The position numbers and the translations under genes were made by a program. From Anaeromyxobacteraceae bacterium (GTDB lineage: Bacteria; Myxococcota; Myxococcia; Myxococcales; Anaeromyxobacteraceae): a stretch of 64,000 nt of DNA. This document shows positions 1 through 64,000 of this stretch, piece by piece. Numbering within the stretch: position 1 is the stretch's first letter; each line of letters starts with the position of its first letter. The DNA lies in assembly GCA_047602405.1 (NCBI GenBank), contig JASGHJ010000001.1, positions 1,664,001 through 1,728,000 on the forward strand, in the 5' to 3' direction. The notes beneath the pieces are model-generated. The model was not told where the DNA came from and did not search any database. It was given only the letters and a program-made list of their open reading frames with translations.

Positions 1-822
1 TTCACCGACCTCGCCGGCGCGACCGCCGACACCTTCACGCTCTCGCCCGCGACCCTCGCCGACGACGGCGCGAGGTTCCGGGTGCGCGTCACCGGTGCGC
101 GCGGGAGCCTCGCGAGCGGGGCCGCGGTGCTGACGGTGACCGCCCCGCCCGCGCTCGAGATCACGAGCGCGTCGCCGCTCTCCGGGGCGGTGGTGGGGAC
201 GGCGTACTCGACGACGTTCCTGGCGACCGGCGGGACGCACCCGCTCACGTGGAGCGCCGACAACGTCCCGGCCGGCCTCGTGCTCGACGCCGGCACCGGG
301 GAGCTCCACGGGACGCCCACGCAGGAGGCGTTCCACCGCCTCACCGTCCGCGTCGAGGACTCCGCCCAGCCGCACGCCACCGCGCAGCGGGCCTTCGACC
401 TCGACATCGTCGCGCCCTGCGACAAGGGCTGGGGCTCGCTCGTGGTCGAGAACGCGCCCGCCTCGACCGGAGGGAGGCTCTGTCCCGAGGAGGCGCAGCC
501 GCCTTCACCGGCGAACGCGTTCGATCAGCAGCACGTGGTCTGGGCCGAGAACCACGACTACGGCAGCTTCCAGTACCGCGAGGCGGTCCTGGTGACCTAC
601 GACCGGGCCTCCGGCGTGGTCTACTCGGTCGACTACTTCCTGAACGACAAGACCAACCTCCTGAGCGTCCTCTGCTCGCCCGAGGTCTTCGCGCCCCCGC
701 CGTGCGCGGGCGTCACCGTGGATCCCTTCGTGGGGACCGCGACCTTCGCGGGCACGGCCGTCGGCGTGATGGCCCCGCCCATCCAGCTCACCGGCACGCT
801 GAAGTTCGGGTCGGCGCCGTAG
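1..822 (+). CDS. Ig-like/putative Ig (He_PIG) domain surface protein, 5'-partial
   Basis: Frame open from base 1 (FTDLAGATADTFTLSPATLADDGARFRVRV, I-set-like), followed by GTAYSTTFLATGG...PAGLVLDAGTGELHGTPT typical of putative Ig repeats; TAG at 820-822. Confidence 0.7.
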   Translation, partial: FTDLAGATADTFTLSPATLADDGARFRVRVTGARGSLASGAAVLTVTAPPALEITSASPLSGAVVGTAYSTTFLATGGTHPLTWSADNVPAGLVLDAGTGELHGTPTQEAFHRLTVRVEDSAQPHATAQRAFDLDIVAPCDKGWGSLVVENAPASTGGRLCPEEAQPPSPANAFDQQHVVWAENHDYGSFQYREAVLVTYDRASGVVYSVDYFLNDKTNLLSVLCSPEVFAPPPCAGVTVDPFVGTATFAGTAVGVMAPPIQLTGTLKFGSAP

Positions 823-833
823 CCGCGGGCTCG

Positions 834-1556
834 CTACCGATCGCCGATCTTGACCTGCAGCGCGGGCGCGGCGCTCCGGGCGAGCGCGTCCGCGACCACC
901 CGGGCCTCCCAGAACACGCTCGCGATCTGGACGAAGAGGAGGAACATGCCCGCGGAGACCAGCCCGGGGCGGAGCTCGTGCCACCGCAGCGGCCAGCGGG
1001 AGAGCGCGGCGCGGACGGCGGGCCGGTTGACCCCGGCCGCCACGAGGATGCCCATCGCCGCGCCCGCGAGGATGTCGGTCGGGTGGTGGAGCCCGAGGTA
1101 GACCCGCGGCACGCCGATGAAGAGGAACGCGAAGACGTGCGAGGCGACGCCGAGCGGGCGCGACACGAACCAGGCGGCGGTCGCGAGCGTCGCGAACAGC
1201 ATCGAGTGGTCGCTCGGGAACGCCGAGGGCCAGTCCCTGAGCGGCTCCTGGCCGAGGGGCACGATGAAGCCGAGGTCGGCGTTCTGCACGGGGCGCACGC
1301 GGTACGGCAGGAGCTTCTGCAGCACGAGGCAGAGGCCGATCGACAGGAAGCAGCCGAAGACCGTCGCCACGATGATCTCGCGGTTCTTCCGCCCCCGCTC
1401 GCCCTTCTCCAGCCACGGGTACCAGAGGAAGAGGCCGACGAAGCTCGCCTTCGCAATCGTGCCGTTCGCGAGCAGCATCATCCCGCGGTCGAGGAACGAC
1501 GAGCGCTGGGCGAACGAGTTCAGGAGGTGCAGGATCGTCTGGTCGAAGGCGTTCAT
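834..1556 (-). CDS. PAP2-family phosphatase (undecaprenyl-pyrophosphate phosphatase-like)
   Basis: Motifs KLLPYRVRP, AFPSDH and PRVYLGLHHPTD; several TM helices; start taken at MNAFDQ. Confidence 0.85.
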   Translation of the reverse strand: MNAFDQTILHLLNSFAQRSSFLDRGMMLLANGTIAKASFVGLFLWYPWLEKGERGRKNREIIVATVFGCFLSIGLCLVLQKLLPYRVRPVQNADLGFIVPLGQEPLRDWPSAFPSDHSMLFATLATAAWFVSRPLGVASHVFAFLFIGVPRVYLGLHHPTDILAGAAMGILVAAGVNRPAVRAALSRWPLRWHELRPGLVSAGMFLLFVQIASVFWEARVVADALARSAAPALQVKIGDR

Positions 1557-1798
1557 GCGCGGCGCTCGGGAGCCTCGGGCTGGCGACCTTGGCACATTCG
1601 GTCCGGGGCGGACATCCCGAGGCGAAGGGGCCGGCCAAATGCTCAGGCGCCTTGCGGCCGTGAGGCGGCGCGCTTGCGCGGGGTCAAGGGAGCCGGACCC
1701 GGGGTGAAGCGGGCCCGGCGTCCGTCGACGCGCTGCGCAGCGCGTCGTTCCCCCGCCGCTTCGGCGCCGTCACGGCGCAGACGTCTGCGTGGGGCGAC

Positions 1799-2533
1799 TC
1801 ACCGCCTGCGCGGCGGCTTCCCGGCCGCGACGAGCACCCGGTCCACGACGTCCGGTGCGAGCGGCTCGCAGGAGCCGGCGAGCCGGGCGACGAGCGCGAT
1901 GCGCGCCACGCGCTCGAGCGTCTCCATCCGGTCGAAGGCCTCGCCGAGCGTGCGGCCGAAGGTGAGCGCGCCGTGGCGCTCGAGGAGCAGGACGTCGTGC
2001 CCGGCCCAGAACGGCGCGAGCGACGCGGGGACCTCGTCGGTGCCGGGCGTCGAGAAGCGGGCCACCGCGACGGGGCCCAGCGTGACCGCGGCCTCGGGGA
2101 CGAGGTCGCCCGGCGGCGGCGCGCCGGCCACGGTGAGGGCGACGGCGGTGATGGGGTGCGCGTGCACGACGGCCTCGACGTCGGGCCGGGCGGCGTAGGC
2201 CGCGAGGTGCATCCTGAGCTCGGTCGAGGCGCGGGCGCCCGGAGGGCCCTTCACGACCTCGCCGGCGGCGTCGACGACGACGAGGTCGGCGGCGCGCAGG
2301 TAGCCCTTGTTCGCGCCGGAGGGCGTGACGAGGAAGCGGCCGGGGCCGAGGCGGACGGAGACGTTGCCCTCGCCGGCGCCGATGAGGTCGCGGGCGTGGA
2401 GGCGGCGGCAGAGCTCGACGAGGGACGAGCGGAGGGTCCGTTCGTCCTTCGACTTCGCGGCCGCTGCGCGGCCGCTACGCTCAGGATGAGCGGCCTTCGA
2501 CTTCGCGGACCTCGTCTTCTTGCGCCCGCTCAC
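1799..2533 (-). CDS. Class II aldolase/adducin family protein
   Basis: EGNVSVR, TPSG, ASTELRMH, VVHAHP and LLERHG motifs; the N-terminus contains a repeat-derived insertion. Confidence 0.9.
   Translation of the reverse strand: MSGRKKTRSAKSKAAHPERSGRAAAAKSKDERTLRSSLVELCRRLHARDLIGAGEGNVSVRLGPGRFLVTPSGANKGYLRAADLVVVDAAGEVVKGPPGARASTELRMHLAAYAARPDVEAVVHAHPITAVALTVAGAPPPGDLVPEAAVTLGPVAVARFSTPGTDEVPASLAPFWAGHDVLLLERHGALTFGRTLGEAFDRMETLERVARIALVARLAGSCEPLAPDVVDRVLVAAGKPPRRR
2438..2508 (+). repeat. REP-like palindromic element, copy 1 (inside aldolase CDS)
   Basis: CCTTCGACTTCG-CGGCCGCTGCGCGGCCG-CTACGCTCAGGATGAGCGG followed by a partial direct duplication, CCTTCGACTTCGCGG. Confidence 0.8.
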
Positions 2534-3594
2534 AGGATCTTCGCCGCGAGGAGGTCCTGCACGTCGAGCAGGCCCACGGGGCGGCCCTCGGAGTCGACGA
2601 CGGGGACCTGATCGATGGCGGCCTGGCGCAGGACGCGGGCGCCGTCGCCGACGAGCGCGTCGGGGCGGATGGTGCGCGGGTTGCGGCCCATCGCGGTCGA
2701 GACCGGGCGGTTGAAGTCGTGGTGGCCGTGCTCGACCAGGCGGCGGAGGTCGCCGTCGGTGAAGATCCCGACGAGCTTCCCGGCGGCGTCGACGACGCTC
2801 GCGGCGCCGGGCCGGCCGGCGGTGCCGGTCATCACGGCGACGGCGGCGGAGAGCGGCTCGTCCTCGCGCACGACCGGGTTCGACTCCCCGGCGCGCATGA
2901 TCTCGTGGACCTTCATGAGGCCGCGGCCGAGCTTGCCGGCGGGGTGGTAGAGCGCGAACTCCTCCTCGCGGAAGGAGCGGTTCTGGAGGACGGTCATCGC
3001 GATCGCGTCGCCGACCGCGAGCAGCACCGCGGTCGAGGCGGTCGGGGCGAGGCCCATCGGGCAGGCCTCCTCGACGTCGCCGATGGCGACGACGAGGTGG
3101 GCGGCGCGGGCGAGCGGGTTCTGGCGGTCCTTCGTGAGCGCGACGATGCGCACGCCCATCTTCTTGAGCGCCGGCAGGAGCCGGACGATCTCCTCGGTCT
3201 CGCCCGAGTTCGAGAGCGCGAAGACCACGTCGTCCTTCGCGATGCGGCCGAGGTCGCCGTGCGCCGCCTCCGCCGGGTGGACGAAGAGCGAGGGGGTGCC
3301 GGTGGAGGCGAGCGTCGCCGAGATCTTCTGGGCGACGAAGCCGGGCTTTCCCATCCCGGTGACCACCACCCGGCCCTTGCAGTCGAGCACCCAGCGCACC
3401 GCCTCGGCGAAGCTCTCGCCGAGGACCACCCGGCCGATGGCCCCGGCCTCGGCCGCGAGCACGGTCTTCCCGTAGTCGACGAGGGCCTTCGCGGAGGGCT
3501 TCCGCGGCGAGACGGGCCTGCGGGGCGGCGCCGCCTCCTGGGGCCGTGCGAGCTTGCGCCGGGGGAGCCTGCGGACCTTCGAGCGGGCGGCCAT
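2530..3594 (-). CDS. kdsD: KpsF/GutQ family arabinose-5-phosphate isomerase (SIS plus CBS domains)
   Basis: VTGMGKPG, HPAEAAHGDLG, SNSGET, PTAST, HPAGKLG and GIFTDGDLRR motifs. Confidence 0.9.
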   Translation of the reverse strand: MAARSKVRRLPRRKLARPQEAAPPRRPVSPRKPSAKALVDYGKTVLAAEAGAIGRVVLGESFAEAVRWVLDCKGRVVVTGMGKPGFVAQKISATLASTGTPSLFVHPAEAAHGDLGRIAKDDVVFALSNSGETEEIVRLLPALKKMGVRIVALTKDRQNPLARAAHLVVAIGDVEEACPMGLAPTASTAVLLAVGDAIAMTVLQNRSFREEEFALYHPAGKLGRGLMKVHEIMRAGESNPVVREDEPLSAAVAVMTGTAGRPGAASVVDAAGKLVGIFTDGDLRRLVEHGHHDFNRPVSTAMGRNPRTIRPDALVGDGARVLRQAAIDQVPVVDSEGRPVGLLDVQDLLAAKIL

Positions 3595-3685
3595 GTCGAG
3601 CGGGTCATAGCACACACGGCCCTTGCGAGGCGCGCGGGCGCCGCGCTATGCAGAATCCTCCCGCGCAGCACGGAGGTGGTTCGCC

Positions 3686-4333
3686 ATGCAGTTCTTCATC
3701 GACTCGGCCGACGTCAACGAGATCAAGAAGGCCCTCGCCCTCGGCCTGTGCGACGGCGTGACGACCAACCCCTCGCTCGTCGCCAAGACGGGCCGCTCCT
3801 TCGACGACGTGCTGAAGGAGATCGTCTCCATCGTCCCCGGCCCCATCTCCGCGGAGGTCACCTCGACCGACGCCGAGGGGATGCTGAAGGAGGCCCGGTA
3901 CTACGCGAAGTTCGGGAGCCAGATCGTCGTCAAGGTCCCGCTCATCGTCGAGGGCCTGAAGGCGGTGAAGGTGCTCTCCGACGAGGGCGTGAAGACGAAC
4001 GTCACGCTCTGCTTCTCGGCGGTGCAGGCGCTCCTCGCCGCGAAGGCGGGCGCGACGTACATCTCGCCGTTCGTCGGCCGGCTCGACGACATCAGCCAGG
4101 ACGGCATGGCGCTCATCGCCGACATCGTCCAGATCTACCGGAACTACCAGTTCAAGACGAAGGTGCTCGTCGCCTCGGTGCGCCACCCGGTGCACGTGCT
4201 CGAGGCCGCGAAGCTCGGCGCCGACGTGTCGACGATCCCGTACGGCGTCATCGAGCAGCTCGCGAAGCACCCGCTCACCGAGTCCGGCCTGAAGAAGTTC
4301 CTCGCGGACTGGGAGAAGGTGCCGAAGAAGTAG
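3686..4333 (+). CDS. fsa: Fructose-6-phosphate aldolase / short transaldolase family
   Basis: [29 protein letters not shown] and HPLT motifs; GGAGG SD upstream. Confidence 0.9.
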
Positions 4334-4334
4334 A

Positions 4335-4383
4335 CGTCCCTCGTCTCCGGCGCGCTGCGCGCGCCTACGCTCGGGACGAACGG
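4335..4383 (+). repeat. REP-like element, copy 2 (between convergent genes)
   Basis: CCCTCGTCTCCG-GCGCGCTGCGCGCGC-CTACGCTCGGGACGAACGG. Confidence 0.85.
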
Positions 4384-4385
4384 GG

Positions 4386-4829
4386 TTACTGGGTCACCCG
4401 GAACAGGCGCCGCTCCAGGAGCTTCAGGCTCGCCGAGAGGTCCGCGCGCGACAGGCGCGCGGCCTCGGCGCGCTCCTTGAGCTCGAGGCAGCGCTCCGTC
4501 ACGAGCGTCACGAGCAGGTGGAGCGCCGCCTCCTCCGCCGGCGTCTGCAGCCGGTGGCGGCCCTCCTCCAGCGCGCACTCGTAGCCGTCGAGGGCGTGCG
4601 CGAGGTCGAGCCGCGCCAGCTCGAGCGCGAACCGGACCACGTCCTCGCGCGGGCGCGCCGCCGCGCCGGCGGCCCACCGTGCGCGGGCGGCGTCGTCCAC
4701 CCACTCGAGCTCGGCGGGGGGCCAGGCCTCGAGCTCGCGGGCGAGCTCCTCGGCGAACTTCTCGAGGATGTACTCCCGGACGGGCTGCTTCTGGCGGTCG
4801 TAGAGCCAGTCGAAGCGGCGGTCGCGCAC
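4386..4829 (-). CDS. Hypothetical helical protein
   Basis: Protein-like sequence with GC3 bias from GTG (VRDRRFDWLY...) to the stop; no recognisable motif. Confidence 0.65.
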   Translation of the reverse strand: MRDRRFDWLYDRQKQPVREYILEKFAEELARELEAWPPAELEWVDDAARARWAAGAAARPREDVVRFALELARLDLAHALDGYECALEEGRHRLQTPAEEAALHLLVTLVTERCLELKERAEAARLSRADLSASLKLLERRLFRVTQ

Positions 4830-4843
4830 GGGCCAATTGTACG

Positions 4844-5692
4844 CTACGCGGCGCCGGTGCTGGACACGCGCCGGCGGGCGGGAGCGCGCTCGGCGCCCTT
4901 GCCGCCCACGAGGCCGGTCAGCTTCCCGCGGACGCGCGGCGCGTGCTCCTCGGCGGCGCGCAGCTCGGCGAGGAGCGTCCCGTAGACGCGCTTCGAGGTG
5001 AGGAGGTCGAAGTGGTCGCCCTTGACCTCGACGTTCACGAGGTGCGGGAGCCCCTGCGTGTCGAGCACCGAGGTCGGGTAGCGCGCCCAGGGATCGGTCC
5101 GGCTCCAGAGCGAGGCGAGCCGCACCGAGGCCGGCCACGGCCCGTCGCCGAGCCGGCCGAGGAACGGGCTCCCCGGGATCATCTGCAGGATCGAGCGGGC
5201 GACGGTCACGATGGGCAGGCCGAGCCACGCGCGGGCGGTGCCGTGGTACGGCGCGCCGAGCGTGACGACCGCGCGCGTGCGCCGCCAGCCGCCGAGCTTC
5301 TTCACGTAGTACGCCGCGACGAGGCCGCCCTTCGAGTGGCCCACGATGGTGAGCGGCCCGAGGGAGGGGTTGCGCCCGTAGATCCGCTCGACCTTGGTGC
5401 GCACGAGGTCGGCGAGGTCGTCGATGCCGCGGTTGTTGAGCGACTGCCCGAGCCCGCCGAGGTCGAGCGAGAACGGGCCGTAGCCGTCGCGGCGCAGGCG
5501 CTCCTCGAGGACCTCCAGCGTCCGCCGGCCGGACATGAAGCCGTGGAGCAGGAGCACCGGCCGCTCGCAGCGCGAGAAGTCGGTGCGCTTCACGATGCGG
5601 TTCTCGATGCCCGGGATGTCGAGCGCCCGGGCGATCCGGTCGACCGCCTTCGCCACCCTCCGCACCGCCTTGATCGCTCGTCTCGCGTCCAC
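4844..5692 (-). CDS. Alpha/beta hydrolase (lipase/esterase)
   Basis: PVLLLHGF oxyanion motif, GHSKGG nucleophile elbow, TLGAPYHGT. Confidence 0.85.
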   Translation of the reverse strand: MDARRAIKAVRRVAKAVDRIARALDIPGIENRIVKRTDFSRCERPVLLLHGFMSGRRTLEVLEERLRRDGYGPFSLDLGGLGQSLNNRGIDDLADLVRTKVERIYGRNPSLGPLTIVGHSKGGLVAAYYVKKLGGWRRTRAVVTLGAPYHGTARAWLGLPIVTVARSILQMIPGSPFLGRLGDGPWPASVRLASLWSRTDPWARYPTSVLDTQGLPHLVNVEVKGDHFDLLTSKRVYGTLLAELRAAEEHAPRVRGKLTGLVGGKGAERAPARRRVSSTGAA

Positions 5693-5832
5693 CCGGTCGC
5701 CCCTCTCGTCGGAACATAGGGAACCCGAGGTGCATCCCGCAGTGCCCCGGATCACATCTGGCGCCCCGTATCCCGGGGACGGGTCCCCGCCACCGTGCCG
5801 CGCCCCGGGGCCACCCGCGCCGTCGGGCCGGC

Positions 5833-5861
5833 TTGAGCCGCCCCCGCCCCTGCGCTAAGAG
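5833..5861 (+). promoter_or_regulatory. Putative sigma70 promoter of DAHP synthase 1
   Basis: TTGAGC-N17-TAAGAG, about 40 bp upstream of the ATG. Confidence 0.45.
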
Positions 5862-5902
5862 ACCGCCCGGCCACCCACTTTGGACACCCGGAGCCCTCGA
5901 AC

Positions 5903-6916
5903 ATGCTCGTGGTCATGAAGAACAGCGCGACGCCCGAACAGGTCGAGGCCGTGAACGCACGGATCCGTTCGCTGGGGTTCGAGCCACACCCCATCCCGGG
6001 TGCGCAGCGCGTCGCCATCGGCATCACGGGCAACAAGGGCGCGGTGGACCCGGGCCAGTTCGAGGGCCTCCCGGGGGTGGCCGAGGCCATCCGGGTGTCC
6101 CAGCCGTTCAAGCTCGTGTCCCGCGAGGTGAAGCCGGACGATACGGTCATCGACGTCGGCGGCGTGAAGCTGGGCGGCGGCCGCATCGCGGTCATGGCCG
6201 GTCCGTGCTCGGTCGAGTCGAAGGAGCAGCTCCTCGAGGCCGCCCACGCGGTCAAGGCAGCCGGGGCGACCTTCCTCCGCGGCGGCGCCTGGAAGCCGCG
6301 CACGAGCCCCTACGAGTTCCAGGGGCTCGCCGAGGAGGGCCTGAAGCTCCTCGCGCTCGCCCGCGAGCAGACCGGCCTCAAGGTCGTGACCGAGGTGATG
6401 GACGTCGAGACGCTCCCGATGGTCGTAGAGCACGCCGACGTGATCCAGATCGGCGCCCGCAACATGCAGAACTTCTCGCTCCTGAAGCAGCTCGGCACGC
6501 TCAAGAAGCCCATCCTCCTGAAGCGCGGCCCGTCGGCCACGCTCAAGGAGTGGCTCATGGCCGCCGAGTACATCCTCTCCCGCGGCAACTACCAGGTCGC
6601 GCTCTGCGAGCGCGGCATCCGCACCTTCGAGACGATGACCCGCAACACGCTCGACCTCAACGCGGTGCCGGTGCTCAAGACGCTCACGCACCTGCCGGTG
6701 GTGGTCGACCCGTCGCACGGCATCGGCCTGCGCGCGCACGTCGCCGCGATGGCCCGCGCCGGCGTCGCCGCGGGCGCCGACGGCCTCATCGTCGAGGTGC
6801 ACCCGCGCCCGGAGAAGGCGCTCTCCGACGGGCAGCAGTCGCTGATGCCGACCGAGTTCGAGGCGCTGATGCGGCAGGTGAAGGTGATCGCCGGCGCGGT
6901 GGGGCGCGAGGTCTGA
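5903..6916 (+). CDS. aroF: DAHP synthase type I-beta with N-terminal regulatory domain (paralog 1)
   Basis: [40 protein letters not shown] and DPSH motifs. Confidence 0.95.
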
Positions 6917-6965
6917 CCCCTCGTCTCCGCGCCGCCTCCGGCGGCGCCACGCTCGGGGTGAACGG
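6916..6965 (+). repeat. REP-like element, copy 3 (between convergent genes)
   Basis: CCCCTCGTCTCCG-CGCCGCCTCCGGCGGCG-CCACGCTCGGGGTGAACGG. Confidence 0.8.
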
Positions 6966-6968
6966 AAC

Positions 6969-7499
6969 CTAGCGGACGAGCCGGGCCGTGAACGCCAGGA
7001 TCGCGTCCTTCCGGCACGCGATCTTCCGCTCGAACGGGCGGTAGCCCTTCGCGACGGCGCGCACCACCACGTCCTCGCCGGGCTGGCAGGAGATCGAGGT
7101 GAGCACCGGCGCCCCGCCGAGCTCCTGGCCGTTCACCGTCACGTGCGCGCCCTCCGGCGCGGAGTCGATCGAGAGGCCGAAGCCGTCGAACGGCCGCCAG
7201 GCGTCGCCCGCGTCGTCGCGCGGCGCGAACACCTCGGCCTTCTCGAGGTTGCGCTTCTCGAGCGCGGCGTGCGCGGTCGCGGCCCAGCGCGCCTTCTCGA
7301 GCTCCTCGGAGGTCGGCTGCTCGGGGTGGCGCGGGGGCGTGCCGGCCGCGTCCCGCGCCGCGGGATCGGCGGGCGCGAGCGCGGCGGCGGGGAGGGTCGG
7401 CGGCCGGAAGAGCCGCGGGACGAGGAACGCGCCGGCGACGAGCGGCAGCACGAGCGACGCGGCCCACACGGCGAAGCGGCGGGGGTTGGGCTCCTTCAC
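6969..7499 (-). CDS. Membrane-anchored PEGA-domain protein
   Basis: N-terminal TM segment; [23 protein letters not shown]...KGYRP is PEGA-like. Confidence 0.7.
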
Positions 7500-7677
7500 G
7501 GAGGCATCCTACCGCCGCTGTGGGCGGCCTCCCACCGCGGCGCACGGGTGCCGGACGTGCCCCGGGTCCGCGGGCGCGGCGCGGCGGCGTGCGTCAAGCG
7601 CGCGTGCCCGCTGGCCTCCGGTGCTGCCGGCGGCCGGCCCGGCTCGTGCTCTCCGTGCCGCCCGGAGGCCACACGCC

Positions 7678-8400
7678 ATGCCCAGGTTCCCGACCCTCGC
7701 CGTCCTCGCCCTCGCCGCCGCGGCCGCCGCCTGCGGTGGCAAGGCCGACGTGAAGCTCCGCGTCGACAACCAGACCGTCGCCGGCGCGCTCGTCGCCGGG
7801 ACCGACCGCTCGCTCGAGCTGAAGCTCATCGCGGTCTACCTCGCGGAGGACGTCGATCCGCAGACGCAGGACAACGTCGGCGAGACCCAGATGATCTGGC
7901 TCAACGCCCAGTGCAACGACGACATCCAGGGCTGCCTGCCGAGCGGCATGCCCGGCGGCGGGCCGCGGGTCACGAGCTTCTTCGACTTCGGCCAGCCGAC
8001 CGACGTGGTCAACGCCGCCATCAACGGGCAGGGCCGCGCCGTGAAGACCGGCACCTACCGCTACGCCCGCATGGAGTTCTGCAAGTACGGCATGCCCGGC
8101 GAGCCGAACCTGCGTTGGAGGGGGCCGGGCATGACCGGCGCTCGCGAGATGATCGTGGGCGACTGCGGCCGCACGAGCCAGGTGTTCTCGCCGCCGCTCA
8201 CCCTCGCCGACGGCGAGTCCGTGACGGTCACGCTCGGCTACGACATGGCGCAGTCGATCCGGTCCGGCGCGCCGGGCCCGAACGGCTCGATGTCGATCGC
8301 GGGCGTCGACCACTGGTTCCGCGACTGCGAGGACCTCGCCGGCGGCACGCGGGTCTGCATGGACTTCCCGGACTTCCAGCCCACGGCGACGAAGCAGTAG
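7678..8400 (+). CDS. Hypothetical lipoprotein (Cys-rich)
   Basis: GGAGG SD; signal peptide ending AAAC; strong GC3 bias. Confidence 0.75.
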   Translation: MPRFPTLAVLALAAAAAACGGKADVKLRVDNQTVAGALVAGTDRSLELKLIAVYLAEDVDPQTQDNVGETQMIWLNAQCNDDIQGCLPSGMPGGGPRVTSFFDFGQPTDVVNAAINGQGRAVKTGTYRYARMEFCKYGMPGEPNLRWRGPGMTGAREMIVGDCGRTSQVFSPPLTLADGESVTVTLGYDMAQSIRSGAPGPNGSMSIAGVDHWFRDCEDLAGGTRVCMDFPDFQPTATKQ

Positions 8401-8417
8401 TCCGAGGCCCAAGACAC

Positions 8418-8448
8418 GAGAAGAGGCCCGTTCAAGGGGCCTCTTCTC
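8418..8448. terminator. Strong hairpin, probable bidirectional terminator
   Basis: GAGAAGAGGCCC-gttcaag-GGGCCTCTTCTC, a perfect 12-bp stem with T-rich tails on both strands. Confidence 0.75.
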
Positions 8449-8596
8449 ACTTCTTCGCTCTGTGGCGGAGGCGCTCTGTAGACGAGCACCGGTCCGGCTT
8501 CACGCCGGTATGGACTGCGGTTCTGTCGAGTCCTGCGACGGCTCTGCTATCTCAGGCCTCCTTGTGGACACCGCGGTGTGAAACAGCGCGCTGTGT

Positions 8597-8638
8597 TGCT
8601 TCGATGCTGCTGCTTCGATGCTGCTGCTTCGGTGCTGC
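8597..8638. repeat. 14-bp tandem repeat x3
   Basis: TGCTTCGATGCTGC twice, then TGCTTCGGTGCTGC. Confidence 0.9.
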
Positions 8639-9039
8639 GTGCTGCCGTGGTCGTGTGAAGCCTCGCTGCAACCACAACTCCACGCTACGCCTCTCGCGCG
8701 ACGATCGGAAGTGGCCCCGGGCCACGCCGAACGGGGCGTGTCGCGCCGCACCGGAGCCCACCCGAGGAAGCTCGGGCACTTCGCGAGCGCGCGTCCCTCG
8801 GCAGTGGGAGGGCCCGCCCGGCGACCACCGACCCGCAGACCCACTCCGCGGGTCCGGGTCGAAACGATCGTCCACGCGCGGGCGCAGCGGCACGCGAGGC
8901 CGGCGCGACGGGCGCAGCGCGATGGCCAGGACGCGAGCACGCAGCGGAGCGAGAGCGCGGCCGCCTGGGCGCGGCCGGGCGGGGTGGCAGGGCGCCGAGC
9001 CGTGATACCGTTTCCGTCTCCCACGCCCCGAGGACGCCG

Positions 9040-10059
9040 ATGTTCATCACGATGAAGCCCCACGCGACCGAGGCCGAGTACGCCGACGTCGTCGAGAAGA
9101 TCCGCGCGCTGGGGCTCACCCCGCACCCCATCACCGGCATCGAGCGCAAGGTGGTCGCGGTCATCGGCCACACCTCCGGGCACGACCCGGAGGACCTCTT
9201 CGGCTCCATGCCCGGCGTCGCCGAGGCGCTGCGCGTCTCGCAGCCCTTCAAGCTCGTCTCGCGCGAGGTGAAGGAGGAGGACACCGTCCTCGACGTCGGG
9301 GGCGTGCCGCTCGGCGGGAAGGCCATCGCGGTCATGGCGGGGCCGTGCTCGGTCGAGTCGAAGGAGCAGATCTTCGAGGCCGCCGCGGCCGTGAAGCGCG
9401 CCGGCGCCACGTTCCTGCGCGGCGGCGCCTTCAAGCCGCGCACGAGCCCCTACGAGTTCCAGGGGCTCAAGGAGCAGGGGCTGAGGCTCCTCGCCGAGGC
9501 GCGGGAGCGGACCGGCCTCAAGGTCGTGACCGAGGTGAAGGACACCGAGACCCTCGAGCTCGTGGCCGAGTACGCGGACGTGCTGCAGGTCGGCGCGCGC
9601 AACATGCAGAACTACTCGCTCCTCGAGCGGCTCGGCACGATCGACAAGCCCGTCCTCCTGAAGCGCGGCCTCTCCGCCACGATCAAGGAGTGGCTGATGG
9701 CGGCCGAGTACATCGTCGCGAAGGGCAACCACCGCGTCGCGCTCTGCGAGCGGGGCATCCGCACCTTCGAGACGATGACCCGCAACACCCTCGACATCAA
9801 CGCGGTGCCGGTGCTGAAGGCGCTCACGCACCTGCCGGTGGTGGTGGACCCGTCGCACGGGATCGGCCTGAGGCCCCACGTCCCCGCCATCGCGCGCGCG
9901 GGCGTCGCGGCCGGCGCCGACGCGCTGATCATCGAGGTCCACCCGCGCCCGGAGAAGGCGCTCTCCGACGGCCACCAGTCGCTCACGCCGGCGGAGTTCG
10001 AGGGGCTCATGCAGCAGGTGCGGGTCATCGCCGGCGCGGTCGGGCGGTCGATCCTGTAG
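9040..10059 (+). CDS. aroF: DAHP synthase type I-beta (paralog 2)
   Basis: Same catalytic motifs as 5903-6916, with long identical stretches. Confidence 0.95.
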
Positions 10060-10065
10060 GCGGCC

Positions 10066-11079
10066 ATGGCCCTCGCCCCGCTCCTCCTCGCCGCGCTGCT
10101 CGCCGCGCCCCCCGCCGACCCCGCGCCGCCGCGCGGCCCGGCGGTCGTGGTCCACGGCGGCGTCGGCTCCGCCCGCGTCCGGATGGACGCGACCGGCCCC
10201 GCCGCCGCGCGGGGCCTCGCGCTCCTCCGCGATGGACGACCGGCGCTCGACGGCGCCACCGCCTCGGTCGTGGCGCTCGAGGACGACTGCCGCTTCAACG
10301 CCGGCACCGGCGCGAACATCCGCATGGACGGAAAGACCGTGCAGATGGACGCCGCGGTGATGGATGGGGCCACGGGCGGCTTCGGGGCGGTGGCGGCCAT
10401 CGAGCGGGTGAAGAACCCGGTGCTCGTGGCGCGCAAGGTGCTGGAGACGCCGCACGTGCTCGTGGTCGGCGAGGGCGCGACGCGCCTCGCGCGGCTCTTC
10501 GGCTTCCCGGACCACGATCCGCGCTGCAAGGACAGCCTCGAGAAGCTCGAGCGCGTCCGGCGGATCCTGCTCGGCAAGGAGACCGGCCCCGCGCTCGGCG
10601 CCTGGAAGCGGTTCGACTGGCGCCGGTTCTGGAACTTCCCCGGCCCGCTGCCGGAGGAGCTGAAGGCCGCCGCCGGGACGCCGGACACCGTGGGCGCGGT
10701 CGCGAGGGACGCGCGCGGGAGCTTCGCCGCGGCCATCTCGACCGGCGGGACGACCATCACGTTCTACGGCCGCGTCGGCGACGTGCCGATCGCCGGCGCC
10801 GGCATCTGGGCGGGCCCCGCCGGCGCCGTCGCGTGCACCGGGCAGGGCGAGGAGATCATCCGCCGCGCAGTCGCGCGCGCCGTCTACGAGGAGCTCGCGC
10901 GGGGGACCGAGCCGCAGGAGGCCGTGGACCGGACCCTCGCGGCGTTCCCGGCCGACGTGGACCTGGGCGTCGTCGCCGTGGGCCCCCGCGGCGAGGGTGG
11001 CGGGGCCAACTACTCGGCGGAGCGCAAGGCGTTCGGCGGGCCTTTCCGCGACAACATGGCCTGGTCCGTGGCACGCTGA
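10066..11079 (+). CDS. Isoaspartyl peptidase/L-asparaginase (Ntn hydrolase) with signal peptide
   Basis: VVHGG, FNAGTG, QMDAAVM, KNPV, D-TVGAV autocleavage site, STGG and GRVGD. Confidence 0.9.
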   Translation: MALAPLLLAALLAAPPADPAPPRGPAVVVHGGVGSARVRMDATGPAAARGLALLRDGRPALDGATASVVALEDDCRFNAGTGANIRMDGKTVQMDAAVMDGATGGFGAVAAIERVKNPVLVARKVLETPHVLVVGEGATRLARLFGFPDHDPRCKDSLEKLERVRRILLGKETGPALGAWKRFDWRRFWNFPGPLPEELKAAAGTPDTVGAVARDARGSFAAAISTGGTTITFYGRVGDVPIAGAGIWAGPAGAVACTGQGEEIIRRAVARAVYEELARGTEPQEAVDRTLAAFPADVDLGVVAVGPRGEGGGANYSAERKAFGGPFRDNMAWSVAR

Positions 11080-11157
11080 CGCAGTTGCACGGCCAGGTCG
11101 CAGCGGTCCACACTCGGACCCGCGGGCGCGGGGAGGGGGGCCGCCCAGGAGCACTCG

Positions 11158-13096
11158 ATGTCGAGCGGCGTGATGGTCGTCGCCGTGTTCGTGGCCCTCG
11201 CCGCGGGTGTCGCGGTGGGCACGCGCCTCCGCGCGGCCCGCCGCGGCCCGCAGGATCGCTTCCTCCCCGTCTTCAAGACGGTCCCGAGCCCGCTCGCGCT
11301 CAGCCGGCTCGACGACGGCAGGCTCGTGGCCGTGAACGACAGGTTCACCGAGCACACGGGCATCGAGGAGGCCCGCGCCGTGGGGCGCACGGCCATCGAG
11401 CTCGGCATCTGGCCCGATCCGGCCGAGCGCACGCGCATCCAGGACGAGATCGCGCGCGGGGAGGTCGTGCGCGAGCGCGAGGTCCGCGTGCGGCGCGCCG
11501 ACGGGCGGGAGCGGATCGTGCTGATGTCGGCCAGCCGGGTGGACCTCGACGGCGTCCCGCACCTGCTCTCGTCCGCGCGCGACGTGACCGAGGAGCGCGC
11601 GGCGGCGACGGCGCAGGCCCGGCTCGAGGGCGAGCTCCGGCAGGCGGAGGAGCGGAGCCGCGCGGTGCTCCGGAGCCTGCCCGTGGTGCAGTGGGTGCTC
11701 GATCGCGACGGCGTCTTCACGCTGTCGGAGGGGCAGGGGCTCGCGGCCTTCGGGCTCAGGCCGGGCGAGGTCGTCGGCCGGAGCGTCACCGACGTCTACG
11801 CCGGCTTCCCGGAGACGATCGCCGACTTCCACCGCGCGCTCGCGGGCGAGTCCTTCGCCACCGACAACGTCTTCGGGCCGGTCGTCTTCGAGAGCCGCTG
11901 GGCGCCGATGCGCGACGGGGCCGGCCGGATCGTCGGGGTGACCGGCCTCGGCCTCGACGTCACGGGGCGCCGCCGCGCCGAGCAGGCCCACCGGGAGGGC
12001 GAGCTCAAGGTGCAGGTGCTCGAGCGGCTCGCCACGATGGGCCGCGCGGCGGCGGGGCTCGCCCACGAGGTGAACAACCCGCTCACCTACGTGCTCGGGA
12101 ACCTCGAGGCCGCGGTCGAGCGGCTCCCCGCCGGGGAGGTGCGCGACCTCGTGGCCGACGCCCGGGAGGGCGCCGAGCGGGTCCGCCGGATCGCCGCCGA
12201 CCTCGCGGTGTTCGCGAGCGCGCGCCCGCAGGCGGGCGCGGCGAGCGACGTCGAGGCCGTGGTGCGCTCGGCGGTCGCGTTCACGCGCAACGACGTCCGC
12301 CACCGGGCGCGGCTGGTCGTCGAGGTCGACCCCGGCTGCCGCGTGGCGCTCGCCGAGGGCCGGCTCGGACGAGATCCTCGTGAACCTCCTCTCGAACGCT
12401 TGCGAGGCGATCCCGGAGGGGCGCGCGGCCGACAACGTCATCGGCGTGCGGGTGCGTGCCGAGGGCGGCCAGGTCGTGTTCGCGGTCTCCGACACCGGCG
12501 CGGGCATGACACCCGAGGTGCAGGCCCGGGTCTTCGAGCCGTTCTTCACGACCGGCGGCGGGCTCGGGGTCGGCCTGCCGCTGGTGCGCGGGATCGTCGC
12601 GGAGGCGGGCGGCGAGATCACGGTCGAGAGCGCGCCGGGGAAGGGGAGCACCTTCCGCGTGCGGCTCCCCGCGGCCGCGCCGCCGCCCGCGGCGGTGGGC
12701 CCGCCGGAAACGGCGGCCGCGCCCGCGCGGATCCTCGTCGTCGACGACGAGCCGCTCGTGGCGCGCTCGGTGGCGCGCCTCCTGCGGCCGCACGCGGTCT
12801 CCATCGAGACCGACGGCAAGAAGGCGCTCGAGCGGCTCCGCGGCGGCGAGGCCTTCGACGTCGTGCTCTGCGACCTCATGATGCCGGACCTCACCGGCAT
12901 GGACCTGCACGACGCGCTCGTGGCCGACCGGCCCGAGGTGGCGCGGCACCTGGTGTTCCTCACCGGTGGCGCGTTCACCGACCGTGCGCGCGAGTTCCTC
13001 GCGCGGACCCGCTGCCCGGTGCTCGACAAGCCGGTGGACGCGGCGGCGCTGCGCGACGCGGTGGGCCGGGCCATGGCTCCCGGCGGGCAGGCGTAG
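11158..13096 (+). CDS. PAS-PAS hybrid histidine kinase/response regulator (apparent +1 frameshift near 12369)
   Basis: Two PAS domains and H-box AHEVNNPL in one frame; N-box NLLSNA, DTGAG, FEPFFTT and receiver ILVVDDE...CDLMMP in the next frame. Confidence 0.85.
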
Positions 13097-13163
13097 GGCG
13101 GGCTCCCTCCCCGCGGGGCCGACGGCGACTTGCCACGCCCCATTTCGTCCTTACGGTCCCCAC

Positions 13164-13388
13164 ATGAGGTACGACGACGAGGAGACCGGCCCGGTGAACG
13201 AGGCCGTGGCCGACGCGGACGTGGAGGTGGAGGAGGGCTGCATCCTGTGCGGCGGGACGCTCTCCATGCGGCTCGTGGGCGGCTCGGCCGGCAGCTACTG
13301 CCGCGCCTGCCACTGGATCTCGAGGCCGCACGTGCACCGCCACGCGGACCACGTGGCGCTCGTCCACCCTGCGAGGCTGGTCGCGTAG
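13164..13388 (+). CDS. Small Zn-ribbon-like protein
   Basis: CILC...CRAC pairs, acidic N-terminus and His-rich C-terminus. Confidence 0.6.
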   Translation: MRYDDEETGPVNEAVADADVEVEEGCILCGGTLSMRLVGGSAGSYCRACHWISRPHVHRHADHVALVHPARLVA

Positions 13389-13431
13389 CGAGAGCGAGGG
13401 GGGGCGTCGGCGACGTCGAGGTCAGGTCCGG

Positions 13432-13842
13432 CTACCGCGGCTCGTCGCCGCGGATCCAGTGCAGGGCCTCGACGGGCGAGTCGAAGATCCGCGCGATCAC
13501 GCCGTCCGCCGCTGCGTTCTCGACGAAGCGCCGGACGTTCATCTGCCCGTAGATCTTCTCGGGCTGGACCATCGCCCAGTGCTTCCAGCCCGCCTGGATC
13601 GCGGCGGGGCGCCAGACGTTGTCCGCCCACTCGCCGTCCTCTCGCGGGAGGGCGCCGTTCATGCGGTCGTCGGAGATCCACTTCGTGGCGCCGTGCCTCC
13701 GCAGGAGCTCGATGCCGGCCTCGAGGACCTTCTTGAACTCGGCCCCGTGCACGAAGCCGTGAAACTCGTGGTGGACGATCCGCTCCTCCGGGTAATAGAG
13801 GAGCGAGGCGAGCGGTCCGTCGAGGATGACGAGCTTCTGCAT
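13432..13842 (-). CDS. STAS/SEC14 (SpoIIAA-like) domain protein
   Basis: KWISDDR, W...WRPAAIQAGWKHWAMV and FDSPVEALHWI pattern. Confidence 0.7.
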   Translation of the reverse strand: MQKLVILDGPLASLLYYPEERIVHHEFHGFVHGAEFKKVLEAGIELLRRHGATKWISDDRMNGALPREDGEWADNVWRPAAIQAGWKHWAMVQPEKIYGQMNVRRFVENAAADGVIARIFDSPVEALHWIRGDEPR

Positions 13843-14018
13843 TCGGGGTGGACTCGTGCGTGGCGGTGGGCGCGGCGGCCTCGTCGACCCCGCTGCAACA
13901 GCAAGTGAGGTGCCACCCTGGCGCCGCCCGTGGCGCGGGGTTACCACGGAATCCGATCAGCCCCGGGGTCCCGTCCTACCCGGAGGGGAACCCATCCGGG
14001 GAGTGCGAGGGGTCGCGA

Positions 14019-14699
14019 ATGGGAAGGTGGGACGACGCCGGCACGGTCGGCAGCTTCGCGAGCGCGAAGCCGAACGCGGTGCTCATGGCCTGGGCGGCGG
14101 CCGAGCTCGCCCGGCGCCGCGGCGCCGCGAGGGTGCTCGATCTCGGCTGCGGCGCCGCGAGGAACACCGGGCCGCTCGCGGCGCTCGGCGCGGAGGTGGT
14201 CGGCACCGACCTCTCGCTCCCCATGCTGGCGGCGGCGCGGGCGAGGGTGGACGCGGCCGGGCTCGGCCGCCGGGTGGAGCTCCTGCGGGCGGGCATGGAC
14301 CGGCTGCCGCTCGGGGACGGTGTGTTCGACGTGGTGATCGCGCACGGCATCTGGAACCTGGCCCGCTCCGGCGACGAGCTCCGGCGCGCGCTCGCGGAGG
14401 CGGCGCGCGTCGCGCGGCGCGGGGCCGGCCTGTTCGTCTTCACCTTCTCCCGCCACACCCTGCCCCCGGCGGCGGAGCCGGTCGCGGGCGAGACGTTCGT
14501 CTACACGCAGTTCTCGGGCGAGCCGCAGGTGTTCCTCGAGGAGCCGGAGCTCGTCGCGCTGCTGGCCGAGGCCGGCTTCGTGCGCGACCCGCCGGGACCG
14601 CTGACCGAGTACAACCGGGCCCCGTCACCGGTGCGGGTCGCCACCGGCCCGGTGATCTGGGAGGGGACGTTCCGGCGAGAAGCAAACCGCTCATCCTGA
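14019..14699 (+). CDS. Class I SAM-dependent methyltransferase
   Basis: VLDLGCGAARN, GTDLS and LPLGDGVFDVV; the stop codon lies inside a repeat element. Confidence 0.85.
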   Translation: MGRWDDAGTVGSFASAKPNAVLMAWAAAELARRRGAARVLDLGCGAARNTGPLAALGAEVVGTDLSLPMLAAARARVDAAGLGRRVELLRAGMDRLPLGDGVFDVVIAHGIWNLARSGDELRRALAEAARVARRGAGLFVFTFSRHTLPPAAEPVAGETFVYTQFSGEPQVFLEEPELVALLAEAGFVRDPPGPLTEYNRAPSPVRVATGPVIWEGTFRREANRSS

Positions 14700-14751
14700 G
14701 CCCTTCGACTTCGCCGCTGCGCGGCTACGCTCAGGGTGAACGAAGTCGAGG
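14687..14751. repeat. REP-like element, copy 4 (nested, inverted pair)
   Basis: CCGCTCATCCTGAG[CCCTTCGACTTCG-CCGCTGCGCGG-CTACGCTCAGGGTGAAC]GAAGTCGAGG. Confidence 0.8.
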
Positions 14752-14754
14752 AAG

Positions 14755-16515
14755 CTACATCGAGATCGAGCCCTTGCGGAAGTCGCTCCGCGCGAGGTGC
14801 ACGTTCACGCAGACCGGGTGCCCGGCGCGGGCGAGCGCCTTCGCCTCGTCGAGCACGGCGTCGATGCGCGCGTCCTCGGTGAGGAGCAGGCCCTTCCCGC
14901 CGTAGCCCTCCGCCACGCGGTGGTAGTCGCAGCGGGCGAGCACGGTGCCGACGTCGTCGCCGAGCATCTCCACCTGCTCGCGCGCGATCTGCTGCCAGGA
15001 GCCATCGTTGCCGATGACCGCGATGGGCGCGAGGCCGTGGCGGGCGAAGGTGTCGAACTCGGCGAGGCTGTAGGCGGAGGAGCCGTCGCCGTAGACCAGC
15101 CAGACCTCCTTGCCGGGCCGGAGCACCGCCGCGCCGGTCGCGAAGCCGCCGCCCACGCCGAGCGTGCCGAACACGCCCGGGTCGAGCCAGGCGAGCGGCG
15201 CGCGGGGTCGGAGCGTGTAGGCCGCCGTGGCGACGAAGTCGCCGCCGTCCACGACGAGCGTCGCGTCGTCGGCGAGCTTCTCCTCGAGCCGCGTGAAGAA
15301 CGCGAGCGGGTTCACGAGCTCGCCGCGCGCGCGGGCGCCCTCGGCGATCTCGGCGTCGCGGGCCGCCTCGCGCTCCCGCAGCGTGGCGAGCCAGGGCTCG
15401 AGGCGCCCCTCCGCGCCGCCGGCCGCGGCGGCGAGGTCGACGAGGAACTCGCCCGGGTGCATCCGCAGGGCGACCTCGGGCGAGCGGTTCTTCCGGAGCT
15501 CCGCGGAGGACAGGTTCGCGGCGGCGACGAAGGCCTTGCCCGCGATCGCGCGGCCGTAGCCGAGCCGGAAGTCGAACGGGAAGCCGGCGACGAGGACGAG
15601 GTCGGCCTCCTTCAGCGCCTTCCCGCGGGCGTGGCGGAACTGGAGCGCGTCCTTGCGGCCGAGGAGCCCGCGGGCCATCCCGCCGAGGAACACCGGCACG
15701 CCGAGGCGCCGGATGGCCTCGGCGACGGGGCCCGGGTCGGGCGTGTTCACGAGGGCCTGGCTGCCGACGACGAGCACCGGCCGCTTCGCGCGCGCGAGCC
15801 GGCGCGCGACGTCGGCGACCTTGCCCCCGGGCGAGCGGAGCGCGGGCAGCGAGAGCTCCACCGGTGGCGGATCGAGCACCGCGGGCAGGCGCGGCGCGTG
15901 GAACTGCCGGAGCAGGTGCGCGTCGAGGTAGGCGCCGAGCGCCATCGCCCCGAGGCCGCGCATCTTCTCGACGCCCGACTCCTTCACGTACCACTCGCGG
16001 ACGGTCGCCTCCGGGTAGAGGAGGTCCACCGGCACCTCGACGAAGACCGGCCCCGGCACGCCGCTCCGGGCCACCTCGAGCGCGCGCGCCACCGTGGGCC
16101 CGAGGTTCGCGTAGGTCGTCACGCGGGTCGCCCACTTCGTGAGCGGCTTCATGAGCGCGAGCTGGTCGATGTCCTGGAGCGAGCCGCGGCCCCGCAGGAT
16201 CGTGGCGGTCGCGCCCCCGAGGAGCAGCACCGGCGACTGCGCCATCTGCGCGTTCTTGAGCGCGGTGACCGCGTTCGTCACGCCCGGCCCGGCGGTCACG
16301 GCGGCGACGCCGGGGAGCCCGGTCATGCGGGCGACGGCGTCGGCGGCGAACACCGCGTTGCCCTCGTCGCGCACGTCCACGACCCGGAGGCCCCGGCGCT
16401 TCGCCTCGACGAGGATCGGCGAGATGTGGCCGCCGCACAGGGTGAAGAGGTGCCGCACGCCGGCGGCGTGGAGCGCCTCGGCGACGCGGACGCCGCCGTT
16501 GTCGGGGGTGGACAT
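14755..16515 (-). CDS. TPP-dependent enzyme (acetolactate synthase-like / 2-hydroxyacyl-CoA lyase-like)
   Basis: [31 protein letters not shown] and the GDGS...GND TPP motif. Confidence 0.9.
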
Positions 16516-16640
16516 GGCGCGGCAGTGTAGCCGAGGGCGCGCGCCCGGGCGCCGGGTTCCGGGGTCAAGGGCTGCGGCTCGCCCCCGGAGGTGCGCCCGG
16601 GGCGGCCCGGGTTGTGGGCGCTACCCCGGGCCCCGGTCCG

Positions 16641-19160
16641 TCACCTCGCCACGAAGGTGCGCAGGGCGACGCTGCCCCCGTGGCCCGCCGTCGAGGACAG
16701 GCCCACCCAGGGTGTGAAGAGGAGATCGGCGGTCCAGGTGTACTTCGCGTCGGCGAAGTAGGTGGCCCGCCAGCCGTACGTGCCGCCGGAGGGCAGCCCG
16801 ATCCCGAGGGCGGTGAGGTCGGGGACCGTCACCGTGTCCGCGCTGGCGAACACGGTGAGGAACGGGCCCGTGGTGGGGTACCTCGGGGACAGCGTGAAGT
16901 AGCGGTAGCCGTCGCCGCCCGTCACCGTCAACGCGTCACCTGGGCCGATCCCGGTCGCGCCCGCCGCCGGGGACACGGCGGTGGGCGCGGGGCGGAGCTC
17001 GAGGGCGACGCCCGCCTCGCCGGGTACGACGATGACGCTCGCGTTCGTCGTGTCGTTCGACGCATCCGAGGCGGTGGCGCGCGCCGTGAACCGCACCCCG
17101 GGGATCACCGGGGCGGGGTAGCTCCAGGCGCCGGCCGCGGCAGGCGCGAACGGGAGCCCCATGCCGAAGCCCGGCAGGCGCAGCGTCGGGGAGAGCCGGA
17201 CGTTCACGTGGCCGGCGGGGACGAGGAGCGTTCCGGACACCGCCGCCGAGGCGAGGGCGGGGCCGTCGAGGGCCAGCTCGACGCTGGCGTCGATCGCGTC
17301 CGTGACCGGCGGGCTCGCCTTCAGGAACCGGCCCCACGCCGCGGGGGCGCCGCCGGCCCCGGGCTGCCACTCCAGCGCGTAGACGTCGAACGGCTGGGTG
17401 GGCGGCCCGACCCAGCTCGCGAAGAGCGAGCCGGCGGCGGTGTCGCCTGCGCCGTGGTCGAACGCGCCCGCGGCCGCGGCCGAGACGCGCACCGAGAGGC
17501 CCGGGGTCCGCCCGGTCACGGTGTAGGAGAGCGTGGTGTCGCGGGACGCGGCGAAGCCCCAGGCGATCCGGTCGGCGGTGAGCCCCTGGCCGATGGTCGC
17601 GCCCCCTTCGAACGGGAACACCACGTCGTAGGGCGGATGGACGCCGTGGAAGGTCAGGCGTCCCGACGCGGGCGCGCGCTGCACCTCGCCGCCGAGCATG
17701 ATCTTTCCGGAAGGGCTCGCCCAGCCGTCGCCCGGGTCGAACACCTCGACGTCCATGCCCTCGGGACCGACCACGAGGACCGGAACCTCCACCCTCGCCT
17801 CGCCGGCCTGGATGCCGATCGTCGCGGTCGACGTGCCGACCTGGGCGGGCGGCGTGTACACGACGGCGTCGCCGTCCTGGGCCAGCGTCCCGGGGCCACG
17901 CGAGAGCGTGAACGTGCGGGAGAGCCCGGCGGGCGTGGTGGCGGTCTCGAGCCTCACCGGCTTCCCGCCGGCCAGGGCCACCGCGCGGGGCGGATGGACC
18001 TCGAGCGCGTCGACGAGCGGCGCGGGGTGGAGCACCACGGAGGCGGTCGCGGTCAGGCACCCCGCGATGGCGTAGAGGGTCGTGCCGGACGCCGAGGTGA
18101 GGCCGCTCGCCGGCGGCGGGGCGTACGAGGTTGCGGTGCCCTCCTCCGCGACGAGCGCTCCCCGGTTCGTCGGGTAGAGCGCCCAGCGCACCGGCCCGTG
18201 GGCCCCGCCGGCGAGGAGGGCGGTGACGGCGGTGGGGGGATCGCCCGCCGCGAGCTCCAGCGTGGCGGGCTCGATGGCGAGCGTGCCGACCTGCTTCACG
18301 GCGATCGCGGTGGTGGCGCTCGCGGAGAGGCCCCCGTACCCCGCGACGGTCGAGGTGACCGTGGCGGACTCACCCTCCGTGTACACGCACTCCGCCGGGG
18401 GCAGGTAGCTTCCGGTGTCGCCCGTGGCGCTCACGCTGCCGCGGCCGGCGGTGACCGCGAAGGCGACCGGGGCGCTGGCGTTCGCGGCGGCCGCCGCGAG
18501 CGCGACCGGGGCGCCCCCGAAGGTCGCCTCGGCCGCCGCGGGGACGGCGAGCGTCGGGGCGAGGTGCACGGTGACCGTGGCGTGCGCGACGAGGTCGCCG
18601 AGCGTCGCGGTGAGCTCGACCGGGGTCCCCGCGCCGAGCGCAGGCGGCGGCGTGAAGGTGGCCAGGTTGCCGGCCGAGGCGAGCGTGCCCGCCGCCGGCG
18701 TCGACCAGACGACGGTGCCGGCCGCGCCGCCGGACGGGACGGCCTCGAGGTGCACCACCGCGCCGCCCACCGCCGTGTCGGCCGACGAGGCGGTCAGGGT
18801 GAGCGCGGGCACCGGGGCGGGCTTCACGGTGAGGGTGGCCTTCGCGGAGCGCCCGGCCGCCGAGGCGGTCACCGTCACCTCGGTGGCCACGCCCACGGCC
18901 GCGGGCGGGAGGTAGCGCGTCGAAGGCCCCGACGCGCTCGAGAGGGCCCCGACCGCCGGGGCGAGGCTCCACGCGATGGTGGCGCTCGAGTGGGTGAGCG
19001 TGGCGGTGAGCTCCACAGGGCCCGTGCCGGCCACGAGCGTGGCGGCCGCGGGCGTGACCTCGAGCGCAGGCGGAGCGGGGTCGCCGGGGCCTCCGGTGAC
19101 TCCCTCACCGGTGCAGGCGGCGAACGCGGACGCCAAGCAGACGACGAACCAGGACCTCAT
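16641..19160 (-). CDS. Large lipoprotein with tandem Ig-like repeats
   Basis: Lipobox FAAC; repeated W-S...G-x-L...Y-x-P-P modules. Confidence 0.75.
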
Positions 19161-19286
19161 GGTCGACCCCCCAGCGCCCCACGGCGTCTCCGGGCTGGAT
19201 GCCGCGGAGGCGGACGGGGCGTGAAGGATGGACAGCGGGCCGGGGAGGATTCGACTCCGGGCGGCGACGCCCTGGGCAGCGGCGGC

Positions 19287-20078
19287 TCAGAGCGCCTTGC
19301 GGAGCGAGCGCACGAACCGCCGTGCCCGCTCCGCGCGGGCCGCGCGGGTGCCGGGCGCGGCCACCTTCTTCACGATGGCGCTCCCCACGACGACGCCGTC
19401 GGCGAGCTTCCCGAGCTGCCGCGCCTGCTCCGGGGTCGAGACGCCGAAGCCGATCACCACCGGCACGCTCGCCTTCGCGCGGACGGCGGCCACGAGCGCG
19501 CCGATCTCGCCGGCCACCGCGCTGCGGGCGCCGGTCACGCCGGTGACCGAGACGAAGTAGACGAACCCGGTCGCGGCGCGCGCCGCGGCCTCGACGCGAG
19601 CGGGGCCGGAGGTGGGCGCCACCAGGAACACCGAACGGACGCCGCTCCTCGCGAGCGCGGGGGCGAGCTCGCCCGACTCCTCCGGGAGGAGGTCGGGGAT
19701 GATGAGCGCGTCCACGCCGGCCTTGCCGCAGTCGGCCGCGAAGCGATCGAGGCCGTGGGCGAGCATGGGGTTGAGATAGCCCATGAGCGCGATGGGGACG
19801 TCGCACCGGGCGCGGACGTGCGCCGCGACCTCGAGCACCTGCTTCGTGGTGGTCCCGTGCGCGAGCGCGCGCTCGGCCGCGGCCTGGATGGTCGGGCCGT
19901 CGGCGATGGGATCCGAGAAGGGCACGCCCAGCTCGAGCAGGTCGGCCCCGCCCTCGACGCAGGCCATCGCGACGGTCTTCGAGGTCGCGAGGTCGGGGTC
20001 GCCGGCCATGACGTAGGTGACGAGCGTCGGCCGGCCCTCGGCCCTCGCCCGGTCGAACGCGGCCTGGATGCGGTTCAC
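19287..20078 (-). CDS. trpA: Tryptophan synthase alpha chain
   Basis: [21 protein letters not shown] and IGFGVS motifs. Confidence 0.97.
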
Positions 20079-21346
20079 CGATGCCCCCTCTTCTTCGTCT
20101 TCTTCCCCGTCCGCCCCGAGCGTAGGCCCGCGGAGCGGGCCGGAGACGAGGGGCGCGCCGCGAGCGCCCTGCGCACGTGATCCACGTCCTTGTCGCCGCG
20201 GCCGGAGACGTTGACGACGACGAGGCCGTCCGGCCCGAGCGCCTTCGCGACCTTGCGCGCCGCGGAGACCGCGTGGGCGGTCTCGAGCGCCGGGATGATG
20301 CCCTCGGTGCGCGCGAGGTACGTGAGCGCCTCGAGCGCCTCCTGGTCGGTCGCCTGCATCAGCGTGAGCCGGCCCGAGTCCTTGAGGTACGAGAGCTCCG
20401 GCCCGACGCCCGGGTAGTCGAGCCCGGCGCTGATCGAGTGGGCCTCGGCGATCTGGCCGTGCGTGTCCTGGAGCACGTAGCTCCTGGAGCCGTGCAGCAC
20501 GCCCGGCGTGCCCTTCGCGAGCGCCGCGCCGTGCTTGCCCGTCGAGAGCCCGAGCCCGGCCGCCTCGACGCCCACCAGCTTCACGGTGGCGTCGTCCAGG
20601 AAGCCGGAGAAGATCCCCATCGCGTTCGACCCGCCGCCGACGCACGCGACCACCGCGTCGGGCAGCCGGCCCGCGACCTCGAGGCACTGCCGCCGCGCCT
20701 CGCGCCCGATGACCGACTGGAAGTCGCGCACGAGCGCGGGGTAGGGGTGCGGCCCGGCCACCGAGCCGATGATGTAGTGCGTGTCGCGGACGTTCGTGAC
20801 CCAGTCCCGCAGGGCCTCGTTCATCGCGTCCTTGAGCGTGCGCGAGCCGGCCTGGACCGGGATCACCCGCGCCCCCATCAGCTCCATCCGGAAGACGTTG
20901 AGCGCCTGCCGCTCGACGTCGAGCGCGCCCATGTAGACGTCGCACGGCAGCCCGAACAGCGCCGCGGCCGTCGCGGTCGCCACCCCGTGCTGCCCCGCCC
21001 CCGTCTCCGCGATGATGCGCGTCTTGCCCATCCGCCGGGCGAGGAGCACCTGCCCGAGGGTGTTGTTCACCTTGTGCGCCCCGGTGTGGCACAGGTCCTC
21101 GCGCTTCAGCAGCACGCGGCACCCGCCCGCGTCCGCGGACATGCGTCGCGCCTCCCCGAGCGGCGTCTCCCGCCCCGCGAACCGCACGAGGAGCTCCTCG
21201 AGCTCCGCCTGGAACGCCGGCTCCGCGCGCGCCGCCTTCCACGCCGCCTCGAGCTCGTCGAGCGCCGGCACGAGCGTCTCCGGCACGTACCTTCCTCCGT
21301 ACGTCCCGTACCGTCCAAGCGCGTCCGGCAACGTCCCCGTGCTCAT
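20075..21346 (-). CDS. trpB: Tryptophan synthase beta chain
   Basis: [27 protein letters not shown] and SGRGDKD; C-terminal extension derived from a repeat. Confidence 0.97.
20107..20153 (-). repeat. REP-like element, copy 5 (inside trpB 3' end)
   Basis: Reverse complement reads CCCCTCGTCTCCG-GCCCGCTCCGCGGGC-CTACGCTCGGGGCGGACGG. Confidence 0.8.
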
Positions 21347-22038
21347 ACGTCCCTCTCCCGATGCAGAGGCGGATGCGCCGCCCCCCGCGCCCCCGCCACG
21401 AACGCCCTCATCTTCCCCTCGTCCTTCACCCCTGGCGCGCTCTCCACCCCGCTCGCCACGTCCACCGCCCAGGGGCGAACCACCCGCACCGCCTCCCCCA
21501 CGTTCTCCTCCCGCAACCCACCCGCGAGCACGATCTTCATCCCCTTCGCGACCGCCCTCCGGGCAAGGTCCCAGTCGAACACGACCCCCGCCCCCCCGAA
21601 CCCCGCCGACGGCGCATCGAGCAGCACCGCCACCGCCCCCGCCGCGAGCCACGCCGCCCCCGCCTCCACGTCGCCCTCCGACGAGACCCGCAGCGCCTTC
21701 ACGACCGGCACCCCGAGCCCGCGCGCGAGCTCGAGCGGCTCGTCCCCGTGCAGCTGCACCGCCTGCACTCCCGACACACGCACCGCCTCCACGAGCTCCG
21801 CCCGCGAGAACCCGACGGTCACCGCGACGGCCGCGACGCGCGAGGGCAAGAGCTTCACCAGCCCCGCCACCTCCGCCGCCGCGACGTACCGCTTCGACCC
21901 CGGCCACAGGTTGAACCCGATCGCGTCCGCGCCCGCCTCGACCGCCGCCCGCACGTCCTCCGGCCGGCGCACGCCGCAGATCTTCACGAGCGGCCGCGCG
22001 GCCGGAGGCGCGCCCGGGTCGAGGAACCGCGGGATCAC
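21343..22038 (-). CDS. trpF: Phosphoribosylanthranilate isomerase
   Basis: VKICG, QLHGDE, LAGGL and VDVASGVE motifs. Confidence 0.95.
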
Positions 22039-22814
22039 GCCGTCATCTCCCGGATCATCGCCCCGGGATCCGCCGCGCGCACGAGCGCCTCGCCCACGAG
22101 CAGGTTCGCCGCCCCCGCCCGCCGGAGCCGCCGCGCGTCCTCCGCGGTCCGCACCCCGCTCTCCGCGACGCCTCGCACCGAGGCCGGCAGCCCGGGCAGG
22201 ATCCGCTCGGACGCCGCGAGGTCCACCTGGAACGTGCGCAGGTCGCGGTTGTTCACGCCCACGATCCGCGCCCCCGCCGCGAGCGCGACCTCGACCTCGG
22301 CGGCGTCGTGCACCTCGACCAGCGCGGCGAGGCCGAGGGCCTCGCAGTCGTCGTGGAGCCGCCGGAGCACGTCCGGCGCGAGCGCCGCCACGATGAGGAG
22401 CGCGGCGTCCGCGCCGTGCGCGCGGGCCTCGAGGAGCTGGTAGCGGTCGACCGTGAAGTCCTTGCGGAGCAGCGGCACGCCCACCGCCGCGCGCACCGCG
22501 GCGAGGTCGGCGAGCGAGCCGCCGAAGCCCGGGCCGTCGGTGAGGACCGAGACGCAGGCCGCGCCCGCCGCGGCGTAGCGCCGGGCCTGGTCCACCGCGT
22601 CGAGCCCGCTCGCGATGGCGCCGGCCGACGGGCTCGCGCGCTTCACCTCGGCGATCACCCGCACCGGGCCGCCGGGCAGGGACAGCGCCGCCTCGAACGG
22701 CCGGGGCGGGGCGGCGTCGCGGGCGCGCGCCTCGAGCTCGCGGTCGGGCTCGGTGGCGCGGCGCGCGGCGACCTCGTCGCGCTTGCGGGCCAGGATGTCG
22801 GCGAGGAACTTCAT
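22035..22814 (-). CDS. trpC: Indole-3-glycerol phosphate synthase
   Basis: [22 protein letters not shown] and AESG motifs. Confidence 0.96.
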
Positions 22815-23821
22815 GGCGCCCGCGTGGCGGCGACGAGCCGGGCGAGCTTGTCGGCCGCGTGGCCGCGGTCGATCGCCTCGGCGCCGACCCGGACGCCCTC
22901 CGGGAGGTCCTTCGCGGCGCCGGCGCAGACGAGCGCCGCGGCCGCGTTCGCGAGGGCGGCGTCGCGGCAGGCGCCCTTCTGGCCGCCGAGCACCTCGCGC
23001 AGGATGGTCGCGTTCCGCTCGGCGTCGCCGCCCAGGATCTCGCGCTCCTCGTGGCGGCCGAGGCCGAGGTCCTCGGGCTGCACGGTGAAGCGCTCGACGC
23101 CCGCGCCCTTCACCTCGCAGACGTGAGTCATGCCGGTGACCGCGATCTCGTCGAGCCCCGCGCCGTGCACCACGAAGGCGTGCGCCGCGCCGAGGGCCGA
23201 CAGCACGCCGCCGATGATGGGGACCCACCGCGGCTCGTACACGCCCATGACCTGGTGGCGCGCGCCGGCCGGGTTCGCGAGCGGCCCGAGCAGGTTGAAG
23301 ACGGTGCGCACGCCGAGCTCGCGCCGGATGCCGGCGACCGCCTTGAAGGCGGGGTGCAGGCGCGGCGCGAAGAGGAAGCCGATGCCGACGACGTCGATGG
23401 CGCGCTCGACCGCCTCCTTCGGCGCGTCGACGTTGACGCCCAGCGCGGCGAGCACGTCCGCCGACCCCGAGCGCGAGGAGACCGCGCGGTTGCCGTGCTT
23501 CGCGACGGTCACGCCCGCGCCCGCCACGATGAACGCGGCGGTCGTCGAGATGTTGAAGGTGTGCCGCCCGTCGCCGCCGGTGCCGCAGGTGTCCACGAAG
23601 ACCGGCTTCGCGACGTGGACGCGATCGACGCGGGCGCGCATGACCTCCGCCGCGCCCGCGATCTCGTCCACCGACTCGCCCTTGAGCCGGAGCGCCGCGA
23701 GGTACGCGCCGACCTGCGCGGGCGTCGCGCCGCCGTCGGCGATCTCGGTCATGACCTCGGCCGACTGGGCGCGGGTGAGGGACTTCCCGTCGAGGAGCGC
23801 GGCCACCGCCTGCTGGATCAT
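22811..23821 (-). CDS. trpD: Anthranilate phosphoribosyltransferase
   Basis: DTCGTGGDG, NIST, KHGNR and NLLGPL motifs. Confidence 0.96.
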   Translation of the reverse strand: MIQQAVAALLDGKSLTRAQSAEVMTEIADGGATPAQVGAYLAALRLKGESVDEIAGAAEVMRARVDRVHVAKPVFVDTCGTGGDGRHTFNISTTAAFIVAGAGVTVAKHGNRAVSSRSGSADVLAALGVNVDAPKEAVERAIDVVGIGFLFAPRLHPAFKAVAGIRRELGVRTVFNLLGPLANPAGARHQVMGVYEPRWVPIIGGVLSALGAAHAFVVHGAGLDEIAVTGMTHVCEVKGAGVERFTVQPEDLGLGRHEEREILGGDAERNATILREVLGGQKGACRDAALANAAAALVCAGAAKDLPEGVRVGAEAIDRGHAADKLARLVAATRAP

Positions 23822-24411
23822 GGCGCCTCCACGGGCGCGAGCCGCGCGAGCCAGTTGCCGAGGAGCCGCTTGCCCTCGACGGTGAGGATGGACTCGGGGT
23901 GGAACTGCACGCCCTCGACCTCGAGGCCCGCGTGGCGGAGCCCCATGATCTCGCCCTCGTCGGTCCAGCTCGTGACCTTCAGGGCGGCGGGGAGCGTCTC
24001 GCGCTCGACCACGAGCGAGTGGTACCGGCCCGCCTCGAACGGCCGCGAGAGCCCGGCGTAGAGGCCGGTGCCGTCGTGGAGCACCGGGCTCGCCTTGCCG
24101 TGCACGATGCGGTGGTTGCGGACCACCTTCCCGCCGAAGGCCTGGCCGATGGCCTGGTGGCCGAGGCACACGCCGAGGATCGGGAGCACGCCCGAGAGCT
24201 CCCGGATCGCCGCGAGCGTGACGCCCGCCTCGTCCGGGGTGCACGGGCCCGGCGAGAGCACGAGCCCGTCGGGCCTCCGCGCCCGGATCCCCGCGACGTC
24301 AATCTGGTCGTTGCGGTGGACCTCGACGTCCGCGCCGAGCTCGCCCAGGTACTGGACGAGGTTGAAGGTGAACGAGTCGTAGTTGTCGACGAGCAGGAGG
24401 CGCGGGCTCAT
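23818..24411 (-). CDS. trpG: Anthranilate synthase component II
   Basis: DNYDSFT, SPGP, GVCLGHQ and QFHPES motifs. Confidence 0.95.
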   Translation of the reverse strand: MSPRLLLVDNYDSFTFNLVQYLGELGADVEVHRNDQIDVAGIRARRPDGLVLSPGPCTPDEAGVTLAAIRELSGVLPILGVCLGHQAIGQAFGGKVVRNHRIVHGKASPVLHDGTGLYAGLSRPFEAGRYHSLVVERETLPAALKVTSWTDEGEIMGLRHAGLEVEGVQFHPESILTVEGKRLLGNWLARLAPVEAP

Positions 24412-25932
24412 GACCGGCTCCTCTTCTTCTTCGCGGCCGGCCGCTTCATCACCCGCGCCCCGGCCGTGAGCCGCTGCTCCGCCTGCGCCACCGCCGTGAA
24501 CACCGCGCGGGCCTTGTTCATCGTCTCCTGGTACTCCGCCGCGGGCACCGAGTCGTAGACGACGCCGGCCCCGGACTGGGCCGAGACGCGGCCCTTCGAC
24601 GCCATCAGGGTGCGGATGGCGATGCACATCTCCATGTCGCCGCCGCGGTCGAAGTAGCCGACCGCCCCCGCGTACGGGCCGCGGCGGGCGGGCTCGAGCT
24701 CGTCGATGATCTCCATCGCCCGCACCTTGGGCGAGCCGCTGACGGTGCCGGCGGGGAAGCTCGCCCGCAGCACGTCGACCGCGTTCTGCCCCTCGGCGAG
24801 CCGGCCGCGCACCTCCGAGACGAGGTGCATCACGTGCGAGTACCGCTCGACCACCTTGAGCTGGGCCACCTTCACGGTGCCGGTCGCCGCGACGCGGCCC
24901 ACGTCGTTGCGGCCGAGGTCGACGAGCATGACGTGCTCGGCGTTCTCCTTCGGGTCGGCGCGCAGCTCCGCCTCGTAGCGGCCGTCCTCCTCGGGGTCCT
25001 TGCCGCGCGGGCGGGTCCCGGCGATCGGGCGCAGGGTCACCTCGCCGGCCTCGAGCTTCACGAGCGTCTCGGGCGAGGAGCCCACGAGCGCGCGGTCCCC
25101 GTCCTTCACGAAGAAGAGGTACGGCGACGGGTTCACCCGCCGGAGCGCGCGGTAGATCTCGAACGGCGCGAGGTCGGTCTCGGCGTCGAAGCGCTGCGAG
25201 AGCACGATCTGCTGGCAGTCACCGGCGGTGATGTAGGCGCGGGCGCGGGCGACCGCGGCCTCGAACACCTCGCGCGGCACCCGGGGGCGGAGCTCGGCGT
25301 GCCGCCTCGGCACCGGGCGGCGGTCGCGCAGCGGCCGGGCGAGCACCGCGAGGCGCCGGCGGAGCTTCCCGAGCGCGGCCCGGTAGAGCCGCCGCGGGTC
25401 GTCGTCCGCGCCGACCCGGACCTCGCAGATCACGTGGATGGAGTGGCGGAGGGCGTCGAACGCCACGACCTCGTCGAAGTCCATGAGGAGGACGTCGTCG
25501 AAGCCGGACTCGTCGGCCTTCGCGATGGGCACCCGCGGCTCGAACTCCTTCACCGCGTCGTACGAGACGTGGCCCACCAGGCCGCCCGAGAAGCGCGGCG
25601 TGCCCGGGACGCGGACCGCGCGGTGCGAGGCGAGCGCGGCGCGCACCACGCCGAACGGGTCGCCCGGCTGCCCGAGCCTCCAGCGCAGCACGCTGCGCGG
25701 CCCGGCGCCGAGGAAGGAGAACCGCGCGCTGCGCTCCCCGCCCTCCACCGACTCGAGCAGGAACGCGTGCTTCTCGCCGCGCGAGAGCTTGAGGAAGGCC
25801 GACACCGGGGTCTCGGTGTCGGCGTCGACCTCGACCCGCACCGGGACCGCGCGGCCGGGCCGCGCGAGCTCCAGGAACGTCTCGAGGTCGGGGACCGCCT
25901 TCAGATCAGCCGCGCCAAAGAAACACCGTCAT
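24408..25932 (-). CDS. trpE: Anthranilate synthase component I; the ATG at 25932 is out of frame by one base (candidate programmed +1 frameshift, or an error)
   Basis: [27 protein letters not shown] and PAGTVSG motifs. The TrpE-like N-terminus ([13 protein letters not shown]) extends upstream of the GTG at 25841 with no in-frame ATG/GTG/TTG. Confidence 0.93.
25906..25932 (-). promoter_or_regulatory. 8-codon zero-frame [11 protein letters not shown] with prfB-like CTT-TGG slippery site
   Basis: GGAG SD 9 nt upstream; the ATG overlaps the panD stop (ATGA); sequence ATG ACG GTG TTT CTT TGG CGC GGC TGA. Confidence 0.6.
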
Positions 25933-26340
25933 GACGTGAGGCTCCGTTCCCGCGATGCACGCTGGGGGCCGGCGACCTCGACGGCGTTCCCGTTCGCGAT
26001 GTGGTTGTGCGCGTCGACGAGCACGACCGTGGGCTTCCACTCCCGCGCCTCGGACTCTTCCATGTCCGCGAAGGTGGCGAGGATGACGAGGTCGCCCGGC
26101 TGGTTGAGGTGGGCGGCCGCGCCGTTGATGCAGATGACGCCGCTGCCCCGCTCGCCCTTGAGGGCGTACGTCTGGAGCCGGGTGCCGCGGGTGACGTTCC
26201 AGACGTGGACCGCCTCGTGCTCCCAGAATCCCTGCCGCGTCCATGAGCGCCTCGTCGATCGTCACGGAGCCCTCGTAGTCGAGGTCCGCGTGGGTCACGG
26301 TCGCGCGGTGGATCTTGGACTTGAAGAGTGTGCGCCGCAT
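25929..26340 (-). CDS. panD: Aspartate 1-decarboxylase (apparent +1 frameshift near 26225)
   Basis: [10 protein letters not shown] and YEG-SVTID cleavage site, then in the next frame TYALKG...INGAAAH. Confidence 0.92.
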
Positions 26341-26392
26341 CGGGAAGATTTCGATCTGTACAACCCAATCCGACCCTGCGCAAGGCTTCCCC

Positions 26393-28223
26393 ATGACGAA
26401 GACCCTCGCCGCCGTCGCCGCGCTGGTACTCGCGGGCTGCGCCCATCCTCGCGCCGCCGCACCGGCGTCGCCCGCGCCGGCGGAGCCGGCGATCGACGCC
26501 GCCCGCGCCCGCGCCGAGGTGACCTGGCTCGCCGACCCCGCCCGCACGGGCCGGGGGACCGGCACCCCGGGCAACCCCGCCGCCGCGGCCTGGATCGAGG
26601 AGCGCCTCCGGGAGGCCGGCCTCGCGCCCGCCTTCCCGGGCGGCTACACGCAGCCGCTCGAGGCCCCGTACCAGGCCTCGCTCCGGCCCGGCAACGCGCT
26701 CTCGGTCGGCGCGCGGGCGCTCGCGCTCGGCGAGGGGTTCGTGCCCTTCGGCTTCTCCGACGACGGCACGGTGCGCGGCGAGCTCGTCTGGGCGGGCTAC
26801 GGCATCACCGCGCCGGAGCTCGCCTACGACGACTACGCCGGCCTCGACGTGAAGGGGAAGATCGTGCTCGTCGCGCAGGACTTCCCGCGCGAGGAGGACG
26901 CCGCCTCGCCCTTCCGCGACCCGCGCAACTACCGCTACGGCGAGTGGCGCCACAAGGCCGCGAACGCGCGCGACCACGGCGCGGCGGGCGTCGTGATGGT
27001 GCGCGACGGCTGGAACCACGCGGGCGCCGACACGCTGCCGCCGTGGAAGGGGCAGGTCGCCTCCCGCGCCGGCATCGTCGCGGCGCGCGCGACGGCGCAG
27101 GCGCTCGCCGCCGCCGACGTCAACGTGGCCGCGCTCGCCGCGCCCGGGCAGGTGGACGGGAAGCCCCACTCGCGGGCGCTCGGGGTCCCCGCCTCGATCA
27201 GCGCGGCCATCGAGCACGAGCACGCGACCACCGCGAACGTCGCGGCGCTCCTCCCGGGCGCCGACCCCGCCGTCGCGGGCGAGTGCGTGGTCGTGGGCGC
27301 GCACTACGATCACCTCGGCCTCGGGGGCGAGACGTCGCTCGCCCCCGATCGGCTCGGCCAGGTCCACCCCGGCGCCGACGACAACGCGTCGGGCGTGGCC
27401 GCGATGCTCGCGGTCGCCCGGGCGCTCTTCGCCGGGCCCGCGCCGCGCCGCACCGTCCTCTTCGTCGCGTTCGCCGCCGAGGAGATCGGCCTCCTCGGCT
27501 CCGCCGAGCTCGTGCGCGCCCCGCCGCCCGCGTGCCCGGTCGAGCGGATGTCGCTCATGGTGAACCTCGACATGGTCGGGCGCCTGCGCGCGCGGCGGCT
27601 CTACGTCGACGGCGCCGACACCGGCAAGGGACTCCGCGACGTCGTGAAGGCGGCCGCGGCGGGCCCCTCCGCGCTGCCGCTCGACCTCGCCTTCGGCGGC
27701 GACGGGAACGGCCCCTCCGACCACACGAGCTTCCACGCGCGGCGGGTCCCGGTGCTCTACCTCTTCACCGGCGCGCACGGCGACTACCACCGCCCGGGCG
27801 ACACCGCCGACAAGGTCGACGAGGGCGGGATCGCCACCATCGCCCGGCTCACCGCCCGCACGGTGGCGGCGGTGGCGGCGCTGCCCGCCCGGCTCGAGGT
27901 GGTGATGAGCGCGGGCGGGCCACCCTCGCAGGCCCGCGGCGGCGAGCGTGGGTACGGCGCCTACCTCGGCACCATCCCGGACTTCGGCGAGCGGAAGGCG
28001 CCCGGCGTGCTCGTGAGCGGCGTGAAGCCGGGCAGCCCCGCCGAGAAGGCGGGGATCGCGGGCGGCGACGTCCTCCTGCGCATCGGCGCGAGGAAGATGG
28101 CGAGCCTGCACGACCTCGTGGACGCGCTGCGGGCCGGTCGCCCGGGCGACGTCGTCGAGGTCGAGCTCCAGCGCGCCGGCGAGACGAAGGTCGTGAAGGT
28201 GACGCTGGAAGAAGCGGAGGTAG
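26393..28223 (+). CDS. M28 family peptidase lipoprotein with PA and PDZ domains (apparent extra base near 28209)
   Basis: Lipobox [35 protein letters not shown] and PDZ YLGTIP...GSPAEKAG; a likely stop TAG at 28221-28223 is one base out of frame. Confidence 0.88.
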
Positions 28224-28244
28224 CGGCGGTACGTTGGCCCCGGC

Positions 28245-30854
28245 GTGACCTCTCCCCTCGCAGCGCGGCGCCTGGAGGTGTTCGCGGCCGCCAGGGCGGA
28301 CGCCGGGTTCCTGCGGCTGTCGTCCGACCGGCTGCGCTTCTCGCTCGGGACCTCGCTCGCCGACCTGAAGGTGCCGGTCGAGGTCGCGGCGGACGTGCGC
28401 GCGATCGTGCAGGGCGCCATGGTCGAGGTGGCGCTCCTCGTCTCGAGCCAGCACCGGAGCATCCTCGGCGCCGAGCTCACCGACCGGATCATCCTGCGCG
28501 AGGAGTTCGCGCGGATGCCGCAGCCGCCCGCGCAGCTGTCGGCCCCGGGCGGCAACCCCGACCTCCGCACCGCCGCGCAGACCGCGCCCGCCGTGCACCC
28601 CGCGCTGTGGGGCGGCCTCGTCGGCGCGTGGATGGGGAAGGGCGGCCGGGGGCGATCGCTCGTCGCGCTCTGGATCGAGCTCCTCCGCCGCGGCTTCGAG
28701 GAGATGCGCCGGTGGCGGCGCCACGAGGAGACGCCCTACCTCGTCGCGCTCGTGCTCGCCGCCGAGACGCTCGCCGCCGAGCGCGCGCTGCGGGACGCCC
28801 TGCCGCCGCCGCCGGTCGACCGCTGGGTGTCCTCCGCGGCGATGGCGGCCGGCTGGCTCGCGGCGCGGACCGGCCTCGCCCGGGCGTGGCGCGACGCCGG
28901 GCTCGACCACGCCGACCCGCTCCTCGCCCGCCTCGAGGCGGTGCTCTCGCCCGGCGCGCTCGCGGGCGCCCGCGCCGCCGCGGCGGCCGGCGGCCTCACC
29001 GTCTACGGCTGCGAGCTCCTCGCCGGGATCCCGGCCGGCGACGCCCACGCCGAGGCGCTCGCGGGCGGCGCCGATCCCGCCGACGTGGAGGCGCTCGTCC
29101 GGCAGGCCGTCGACGCCGACCGGGAGGTGGCGCGCGCCGCCGAGCAGGCGGTGGCCGAGGCGCGGCTGCGTGACATGCTCGGCGAGGGCATCGTGCGCGC
29201 GGAGGCCGACGGGCTCGGGCCCGCGCTCGACCCGCTCCGCCGCCGCTTCACCGCGCCCGGCGTCATCGCCGCGACCATCGAGGACGAGGCCGAGCGCGCC
29301 GCCTTCGAGGCCGAGCTCGCCGCGCTCGGCAAGCGCACGCAGGACGGACCGCTCACGCCGCTCGCGCGCACGCTCTCGCGCTGGCGCGAGACCGATCCCG
29401 CGGCCTCGGTGGGGCTCGGGCACGGCGCGGCGCGGGACCAGTACGCCCGCGCCGCGACCACCTACCTCTGCGACGTCGCGCTCGAGCGCCGGGTCGCGCA
29501 GGCGCGCCGGCACCTCGTCGTCCGGACCGGCCGCGAGGCCGAGGGCGGCGCGCAGGTGGAGTGGGAGGCCGGCCGGCTCTACCGGTTCTCGGTGAAGCCG
29601 GGGCGCATCCTGCAGGACCGGCCGGACAAGCCGGTGGCGCACCTCTTCGCCGACATGAAGGACTTCACGCGGCGGACCGAGCTCCTCGGACAGGCCGCGA
29701 TGGCGGAGTTCCTCCGCAGCGCCTTCTACGGCCCGATCCTGACCCTGGCCCGCGAGCACGCCGGGGGGATGACCCACCTCTCCGACCGCGGCGGCGTCGC
29801 GGTGAACAACCTCATGGGCGACGCGATCAGCCTCTCCGGCGAGATCGGGTCCATGGTCGGCGTCTCCCGGGGGATCCGCGCCCACCTCGCCGGCATGGCC
29901 GCCCGCCTCGCGCGCGAGATCTCGCAGGAGGCCATCGCCCGCGAGCTCACCGCCATCGAGGCGGCGCACGGGGAGGCGGCCGCGGGGGCGGGGGCGGCGC
30001 GCGCGCAGCTCGAGGAGGCGCTGGCCGCGGAGCCGCAGGGGACGCCGCGGCACGCGGCGCTCTGGCACCGCGCGGTGCGCGCGCGCGCCGAGGAGGACCG
30101 CGTGCGCGGCGAGCGCGAGCGGGCGCTGGCGCGGGCGCGGGGCGAGGAGCTCGAGGCGGGCGTGTTCCTGTCGTTCGGGGCGCCGCCGGTGGTGGTCGTC
30201 GTCGAGGACGAGATCTTCGGCGTGAACCGCGTGGCGGTGGCCGAGAAGATCAACGAGTCGGCCCGCGGCACCGCCCGCGTGCCCTCCGCGCGGGCGCGCG
30301 CCGACGCCGCGCTCGCGCGGGAGCGGGCCCGGCCCGGCGCCGCCGGCGTCGCGCACGCGTGGTCGGTGTTCGTGGGCCAGCCGCTCGCCATCCCGATCCC
30401 GCCGGACCTCGAGGAGGCTGCGCTCCGGCAGCTCAGGCTGGGCGACGGCGCGGGCGCGATGCGCACGCTCTCGCCGCCGGTGCGCGAGGCGCTCGACCGG
30501 CTCGGGCGGCAGGACGTGGAGCGCCCGGGCGACGTGTGGAACGGCGGGGCGGCGCTCTCCGAGGAGGCGCTCGAGGCGTTCCTCGCCGACGCGGGCGCGA
30601 CACGGACGGTGAAGCGGCTCGAGCTCGAGCTCGAGGCGATCCCCCAGGCGCTGCGCGACCGCTGGTTCTACGGCGAGGAGCCGCTCACGCTCGTCGCCTG
30701 CTTCGACCCGGGCTCCGGCCGGCTCTCCGAGCTGTTCCGCCGGGTCGGGCGGGCGGCGTTCAAGGGGATGGCGGGGGTCACCGTGTGGGAGCTCTGCGCC
30801 GAGGGCGGCGGGCCTGGCGCCCTCGGCGCCGCCCTGGCCCCGACCTGGCGCTAG
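28245..30854 (+). CDS. Large protein with split class III nucleotide cyclase-like domain
   Basis: HLFADMKDFT, NLMGDA, GVFLSFG and KINESARG motifs. Confidence 0.6.
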   Translation: MTSPLAARRLEVFAAARADAGFLRLSSDRLRFSLGTSLADLKVPVEVAADVRAIVQGAMVEVALLVSSQHRSILGAELTDRIILREEFARMPQPPAQLSAPGGNPDLRTAAQTAPAVHPALWGGLVGAWMGKGGRGRSLVALWIELLRRGFEEMRRWRRHEETPYLVALVLAAETLAAERALRDALPPPPVDRWVSSAAMAAGWLAARTGLARAWRDAGLDHADPLLARLEAVLSPGALAGARAAAAAGGLTVYGCELLAGIPAGDAHAEALAGGADPADVEALVRQAVDADREVARAAEQAVAEARLRDMLGEGIVRAEADGLGPALDPLRRRFTAPGVIAATIEDEAERAAFEAELAALGKRTQDGPLTPLARTLSRWRETDPAASVGLGHGAARDQYARAATTYLCDVALERRVAQARRHLVVRTGREAEGGAQVEWEAGRLYRFSVKPGRILQDRPDKPVAHLFADMKDFTRRTELLGQAAMAEFLRSAFYGPILTLAREHAGGMTHLSDRGGVAVNNLMGDAISLSGEIGSMVGVSRGIRAHLAGMAARLAREISQEAIARELTAIEAAHGEAAAGAGAARAQLEEALAAEPQGTPRHAALWHRAVRARAEEDRVRGERERALARARGEELEAGVFLSFGAPPVVVVVEDEIFGVNRVAVAEKINESARGTARVPSARARADAALARERARPGAAGVAHAWSVFVGQPLAIPIPPDLEEAALRQLRLGDGAGAMRTLSPPVREALDRLGRQDVERPGDVWNGGAALSEEALEAFLADAGATRTVKRLELELEAIPQALRDRWFYGEEPLTLVACFDPGSGRLSELFRRVGRAAFKGMAGVTVWELCAEGGGPGALGAALAPTWR

Positions 30855-30911
30855 ATCCACGGGTCCGTTGGGGAATTTGCGAGTTTCCGGGTTCTGCGCC
30901 TCGGACCGAGG

Positions 30912-30955
30912 TTGACAGCGGGTCAGTCATATAGTTTGTTCGCCGTACAAACAAA
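30912..30955 (+). promoter_or_regulatory. Promoter-like region and ROK operator site 1
   Basis: TTGACA at 30912; TTTGTT-N9-AACAAA at 30935-30955. Confidence 0.75.
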
Positions 30956-31032
30956 GCTGAAGGGGTCAGCTCGCCGCCCTTGGCGGCCCCACGGCCCCCC
31001 ACCGCGCCCGCTCCCGTCTCGGAGGATTCCCG

Positions 31033-34000
31033 ATGACCGCTGGAACCTGGACCCGCACCGCCGCCGCCGCCCTCACGGGGCTCCTCCTCGCGGCCTGCTC
31101 GAGCGACCCCGAGCCGGCGCCGAAGCCGGAGGACAAGGTCTTCGTCGACAACTTCGGACCCGGCGTCCACTACGAGAACTTCTCCGGGTCGAACGCCGTC
31201 GTCACCGTCGACACGGCCGAGAAGCACTCGGGCACGGCGTCGCTCAAGATCACGATCCCGGGCGCGACGTCCTACGGCGGCGGCGCGTTCCCGACCTCCG
31301 CGAAGCGGGACCTCACGAGCTTCAACGCGCTCACCTTCTGGGCGAAGGCCTCGAAGGCGGTGACCTTCGACAAGGCCGGCTTCGGCATCAACAACAAGGC
31401 GCCGCCCGACGACGGCAAGTACGTCGCCACGATCCTGAACTTCCCGGTCACCACGACCTGGACGAAGTTCGTCGTGCCGCTGCCCGTGCCGGCGAAGCTC
31501 ACCGCCGAGGACGGCCTCTTCTACATCGCCGACGGCGGCGACGGCGACTACACGCTCTGGATCGACGACCTCCAGTTCGAGACGCTCTCCGGCCTCTCGG
31601 CCCCGCAGCCGTCCATCGAGGGCGGCGTCACGAACACCGTCAACAAGCTCGTCGGCGGCACCGGCGCGGTGTCGAAGACGATGGTGAAGTACACGCTCGA
31701 CGGCGCGACCATCGACGTCGAGGCCGCGGCTCGCTACTTCACCTTCACCTCCTCGGCGCCCGCGGTCGCGACCGTCGACCAGGACGGGAAGATCGCCGCG
31801 GTCGCGGTCGGCACCGCCGACGTCACCGCGAAGCTCGGCACCGTGGACGCGACGGGCAAGCTCTCGCTCGTCGTCACGGTCGCGAACGTCCCCACCGCGG
31901 CCGCCCCGACGCCGGACAAGGCCACCGCCGACGTCATCTCGCTGTTCTCGAACGCCTACACGAACCGGACGGTGGACACCTGGTCGGCGACCTGGGACCA
32001 GGCGGACGTGGCCGACGCACAGGTCGCCGGCAACGACGTGAAGAAGTACACGAACCTCGTCTTCGCCGGCATCGAGTTCACGGGCGCGAACTCCGTCGAC
32101 GCCACGCAGATGACCCATTTCCACCTCGACCTCTGGTCGACCGACGCGACGACCTTCAAGGTGAAGCTCGTCGACTTCGGCGCCGACAACGCCTTCGGCG
32201 GCGGCGACGACAAGGAGCACGAGCTCACCTTCCCGGTCACGAAGGACCAGTGGAACGCGGTCGACGTGCCGCTCGCGAACTTCACCGGCCTGACGACGAA
32301 GGCGCACCTCGCGCAGATGATCCTCGTCTCCTCGACGGCGACCGTCTACGTCGACAACGTCTACTTCTACAAGGGCGCCGCGCCGCCGCCGCCGGCCGAG
32401 CCGACCGCGGCCGCCCCGACGCCCACCCGCGCCGCCGCGGACGTCATCTCGATGTTCAGCGACGCCTACACGAACGTGCCGGTCACGACCTGGCGCACCG
32501 ACTGGAGCGGCGCGAGCGTCGTCCTCGCCGAGGTGAACGTCGCCGGCAACGCGACGAAGAAGTACAGCGGCCTCACCTTCGCGGGCGTGCAGATCCCCGA
32601 CGCGACGCGGATCGACGCCTCGGCGATGACGAACCTCCACGTGGACGTCTGGACGCCGAACGCCACCAAGTTCGGCGTGAAGCTGGTGAACTTCGGCGCC
32701 ACCACGAAGGAGGCGATCGTCAAGTTCGACGCCGCCGCGCTGCCGCAGGGCCAGTGGGTCTCGCTCGACATCCCGCTCAGCTCCTTCACGGGCATGACGT
32801 TCGAGGCGCTCGGGCAGCTGCTCTGGCTCGACAACGCGGACGCGGGCGCCGGCGGCGACGAGAGCGGCACGTTCTTCGTCGACAACGTCTACTTCTGGAA
32901 GGCGCCCACCACCGGCCCGGCCCCGCTCGCCGTCTTCACCGACGACTACGCGACGGGCGTGACCTTCGCGGGCTTCGGCGGCGCCGACAACGCGGGCCTC
33001 TCGATCGACAACGGCGAGAAGCACGCCGGCACGGCGTCCCTCAAGATCGCCGTCACGGCCGCCGGCTACACGGGTGGCGCGATGGTCTCGGCGACGCCGA
33101 AGGACCTCTCCGCGTACGACGCCGTCACCTTCTGGGCGAAGGCCTCGAAGGCCGTCACGATGGGCAACGCGGGCCTCGGCAACGACGCCGCGGGCGCGCT
33201 CTGGGCGGCGCAGCGGAACTCCATCCCGCTCACCACCACCTGGACGAAGTTCGTCCTCCCCATCCCGCTCGCCTCGAAGCTCACGAGCGTGCCGGGCCTC
33301 TTCCACTTCGCCACCGGCCAGGACGCGGGCCTCATCATCTGGATCGACGACGTGCAGTACGAGGCGCTCGGCGCCGCCGCCCTCGGGACGCCGGTGCCGG
33401 CGATCGCCACCGAGACGAAGCCGCTCGAGGCGGGCGCCACGCTCGGCATCGCCGGCATGTCGGTGACCTACCCCGCGAACGGCGCGAACTGCACGATGGT
33501 CGAGGTGAGCCGCCGCTACTTCACCTGGGCGACCTCGAACGCCGCCGCCGCCACGGTGGACGCGACCGGCACCGTCACCGGCGTCGCCGCCGGCACGGCC
33601 GACATCACCGCGAAGCTCGGCGCGATCGACGCGAACGGCAAGACGACCGTGAACGTCACCGCGTCCCAGGCGCCCGCGGCGGCCGCGCCCGCGCCGTCCG
33701 CCTCCGCGGCGAACGTCATCTCGCTCTTCAGCGACGCCTACACGAACGTGCCGGTCACGACCTGGCGCACCGACTGGAGCGGCGGCAGCGTCGTGCTGAC
33801 CGATCTCACGATCGGTGGGAACGCGACCAAGAAGTACTCCGGCCTGACCTACGTCGGCGTCCAGATCCCGGATGCCAGCAAGGTCGACGCCTCCGGGATG
33901 ACCCACTTCCACGTGGACGTGTGGACGCCCAACGCGAGCAAGTTCGGGGTGAAGCTGGTGAACTTCGGCGCGACGACGAAGGAGGCCATCGTGGCCTTCA

Positions 34001-34182
34001 ACTCGAGCACGATCGTGCAGGGGCAGTGGGTCTCCCTCGACATCCCGCTCAGCTCGTTCGCCGGGATGACCTTCGAGGCGATCGGGCAGATCCTCTTCCT
34101 CGACAACGCCGACGCGGGCGGGACCCCGGCAGGCGACGAGGGCGGCACCTTCTTCGTCGACAACGTGTACTTCCACAAGTAG
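31033..34182 (+). CDS. Multi-module carbohydrate-binding lipoprotein (A-Ig-B-B-A-Ig-B)
   Basis: Lipobox LAAC; two LTFWAKAS...WIDD modules, two Big_2-like Ig domains and three VISxFSxAY...VDNVYF modules. Confidence 0.75.
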   Translation: MTAGTWTRTAAAALTGLLLAACSSDPEPAPKPEDKVFVDNFGPGVHYENFSGSNAVVTVDTAEKHSGTASLKITIPGATSYGGGAFPTSAKRDLTSFNALTFWAKASKAVTFDKAGFGINNKAPPDDGKYVATILNFPVTTTWTKFVVPLPVPAKLTAEDGLFYIADGGDGDYTLWIDDLQFETLSGLSAPQPSIEGGVTNTVNKLVGGTGAVSKTMVKYTLDGATIDVEAAARYFTFTSSAPAVATVDQDGKIAAVAVGTADVTAKLGTVDATGKLSLVVTVANVPTAAAPTPDKATADVISLFSNAYTNRTVDTWSATWDQADVADAQVAGNDVKKYTNLVFAGIEFTGANSVDATQMTHFHLDLWSTDATTFKVKLVDFGADNAFGGGDDKEHELTFPVTKDQWNAVDVPLANFTGLTTKAHLAQMILVSSTATVYVDNVYFYKGAAPPPPAEPTAAAPTPTRAAADVISMFSDAYTNVPVTTWRTDWSGASVVLAEVNVAGNATKKYSGLTFAGVQIPDATRIDASAMTNLHVDVWTPNATKFGVKLVNFGATTKEAIVKFDAAALPQGQWVSLDIPLSSFTGMTFEALGQLLWLDNADAGAGGDESGTFFVDNVYFWKAPTTGPAPLAVFTDDYATGVTFAGFGGADNAGLSIDNGEKHAGTASLKIAVTAAGYTGGAMVSATPKDLSAYDAVTFWAKASKAVTMGNAGLGNDAAGALWAAQRNSIPLTTTWTKFVLPIPLASKLTSVPGLFHFATGQDAGLIIWIDDVQYEALGAAALGTPVPAIATETKPLEAGATLGIAGMSVTYPANGANCTMVEVSRRYFTWATSNAAAATVDATGTVTGVAAGTADITAKLGAIDANGKTTVNVTASQAPAAAAPAPSASAANVISLFSDAYTNVPVTTWRTDWSGGSVVLTDLTIGGNATKKYSGLTYVGVQIPDASKVDASGMTHFHVDVWTPNASKFGVKLVNFGATTKEAIVAFNSSTIVQGQWVSLDIPLSSFAGMTFEAIGQILFLDNADAGGTPAGDEGGTFFVDNVYFHK

Positions 34183-34270
34183 CTGCGGGGCGCCCGGCGC
34201 CGCCCGCTGGTACTCGGGGGCGGGCGGCGCCGGGCGAGCTTTCAGGGGTGGTGGCAAGGCGGAGGCGTTC

Positions 34271-35515
34271 GTGATTGGCTCGGCGCAGATGAAGCCACAG
34301 CGAAGGTCTCCCGCGCCGGCTCCGCCCCCGCCGCCCCGGCCGTACGCCCGCGCGGTCCTCGGCCTCATCTGGCGCGAGCAGCGGATCTCCCGGGCCGAGA
34401 TCGCCCGGCGGCTCGAACTGTCCCGCTCCACGGTCTCCGAGATCGTGAACGAGCTGCTCGAGACCGGGCTCGTCGAGGAGAAGGGCGCCGGCGAGTCGCG
34501 CGGCGGCCGCCGGCCCATCGTGCTCGAGTTCCGGGACGACGCGTTCGGCATCGTCGGCGTGGACCTCGGCGCCGCCCACGTCTCCGTCGCCATCACCGAC
34601 CTGCGCGGCAAGGTGCTCGCCTGGCAGGAGCGGCCGCAGGACGTCCGCGGCGACCCCGAGGGCACCCGCGCGCTCGTCGCGAAGCTCGTCGACGCCTGCG
34701 TCGCGAGGTGGGGGAAGCCCGCGGACCGCCTCGTCGGCATCGGCGTGGCGGTGGCCTCCCCGGTCGACCCGCACCGGCCCGGCGAGCTGTCCGACCGCGT
34801 GCTGCCGGCCTGGGGCGGGAAGCTCGGCCTCGACGGCCTCTCCCAGCGCCTCGGCGTGCCGCTCCTCGTCGACAACGACGCGAACCTCGGCGCGCTGGCC
34901 GAGCGGTGGTGGGGCGCGGGGCAGGGCGTCGACGACTTCGCCTTCATCAAGGTCGCGACCGGCGTCGGCTCGGGCCACATCATCGACGGGAAGATCTACC
35001 GCGGCGCGCAGGGGCTCGCGGGGGAGCTCGGCCACCTCGCGCTCGATCCGCACGGCCCGCCGTGCGTCTGCGGCCTGCGCGGCTGCCTCGTCACCTTCGT
35101 GGGCGCCCAGGCGCTCATCTCGCGGGCGAACACGCTGCTCGTGAAGCAGCCCTCCGCGCTCAAGGGCAAGCAGGTCACCATCGGCGCGCTCGTCGACGCC
35201 GCGCTCGCGGGCGACGCGCTCGCCCGCCAGGTCGTCCGCGAGGCCGCCGAGCAGCTCGGCGTCGCCGTCGCCGGCATGCTCAACCTCATGAACCCGGCGC
35301 TCGTCATCGTGGGGGGCGGCCTCGCCCGCCTCGGCGAGCTCCTCCTCGAGCCGCTCCGCAAGAGCGTCAACTCCCGCACCCTCGTCACCTCGCTCTCCGG
35401 CTCGCGCATCGTGGCCTCCGCCCTCGGCGGCCAGGACGTGGCGGTCGGCGCGGCCACGATGGTCCTGCAGGCCGCGCTCGAGGACCACCGCCGCTTCCCC
35501 GTCGCCGCGGGCTGA
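34271..35515 (+). CDS. ROK family transcriptional repressor (XylR/NagC-like)
   Basis: wHTH ISRAEIARRLELSRSTVS, GGRRP, DNDAN, GELGH and CVCGLRGC; start may be at 34289. Confidence 0.93.
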   Translation: MIGSAQMKPQRRSPAPAPPPPPRPYARAVLGLIWREQRISRAEIARRLELSRSTVSEIVNELLETGLVEEKGAGESRGGRRPIVLEFRDDAFGIVGVDLGAAHVSVAITDLRGKVLAWQERPQDVRGDPEGTRALVAKLVDACVARWGKPADRLVGIGVAVASPVDPHRPGELSDRVLPAWGGKLGLDGLSQRLGVPLLVDNDANLGALAERWWGAGQGVDDFAFIKVATGVGSGHIIDGKIYRGAQGLAGELGHLALDPHGPPCVCGLRGCLVTFVGAQALISRANTLLVKQPSALKGKQVTIGALVDAALAGDALARQVVREAAEQLGVAVAGMLNLMNPALVIVGGGLARLGELLLEPLRKSVNSRTLVTSLSGSRIVASALGGQDVAVGAATMVLQAALEDHRRFPVAAG

Positions 35516-35530
35516 CGCCGAGACCCCTCC

Positions 35531-36386
35531 ATGCACACACCCAGGTCACCCCTCGCCCGCGCCGGCCTCGTCGCGCTCCTCTTCCTCTCCGCCGGCTGGG
35601 GCCGCTGCGAGGGCACGAGCGTGCCCGACCCCGTGACCCGCCCCACGAGCTGGAACCTCGTCTGGCAGGACGACTTCGAGGGCACCTCCGGAACCGCGCC
35701 CTCGGCGGCCTACTGGACCCCCGAGACCGGCGGCGGCGGCTGGGGCAACAACGAGCTGCAGTACTACACCGACCGCCCGGTGAACGCGGCGCTCGACGGG
35801 GAGGGCCACCTCGCCATCGTCGCGCGGCAGGAGAGCTTCGGCGGCCGCAACTACACCTCCGCGCGGCTCATCACGAGGGGCAAGGTCGAGCGCACGTACG
35901 GGAAGGTCGAGGCCCGCCTCAAGCTCCCGAGCGGCCAGGGCCTGTGGCCGGCGTTCTGGATGCTGGGCGCGGACATCTCGAGCGTCGGCTGGCCGAAGTC
36001 CGGCGAGATTCGACATCATGGAGTTCCGCGGGCAGGAGCCGCGCTTCACCTTCGGCACGGTCCACGGCCCCGGCTACTCGGGCGGGCAGTCCATCGGGAT
36101 GCGGTACCAGATCCCCGCGAGCACGACCGCCCTCGACCAGGACTTCCACGTCTACGCGGTCGAGTGGAACCCCGGCCTGATCGTCTTCTCCCTCGACGGC
36201 TACGAGTTCTTCTCGGTGCGCCCGTCCGACCTCCCGGGCGGCGCCGACTGGGTGTTCGACAAGCCCTTCTTCATCCTCCTCAACGTCGCGGTCGGCGGGA
36301 ACTTCGTCGGGCCGGTGGGCGCGGGCGTGTCCTTCCCGCAGACCATGCTCGTCGACTGGGTGAAGGTCTGGGAGGCCGCTCCGTGA
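35531..36386 (+). CDS. GH16 endo-beta-1,3-glucanase (apparent +1 frameshift near 36009)
   Basis: WGNNELQYY, YTSARL and GLWPAFWMLG; the catalytic GEIDIME is restored by removing one T; FHVYAVEW and LNVAVGG follow. Confidence 0.9.
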
Positions 36387-38071
36387 CTCGCGCGGCCGCC
36401 GCCCTCGCGCTCGCCGCGCTCGCGGCCGGGTGCGTGCGCGAGCGGCCGCCGCCGCCGCCCGGCGTGCTCACCGTCTCGGTCGAGCAGGAGGCGAGCTGGA
36501 TCCGCAACTTCAACCCGCTCACGCCCGCGACCGCGGCGCGCTGGCCCACGCTCGCCGGCGTCTACGAGCCGCTCATGGTCTACAGCGCGGTGCGGGGCGA
36601 GATGGTGCCCTGGCTCGCGACGGGGCACGCGTGGTCGGCGGACCACCGGACGCTCGCGCTCACGCTCCGCGACGGGGTGCGGTGGTCGGACGGCCAGCCC
36701 TTCGGGGCGCGCGACGTGGCGTTCACGTTCGAGCTGATGCACCGGTTCCCCGCGCTCGACAAGCGCGGGCTCTGGCAGGTGCTGGAGGCGGTGCGCGCGA
36801 CCGGGCCGCTCGCGGTCGAGGTGAGGCTGAAGCGCCCGTTCCTGCCGGCGTACGAGGACGTGGTCAACCAGCTCATCGTCCCGGAGCACGTCTGGAAGGA
36901 CGTGGCCGACCCGGTGGGCTTCCCGAACGAGCACCCGGTCGCGACCGGCCCGTTCACCGAGGTCTCGGTCTTCCAGAACCAGGTCTACGAGCTGCGCCGG
37001 AACCCGCACTACTGGCAGCCCGGGAAGCCGCGCCTCGACGCCCTGCGCTTCCCGGCGTACCCGTCGAACGAGCGCGCCAACCTCGGCCTCGTCTTCGGCG
37101 AGGTGGACTGGGCGGCGAACTTCGTCCCGGCCATCGACCGCGTCTTCGTGAAGCGCGATCCGGCACACCACGCCTACTGGTTCCCGCTCACCGGCACCTC
37201 GATCTTCCTCTACGCCAACACCACCCGCGCGCCGTTCGGCGACGTCCGGGTGAGGAAGGCGCTCTCGATGGCGATCGACCGGAAGCTCCTCGTCGACGTC
37301 GCCCTCTACCACTACTCGCGCCCCTCCGACGCGACCGCGCTCTCCGACGCCTACGCGACCTGGCGCGACCCCGAGGTCGCGAGGGGCGACTGGGTGACGT
37401 TCGACACGCGCCGCGCGAACGCGCTCCTCGACGAGGCGGGGCTGGCGCGCGGCCCGGACGGCGTGCGCCGCCTGCCCGACGGGCGCCCGCTCGAGTACGA
37501 GGTGCTCTCGGTGTCCGGCTGGTCGGACTGGGTCCGCGCGGCGCAGGTCATCGCGCGCAACCTGCGCGAGGTCGGCGTCGCCGCGAAGGTGCGGACCTAC
37601 GACTTCGCCGCCTGGTTCCAGCGCGTGCAGGAGGGCGACTTCGACCTCACCCTCGGCTGGTCGTTCGAGGGGCCGACGCCCTACACCTTCTACCGGTGGC
37701 TCATGGCGACGGCGACCGTGAAGCCGGCGGGGCAGCTCTCGATGGCGAACTGGCACCGCTACGGCTCGAGGCGGGCCGACGCGCTCCTCGCCGCGTTCGA
37801 GCAGGCGTTCGAGGAGCCGGAGCAGCGCCGGCTCTCGGTGGAGCTGCAGCGGACCTTCTCCGACGAGGCGCCCGCGATCCCGCTCTACCCGAACCCGAGC
37901 TGGGCCGCGTTCTCGACCGCGCGCGTGAAGGGCTTCCCCACCGCGGCGGCGCCCTACGCCGACCCGTCGCCCAACAAGTTCGACCGCGGCGAGCCGCTCC
38001 TCGTGCTCGTCGAGCTCGAGGCCGCGACACCGCGGGTGGCGAGCGCCGCAGCGCCCGCGGGGGGCCGCTGA
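36383..38071 (+). CDS. ABC transporter solute-binding lipoprotein, family 5 (probably oligosaccharide-binding)
   Basis: Lipobox AAGC; RNFNP, YEPL, LRDGVRWSDG, TGPF and RNPHYW motifs. Confidence 0.9.
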   Translation: MTRAAAALALAALAAGCVRERPPPPPGVLTVSVEQEASWIRNFNPLTPATAARWPTLAGVYEPLMVYSAVRGEMVPWLATGHAWSADHRTLALTLRDGVRWSDGQPFGARDVAFTFELMHRFPALDKRGLWQVLEAVRATGPLAVEVRLKRPFLPAYEDVVNQLIVPEHVWKDVADPVGFPNEHPVATGPFTEVSVFQNQVYELRRNPHYWQPGKPRLDALRFPAYPSNERANLGLVFGEVDWAANFVPAIDRVFVKRDPAHHAYWFPLTGTSIFLYANTTRAPFGDVRVRKALSMAIDRKLLVDVALYHYSRPSDATALSDAYATWRDPEVARGDWVTFDTRRANALLDEAGLARGPDGVRRLPDGRPLEYEVLSVSGWSDWVRAAQVIARNLREVGVAAKVRTYDFAAWFQRVQEGDFDLTLGWSFEGPTPYTFYRWLMATATVKPAGQLSMANWHRYGSRRADALLAAFEQAFEEPEQRRLSVELQRTFSDEAPAIPLYPNPSWAAFSTARVKGFPTAAAPYADPSPNKFDRGEPLLVLVELEAATPRVASAAAPAGGR

Positions 38072-38072
38072 C

Positions 38073-39056
38073 GTGCGCTACGCCCTCCGCCGGCTCGGCT
38101 TCTACCTCCTCGCGGCCTGGTTCGCGCTGACGCTCAACTTCTTCCTGCCGCGGCTCATGCCGGGCGACCCCGCCACCGCGCTCTTCGCGCGGTTCAAGGG
38201 GCGGCTCGCGCCGGAGACCATGGCCGCGCTCCGCCAGGCGTTCGGCCTCACCGACGCGCCGCTCCTCTCGCAGTACCTCACCTACCTGCGCCACGCGCTC
38301 GCGGGCGACCTCGGGGTCTCGGTCGCGTACTTCCCGGCGCCGGTCTCCCAGGTCATCGGCACCGGCCTCCTCTGGACGATCTTCCTGGCCGGCACCGCGG
38401 TGGTGATCTCCTTCGTCATCGGCACGCTCCTCGGCGTCGCGACCGCCTGGTGGCGCGGCGGCGTCGCCGACACCGTGCTGCCCCCGCTGCTCGCGTTCCT
38501 GGGCGCCTTCCCCTACTTCTGGCTCGCGATGGTGAGCCTGTACGTGCTCGGCTTCCAGTGGCGGCTCTTCCCGCTCGGCCACGCCTACGGCGACGACCTC
38601 ACCCCCTCGTGGACGTTGGGCTTCGCGCTGGACGTGTGGCGGCACGCGGCGCTGCCCATCGCGTCGGTCGTCGTCGCGACCACCGGCGGCTGGATGCTCT
38701 CGATGCGCAACACGATGATGACAGTGCTCGGCGCCGACTTCGTGAACCTCGCGCGCGCGAAGGGGCTCCCGGAGCGCCGGGTGGTGCTGCGCTACGCGGC
38801 CCGGAACGCGCTCCTCCCGAGCATCACCGGCTTCGGCATGGCGCTCGGCTTCGTGCTCGGCGGCTCGCTCCTCACCGAGATCGTCTTCTCCTACCCGGGG
38901 CAGGGCTACCTGCTCGTGCAGGCGGTCCGCAACCAGGACTACCCGCTCATGCAGGGCATCTTCCTCGTGATCACGCTCGCGGTGCTCGGGGCCAACTGGC
39001 TCGTCGACCTCGTGAACCTCGTCCTGGATCCGCGCGCGCGGGAGGGCTCGGCGTGA
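38073..39056 (+). CDS. ABC permease (OppB/DppB-like)
   Basis: PRLMPGDP, ARAKGL EAA loop and FSYPGQG. Confidence 0.92.
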   Translation: MRYALRRLGFYLLAAWFALTLNFFLPRLMPGDPATALFARFKGRLAPETMAALRQAFGLTDAPLLSQYLTYLRHALAGDLGVSVAYFPAPVSQVIGTGLLWTIFLAGTAVVISFVIGTLLGVATAWWRGGVADTVLPPLLAFLGAFPYFWLAMVSLYVLGFQWRLFPLGHAYGDDLTPSWTLGFALDVWRHAALPIASVVVATTGGWMLSMRNTMMTVLGADFVNLARAKGLPERRVVLRYAARNALLPSITGFGMALGFVLGGSLLTEIVFSYPGQGYLLVQAVRNQDYPLMQGIFLVITLAVLGANWLVDLVNLVLDPRAREGSA

Positions 39057-40018
39057 GCGCCGGCGCCCCCTCGACGGGCCTCGCCGCCCTGTGGGCCTCC
39101 ATCCGGCGCGACCGGAAGGCGACCGCGGGCGCCTGGGTCCTCGCGGCCTTCGTCCTGCTCGCCGTCGCCGGGCCGTGGCTCGTGGGCGACCCCGACGCGC
39201 TCGTCGGCGTCCCGCACCTGCCGCCCTCGGCCGCGCACTGGCTCGGCACGACCGGGCAGGGCCAGGACGTGCTCGCCCAGACCGTGGCCGGAACGCGGGT
39301 CTCGCTCGCCATCGGCTTCGGGGTGGGGCTCCTCGTCGTGGCGGTGGGGGCGGTCCTCGGCGTCGTCGCGGGCTACGCCGGCGGGAGGATCGACGCGGGG
39401 CTGTCGCTCCTCGTGAACGTGTTCCTCGTGCTCCCCGGCCTGCCGCTCGCCATCGTCATCGCGGCCTACCTGCCCTCCGGGCCGTTCACCGTCGCGCTCG
39501 TGCTGGCGGTGACCGGCTGGGCCTGGAACGCCCGGGTCGTGCGCGCCCAGACGCTCGCGCTCCGGCAGCGCGACTTCGTGGCGGCCGCGATCGTCTCGGG
39601 CGAGAGCGCGCTCCGCATCGTGCTCCGGGAGCTCCTCCCCAACATGACCTCGCTCCTCGTGGCGCAGGTCATCGGCTCGACCGTCTACGCCATCGGCGCC
39701 CAGGTCGGCCTCGAGTTCCTTGGCCTCGGCGACGTCTCGCGCGCGACCTGGGGTACGAACCTCTACTGGGCGGCGAACGACTCGGCGCTCCTCACCGGCG
39801 CGTGGTGGACCTTCGTGCCGACGGGCCTCTGCGTCGCGCTCGTCGGCTTCGCGCTCACGCTCCTCAACTCCGGCTTCGACGAGGTGACGAGCCCGCGGCT
39901 CGTGCTCGAGCGCTCGTGGCGCGGGTGGCTCCTCGGCCATGGCCTCAGGCCCGGGCGGTCGACGCCGGTCGTGCCGGTCGCCGACGCGGCGCGCCCCGCG
40001 GAGGCCCCTCGTGGCTGA
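39053..40018 (+). CDS. ABC permease (OppC/DppC-like)
   Basis: HWLGTTGQGQD, RDFVAAA and ELLPN motifs. Confidence 0.9.
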   Translation: MSAGAPSTGLAALWASIRRDRKATAGAWVLAAFVLLAVAGPWLVGDPDALVGVPHLPPSAAHWLGTTGQGQDVLAQTVAGTRVSLAIGFGVGLLVVAVGAVLGVVAGYAGGRIDAGLSLLVNVFLVLPGLPLAIVIAAYLPSGPFTVALVLAVTGWAWNARVVRAQTLALRQRDFVAAAIVSGESALRIVLRELLPNMTSLLVAQVIGSTVYAIGAQVGLEFLGLGDVSRATWGTNLYWAANDSALLTGAWWTFVPTGLCVALVGFALTLLNSGFDEVTSPRLVLERSWRGWLLGHGLRPGRSTPVVPVADAARPAEAPRG

Positions 40019-40976
40019 GCCCCTCCTCGCCATCCGCGAGCTGTGCGTCGACTACGTGACCTCGCCGGGCACGTCCGTCCGCGCGCTCGACCGGGTCTCG
40101 CTCGACGTCATGCCGGGCGAGATCCTCGGGATCGCCGGGGAGTCCGGCAGCGGCAAGTCCACGCTCGCCCAGGCGGTGCTGCGGATCCTGCCCGCGCCCG
40201 CCGTCATCACCGGCGGGAGCGTCCGCTTCGAGGGGAAGGACCTCCTCGCGCTGTCCGACCCGGAGCTGCGGGCGCTGCGCTGGCGGCGCATGGCGATGGT
40301 CTTCCAGAGCGCGATGGACGCGCTCAACCCGGTGCTCACCGTGGGCGAGCAGCTCCTCGACACGCTCGCCGCCCACGGCGCCGCGCCCACCCGCGCCGCC
40401 GCCCGCGAGCGCGCCGCGCACCTCCTCGGCCTCGTCGGCATCCCGTCCGACCGGCTCGCGTCCTACCCGCACCAGCTCTCGGGCGGCATGCGGCAGCGGG
40501 TCGGCATCGCCCTCGGGCTCGCGCTCGAGCCGTCGCTCGTGATCCTCGACGAGCCGACCACCGCGCTCGACGTCGTCGTCGAGCGGGAGATCCTGCACGA
40601 GGTGCTGGAGCTCCGCCGGAAGCTCGGGTTCGCGGTGCTCTTCATCACCCACGACCTCACCCGCATGCTCCAGCTCTCGGATCGCGTGGCCGTGTTCTAC
40701 GCCGCGCGGCTCGCCGAGGTCGGCCCCGCCGCCGCGCTGCGGGCCGGGCCCCGCCACCCGTACACGCAGGCCCTGCTGAACGCCTTCCCGTCGCTGCACG
40801 GGGACCGCACGAAGCTCGAGAGCATCCCGGGCGCGCCGCCCAGCCTGCGGAGCCCGCCGCCGGGCTGCCGGTTCCAGCCCCGCTGCTCCGTGGCCGAGGA
40901 CCGCTGCGGCGCCGGGGCGCCCCCGCTCGTGCCGCTCGGCCCGGGCGCGGCGGCGGCGTGCTTCAGGGTGGGGTGA
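40011..40976 (+). CDS. ABC ATPase (OppD-like)
   Basis: GESGSGKST, LSGGMRQ, DEPTTALD, HPYT and the C-terminal Cys motif. Confidence 0.92.
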   Translation: MAEPLLAIRELCVDYVTSPGTSVRALDRVSLDVMPGEILGIAGESGSGKSTLAQAVLRILPAPAVITGGSVRFEGKDLLALSDPELRALRWRRMAMVFQSAMDALNPVLTVGEQLLDTLAAHGAAPTRAAARERAAHLLGLVGIPSDRLASYPHQLSGGMRQRVGIALGLALEPSLVILDEPTTALDVVVEREILHEVLELRRKLGFAVLFITHDLTRMLQLSDRVAVFYAARLAEVGPAAALRAGPRHPYTQALLNAFPSLHGDRTKLESIPGAPPSLRSPPPGCRFQPRCSVAEDRCGAGAPPLVPLGPGAAAACFRVG

Positions 40977-40983
40977 GCGAGCC

Positions 40984-41889
40984 TCAGCGGCCGCGCGCCC
41001 CGAACTCCCGCGCGGCGTCCACGAACGCGCGGAACGCGGGCGAAACCTGGGCCCGGCTCGGGAAGTAGAGGAAGAACCCGGGCACCTCGGCCGCGTACGG
41101 CTCCAGCACCACCCGGAGCTTCCCGCGCTTCAGCTCCTCCTCGATGAGCGGCTCGAACAGATAGGCGAGCCCGACGCCGGCGAGCGCCAGCGCGTGGGTG
41201 AGGGCGGGGTCGGCCGTCGTCACGGGTCCCTGCACCGGGACCCGCCACGTCTTCTTGCCCCGCTCGAGCTCCCAGGCGTAGCGGGTGCCGCCGGGCGAGG
41301 ACTTGATGCCGATGCAGTCGTGCTGGAGGAGGTCCTCCGGCCTTGCCGGCGGCCCGCGCCGCGCGAGGTACGCCGGCGAGCCGGCGACCACGAAGCGTGC
41401 GGGGGGCGTGAGGCGGACGTGCACCATGTCCCGCTCGAGCGCCTCGTGGAGCCGGATGCCGGCGTCGAGCCCCTCCGCGACGATGTCCACGAAGCGGTTG
41501 TCGGCGTGGACCTCGACCTCGACCTTCGGGTGGCGCTCCACGAAGCGGGGGAGCATCCGCTCGAGCACGAGGGGGATGGCGATGGTGGGCACCGAGAGCC
41601 GGACGCGGCCCGTGAGCTCGCCCGGTCGCGCGGTCGCGTTGCGGAGCGACTCGAGCGCCTGGTCCACCGCGGGACCCCCGTGCTCGAGGAGCCGCTGGCC
41701 CGCCTCGGTGAGGGCGACGCTCCGGGAGGTCCGGGTGAGGAGCGTCACGCCGAGCCGCTGCTCGAGCTGCTTCACCGACTGGCTGAGCGCGGAGGTCGAG
41801 ACGCCCTGGTCGCGCGCGGCGGCCGCGAAGCTCCTCCGCCGGGCGACCGCGAGGAAGGCGTTGAGCGCGTTGAGCGGGGTGAACGCCAC
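40984..41889 (-). CDS. LysR family regulator
   Basis: SFAAAARDQGVSTSALSQ...LLTRTSRSVALTEAG HTH. Confidence 0.93.
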   Translation of the reverse strand: MAFTPLNALNAFLAVARRRSFAAAARDQGVSTSALSQSVKQLEQRLGVTLLTRTSRSVALTEAGQRLLEHGGPAVDQALESLRNATARPGELTGRVRLSVPTIAIPLVLERMLPRFVERHPKVEVEVHADNRFVDIVAEGLDAGIRLHEALERDMVHVRLTPPARFVVAGSPAYLARRGPPARPEDLLQHDCIGIKSSPGGTRYAWELERGKKTWRVPVQGPVTTADPALTHALALAGVGLAYLFEPLIEEELKRGKLRVVLEPYAAEVPGFFLYFPSRAQVSPAFRAFVDAAREFGARGR

Positions 41890-41929
41890 GTGCGGTCCTC
41901 CACGGCCGTCAGGCCGGCCAGCGTGCCCT

Positions 41930-42282
41930 TCATCCGCGGCTGACGCCCAGGCTCTCCCGGACGTGGAGCCCCGGCGTCGTCACCAGCTTCCCGACGAGGT
42001 CCGAGAGGCTGTCGAGCGAGACGTCGTGGCCCACGAACGGCTCGCCCTTCCTCGTGAGCGCGTACCTCACCTCGGGTTCCCGGGTGAACCAGCCGGGCCG
42101 GAGGAGGGTGTACTCCAGATCGCTCGCCTCGATCACGCGCGCCGAGTCGCGGTACGGGTCGAGGACGCTCCGGTACCGCTCCCCGGGCACCTCGCCGTAG
42201 ATCCCCATCGAGCTCACGAACGGATGCGGGTGGTGTTCCGGGCGAGCTGGCCGTTCGCCCCGAGGACGAGGACGCGGGTCAT
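41930..42282 (-). pseudogene. NAD(P)H-binding (Rossmann) protein with internal deletion and frameshift
   Basis: MTRVLVLGANGQLARNTT is joined out of frame directly to FVSSMGIYGEV...LLRPGWFT; the middle of the domain is absent. Confidence 0.7.
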
Positions 42283-43037
42283 GGCTTCGTGCCCTCGTCG
42301 AGCACGCGGAGCGCGTTGAGGCTCCTCGGGTACCCGATGAACGGGATGAGCTGGGTGAGGGTCGCGAGGAGCACGCGGCGGTCGTTTCCGACCGCGAGGT
42401 TCGCCGCGACGTGGCTCGAGAGCTGCGCCTCGCAGCCGCCCAGCGCCGCGAGCATGCAGAAGGTGAGGAGCTCCCGCGTCGCGAGGTCGAGCCCGCGCCG
42501 CGTGTAGTGGTCACCGAAGCAATGCGCGGCGAGGTAGCCCTGGATGTGGCGCTCGTCGGCCGGCGCGCGCGCATTCGCCTCGTCGATCCGGCTCCCGAAC
42601 GCGCGCCGCTGTACCTCGAGCCCCCGGGCGTGCCGGTCCTCTGGTGTGGTCGTGCCCTGCGGCGGGAGGGGCAGGGCGATCCCCCGCTCCCGCAGCACGT
42701 CGTTCGTCGCGTGCAGGAATGGAAAGGCCCGCGCCATGCCCACGTACGGCACGGCCTGGTACAGGACCTCCTTCGCCTCCACCGGCGTGACGCCGACGTT
42801 CAGCGCCGCGCCGAGCATCACGCGGTACTCGTCGAGCCCCTGGGCCGCCAGGATCGCCGCGAGCTGGGCCATGAGCCGGCGCCTGGGCTCGAGGAGCCCG
42901 GGCTCGTGCTCGAGGACGTCGCCGAAGGCCCAGTTGTCGAAGAGCTCGACGAGCTCGGGGTCGGTCGCCTTCAGGGTCGAGACGTGTCCGGGGAAGAGCA
43001 CGTCGTGGTTGCGCTGCGCCTCGGGACGGATGGCCAT
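42279..43037 (-). CDS. Carboxymuconolactone decarboxylase family protein (two CMD units)
   Basis: YQAVPYVG, FGDHYTRRGLD, RELLT and PFIGYPRSLNA motifs. Confidence 0.88.
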   Translation of the reverse strand: MAIRPEAQRNHDVLFPGHVSTLKATDPELVELFDNWAFGDVLEHEPGLLEPRRRLMAQLAAILAAQGLDEYRVMLGAALNVGVTPVEAKEVLYQAVPYVGMARAFPFLHATNDVLRERGIALPLPPQGTTTPEDRHARGLEVQRRAFGSRIDEANARAPADERHIQGYLAAHCFGDHYTRRGLDLATRELLTFCMLAALGGCEAQLSSHVAANLAVGNDRRVLLATLTQLIPFIGYPRSLNALRVLDEGTKP

Positions 43038-43054
43038 GGTCGGTCGCTCCCGGC

Positions 43055-44050
<996 letters not shown>

Positions 44051-45107
44051 CTACCCGGCCCTCAGGCTGGCCATGTCGATCGAGAACCGGTACTTCACGT
44101 CCTGCTTCATCAGCCGGTCGTAGGCCTCGTTCACCTGCTGGATGGCGATGACCTCGACGTCGGCGGTGATGCCGTGCTCGCCGCAGAAGTCGAGCATCTC
44201 CTGGGTCTGGCGGATGCCGCCGATGAGCGAGCCGGAGATGCTCTTGTTGCCGAAGAGGAGCCCCATCGCCGAGATGGCGTGCGGCGTGTCGGGGGCGCCC
44301 ACGAGCGTGAGGTTCCCGTCGCGGCGGAGCTGGTGCACGTAGGCGTTCACGTCGTGCGCGGCCGAGACGGTGTCGAGGATGAAGTCGAAGCTGCCGGCGT
44401 GCCTCGCCAGCTCGTTCGCGTTCCGCGAGACGACGACCTCGTGCGCACCGAGGCGGAGCGCGTCCTCCCGCTTCGCCGGCGACGTCGTGAACGCGACGAC
44501 GTGCGCGCCCAGGGCCCGCGCGAGCTTGACGCCCATGTGGCCGAGCCCGCCGAGTCCGACCACGCCCACCTTCTTGCCCCTCGTCACGCCCTGCCGGCGG
44601 AGCGGCGACCAGGTCGTGATGCCGGCGCACAGGAGCGGGGCGGCGCCGGCGGGGTCGAGGTTCGACGGGACGCGCAGGACGAAGCGCTCGTCGACGACGA
44701 CGCTCTCCGAGTACCCGCCGTAGGTCACCTTGCCGGTGTGGCGGTCGGGCGAGTTGTAGGTGAACACCGAGCCCGCGCAGAACTGCTCGAGGTGCGCCTC
44801 GCACTCGGGGCAGGTGCCGTCGGAGTCGACCATGCAGCCGACGCCCACGAGGTCGCCGCGGCGGAACCGCGTGACCGAGGCGCCCACCTTCGTGACCCGG
44901 CCGACGATTCTCGTGACCGGGCACGCAGGGATAGACGGTCGGCAGGGCGCTCCACTCGTTCCGCGCCTGGTGCACGTCGGAGTGGCAGATGCCGCAGAAG
45001 AGGATCTCGAGCTCCACGTCGGTGGCGCCGGGCTCGCGCCGCTCGATGAGGGTGGGGACGAAGGGGGAGGTGGCGCTCGCGACGGCGTAGGCCTTGGCGT
45101 TGGACAT
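44051..45107 (-). CDS. Zn-dependent NADP alcohol dehydrogenase (YahK-like), apparent +1 frameshift near 44908
   Basis: CGICHSD; GHEIVG restored by removing one base; PLLCAGITT and GLGGLGHMG. Confidence 0.9.
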
Positions 45108-45175
45108 GCCGGGCAACCTACGCGCGCCGGCGAGCCCCGGAAACGGGGCCTTCGCGGATGGGCCGTGAAGAAAAG

Positions 45176-45610
45176 CTAAACGGCGCGTCGCGTCGCGACC
45201 GCCACGGTGACGGCGGCCGCCACCAGGAACGCCGCCCCGAGCGCGACGAGCCCGATCCAGGTCCAGCGGAGCTCGCCGGGCGTCTTGAGCGTGCCGTGCG
45301 CGGGCTCGCGCCGCTCGTAGCGCACGGTGACGACGTCGCCGGCCTGCGCGGTGCGGCCGACGTTCTGGTGCAGGAGGAACACCGTCGAGCCCTCGGCCTC
45401 GTACTCGACCGTCGCCTTCCAGCCCTTCGAGCGCCGCTCCACGGTGAGGAGCTTGCCCTGCACGACGCCCATGTCGGCGAGGATCGCCTCGGCCTCGCGG
45501 CCGGCGTAGGCGCCGAAGCCGAGGAAGAGCAGCGACATCACGAGGAGGATGCCCGCGACCTGCCCGGGCGTCGCCTGCCGCACGCGCCGCCGGGGCCCGA
45601 CCTTGAACAT
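45176..45610 (-). CDS. DUF3592-like two-TM membrane protein
   Basis: TM, short beta domain (GDVVTVRY), TM. Confidence 0.6.
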   Translation of the reverse strand: MFKVGPRRRVRQATPGQVAGILLVMSLLFLGFGAYAGREAEAILADMGVVQGKLLTVERRSKGWKATVEYEAEGSTVFLLHQNVGRTAQAGDVVTVRYERREPAHGTLKTPGELRWTWIGLVALGAAFLVAAAVTVAVATRRAV

Positions 45611-45622
45611 GCCGCGATCGTA

Positions 45623-45787
45623 TCACCGCCTCGGCCGGAAGAGCGGCGCCTCGCCCGGCCGCCCGGAGAGCAGCGTCATCGCGAGCACGCGCTTCTCGAG
45701 CGGCGCGGCGGGGCGCGGGCGGTACCGGCTGAGGACGAGGACGATCCCGAGGAGTGCGGCGGCGCAGAGGAGGACGAGGGTCAGCAT
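45623..45787 (-). CDS. Small single-TM protein
   Basis: MLTLVLLCAAALLGIVLVL hydrophobic segment; short ORF. Confidence 0.35.
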   Translation of the reverse strand: MLTLVLLCAAALLGIVLVLSRYRPRPAAPLEKRVLAMTLLSGRPGEAPLFRPRR

Positions 45788-45917
45788 GACCCCGGACAGA
45801 GCAACGCCCGTGCCCGCGCCTGGAGGCGCGAGGTCACGGGCGTTTACGCGGTCCGGGCCCCGGAGGTGTGTCCGGAAAGGCACGCCGCCGGGGCCGGGCG
45901 GCTACAGGCCGTGCCGC

Positions 45918-48900
45918 TCAGAGACCCAGGATGATGTACGTCCGGATCTCGTACTCGTCGCCCCACTTGAGCGGGTCGCTCTCGCGGGCCTTGAAGCGCG
46001 GCGAGTTGCGGTCGGTATAGCGGAGCTTCCCGGAGATGCCGATGCGCGTCTCGTCGAAGCCGAGCCAGAGCTTCCCGGGCGTCGCGACCGCGTAGGAGAG
46101 GTCGCCGACGACCTGCAGCGGGAAGGTCAGGTTGAAGTCGCGGTGGTAGTCGTACGGACCCCAGTCGTTGAGGCGCACCGCGCCCTGGAGGAGGGCCTGC
46201 TTGTAGGAGGCCCGGCCCTCGACGCCCCAGCGGTGCACGATGCGGGCGCTGTCGCCGTTCGCCTCGCCGAGGCCGCCGTAGAGGATGGTCGCGAGCCGCA
46301 CGTTCGCGGTCGGGCGCCCCACGATCCGGGCCTTCGCCTCCCAGCTGTCGAACGCGGGCGGCGCGCCGGGGAACGCGAACTGTGTCACGCCGTCGGCCAG
46401 GAACCCGAGCCCGGCGTCGCGCGTCGTCGGCTGGTGGCGGTACACGACGTCGAGCGAGGCGGCGAGCGGCGCATCCTCGCGCAGGTCGTTGTCCCACTGC
46501 CAGAGCCACGTGCCCGGCGTCGGGTCCCAGGTGACGACGAGCTCGCCCGCGATCGTCTCACGGTTCGCGCGGACGGCGAACGGGTCGTCGATCACGTTGC
46601 GCGGCGGGCCGGCGTCGGACGGCACCGGGCCCACGAGCGGCTTCTGCCAGAGGAAGTTCGGCGAGACCTGGAAGTCGCCCACCTGCACGGCGACGCCGGC
46701 GAGCGCGTTCGCCTGGTTGCCCGAGCCGGAGTCCTTGAGCGACCAGCCGGTGTACGTGATGGTCGGGTCGGCGCGGCCGTCGGCGACGAGCCCCATGTAC
46801 GCGCCCTGCGCGTACGCGTGCCAGCGGCCGGTCTCCCAGGTCGCCTTCAGCTTCGCGCCGAAGGTGTCGGTGCCGAGCACCTTGTCGTTCCGGAGGGTGT
46901 AGCTCCCCGGCGAGCCCTCGGCGACCACGAAGGCGTCGCCGATCTTCACCCGGCCCGCGACGAGGCCGCCGGCCTGGAGGCCGAACCCGCCACGCCTCCA
47001 CTCGGCCACGAGCGCGGTCTTCCGCTGCTGGCGCTCGGGGGCGTTCCCCGCCGCGCCGGTCGCCGCGTTGCCCTTCGCGAGCTGCTCCTCGTGCTGCAGG
47101 GTGAGCGTGACGCCGCCGAAGGCCCGGCGGTACTTCGCCATGATGGCCGGGTTCGCGCCCCACCACAGCTGCGGGCCGAACGCGACCTTGAGCCCCTCGA
47201 GCTTCTGGTGGAACGCGACCTCGACGCCGAGCGGCGCGTCCGCGTCGTAGGTGTCGATGTTCGGGCCGTAGTTGGCCTCGCGGTACAGGCCGAAGAGGTC
47301 GCCCTCGTAGCCCCAGTGGTAGTGGCCGGTCCGGTAGAAGGCGTCCGCCTTGAACGCGGCCTCCTCCCAGCTCACGCTCGCCCGGTAGACCTTGAGGCGG
47401 TCGGGCTCGAAGGTGGCGGCGGTGCCGTCGGCGCGGGTGGCCGTCGCCCGGCGGCCGTGCTTCTCGTAGTAGATCTCGTCGATCGGGTTCTCGGCCACGT
47501 TCCCGAGCACGTTCAGCATGAGCATGCCGTTCACGCCGGAGGCCGGCGCGACCTGGAAGCCGGCGAAGAACGACTCCATGTGATCGAAGCCGCCCGGGCG
47601 GCGCGCGGCGGGGTCGAGGGCGTGGCCGCCCGTGGAGTAGGTCTCGAGCTTGAGGCCGAGCTGGCTCACCCGCACCTTGTCGATGACCGCGGCGGCCATC
47701 GCGGCCCTGTCGGCGCGGTAGTTGCGGGCGAGCGAGACGAGGTCGATGGCGCCGTAGGTGCGCGCGATGGCGTCGGGCGTGGTGCCGGCGGCGTACGGGT
47801 CGAGCTTCCACGCCTGCTGGAGCGCGTAGTACGCGGTGCGCGGATAGACGTCGAAGAGGCCGCGCGCGTCCGGCGGGACCTTCGCGCAGATGCCCCACCA
47901 CTCCTCGTTCATGTTGTTCTTGCCCTCGACGAAGTCCTCCGGGTAGCCGGCGTTCGGCCAGGAGGCGGTCGTGTCGTGCACGTCGAGGTTCGACTCCTGG
48001 CCGGTCTTCCACCAGCCGTCGCTCCACTGGAAGATCATGCCGCCGATGGCGTTGCCGACCTTCCCCTTGCCGGCCGACTGCTCGTAGATCTCCCTCCACT
48101 GGTCGACGAGGTAGCTCGCCTGCGTGACGTCGTCCTCGCGGCCGGCCTTCGCGTCGTACGCGTCGGCGCCGAACTCGGTGAACATCACCGGGATGCCGAG
48201 CTTCTCCTTCACGACCTGGAAGAGGTCGCGGGCGGAGCGGCCGCGGTAGACGTTCGCGCCCATGACGTCGATGCCCTTCGCCTCGGAGGCGATGAGGTCG
48301 ATGTACTGGAGGTCGCCGTTCGCCCAGGCCACCGGGCGGTCCGGGTCGAGCGCCTTCACCTTGCGGGCGACCTCGCCGACGAGCGAGTACAGGAACTTCG
48401 CGCGGGCGGCGTCGCGCTCGCCCACCGGCAGCGCCTCGATCTCGAACGAGCTCCAGCTGAGCCCGTAGTTGTTCTCGTTGCCCAGCAGCCACATCAGGAC
48501 GCCCGGCGTGCCCTTGAACGACTCGACGAGCTTCGTCACCTCGGCGGTCACCGCGGCGCGCAGGCGCGGGTCGGCGTAGTTCACCGCCGGGATCCAGACG
48601 CCGTCGAGGGTGTAGCCGTAGCGCGCGAGGGTGTGGTTGATGACGGTGTAGATGCCCCAGCGCTCGTACACGTACTTCACCCAGCGCGGCGGCATCCCGG
48701 CATAGACGCGGATGACGTTCACGCCCATCGCCTTCATGAGCGCGCACTCCCTGTCGAGGGCGGCCTTCACGACGTCGTCAGGCTGCTCCCAGAGGGACCA
48801 GGCGTAGTTCGTGCCGATCGGGAAGTAGTCCCAGTTCATGCCGAGGACCATGAGGTCCTTCCCGTCGACCTCTAGCTTCTGGCCGGAGGGATCGGAGACG

Positions 48901-48983
48901 ACCTTCACGACCTGGGCGGAGGCGCCGGCGGGCGCCGCGGCCAGGAACGAGGTGAGCAGCAGGGAGGCGAGGGTCCGGGTCAT
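45918..48983 (-). CDS. Secreted clan GH-A (GH2-like TIM barrel) glycosidase fused to a large C-terminal beta-rich domain
   Basis: Signal peptide; GVNVIRVY, GNENNY (acid/base) and FTEFG (nucleophile); about 590 aa of amphipathic beta-strand pattern at the C-terminus. Confidence 0.75.
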   Translation of the reverse strand: MTRTLASLLLTSFLAAAPAGASAQVVKVVSDPSGQKLEVDGKDLMVLGMNWDYFPIGTNYAWSLWEQPDDVVKAALDRECALMKAMGVNVIRVYAGMPPRWVKYVYERWGIYTVINHTLARYGYTLDGVWIPAVNYADPRLRAAVTAEVTKLVESFKGTPGVLMWLLGNENNYGLSWSSFEIEALPVGERDAARAKFLYSLVGEVARKVKALDPDRPVAWANGDLQYIDLIASEAKGIDVMGANVYRGRSARDLFQVVKEKLGIPVMFTEFGADAYDAKAGREDDVTQASYLVDQWREIYEQSAGKGKVGNAIGGMIFQWSDGWWKTGQESNLDVHDTTASWPNAGYPEDFVEGKNNMNEEWWGICAKVPPDARGLFDVYPRTAYYALQQAWKLDPYAAGTTPDAIARTYGAIDLVSLARNYRADRAAMAAAVIDKVRVSQLGLKLETYSTGGHALDPAARRPGGFDHMESFFAGFQVAPASGVNGMLMLNVLGNVAENPIDEIYYEKHGRRATATRADGTAATFEPDRLKVYRASVSWEEAAFKADAFYRTGHYHWGYEGDLFGLYREANYGPNIDTYDADAPLGVEVAFHQKLEGLKVAFGPQLWWGANPAIMAKYRRAFGGVTLTLQHEEQLAKGNAATGAAGNAPERQQRKTALVAEWRRGGFGLQAGGLVAGRVKIGDAFVVAEGSPGSYTLRNDKVLGTDTFGAKLKATWETGRWHAYAQGAYMGLVADGRADPTITYTGWSLKDSGSGNQANALAGVAVQVGDFQVSPNFLWQKPLVGPVPSDAGPPRNVIDDPFAVRANRETIAGELVVTWDPTPGTWLWQWDNDLREDAPLAASLDVVYRHQPTTRDAGLGFLADGVTQFAFPGAPPAFDSWEAKARIVGRPTANVRLATILYGGLGEANGDSARIVHRWGVEGRASYKQALLQGAVRLNDWGPYDYHRDFNLTFPLQVVGDLSYAVATPGKLWLGFDETRIGISGKLRYTDRNSPRFKARESDPLKWGDEYEIRTYIILGL

Positions 48984-49005
48984 GGGACGCCCTTTGTTGT
49001 GCCGG

Positions 49006-50379
49006 TCAGCCGGCTTCGACGGCGTTCGCTGCGATGATGCCCTGGTACGTCTGGAACGAGTCCTTCGGCGTGCGCCTCTGCGTCGCGTAGTCCACGTGCA
49101 CGAGGCCGAACCGCATCCGGTAGCCGTGCGCCCACTCGAAGTTGTCGAGGAGCGACCAGTGAAAGTACCCCGCGAGCGGCACGCCCTCGCGGAGCGCGGT
49201 CGCGCAGGCGGAGAGGTGGCCGCGGAGGTAGTCGGAGCGCCGGGCGTCCCTCACGCGGCCCGCGGCGTCCGGGCCCTCGGGGTAGGCGACGCCGTTCTCG
49301 GTCACGTAGAGCTTCGGCACGCGGTACTCGCGGTGGAGCCGCACGAGCGTGTCGTGGAGGCCGCGCGGCCAGACCTCCCAGCCCATGTCGGTGCGGTCGG
49401 CGTCGGCGGGCTCGAGGACCGTGCGCGGCGTGTTCTCCGCCTCGGGCACGCGCGCGGAGCGGCGGATGCTGCGCGAGTAGTAGTTGAGGCCGAGGAAGTC
49501 GATCGGCGCCGAGATCGTGGCGAGGTCCCCGGGCTGCAGGAACGCGGGGCGGCCCGCAGGCAGGTGGCCCTGGGCGACGCGGTCGGCCACCGCGTCCTCC
49601 GGGTAGCGGCCGCGGAAGAGCGGATCGAGGTACCAGCGGTTGAAGAAGCCGTCGAAGGCGCGGGTCGCCTCGGCGTCGGCGGCGCTCGGGCTCGCCGGCG
49701 TCGCGGGCGTGAGGTTGAGCACGATGCCCACCTCGGCGCCGGGCGCGTTGCGGCGGAGCGCCGGCAGCGTCCAGCCGTGCGAGAGGAGGACGTGGTGCGC
49801 GACCGCGAGCGACTCCGCCGGATCCCGGTGGCCGGGAGCCTGCTCGCCGACCTCGTGGCCGAGGTGCGAGATGCACCAGGGCTCGTTGTGCGTCACCCAG
49901 TGCCGGACGCGGTCGCCGAGCCGCATCGACACGACCTCGGCGTACTCGACGAACGCCTCCGCGGTGTCGCGGGAGGCCCAGCCGCCGCGGTCCTGCAGCG
50001 CCTGCGGCAGGTCCCAGTGGTAGAGCGTCGCGAACGGGCGGATGCCGCGCTCGAGCAGCGCGTCGACGAGCCGCTCGTAGAAGTCGAGGCCGCGCGGAGC
50101 CGGCGTGCCGCGCCCCGCCGGCAGCACGCGGGGCCACGCGATCGAGAAGCGGTACGCGCCGACGCCGAGCTCGGAGAGCAGCGCGAGGTCGTCCTTCCAG
50201 CGGTGGTAGTGGTCGCACGCGACGCGCGCGTCCGAGCCGTCGGCGATCTTGCCGGGCGTGGCGCAGAAGCGGTCCCAGATGGACTCGCCGCGCCCGTCCT
50301 CCCCGGCCGCGCCCTCGATCTGGAAGGCAGACGTCGCCGTGCCCCAGAGGAAATCGCGAGGGAATTCGAGCTTGGACAT
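49006..50379 (-). CDS. GH1 beta-glucosidase
   Basis: FLWGTATSAFQIEG, YHWDLP, THNEP, VTENG and DNFEW motifs. Confidence 0.96.
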   Translation of the reverse strand: MSKLEFPRDFLWGTATSAFQIEGAAGEDGRGESIWDRFCATPGKIADGSDARVACDHYHRWKDDLALLSELGVGAYRFSIAWPRVLPAGRGTPAPRGLDFYERLVDALLERGIRPFATLYHWDLPQALQDRGGWASRDTAEAFVEYAEVVSMRLGDRVRHWVTHNEPWCISHLGHEVGEQAPGHRDPAESLAVAHHVLLSHGWTLPALRRNAPGAEVGIVLNLTPATPASPSAADAEATRAFDGFFNRWYLDPLFRGRYPEDAVADRVAQGHLPAGRPAFLQPGDLATISAPIDFLGLNYYSRSIRRSARVPEAENTPRTVLEPADADRTDMGWEVWPRGLHDTLVRLHREYRVPKLYVTENGVAYPEGPDAAGRVRDARRSDYLRGHLSACATALREGVPLAGYFHWSLLDNFEWAHGYRMRFGLVHVDYATQRRTPKDSFQTYQGIIAANAVEAG

Positions 50380-50423
50380 CCTGCGGGCCCCGGGCGCTGG
50401 AGGACTCTGGGAGAGGCGGATAC

Positions 50424-50471
50424 TTTGTTTGTTGTGCGAACAAACTAAACCGAACAAGGGCCCGCAGTCAA
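50424..50471 (-). promoter_or_regulatory. Promoter and ROK operator site 2
   Basis: Minus strand TTGACT-N18-TAGTTT overlapping TTTGTTCGCACAACAAACAAA (50444-50424). Confidence 0.78.
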
Positions 50472-50480
50472 GCTGCGACA

Positions 50481-50618
50481 GGTGCCGAGTGGCCTCCCGC
50501 TCGGGCGCTCGGTTCCATCCGTCCGTGGTGCCGAGTGGCCTCCCGCTCGGGCGCTCGGTTCCATCCGTCCGTGGTGCCGAGTGGCCTCCCGCTCGGGCGC
50601 TCGGTTCCATCCGTCCGT
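50481..50618. repeat. 46-bp perfect tandem repeat x3
   Basis: GGTGCCGAGTGGCCTCCCGCTCGGGCGCTCGGTTCCATCCGTCCGT at 50481, 50527 and 50573, with no spacers. Confidence 0.95.
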
Positions 50619-50660
50619 CCCGAGCGTAGGCCCGCCGCAGGCGGGCCGGAGACGAGGGAC
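50611..50660 (-). repeat. REP-like element, copy 6
   Basis: Reverse complement reads GTCCCTCGTCTCCG-GCCCGCCTGCGGCGGGC-CTACGCTCGGGACGGACGG. Confidence 0.85.
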
Positions 50661-50662
50661 GC

Positions 50663-53600
50663 CTACGCCTGGATCGCGAGGAACGCATCCAGCCGCTCGA
50701 CCTCGCCGCGCCGCGAGAGCAGCGCCGCGGTCCGTGCGGCGTCGAGCGCCGGCCCGGGGAGCTCGTCGACCCGGCCGTCGCGCCAGGTCAGCTGGAGTCT
50801 CGCCGGCTCCCCCTCGGCGGCCCGGTGCACGACCACCGGCACCTGCGCGAGCGTGAACGCGAGCGCGCCCGCCGGCACCTCGATCCGCCGCGCCGGCCCC
50901 TGGCCGTCGGGCCATACCGGGTCGAGCACGTCCAGCGTCTCCGGCCGGGCGAGGAGCTCCGCCGGGTCGAGCAGCGCCGTGCGGAACGTGAGCCGCCCCG
51001 CCTCGAAGGTCACGCCGAGCTCGAGGAGGCGCGAGAGCACCTCCTCCTTCACCTGCCCGGTCATGCCCGGCTGGCGCGCGCCGTTGCCCGCCGGCGTGTG
51101 CGAGTACGGGTCGAGCGGGAAGGCGCCCCAGCCCTGGGGCCCCTTCCTCACTCCGCCGAGCCCGTCGCGGATCGCGCGCGCGTGGCGCACGAGCCTCAGG
51201 CGCGTGGCGAGGTCGGGGCACGCGACCGCCCGCTCCTGCACCGCGAGCAGGAGCTTCGCCACCATGTGCCAGTAGATCGACCCGAGCCCCTCGTAGGCGA
51301 ACATCGAGCCCGACCGGCCGGTGAACGCCCGGTGGTGGAAGGTCGCCTCGTGGGCGGCGAGCACCTCCGCGCGGTCGTGCGGCGTCGCGCCGAGGGCGTC
51401 GAGCGCGTGGGCGAGCGGCTCCGCGTTCGTGAAGCGCTCGTCGAAGCGCACGGCGCCGGCCGCGTCGCGCGCGACGATCCCGCGCCCGCCGGCCTCCAGC
51501 AGCCGCAGCAGCCCGGGCGTCGCCGCCACGACCTCGGACGGCACGACGTTCTTCTCGAGGAACCGCGGCAGCGCGCGATCGGGGTAGAGGAGGTAGCTCC
51601 GCTGGTCCTCGCGCCACAGGCGGCTCGCGCGGAGCGCGTCGAGGAGCGCGCAGGCCTCCGCGTCGGAGAGCACGCCGGTGCCGAGCACCGCGACCTGCCC
51701 CTCGAGCATCTCGGCCAGCCGGTCGACGCCGAAGGCGCCGCGGCCGCGCGGGGCGAGCAGGTTGTACCCGTGCCACAGGCCGTCGGCGCGGCGGTTGGCG
51801 CGGAGGGAGGCCGTCACCGCGGCGCGCGCGCGCCGGACGAGGTCGAGGAGGGGATCGACCGGGGCCGCGACCGGCGCGGACAGGCCGCGGGCGTACAGCC
51901 CCTCCCGGAACGCCGAGGCGGGCTGGCCGAGGGCGGCCATGATCTCGCCGCGCGCGGCGTCGCCCGGGTCGCCGGCCTCGAGGGCCGTCGCGTGGCGCTC
52001 GAGCGCGGCGCGCGTCGCCTCGGCCCAGGCCGCGACCTGTGGCGTGAGCGCGGTCGCGCGGCCGCGGAGCGGCTCGAGGAACGCGGGCAGGAGCGCGAGG
52101 TACCGCTCGAGGTGGCAGAGCGTGACGACCGAGAGGCCCCAGCCCACGAGCGCGTTGTTCGCGTCGTTCCACTCCGGGCGCCCGGTGTTCATCCAGACCC
52201 CGCCGCCCGGCACGAGGCTCGCGATCTTGGCCAGCGCCGGCACGAGCAGCTTCTCGACCAGCGTCACCCGGTGGAGTTCCTCGCCGCCGCCCTCGACGCG
52301 GCGGTGGAGGAGCCGCCCGTCGGCCCCCAGCTCGCGCTCGCGCCCGACGAGCCGCTCGTGCCGCGCCTCGTCGAACGCGATGGTCTTCCGCGGATCCTTC
52401 AGCATCGCCTCGAACGGCGCGATCCGGTACGGCACCTCGGCGTAAGTGAAGATCGGCCGCTCCGCGAGCGCCGGCAGCCGCTCGGGGTGCAGCCGCAGCG
52501 ACGCCTCCACGAGGCGCGCGAGGTAGACGAGCTGGTGGTCGCCCCAGTAGCCGATGGCCGCCCACGGGTCGCCCGGCTCCGGCACCTCCCAGTCGATGCC
52601 GCGGTGGCTGATCCGGTACGGGTTGTGGCCGTCCGCGGTGGAGGCGTTCACGAACCGCGCGACCATGCCCTCGAGGAACGCCGGGTGCGAGGCGGCGAGG
52701 GCCTCCCAGTTCTGGAAGATGTCGCGCCAGTTGCCCTGGTACGCGAGGCGCAGCTCGCCTGCCCCGTCGCGCACGTCGATGTCGAACCGGTTCCACGGGC
52801 GCGAGGGGTCGCCGTGGCGCCGGGAGAAGGTGAGCGGCAGGTGCTCGAGCGCGAGCCGCTCGAGGTCGGGGTCGCCCGGCACCGCGGCGCGCGCGAGGAC
52901 CTCCTCGCGCGGGAGGCGCGAGGGCAGGGCGCCGAGGAGCCGCGCCTGGCGCGCGGCCGTCGCGCGGCTCGCCTGCGCCACGAAGGCGGAGAGGTCGGCG
53001 GTGGGGACCTCGTGGCCGTGGGCGAAGACCCCGCCGCGCAGGTCGTTGAACAGCACGTTCACGAGGTGGTGCGCCGAGGCGAGCGCGTCGGCGGTGCGCT
53101 GCAGCCCGTCGGTCGAGGCCACGATGGCGCGGAGCCGCGCCGCGCCGGCGCGCACGTCCTCGCCGATCTCCGCGGCGAGCGCGGCCGGGCGCGCGCGGAG
53201 CGCCTCGGCGAGCGCCACCACCGCGCGCTGCGGCTGGGCGACGTCGGCGACGAAGGTCCAGGAGACCGCCTCGCCCGGCTCCAGCCGGAGCGTCGCCTCG
53301 GCGAGGTACGCGCCGCGGCGGCCGCGGGACTCGTCGCGCTCCTGGAGCGGGAGCCCCGCCGTGAAGCGCTCGAGCGCGCCGGCGTCGAGGTGGATCCGCA
53401 CCCCCGGGAGCCCGAGCGAGAAGACGGTGGTCGCGTGCAGCGACTCCTTCGGCTCGGGGAGGTCCACCACCTGCGCCGCGAGCGTCACGAGGGCGAGCGT
53501 CGTGCCCGGCACGCGCTCGGTGCGCTTGTAGGCGTCGACGAGCGACGAGAGCCGGAGCTGCAGCTCCTCGCCGACGTCGGCGGGCAGGAGGTTGAGGAGC

Positions 53601-54130
53601 CCGTCGAGGAGGTGCACCTCGACCGGCCCGGCGCCGCGGTTCTGCAGCCGGCACTCGCGCACGAGCCCGAAGCGCCCGCTCGTGGTCCAGGCGTGGCGGA
53701 ACGCGAGCCCGAGGTCGGCGTTCTCCTCCTCGAAGGCGAGCCGGTTGCCGAGGAGCGGCTTCACGAGCCGGCGCGAGATCCGGTACGCGAGCCGGTCCGC
53801 CTCGACGAACGGGCGCCACAGCGAGCGCCGGCCGCCGCGGCCGACCGCGAGCGCGGTCGCGGGGCCGGTGTGGCCGGCGGCGTCGTGGAGCTTGTCCTCG
53901 GTGACGTAGGGGAAGAGCGCGAGCCCGGGGTGCCGGCGGCCGGCGGTGAGCGCGCCGCGCGAGGACGCGAAGAGCCAGGGGTTCGAGTCGGAGACGACCG
54001 AGACGAGGAACGGCGCGAGCGCCTCGGCGTGCTCGATGGCGTAGGCCGGCTCGCCGAGGTCCTCGACGAGGTGGCCGGAGGGCACGGCGCCGGCGGGCGG
54101 CACCGGGGTGAGGCCGTAGGAGAAGGTCAC
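50663..54130 (-). CDS. GH149-like beta-1,3-glucan phosphorylase
   Basis: LTFSRRHGDPSRPWN, YQGNWRDIFQNWEAL, YWGDHQ, RPEWNDANNAL, YEGLGSIYWHMV and QPGMTGQVKE motifs; about 1155 aa. Confidence 0.82.
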   Translation of the reverse strand: MTFSYGLTPVPPAGAVPSGHLVEDLGEPAYAIEHAEALAPFLVSVVSDSNPWLFASSRGALTAGRRHPGLALFPYVTEDKLHDAAGHTGPATALAVGRGGRRSLWRPFVEADRLAYRISRRLVKPLLGNRLAFEEENADLGLAFRHAWTTSGRFGLVRECRLQNRGAGPVEVHLLDGLLNLLPADVGEELQLRLSSLVDAYKRTERVPGTTLALVTLAAQVVDLPEPKESLHATTVFSLGLPGVRIHLDAGALERFTAGLPLQERDESRGRRGAYLAEATLRLEPGEAVSWTFVADVAQPQRAVVALAEALRARPAALAAEIGEDVRAGAARLRAIVASTDGLQRTADALASAHHLVNVLFNDLRGGVFAHGHEVPTADLSAFVAQASRATAARQARLLGALPSRLPREEVLARAAVPGDPDLERLALEHLPLTFSRRHGDPSRPWNRFDIDVRDGAGELRLAYQGNWRDIFQNWEALAASHPAFLEGMVARFVNASTADGHNPYRISHRGIDWEVPEPGDPWAAIGYWGDHQLVYLARLVEASLRLHPERLPALAERPIFTYAEVPYRIAPFEAMLKDPRKTIAFDEARHERLVGRERELGADGRLLHRRVEGGGEELHRVTLVEKLLVPALAKIASLVPGGGVWMNTGRPEWNDANNALVGWGLSVVTLCHLERYLALLPAFLEPLRGRATALTPQVAAWAEATRAALERHATALEAGDPGDAARGEIMAALGQPASAFREGLYARGLSAPVAAPVDPLLDLVRRARAAVTASLRANRRADGLWHGYNLLAPRGRGAFGVDRLAEMLEGQVAVLGTGVLSDAEACALLDALRASRLWREDQRSYLLYPDRALPRFLEKNVVPSEVVAATPGLLRLLEAGGRGIVARDAAGAVRFDERFTNAEPLAHALDALGATPHDRAEVLAAHEATFHHRAFTGRSGSMFAYEGLGSIYWHMVAKLLLAVQERAVACPDLATRLRLVRHARAIRDGLGGVRKGPQGWGAFPLDPYSHTPAGNGARQPGMTGQVKEEVLSRLLELGVTFEAGRLTFRTALLDPAELLARPETLDVLDPVWPDGQGPARRIEVPAGALAFTLAQVPVVVHRAAEGEPARLQLTWRDGRVDELPGPALDAARTAALLSRRGEVERLDAFLAIQA

Positions 54131-55140
54131 GGGCGGTTCTCCGCCGTCCGCGCGGTCGCGGCTGCGGGCAGGTCGAGGTGGCACCGGACCTGCCGCCCAT
54201 CGGCGAGCGTGCGCGGCGCGGGCTCCTCGCCGCGGCAACGGTCGAGGACCTCCGGGCAGCGGGCCGCGAACGGGCAGCCGTCGGCGGAGGCGCCGGCGGT
54301 CGTGCCCGCCGCCCGGCGCGGGACGTCCTCGAGCGACCCCTCGTCGGCGATGGCCGCGAGGAGCGTGCGCGTGTAGGGGTGGCGCGGGTCACGGACGACG
54401 AGGTCGGCGGGCCCGTCCTCGACCACGCGGCCGCGGTAGAGCACGAGCACGCGGTCGGCGAGGTAGCGCGCGGCGGCGAGGTCGTGCGTGATGAGCAGGA
54501 TCGCGAGGCCCCGCTCCTCCTTCAGCTTCGCGAGCAGGTTGAGGATGCCGATGCGGATCGAGACGTCGAGCATCGACGTCGGCTCGTCGGCGACCAGCAC
54601 GTCCGGCTCGACCGCGAGCGCGCGGGCGATCGCGACGCGCTGGCGCTGGCCGCCGGAGAGCTCGTGCGGTCGCCGGTCGATCATCTCCTCGGCGGGCTCG
54701 AGCCCCACCGTGCGCAGGAGCGCGATCGAGCGCTCGCGCACCTCGGCCTCGGTGCAGCGCCCGTGGCGGAGCAGCGGCCGCGCGAGGTGGTGGGCGACGC
54801 CGTGGACCGGGTTGAGCGAGCCGAACGGATCCTGGAACACCATCTGGACCCGGCGCCGGTAGCCGAGCGAGGCCCGGCGCCGCTCGCGCGCGAGCACGTC
54901 GACGCCGTCGAGCCGGATCTCGCCCGCCTCGGGCTCGGCGAGCCGCACGAGGAGGCGCGCGATGCTCCTCTTCCCGGAGCCCGACTCGCCCACGAGCGCC
55001 ACCGCCTCGCCGCGCCGGACCGCGAACGACACGTCCGCGACCGCGCGGGTCCGCACCCGGCGGCCCAGGAGGCCCCCGGAGGTGAAGGACTTCTCGAGGC
55101 CGACGACCTCGAGGAGCGGCTGACCACTTTGTTCGGTCAC
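54127..55140 (-). CDS. ABC ATPase (OppF-like)
   Basis: GESGSGKRS, MVFQDP, LSGGQRQ, DEPTSMLD, HPYT and CPFAARC. Confidence 0.9.
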   Translation of the reverse strand: MTEQSGQPLLEVVGLEKSFTSGGLLGRRVRTRAVADVSFAVRRGEAVALVGESGSGKRSIARLLVRLAEPEAGEIRLDGVDVLARERRRASLGYRRRVQMVFQDPFGSLNPVHGVAHHLARPLLRHGRCTEAEVRERSIALLRTVGLEPAEEMIDRRPHELSGGQRQRVAIARALAVEPDVLVADEPTSMLDVSIRIGILNLLAKLKEERGLAILLITHDLAAARYLADRVLVLYRGRVVEDGPADLVVRDPRHPYTRTLLAAIADEGSLEDVPRRAAGTTAGASADGCPFAARCPEVLDRCRGEEPAPRTLADGRQVRCHLDLPAAATARTAENRP

Positions 55141-55175
55141 CGGACAAACCTCGCAGGTCCGGGAGGCGCGGTCAA
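55128..55175 (-). promoter_or_regulatory. Promoter and ROK operator site 3 overlapping the start codon
   Basis: Minus strand TTGACC-N18-AGGTTT; TTTGTC-N9-AACAAA at 55148-55128. Confidence 0.65.
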
Positions 55176-55202
55176 GGGAGCGGGCGTAAACCTTCGAGAC
55201 GC

Positions 55203-56120
55203 ATGGCCGCCCTCGACCCCTACCTCCCGCCCGAGGCCCGCGACGCCCGCCTCCGCGCGCTCGCGGAGGGGCTCGGCGGTGAGGTCGTCTCGTTCGGGGA
55301 GAGCGTCGAGGGCCGGCCGCTCCTGGCCGCCCGCGTGCCCGCGCGGACCCCCGACGCGCCGACCGTGCTCTGCGCCGCCGCCATCCACGGCGTCGAGGCG
55401 GTCGCCTCGCACGTCGCGCTCGCGTTCCTCGAGGCGCTCGGCGCGGGTCCCGCCGCGGTGCTCCGCGAGGAGGCGGAGGTCTGGGTCGCGCCCGCGCTCA
55501 ACCCGGACGCGCAGGCGCGCACGTTCGAGGTGCTCGGCCGCGCGAAGGTGAGCGACCTGCGCAAGAACGCGCGCGGCGTCGACCTCAACCGCAACTTCCC
55601 GCTGCCGGGGAACGCCAGGCCCTCGCGCATCCCGTTCGCGGGGAGCGCGCGGCGCTCGGCCGCCACCTACCGCGGCCCGGTGCCCTTCTCGGAGCCGGAG
55701 ACCCGCGCCATCGAGGCGCTCCTCGCGCGCGGGAAGTTCCACGCGCTGGCGTCGCTCCACTCGACGATGGGCACGTTCATCCCGGCCCGCGTCGTGGACC
55801 GGGAGCCGTTCGAGGCGTACGCGCGCCTCCACCGCGCGCTCGCCGGCGCGCAGCGGTTCCCCTACCGCCTCCTGCACAGCCGCACCTTCGACGTCTTCAC
55901 CGGCGAGCTCGAGGACCACGCGCACCACCACCACCGCGCGTGGGCGGCGTGTGTCGAGGTCTACCCGCTCTGGGCGGACGCCGCGACGCGGCTCGGCGCG
56001 ACCGCCTTCTGGCGCTTCAACCCGCGGCGGCCGGACCTGTGGGCCGCGAACGACGTGCCCGCGCTCGCGGCCTACTTCCGCGCGGCGCTCGCGCTGCCGC
56101 GCCCGGACGGAGGGCTGTGA
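55203..56120 (+). CDS. M14 zinc carboxypeptidase family protein
   Basis: HGVE, NPD, NARGVDLNRNF, SEPET and SLHS motifs. Confidence 0.88.
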   Translation: MAALDPYLPPEARDARLRALAEGLGGEVVSFGESVEGRPLLAARVPARTPDAPTVLCAAAIHGVEAVASHVALAFLEALGAGPAAVLREEAEVWVAPALNPDAQARTFEVLGRAKVSDLRKNARGVDLNRNFPLPGNARPSRIPFAGSARRSAATYRGPVPFSEPETRAIEALLARGKFHALASLHSTMGTFIPARVVDREPFEAYARLHRALAGAQRFPYRLLHSRTFDVFTGELEDHAHHHHRAWAACVEVYPLWADAATRLGATAFWRFNPRRPDLWAANDVPALAAYFRAALALPRPDGGL

Positions 56121-57188
56121 CCGTGGACGAGCCGACCGGCCTCTTCAGCGTGGCGCGCCTGCCCGACCAGTGGTTCCCGCTCGCGACCTCGCGCGAGCTC
56201 CGGGCCCGGCCCCTCGCGCGCACGCTCCACGGCGTGCCGCTCGTGCTCTTCCGCGGCGCCGACGGCGCGCCGGCCGCGCTCGTCGACCGCTGCCCGCACC
56301 GGAACGTGCCGCTCTCGCTCGGCGCACGGACCGGCGGCGGCGAGCTCCGGTGCGCCTACCACGGCTGGCGGTTCGCCGCCGGCGGGGCCTGCACGGCCAT
56401 CCCCGGGCTCGCGCGTGGGGAGGTCTCCGCCCCGGGGCGCGACGCGGTTCCCCACGCCGCCCTCGAGCGCGACGGCCTCGTGTGGGTCTGGTCGACCGCC
56501 GGCGCGCGGCCGACCGCGCCCGAGCCGTTCCGGTTCCCGCACGTCGACGACCCCCGCTACACGACGGTCCGCCACACCCAGGTGCTCACCGGCACGGTGC
56601 ACGGCGCGGTCGAGAACGCGCTCGACGTCCCGCACACCGCCTTCCTCCACGGCGGGCTCTTCCGCACGCCGAGGCGGCGCCACGTCGTCGAGGTCGTCCT
56701 TCGCCGCGGCGCCGACCGCGTCGAGGCCGAGTACGTCGGCGAGCCGCGCCCGACCGGCGTGCTCGGGCGGCTGCTCGCGCCGGGCGGCGGCACGGTGGAA
56801 CACTTCGACCGGTTCCTCCTGCCGTGCCTCTCCCAGGTGGAGTACCGGATGGGACAGCGTGACCTTAAGTCACATCTCGTCGTCACCACCGCCTTCACCC
56901 CCGAGACCGACGACCGGGTGCGGCTTCTTCAGCGCGGTGAGCTTCCGGCTCCCGCTGCCGGGGTGGCTCGTGCGCCCGTTCGTCGGCCCCCTCGCCATGA
57001 AGGTGCTGCGCCAGGACGCCTGGATGCTCGCGGCGCAGGTCGAGAACGTGAAGCGGTTCGGCGGGGAACGCTTCGCCCACACCGAGCTCGACGTCCTCGG
57101 CCCGCACGTGTGGCACCTCCTGCGCCGCGCCGCGCGGGGGGAGCGCGGCGAACCGTCCGAGCCTGCGCGCCGGAAGATGGAAGTCTGA
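56117..57188 (+). CDS. Rieske non-heme iron oxygenase alpha subunit (apparent +1 frameshift near 56926)
   Basis: CPH...CAYHGW Rieske motif and ENALDVPHTAFLH; QD in the next frame. Confidence 0.85.
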
Positions 57189-57251
57189 GGGCCGCGCGAC
57201 CTCGGGAAACTCCCAGCTTCTCTGTCCGTGTACGGCGTGCAGGATCGGCGC

Positions 57252-58346
57252 GTGACCCGCGCCACCACCCTCGCCGCCCTCCTCGTGTTCGCCCTCGTCC
57301 CTCGCCCCGCCCGGGCGGAGGAGAAGATCGTCCGCGTCTACAACTGGGCGGACTACATCGCCGACGACACCCTCTCCGGCTTCGAGAAGGCGACCGGCAT
57401 CAAGGTCGTCTACGAGACCTTCACGTCGAACGAGGAGGTCCAGGAGAAGCTCGTCGCCGGCCAGGGGGGCTACGACGTCGTCATCCCGTCCTCGATGTGG
57501 GGGAAGCAGCAGGCGGCGGAGGGGCTGCTCCGCCCCATCGAGAAGTCGCGGGTCACGAACCTGCGCAACCTCGACCCGCAGCTGCAGGGACGCCTCGCCA
57601 GGCTCGACCCCGGGAACCGCTACCTCGTGCCGTGGCTCTGGGGGTTCACGACGGTCGGCATCGACGTCGCGCGCGTGAAGAAGGCGCTCGGCGGCCTCCC
57701 CATGCCGGAGAACGCCTGGGACCTCCTCTTCAAGAAGGCCTACGTCTCGCGGCTCAGGTCCTGCGGCGTGTCGGTGCTCGACTCGCCGACCGAGCTCGTC
57801 CCCATGGTGCTCCACTACCTCGGCCGCCCGCCTCACTCGGGCGCCATCGAGGACTACGCGGGGGTGCAGCAGCTCCTGCTCGAGATCCGGCCGTACGTGA
57901 CCCGCTTCGGCGTCGACTACATCGACGACCTCGCCGCCGGGAAGGTGTGCCTCGTGCTCGGCTACTCCGGCGACATCAACGTCGCGAAGCGGCGCGCGCG
58001 GGAGCGGAAGACCGGCCGGGACATCCAGGCGCTCCTGCCGTCGACGGGGGCCGTGCTCTTCGTGGACACGATGGCGATCCCGAAGAAGGCGCCGCACCCG
58101 GAGAACGCGCACCGGTTCATCGACTACGTCCTGCGCCCGGAGGTGCACGCCGGGCTCACGAACAAGATCTTCTACGCGAACCCCAACGCGTCCTCGATGC
58201 CGTTCGTGAACCCTGAGGTCGCGAGGGAGCCGACGGTGTTCCCTCCCCCGGCGGAGCTCGACAGGATGGTGATGCCCGACGTGCTCTCCGACGAGGCGCG
58301 CCGGCTGATGTCGCGGATCTTCGCGAAGTTCAAGGCGGGGAGGTAG
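57252..58346 (+). CDS. Polyamine ABC solute-binding protein (PotD/PotF-like)
   Basis: VYNWADYI, FEKATGIKV, GYDVV, YSGD and DTMAIPK motifs. Confidence 0.88.
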   Translation: MTRATTLAALLVFALVPRPARAEEKIVRVYNWADYIADDTLSGFEKATGIKVVYETFTSNEEVQEKLVAGQGGYDVVIPSSMWGKQQAAEGLLRPIEKSRVTNLRNLDPQLQGRLARLDPGNRYLVPWLWGFTTVGIDVARVKKALGGLPMPENAWDLLFKKAYVSRLRSCGVSVLDSPTELVPMVLHYLGRPPHSGAIEDYAGVQQLLLEIRPYVTRFGVDYIDDLAAGKVCLVLGYSGDINVAKRRARERKTGRDIQALLPSTGAVLFVDTMAIPKKAPHPENAHRFIDYVLRPEVHAGLTNKIFYANPNASSMPFVNPEVAREPTVFPPPAELDRMVMPDVLSDEARRLMSRIFAKFKAGR

Positions 58347-58349
58347 CGG

Positions 58350-59456
58350 TCAGATCGGCGGGCGCGCGCGGTCGCCGTAGCCGGTGAGCTCGACGTAGCC
58401 CTCGCCGGCGGCGGCGCCGTCGGGGTCGAGGATCCGCACCGGCCCCTCCCAGTACGCGAGCCCGGGCACGAGGCGCGAGACGTTCTCGCTCGCCTTCACC
58501 TCCGGCACGACCCGCACCCGGACGCCGGCGCCGGGGACGGCGACGTCCCAGCCGGACGGGTAGTCGGCGCCGGTCTCGGGGCTCCTCCAGCGGCCGAGGG
58601 CGGTCGCGGTCCATTCGGCGGCGCCGAGCCAGCGGACGGTGCCGTCGCGCTCGACGAGCGTGGCCTTCTTGAAGTCGGCCGCGCCGTCGGCGCGGCGGAG
58701 CGCGTAGAGCATGAGGTCGCGACCGTCGGCGAGGCGCAGGCTCCACCAGTCCCAGCCGACCTGCGACGGGGCGAGCTGAGAGGAGCCGAACTCCTTGTCC
58801 ATCCAGGAGGTGCCGCGCACGCGGTGGCGCTTCCCGGAGAGCTCGAGGGTGCCCTCGGTCGCGAGGCGCGTGAGCGAGTAGTACGAGGACGCGTAGCCCT
58901 CGACGTCGCTCTTCCGCGAGTAGCCGTTCGGGCCCTGCAGCGTGGGCGGCCGCGCCGCGGCGGCGGTGAGCGCGAGGCCGAGGCCGCGCGCGGCGTCGCG
59001 TGCGTCGAGCCGGAAGGTCGCGTCGCCATCCAGCGCGAGCGACCAGCGGCCCTCCTGGCCCGCCGGCGGGCGCGCCCAGGCGAGCACCGGGTCCGGCGCG
59101 GCGCCGAGGCCCGCGAGGAGCGGCGTGCGGCGCCAGAGGACCTCGGAGAACGCGTGCGCGCCGGTCGCGACGTCGGTCACCGCGAGGTGGACCATGACCG
59201 CGCCGCCGCTCGCCCAGGCGGAGTCCACCCGCGGCGGATCCGGCACGAGCCCGACCGAGAAGAAGGTGAGCTGGTACCCGAAGCGCCGCCCGGGCTCGTC
59301 GAGCGACTCGAGCGTGCCGGTGAGGTACCACCACTCGGTGCGGTGGCCGGGGTGGGCCCAGTGATCGCGCGGGAAGGACCAGGTGCGCGCGGGATCCGCG
59401 GGGAGCCAGGCGGCGAGCGGGAGCGCGAGGAGCGCGGCGAGGATCCTAGAGCGCAT
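58350..59456 (-). CDS. AttH/CrtC-like lipocalin-fold secreted protein
   Basis: FPRDH, EWWY, SYYYS, WMDKEF, GWDWW, YWEG and GYVELTGY motifs. Confidence 0.85.
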   Translation of the reverse strand: MRSRILAALLALPLAAWLPADPARTWSFPRDHWAHPGHRTEWWYLTGTLESLDEPGRRFGYQLTFFSVGLVPDPPRVDSAWASGGAVMVHLAVTDVATGAHAFSEVLWRRTPLLAGLGAAPDPVLAWARPPAGQEGRWSLALDGDATFRLDARDAARGLGLALTAAAARPPTLQGPNGYSRKSDVEGYASSYYSLTRLATEGTLELSGKRHRVRGTSWMDKEFGSSQLAPSQVGWDWWSLRLADGRDLMLYALRRADGAADFKKATLVERDGTVRWLGAAEWTATALGRWRSPETGADYPSGWDVAVPGAGVRVRVVPEVKASENVSRLVPGLAYWEGPVRILDPDGAAAGEGYVELTGYGDRARPPI

Positions 59457-62130
59457 CTCGGGAGAGCTCCTGCACCGGCGTCCGGCTCGCCGCGGCGGCG
59501 GGGTAGAGGCTCGCGGCGACCGCCGCCGCGAGGATGGTGCCGGCCTGGACCGCGAGGGCGCCCCACGGCACGTGCACGCCGAGCGTCCAGCCGAAGAACG
59601 CCGGGTTCACGACCTCGACCAGCACCCACGCGAGGCCGGCGCCGCCCGCCGCGCCGGCGGCGAGCCCCGCCGCGCCGATGGCGAGGCCGCGCCCGACGAA
59701 CACGCGGAACAGCTGGGGCCGGCTCGCGCCGAGCGCGCGGTAGAGCGCGAGCTCGCCGCGGCGCTCGCGAGCGAGCACGAGGAGCGAGAGCGCCACGCCG
59801 GCGGCCGCGATGAGGAGCCCCATCGCCTGGAGCAGGCGGGTGACCGCGAAGGTCTCGTCGAAGATCTTCAGCACCTCGCCGCGGAGCGTGCGGTTCGAGC
59901 GGATGAGGAGCGGCTGGCCCGCCATCCGCGACCGCAGCGCGTCCACCGTCGCCTCGACGTCGGCGCCGGGCGCGAGGTGCAGCGCCGCGTTCTGCGGCGG
60001 GCCCTCGCCGAAGATCCGCGCGAAGGTCGCGAGGTCCACGAGCACCGCGCCGGCCTCGTTGCCGTAGTCCCGGTAGACGCCGGCGACCGGGAGGCGCACC
60101 TCGCCGGCGGGGCCGCGCACCGGGATGGTGGCGCCCGGAGCGGTCGGCAACAGCCCCTCGCGCCGCGCGAGCGGCTCGGAGACGAGCGCGGCGCCCTCGG
60201 TCGCGAGTCGCCGGAACGCCTCCTGCTCCCTCGACTCCCCGGTCGCTTCGCGACCGCCGCGCCCGGGATGAGCGGACTGTTCGACCAGCTCGGCCCGCGC
60301 GCGCCGGATCCCCGCCGCGACGCCGCTCACGGTCACCCGCCCGGTGCGCCCGGCGACCTGCGCCTGGCGGAGCAGATCGAGGCCGTCGAGCCCGGGCGTC
60401 GCGCGCAGCGCGTCCACGACCGCGGGGGTGAGCGTGGCCTCGCCGCGGGCGAGCCGCCACGAGGGCGTCGTGACGTACACGTCCGCCATGAGGGTGCGGT
60501 CGAGCCAGCCGGTCACGGTGCCCCGGAAGCTCCCGACCATCACGGTCACGCCCGCGAGCATCGCGACCGAGACCGCGAGGGCGCCGGTCGCGACCGAGGC
60601 CGCCGAGGGCCGCGCGCCGAGCGTGAACAGGCCGTACGAGACGCCGAGCCGGTGCGGCCGGCCGAGCCGCGCGAGGAGCCGGAGCGCCGTCGGGGCCGCG
60701 AGCGGCACCGCGGCGAGCACGCCGAGGGCGAGCGCGAACCCGCTCGGGCGCCAGCGGCCGTCCAGCGCGACGTGGACGGCGACCCCTGCGAGGAGCGCCG
60801 CCGCCGCGCCCGCGAGCAGCCGAGGCGCGCCCGCCCGCGCCCGCTCCTCGACGCCGAGCGTGGAGAGCAGGGCGCGAGGGTCCTTCCGCGCCGCGTCGAG
60901 CCCGGGCGCGATCGCGCCGGCCACCGCCCCTGCGACGCCGGTCGCGAGCCCGACGAGCGCGAGCCACGGGTCGAGCTCCACGCGCTCGATGCCCTCGAGC
61001 AGGTAGACGTTCCGGAGGGTGCCGGACACGGCGCCCACGTTCGCGGCCGCCGCGAGCCAGCCGAGCGGCAGCCCGAGCGCGGTGCCGGCGGCGCCGAGCA
61101 GCGCCGCCTCCCCGAGCACGAGCCCGAGCACCTGCCCGCGGGTCGCGCCGACGGCGCGCAGGATGCCGAGCTCCTCCCGCCGCCGCGCGAGCGAGGCCCG
61201 CACCGAGGCGTACACGAGGAAGCCGCCCACGAGGAGCGACACGAGCGAGAGCGCGGTCAGGTTGAGCCGGAAGGCCGCGAGCAGCCCGGAGGCCTCGGCC
61301 ACCCGCTGCTCCGGCGCGACCACCCGCGCGCGCTCGCCGAGCCGGGCCTGGAGCCGCGCGGACAGCTCCGCGACCGGCACCCCCTTCGCGGCCGTCACGT
61401 CGATCTGGTGGATCCGCCCGCGCACGCCGAGGAGCCCCTGCGCCTGCGCGATGTCCATGACGGCGAGCCGGCGGGAGGCGAGCGGCGCGAGCTTGCGGAA
61501 GTCGACGAGGGCGCCGACGACGAGCGCGGCCCGCCGCGCGCCGAGCGAGACCTCGAACCGGTCGCCCACCTTCCACCCGTGCGCCGCCGCGAGCTCCGGC
61601 GTCACGGCGACCCAGCCCGGCGTGCCGAGCGCCGCGGCGAGCCCGCCCTGACTCGCTGGGACCGGGGCCCCACCCCCGGTCCGGACCCCAGGTGCGTCGC
61701 CCGACGGCAGCCGCCACGGCACGCGCACGGGCGCGACGAGGTCCGCGCCGACGAGCTCGAGGTCGGCGTCGCCCGCCGGCGCGCGGCCGCCCGGCCGCTC
61801 GAGCGCCACCGGCGCCCGCCACATCGCGAGCGCGCCCGCGACGCCCCCGGTCGAGAGCACCTCCCCGAGGAGCGCCTCGTCGAGGAAGCCCGCCGGCCCG
61901 AGCACGGTGAGGTCGGCGTCGCCCGAGACCGCGCGCACGGTGCCGGCGAACGCGCCGAGCGCGCTCCGGTTGAGGAGCTGGATCGAGACGACCGAGGCGA
62001 CCCCGAGCGCGATGCCGCCGACCGCGAGCAGGAACAGCGCCCGCCCGGCGCGGAACTCGTGCGAGAGGGCGCTCATCCTGAGCGCAGCGGTCGCGAAGCG
62101 GCCGCGGAGTCGAAGGAGGTACCGGCGCAC
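59446..62130 (-). CDS. FtsX/MacB-type ABC permease (AttF/G-like)
   Basis: Two FtsX domains (RRREELGILRAVGA and ERRGELALYRALGA). Confidence 0.88.
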   Translation of the reverse strand: MRRYLLRLRGRFATAALRMSALSHEFRAGRALFLLAVGGIALGVASVVSIQLLNRSALGAFAGTVRAVSGDADLTVLGPAGFLDEALLGEVLSTGGVAGALAMWRAPVALERPGGRAPAGDADLELVGADLVAPVRVPWRLPSGDAPGVRTGGGAPVPASQGGLAAALGTPGWVAVTPELAAAHGWKVGDRFEVSLGARRAALVVGALVDFRKLAPLASRRLAVMDIAQAQGLLGVRGRIHQIDVTAAKGVPVAELSARLQARLGERARVVAPEQRVAEASGLLAAFRLNLTALSLVSLLVGGFLVYASVRASLARRREELGILRAVGATRGQVLGLVLGEAALLGAAGTALGLPLGWLAAAANVGAVSGTLRNVYLLEGIERVELDPWLALVGLATGVAGAVAGAIAPGLDAARKDPRALLSTLGVEERARAGAPRLLAGAAAALLAGVAVHVALDGRWRPSGFALALGVLAAVPLAAPTALRLLARLGRPHRLGVSYGLFTLGARPSAASVATGALAVSVAMLAGVTVMVGSFRGTVTGWLDRTLMADVYVTTPSWRLARGEATLTPAVVDALRATPGLDGLDLLRQAQVAGRTGRVTVSGVAAGIRRARAELVEQSAHPGRGGREATGESREQEAFRRLATEGAALVSEPLARREGLLPTAPGATIPVRGPAGEVRLPVAGVYRDYGNEAGAVLVDLATFARIFGEGPPQNAALHLAPGADVEATVDALRSRMAGQPLLIRSNRTLRGEVLKIFDETFAVTRLLQAMGLLIAAAGVALSLLVLARERRGELALYRALGASRPQLFRVFVGRGLAIGAAGLAAGAAGGAGLAWVLVEVVNPAFFGWTLGVHVPWGALAVQAGTILAAAVAASLYPAAAASRTPVQELSRDAL
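60228..60275 (+). repeat. REP-like element, copy 7 (in frame inside permease)
   Basis: CCCTCGACTCCC-CGGTCGCTTCGCGACCG-CCGCGCCCGGGATGAGCGG, 48 bp. Confidence 0.7.
62070..62116 (-). repeat. REP-like element, copy 8 (permease N-terminus)
   Basis: Reverse complement reads CCTTCGACTCCG-CGGCCGCTTCGCGACCG-CTGCGCTCAGGATGAGCG. Confidence 0.8.
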
Positions 62131-62131
62131 C

Positions 62132-62809
62132 TCAGGCCTCGCGCCGGCCGGAGTGCAGCGTCCAGACCGCGTCGGCCCGCGCGGCGAGCTCCTTCGAGTG
62201 GGTCACGTAGAGGAGCGCGGCCTGCTCCTCCCGGGCGACCGCGAGCAGGAGCTCCATCACCCGCTCGCCGTTCTCCTCGTCGAGGTTGCCGGTCGGCTCG
62301 TCGGCGAGGAGGAGCGGCGGCCGGCGCAGGAGCGCGCGGCAGAGCGCGACCCGCTGCATCTCGCCGCCGGAGAGCTTCCCGACGGCGTCGCGCGCGCGCC
62401 CGCCGAGGCCGACCCTGCCGAGGAGCTCCCGCGCCCGCGCCTCGGCCGCGGCCGGCGGGTCGCCCGCGACGAGCGCCGGCACGAGCACGTTCTCGGCGCA
62501 GGAGAGGTGCGGGAGCAGGTGGAAGAACTGGAAGACGAGGCCGACCTGGTCGCGGCGGACCCGCGTGCGCTCCGCGTCGGACATCGGGCCGAGCGCGCGC
62601 CCGGCGACGAGCACCTCGCCGGCGTCCGCCGCGTCGATCCCCGCGGCGAGGTGGACGAGCGTGGACTTGCCCGAGCCGCTCCGGCCGGTGACGGCGACCG
62701 CCTGTCCCGCCTCGACGGTGCCGGACACACCCCTCAGGGCGCGGAGCGGCTCGGCCCCACCCGTCGGGTACGACCGGACGACGTCGCGGAACTCCAGCAC
62801 GGGGGCCAT
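62132..62809 (-). CDS. LolD/AttE-like ABC ATPase
   Basis: GRSGSGKST, LVFQFFHL, LSGGEMQR and DEPTGNLD motifs. Confidence 0.92.
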   Translation of the reverse strand: MAPVLEFRDVVRSYPTGGAEPLRALRGVSGTVEAGQAVAVTGRSGSGKSTLVHLAAGIDAADAGEVLVAGRALGPMSDAERTRVRRDQVGLVFQFFHLLPHLSCAENVLVPALVAGDPPAAAEARARELLGRVGLGGRARDAVGKLSGGEMQRVALCRALLRRPPLLLADEPTGNLDEENGERVMELLLAVAREEQAALLYVTHSKELAARADAVWTLHSGRREA

Positions 62810-62986
62810 GGAGCCCCGCTGCTTAGGGCCGCCGGAGGCGTCGATCAAGGGGAACCGATGCCGGAAGGGGTGTGTGCGGCAGGTCACGGAAAGCGCTCGT
62901 GCACCGCGGATAGCCTGAACCCGCTCACCCCGGACGTGGCCGACGCGCAGCGGCGGCGGCGTCGAAGGACGAAAGGGAGACGACCC

Positions 62987-63964
62987 ATGAAGCAGCTCAT
63001 GCTCGCCGCCGTCGCGCTCGCGATCGCCGGCACCGCGCAGGCCTTCGAGCTGCGCGCCGCGCAGCCCGCGGCCGAGGCGCGCGCCGGCTACGGCGCCAGC
63101 CGGTTCGTGCTCGAGCTCGACGGGCACCCCGTCGGCTTCCTGAGGTCGGTCGCGGGGGGCGACGCCGTCGCCGCCGTGGTGACCGAGACCCCGGGGCCAA
63201 ACCGCCTGTCGAAGAAGCACCTCGGGAACTTCGGCTACGACGACCTCGTGCTCGAGGTCGGTGCGGACCTGCCGCCCGAGCTCGCGGCCTGGATCCGCAG
63301 CACGCTCGCCGGCACGTACACGAGGAAGAGCGGCGCGATCGTCGGGACGGACTTCAACGGCGCCCCGCGCTGGCGACGCACCTTCACCGACGCGCTCGTC
63401 ACGGGGCTCCTCTTCCCCGCGCTCGACGCGAGCTCGCGGGAGGCGTTCACGCTGGGCGTCGTCATCACACCCGACCTCACCCGGCTCGACCGCAAGGTCG
63501 CCGCCACGCGGCTCACGGTGCCGGGCTCGAAGCGTTCGACCGCCACGGTCGGGTACTTCGCGATCACCGTGGGCAACCTCGACACCTCGCGGGTGTCACG
63601 CGTGGAGGCGTTCGCCGTCTCGCTGGTGCTGTCCGACGGCGCCGTCGGCGAGACCCGCGACTACGAGAGGACGCCGGCGAAGCTCGTCGTCCCGGACCTG
63701 CTCGTCACCATGTCCGATGCCCGGGCCGACGGCTGGTGGGCCTGGTTCGACGACTTCGTCGTGAAGGGCCTCTCCACGGACGACAAGGAGGTCCAGGCCT
63801 CCATCGCGGTCCTCGACGGGAAGGGCGCGGCGGTCCTCCGCCTGGACCTCGACCACGTCGGCATCTCGTCGCTCCGGTTCCTCCCGGCCGGCGCCGGCGA
63901 GGACGGCCCCACGCGCGACCAGGCCCGCTTGTACGCGGAGCGCGTCGCGCTCACGTTGCCCTAG
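62987..63964 (+). CDS. Signal-peptide protein with tandem phage tail tube (T4 gp19-like) domains
   Basis: MKQLMLAAVALAIAGTAQA; RFVLELDG...KKHLG...YDDLVL...W...RKSGAIV...FPALDAS; a second unit FAITVG...PDLLVT...WFDD...SIAVLD. Confidence 0.6.
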   Translation: MKQLMLAAVALAIAGTAQAFELRAAQPAAEARAGYGASRFVLELDGHPVGFLRSVAGGDAVAAVVTETPGPNRLSKKHLGNFGYDDLVLEVGADLPPELAAWIRSTLAGTYTRKSGAIVGTDFNGAPRWRRTFTDALVTGLLFPALDASSREAFTLGVVITPDLTRLDRKVAATRLTVPGSKRSTATVGYFAITVGNLDTSRVSRVEAFAVSLVLSDGAVGETRDYERTPAKLVVPDLLVTMSDARADGWWAWFDDFVVKGLSTDDKEVQASIAVLDGKGAAVLRLDLDHVGISSLRFLPAGAGEDGPTRDQARLYAERVALTLP

Positions 63965-64000
63965 GGAGCGGAGCGGCGCAGGAGCCGCCCGCGGCGCCCG

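Follow-up and report, generated by a model that had tools for sequence, protein, structure and literature searches.

We have identified, at the head of the tryptophan operon of an Anaeromyxobacteraceae bacterium, a cassette built like the frameshift site of prfB in which a Trp codon replaces the stop codon. We propose, with a probability of roughly 0.8, that full-length TrpE is made only through a programmed +1 shift at this cassette, that the shift would become more frequent when charged tRNA-Trp is scarce, and that coupling would extend its effect to trpGDCFBA. It also appears likely that, by ribosomal frameshifting, the 14-nt prfB-like cassette places the entire tryptophan operon under the control of a cognate hungry codon, as a natural bacterial amino-acid sensor that is protein-free and structure-free.

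The window is the whole stretch of DNA analysed, 64,000 nucleotides long, and coordinates refer to it unless a contig is named. The site comprises the following features.

25906..25932 (-): leader ORF in the 0 frame, MTVFLWRG*, 8 codons, read from the sequence and regarded as the true trpE start
25932 (-): leader ATG, which overlaps the stop of panD (ATGA) after correction of a one-base assembly error in that gene
25924..25927 (-): internal Shine-Dalgarno (SD)-like GGTG, 3 nt 5' of the P-site codon, at positions -7 to -4
25921..25923 (-): E-site codon TTT, a freely varying position that is U-rich across Anaeromyxobacteraceae (comparison of 88 loci)
25918..25920 (-): P-site codon CTT, read from the sequence
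25917..25920 (-): slippery CTT-T, predicted to let tRNA-Leu re-pair from CUU to UUU, invariant in relatives
25915..25917 (-): A-site sensor codon TGG (Trp), followed in relatives by an invariant C that makes GGC the +1 A-site codon
25906..25908 (-): 0-frame stop TGA, two codons past TGG, which would end unshifted ribosomes
25902..25904 (-): in-frame CTG, one base past the leader stop, which may serve as a latent or leaky start
24408..25919 (-): body of trpE, read in the +1 frame and open for 503 codons

A sequence-only reading of the window had described an out-of-frame ATG, CTT-TGG, a nearby stop and TrpE in the +1 frame, with no in-frame ATG, GTG or TTG ahead of the TrpE-like N-terminus. The coordinates bear this out: read from 25919, the first such codon in the +1 frame is a GTG at 25841, codon 27. 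Read through the shift, the predicted product is a protein of 507 aa that starts MTVFL-GAADLK. CTTTGG occurs only twice in the window, both strands counted. As in a trpL-type attenuator, a leader ORF with a Trp codon stands ahead of trpE; here the Trp codon is this one TGG. The gene in the +1 frame is anthranilate synthase component I (TrpE), given its family match and its trp operon context; the top match is TIGR00564 (trpE_most) at 503.8 bits, slightly below the cut-off of 517.7, and residues 4-487 align with the solved anthranilate synthase chain 5cwa_A.

A rival reading is that the assembly placed one surplus T in an ordinary trpE, and in panD, 300 nt upstream, this assembly does contain an error of one base. 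That base, at 26227, is missing in the contigs of 4/4 public runs from a relative about 95% identical, so that the earlier caveat about +1 indels was justified in the panD case, the one examined. At the trpE site, by contrast, the contigs of the same four runs (relatives' contigs, not source reads) are gap-free and keep the T. No run contained half of the window's sequence words. The identical layout recurs in 88/88 loci of the family, records of cultured isolates included. The trpE site is real, and assembly error, its probability being negligible, was rejected.

Conservation within the family was assessed in 92 Anaeromyxobacteraceae genomes (family taken from the genome records), of which 88 gave a match to the trpE N-terminus and were all compared; the four genomes that gave none are 70-87% complete. 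Every one of the 88 loci has an out-of-frame start, GG[T/G]G-NNN-CTT-TGG-C in register, a 0-frame stop and TrpE in the +1 frame. The comparison with relatives that had been suggested for the window thus found its out-of-frame start, CTT-TGG and near stop kept, with no shared in-frame start, in 88/88 loci and in 11 more of another family described below. Positions -7, -6 and -4 are G throughout, -5 is T in 87 loci and G in one, and the seven bases CTTTGGC are invariant. The start that overlaps the upstream stop of the TrpE frame is ATG in 82/88 and GTG in 6/88. Ahead of CTT the leader has four codons in most loci (80) and 5-9 in seven others; in genome G111, the leader ATG stands 6 codons before CTT. 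The 0-frame stop (TGA 77, TAG 9, TAA 2) comes after 1-3 sense codons past TGG in 83/88 and after 7-8 in five, against a background of 7 stops in 10,560 codons of that frame in trpE bodies. Since three different stops and several leader lengths are in use, the cassette has evidently been under repeated selection. TTT and CTT had been called rare, and they are: in the 29,199 codons of the trpE bodies of the same 88 loci, TTT makes up 0.7% of Phe codons (9/1253) versus 88/88 at the slip site, and CTT 23 of 2657 Leu codons. No p-value is given for these counts, which are not independent events as the genomes are kin. These myxobacteria come from soil and sludge, and the cassette is present in the records of the cultured, non-pathogenic species A. 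oryzae, A. soli, A. terrae and A. oryzisoli.

In E. coli, shifting is promoted by E-site UUU, UUA and UUG and further increased by a hungry A-site codon, as outlined in PMC2377451. Among the 88 loci the E-site codon takes ten different forms (TTT 54, CTT 8, TTG 8), and 64 have UUU, UUA or UUG. This variation also bears on the idea that RNA polymerase slips at TTTCTTT, or that the mRNA is otherwise changed, to yield an in-frame message. Although the site is T-rich in the source genome, no invariant run is longer than TTT, some loci have CGT, GCG, AGT, ACA or TGG as the codon upstream, and such a change would account neither for TGG nor for the SD-like word; we hold such an origin of the message to be very unlikely.

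Outside the family, 138 genomes matched among 301 genomes of the order, and 34 stronger matches were compared, an unpublished genome (G197) being skipped. Seventeen loci that are more distant or paralogous were inspected by eye only. The cassette was found in 11/34 of these loci, spread over seven genera of a second family, with no panD in any. The eleven read GG[T/A]G-NNN-CTT-TGG-C, with leaders of 3 to more than 20 codons and a 0-frame stop within 2-12 codons; CTT-T and TGG-C are invariant in 11/11, and the SD-like word (GGTG in 10, GGAG in 1) keeps its spacing while leader length varies. In total, 99/99 cassette loci keep CTT-TGG-C and an SD-like word at fixed spacing, the E-site codon being free. 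The word at -7 to -4 is GGTG in 97, GGGG in 1 and GGAG in 1. As at a prfB site, the slippery CTT-T stands in the upstream frame in 99/99, but the A-site codon is TGG in 99/99 and not the RF2-specific stop TGA or TAA, and the gene is TrpE, not RF2, true prfB lying elsewhere in the genome. Two of the loci, in G204 (L135) and G237 (L137), have TGG in the E site as well (TGG-CTT-TGG) and hence two leader Trp codons; the internal SD of G204 is the canonical GGAG. In 12/12 longer loci (10 of the 11 and two family loci), the cassette stands at the front of trpEGDCF plus B and/or A. In G198 (L268), trpB is missing between trpF and trpA within the stretch examined.

The remaining 23/34 loci lack the cassette and mostly have ordinary in-frame starts, with G208, G164 and G272 ambiguous. 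Close TrpE relatives lacking it are G164 (L134), G208 (L132), G272 (L138), G411 (L265) and G327 (L266), and in G164 an apparent SD and an in-frame start are found near the codon-6 position. A draw of 401 genomes from the phylum added only G411 and G327, neither with the cassette. A pattern scan of 185,579 genomes, which required GGTG and a DxE/DTP motif and is blind to variants and to distant TrpE, archaeal ones included, gave 101 matches: 90 cassette-bearing trpE and 11 non-trpE, the latter read as chance. The 90 are by title myxobacteria, deltaproteobacteria or proteobacteria, and most of them belong to genomes counted above. A tree built from 68 N-terminal halves of TrpE, without G411, whose translation is cut at a stop, places 39/39 cassette rows in one branch (98/87) together with four rows that lack the cassette. 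Such a history needs four changes and would fit a single gain followed by three losses, provided that the midpoint root is correct.

The point at which TrpE coding begins was sought in the +1 frame of the 88 family loci. P10, F15, P21 and G22 are invariant as amino acids, each being encoded by 2-4 synonymous codons; D11, L12, L18, R23, A24 and P26 are almost invariant; the constrained stretch aligns with the N-terminus of 5cwa_A. By this substitution pattern, codons 10-26 are under protein-level constraint, and with invariant residues on synonymous codons from P10 onwards, ribosomes must therefore be in the +1 frame by codon 10. No start codon in that frame is common to all 88 loci: codon 27 (V27) is GTG in 60/88 only, and 13/88 lack any NTG in codons 0-12.

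Ribosomes could enter the +1 frame with no shift, by re-initiating after the leader at an NTG in codon 6 (CTG 25904 here) or at the codon-27 GTG. Codon 6 is CTG in 44 loci, GTG in 25, TTG in 5 and another codon in 14, which puts NTG in 74/88, an excess over trpE usage (CTG 35% of Leu, GTG 51% of Val); in 52/88 an NTG directly adjoins the leader stop on its 3' side. Annotated trpE starts scatter from about codon 4 to codon 31 among 120 homologues, often near codon 6, and the cassette-less relatives G411 and G327 have a good SD followed by an in-frame start at the codon-6 position, which may be an ancestral or a regained start. However, the codon-6 NTG is CTG in 44 of the 74 loci and lacks an SD (mean -2.2 kcal/mol), the 13 loci with no NTG in codons 0-12 would have no place to re-start there, and 4/11 loci of the other family have no ATG, GTG or TTG within 25 codons. 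The codon-27 GTG lies behind conserved coding sequence. Re-initiation also leaves the invariant CTT-T and the fixed SD spacing unexplained, and it would yield less TrpE under starvation, since codon 6 would lie beneath a ribosome stalled on UGG. We regard re-initiation in place of a shift as quite improbable; leaky basal TrpE expression from the NTG near codon 6 may bypass the programmed shift in part.

Upstream and downstream of trpE, the operon is arranged as follows.

26355..26383 (-): putative sigma-70-type promoter, TTGCGC, 17 nt, TACAGA, 14 nt upstream of the panD ATG, recognised by eye from 79 relatives
25929..26340 (-): panD (TIGR00223), its TGA overlapping the leader ATG (ATGA), the extra base near 26227 being an assembly error
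24411-23818 (-): trpG
23821-22811 (-): trpD
22814-22035 (-): trpC
22038-21343 (-): trpF
21346-20075 (-): trpB
20078-19287 (-): trpA

The genes from trpG to trpA (block 19287..24411, minus strand) were identified by family matches, and 4-nt stop-start overlaps occur at all seven junctions from panD through trpA. Given the overlaps at the other junctions, the start of the gene after panD is expected at the panD-overlapping ATG, yet this ATG is out of frame with TrpE. The TrpF of the window (21343-22038) has four Trp codons, TrpE one, and TrpC and TrpA none. TrpE has a single Trp in 103/120 homologues, and can therefore be completed during Trp shortage.

TrpE shares the frame of panD wherever panD is found, and the genome has a tRNA-Sec gene (G000:C2:1906940-1907035), two facts that would suit readthrough of the panD UGA, by a near-cognate tRNA or selenocysteine, into a PanD-TrpE fusion. 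Such readthrough predicts no conservation of the frame-0 start, the stop or TTT, however, and no conserved hairpin follows the UGA. The cassette is moreover kept without panD in 11/11 loci of the other family, and panD is lost or eroded with the cassette kept in six genomes of the family itself: G030 (L030), G071 (L120), G115 (L091), G107 (L113), G108 (L097) and G111 (L106). In G107, G108 and G111 the former panD ATG now reads into the 0 frame; the TrpE frame of G107 contains additional stops, neither the overlapping TGA nor the second ATG survives in G111, and the panD stub of G115 is in a different frame. Readthrough is thus extremely unlikely, and was rejected on the panD-less cassette loci and the lack of a consensus fold. 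The panD deletions in the six genomes are independent, leaving stub ORFs or a panD ATG fused to the leader, with the promoter and the cassette kept.

Hexamers of the TTGCGC/TTGATC and TAAGAA/TAGAAA types were seen by eye at the putative promoter position in the upstream sequences of 79 relatives, and a strict consensus promoter scan did not flag the putative panD promoter. As this promoter would lie only some 5-15 nt before panD, there would be no room for a leader attenuator. Two soil metatranscriptome runs yielded short pieces of relatives, mostly less than 95% alike, and none of the pieces listed bridges the site.

Bacterial prfB carries a site of this kind: in it a purine-rich SD-like word stands three bases 5' of CTTT, TGA-C follows, and tRNA-Leu slips +1 when RF2 is low (PMC12421855), the autoregulatory +1 frameshift treated also in PMC3711429. 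A prfB-like geometry had been claimed for the trpE site, and it matches the source genome's own prfB, GGGG-GCG-CTT-TGA-C, at equal spacing, with TGG replacing TGA. The proposed pairing of GGTG with the anti-SD is indeed predicted, though with a different part of it and at a strength below that of the genome's own prfB (-5.7 vs -9.1 kcal/mol). An SD of the GGAG type before the leader ATG, also part of the sequence-only reading, is present here but confined to the source genome and its nearest relative; most relatives show a sequence of the GGGTG or GGTGA type there. The source genome encodes tRNA-Leu(GAG), one tRNA-Trp(CCA) and tRNA-Gly(GCC).

A motif-free screen of 3883 coding-like ORFs, aimed at coding sequence that lacks an in-frame start, gave seven rows, short genes, GTG-started leaders and gaps of less than 12 codons being outside its scope; prfB came first (100.8) and trpE second (24.5). 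This screen and a motif scan of the source genome (9 rows of 12018 motif hits) gave only trpE and prfB, and no second amino-acid gene with a cognate cassette; codon-swap evidence for sensing is for that reason absent here. Two prfB-like GGGG-TTT-CTT-TGA-C words, at G000:C1:71070 (-) and C1:90420 (+), share an identical 12-nt upstream sequence, and one precedes a +1 frame of 462 codons; they are possibly the ends of a mobile element.

The switch had been proposed to need no attenuator, and none was found. No terminator-like site lies between the leader and trpE, where no spacer exists; Rfam gave no leader over window positions 19000-29000, only two weak irrelevant matches; and RNAalifold found no consensus fold in 80 aligned loci from -12 to +108. 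Attenuator hairpins were rejected on these grounds. Searches of the 98% complete genome for TrpR (PF01371), TRAP (PF02081) and the T-box (RF00230) gave 0 matches each, with controls detected, and control by these three was likewise rejected.

A +1 shift could also run at a roughly fixed rate, or answer mainly to an input other than Trp, such as tRNA-Trp modification or RF2 misreading UGG, and so set a low level of TrpE. Precedents exist for both inputs: RF2 variants are able to misread UGG (PMC13245932), and loss of MiaA imitates Trp starvation at attenuators (PMC13434334). Any slow codon starting with U or C could serve that purpose, yet TGG is found in 99/99 cassette loci and is confined to the head of the trp operon, and no other Trp-sensing device was found. 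We therefore judge a shift indifferent to Trp supply improbable.

Under a Trp-responsive shift, ribosomes finishing panD would re-start at the overlapping leader ATG. With CUU occupying the P site and UGG the A site, GGUG would pair with the 16S anti-SD and the weak E-site codon would leave. Where Trp-tRNA is ample, the ribosome would decode Trp and terminate three codons later; where it is scarce, the ribosome would pause, tRNA-Leu(GAG) would re-pair on UUU, GGC would be read and TrpE made. The 4-nt stop-start overlaps, perhaps together with polarity from untranslated trpE, would relay the switch to trpGDCFBA. The weaker internal SD, the codon-6 NTG in 74/88 loci and the four cassette-less TrpE inside the cassette branch speak against this mechanism.

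Frameshift screens can miss sites within 50 nt of a start, according to PMC3711429, and trpE-type sites would escape such screens because they are so close to the start. No report of a Trp-codon frameshift switch at trpE was found in open-access full text, subscription papers lying outside that scope. The hardware, of the prfB type with one base changed, is already known; its regulatory use at trpE was not found in print. If the proposal is true, trp regulation has one more mode in addition to repressor, attenuator, TRAP and T-box, and the start of trpE is miscalled in databases. Swapping the A-site codon could yield a compact sensor for other amino acids, and with the cassette in cultured species, one reporter experiment would be able to test the switch.

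Compared with prfB, the trpE site shares the SD-like word 3 nt before CTT-T, the C after the A-site codon, the position near the start, and a product needed only from shifted ribosomes. It differs in having the sense codon TGG in the A site instead of a stop, which here follows at least 2 codons later and can be of any of the three kinds, in its GGTG word, and in its predicted input, Trp-tRNA and not RF2. Curran and Yarus, and Sipley and Goldman, reportedly studied a version of the prfB site engineered to carry UGG in E. coli.

In starved E. coli, hungry-codon frameshifting likewise involves slippage in the P site while the aminoacyl-tRNA for the A site is in short supply, but it has been described as an error phenomenon (reviewed in PMC5009743), unlike the useful shift proposed for trpE. 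In its passages on the subject, this 2016 review knows of no hungry-codon shifting that gives a protein with a starvation-specific function; the trpE site, if true, would be such a case, in the best-studied biosynthetic pathway. Ty1 and ABP140 of yeast (CUU_AGG_C) resemble trpE in the P-site CUU, the slow A-site sense codon and GGC as first +1 codon; there, as far as PMC5009743 describes them, the slowness comes from a rare tRNA, with no SD stimulator and no feedback on amino-acid supply.

With trp attenuation (E. coli trpL; Pseudomonas trpL1/2, in the account of PMC13434334) the cassette shares a short Trp-codon leader ORF that senses charged tRNA-Trp before trpE. Unlike an attenuator, it has one Trp codon and no conserved hairpin or terminator, and its leader overlaps trpE and supplies its N-terminus. 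The +1 frameshift of antizyme senses polyamines. Ornithine decarboxylase antizyme, named in PMC2377451, thus shares with the trpE cassette the readout of a small molecule as a +1 rate; it is eukaryotic, has an A-site stop codon and makes an inhibitor, whereas the trpE cassette makes the first enzyme of its pathway.
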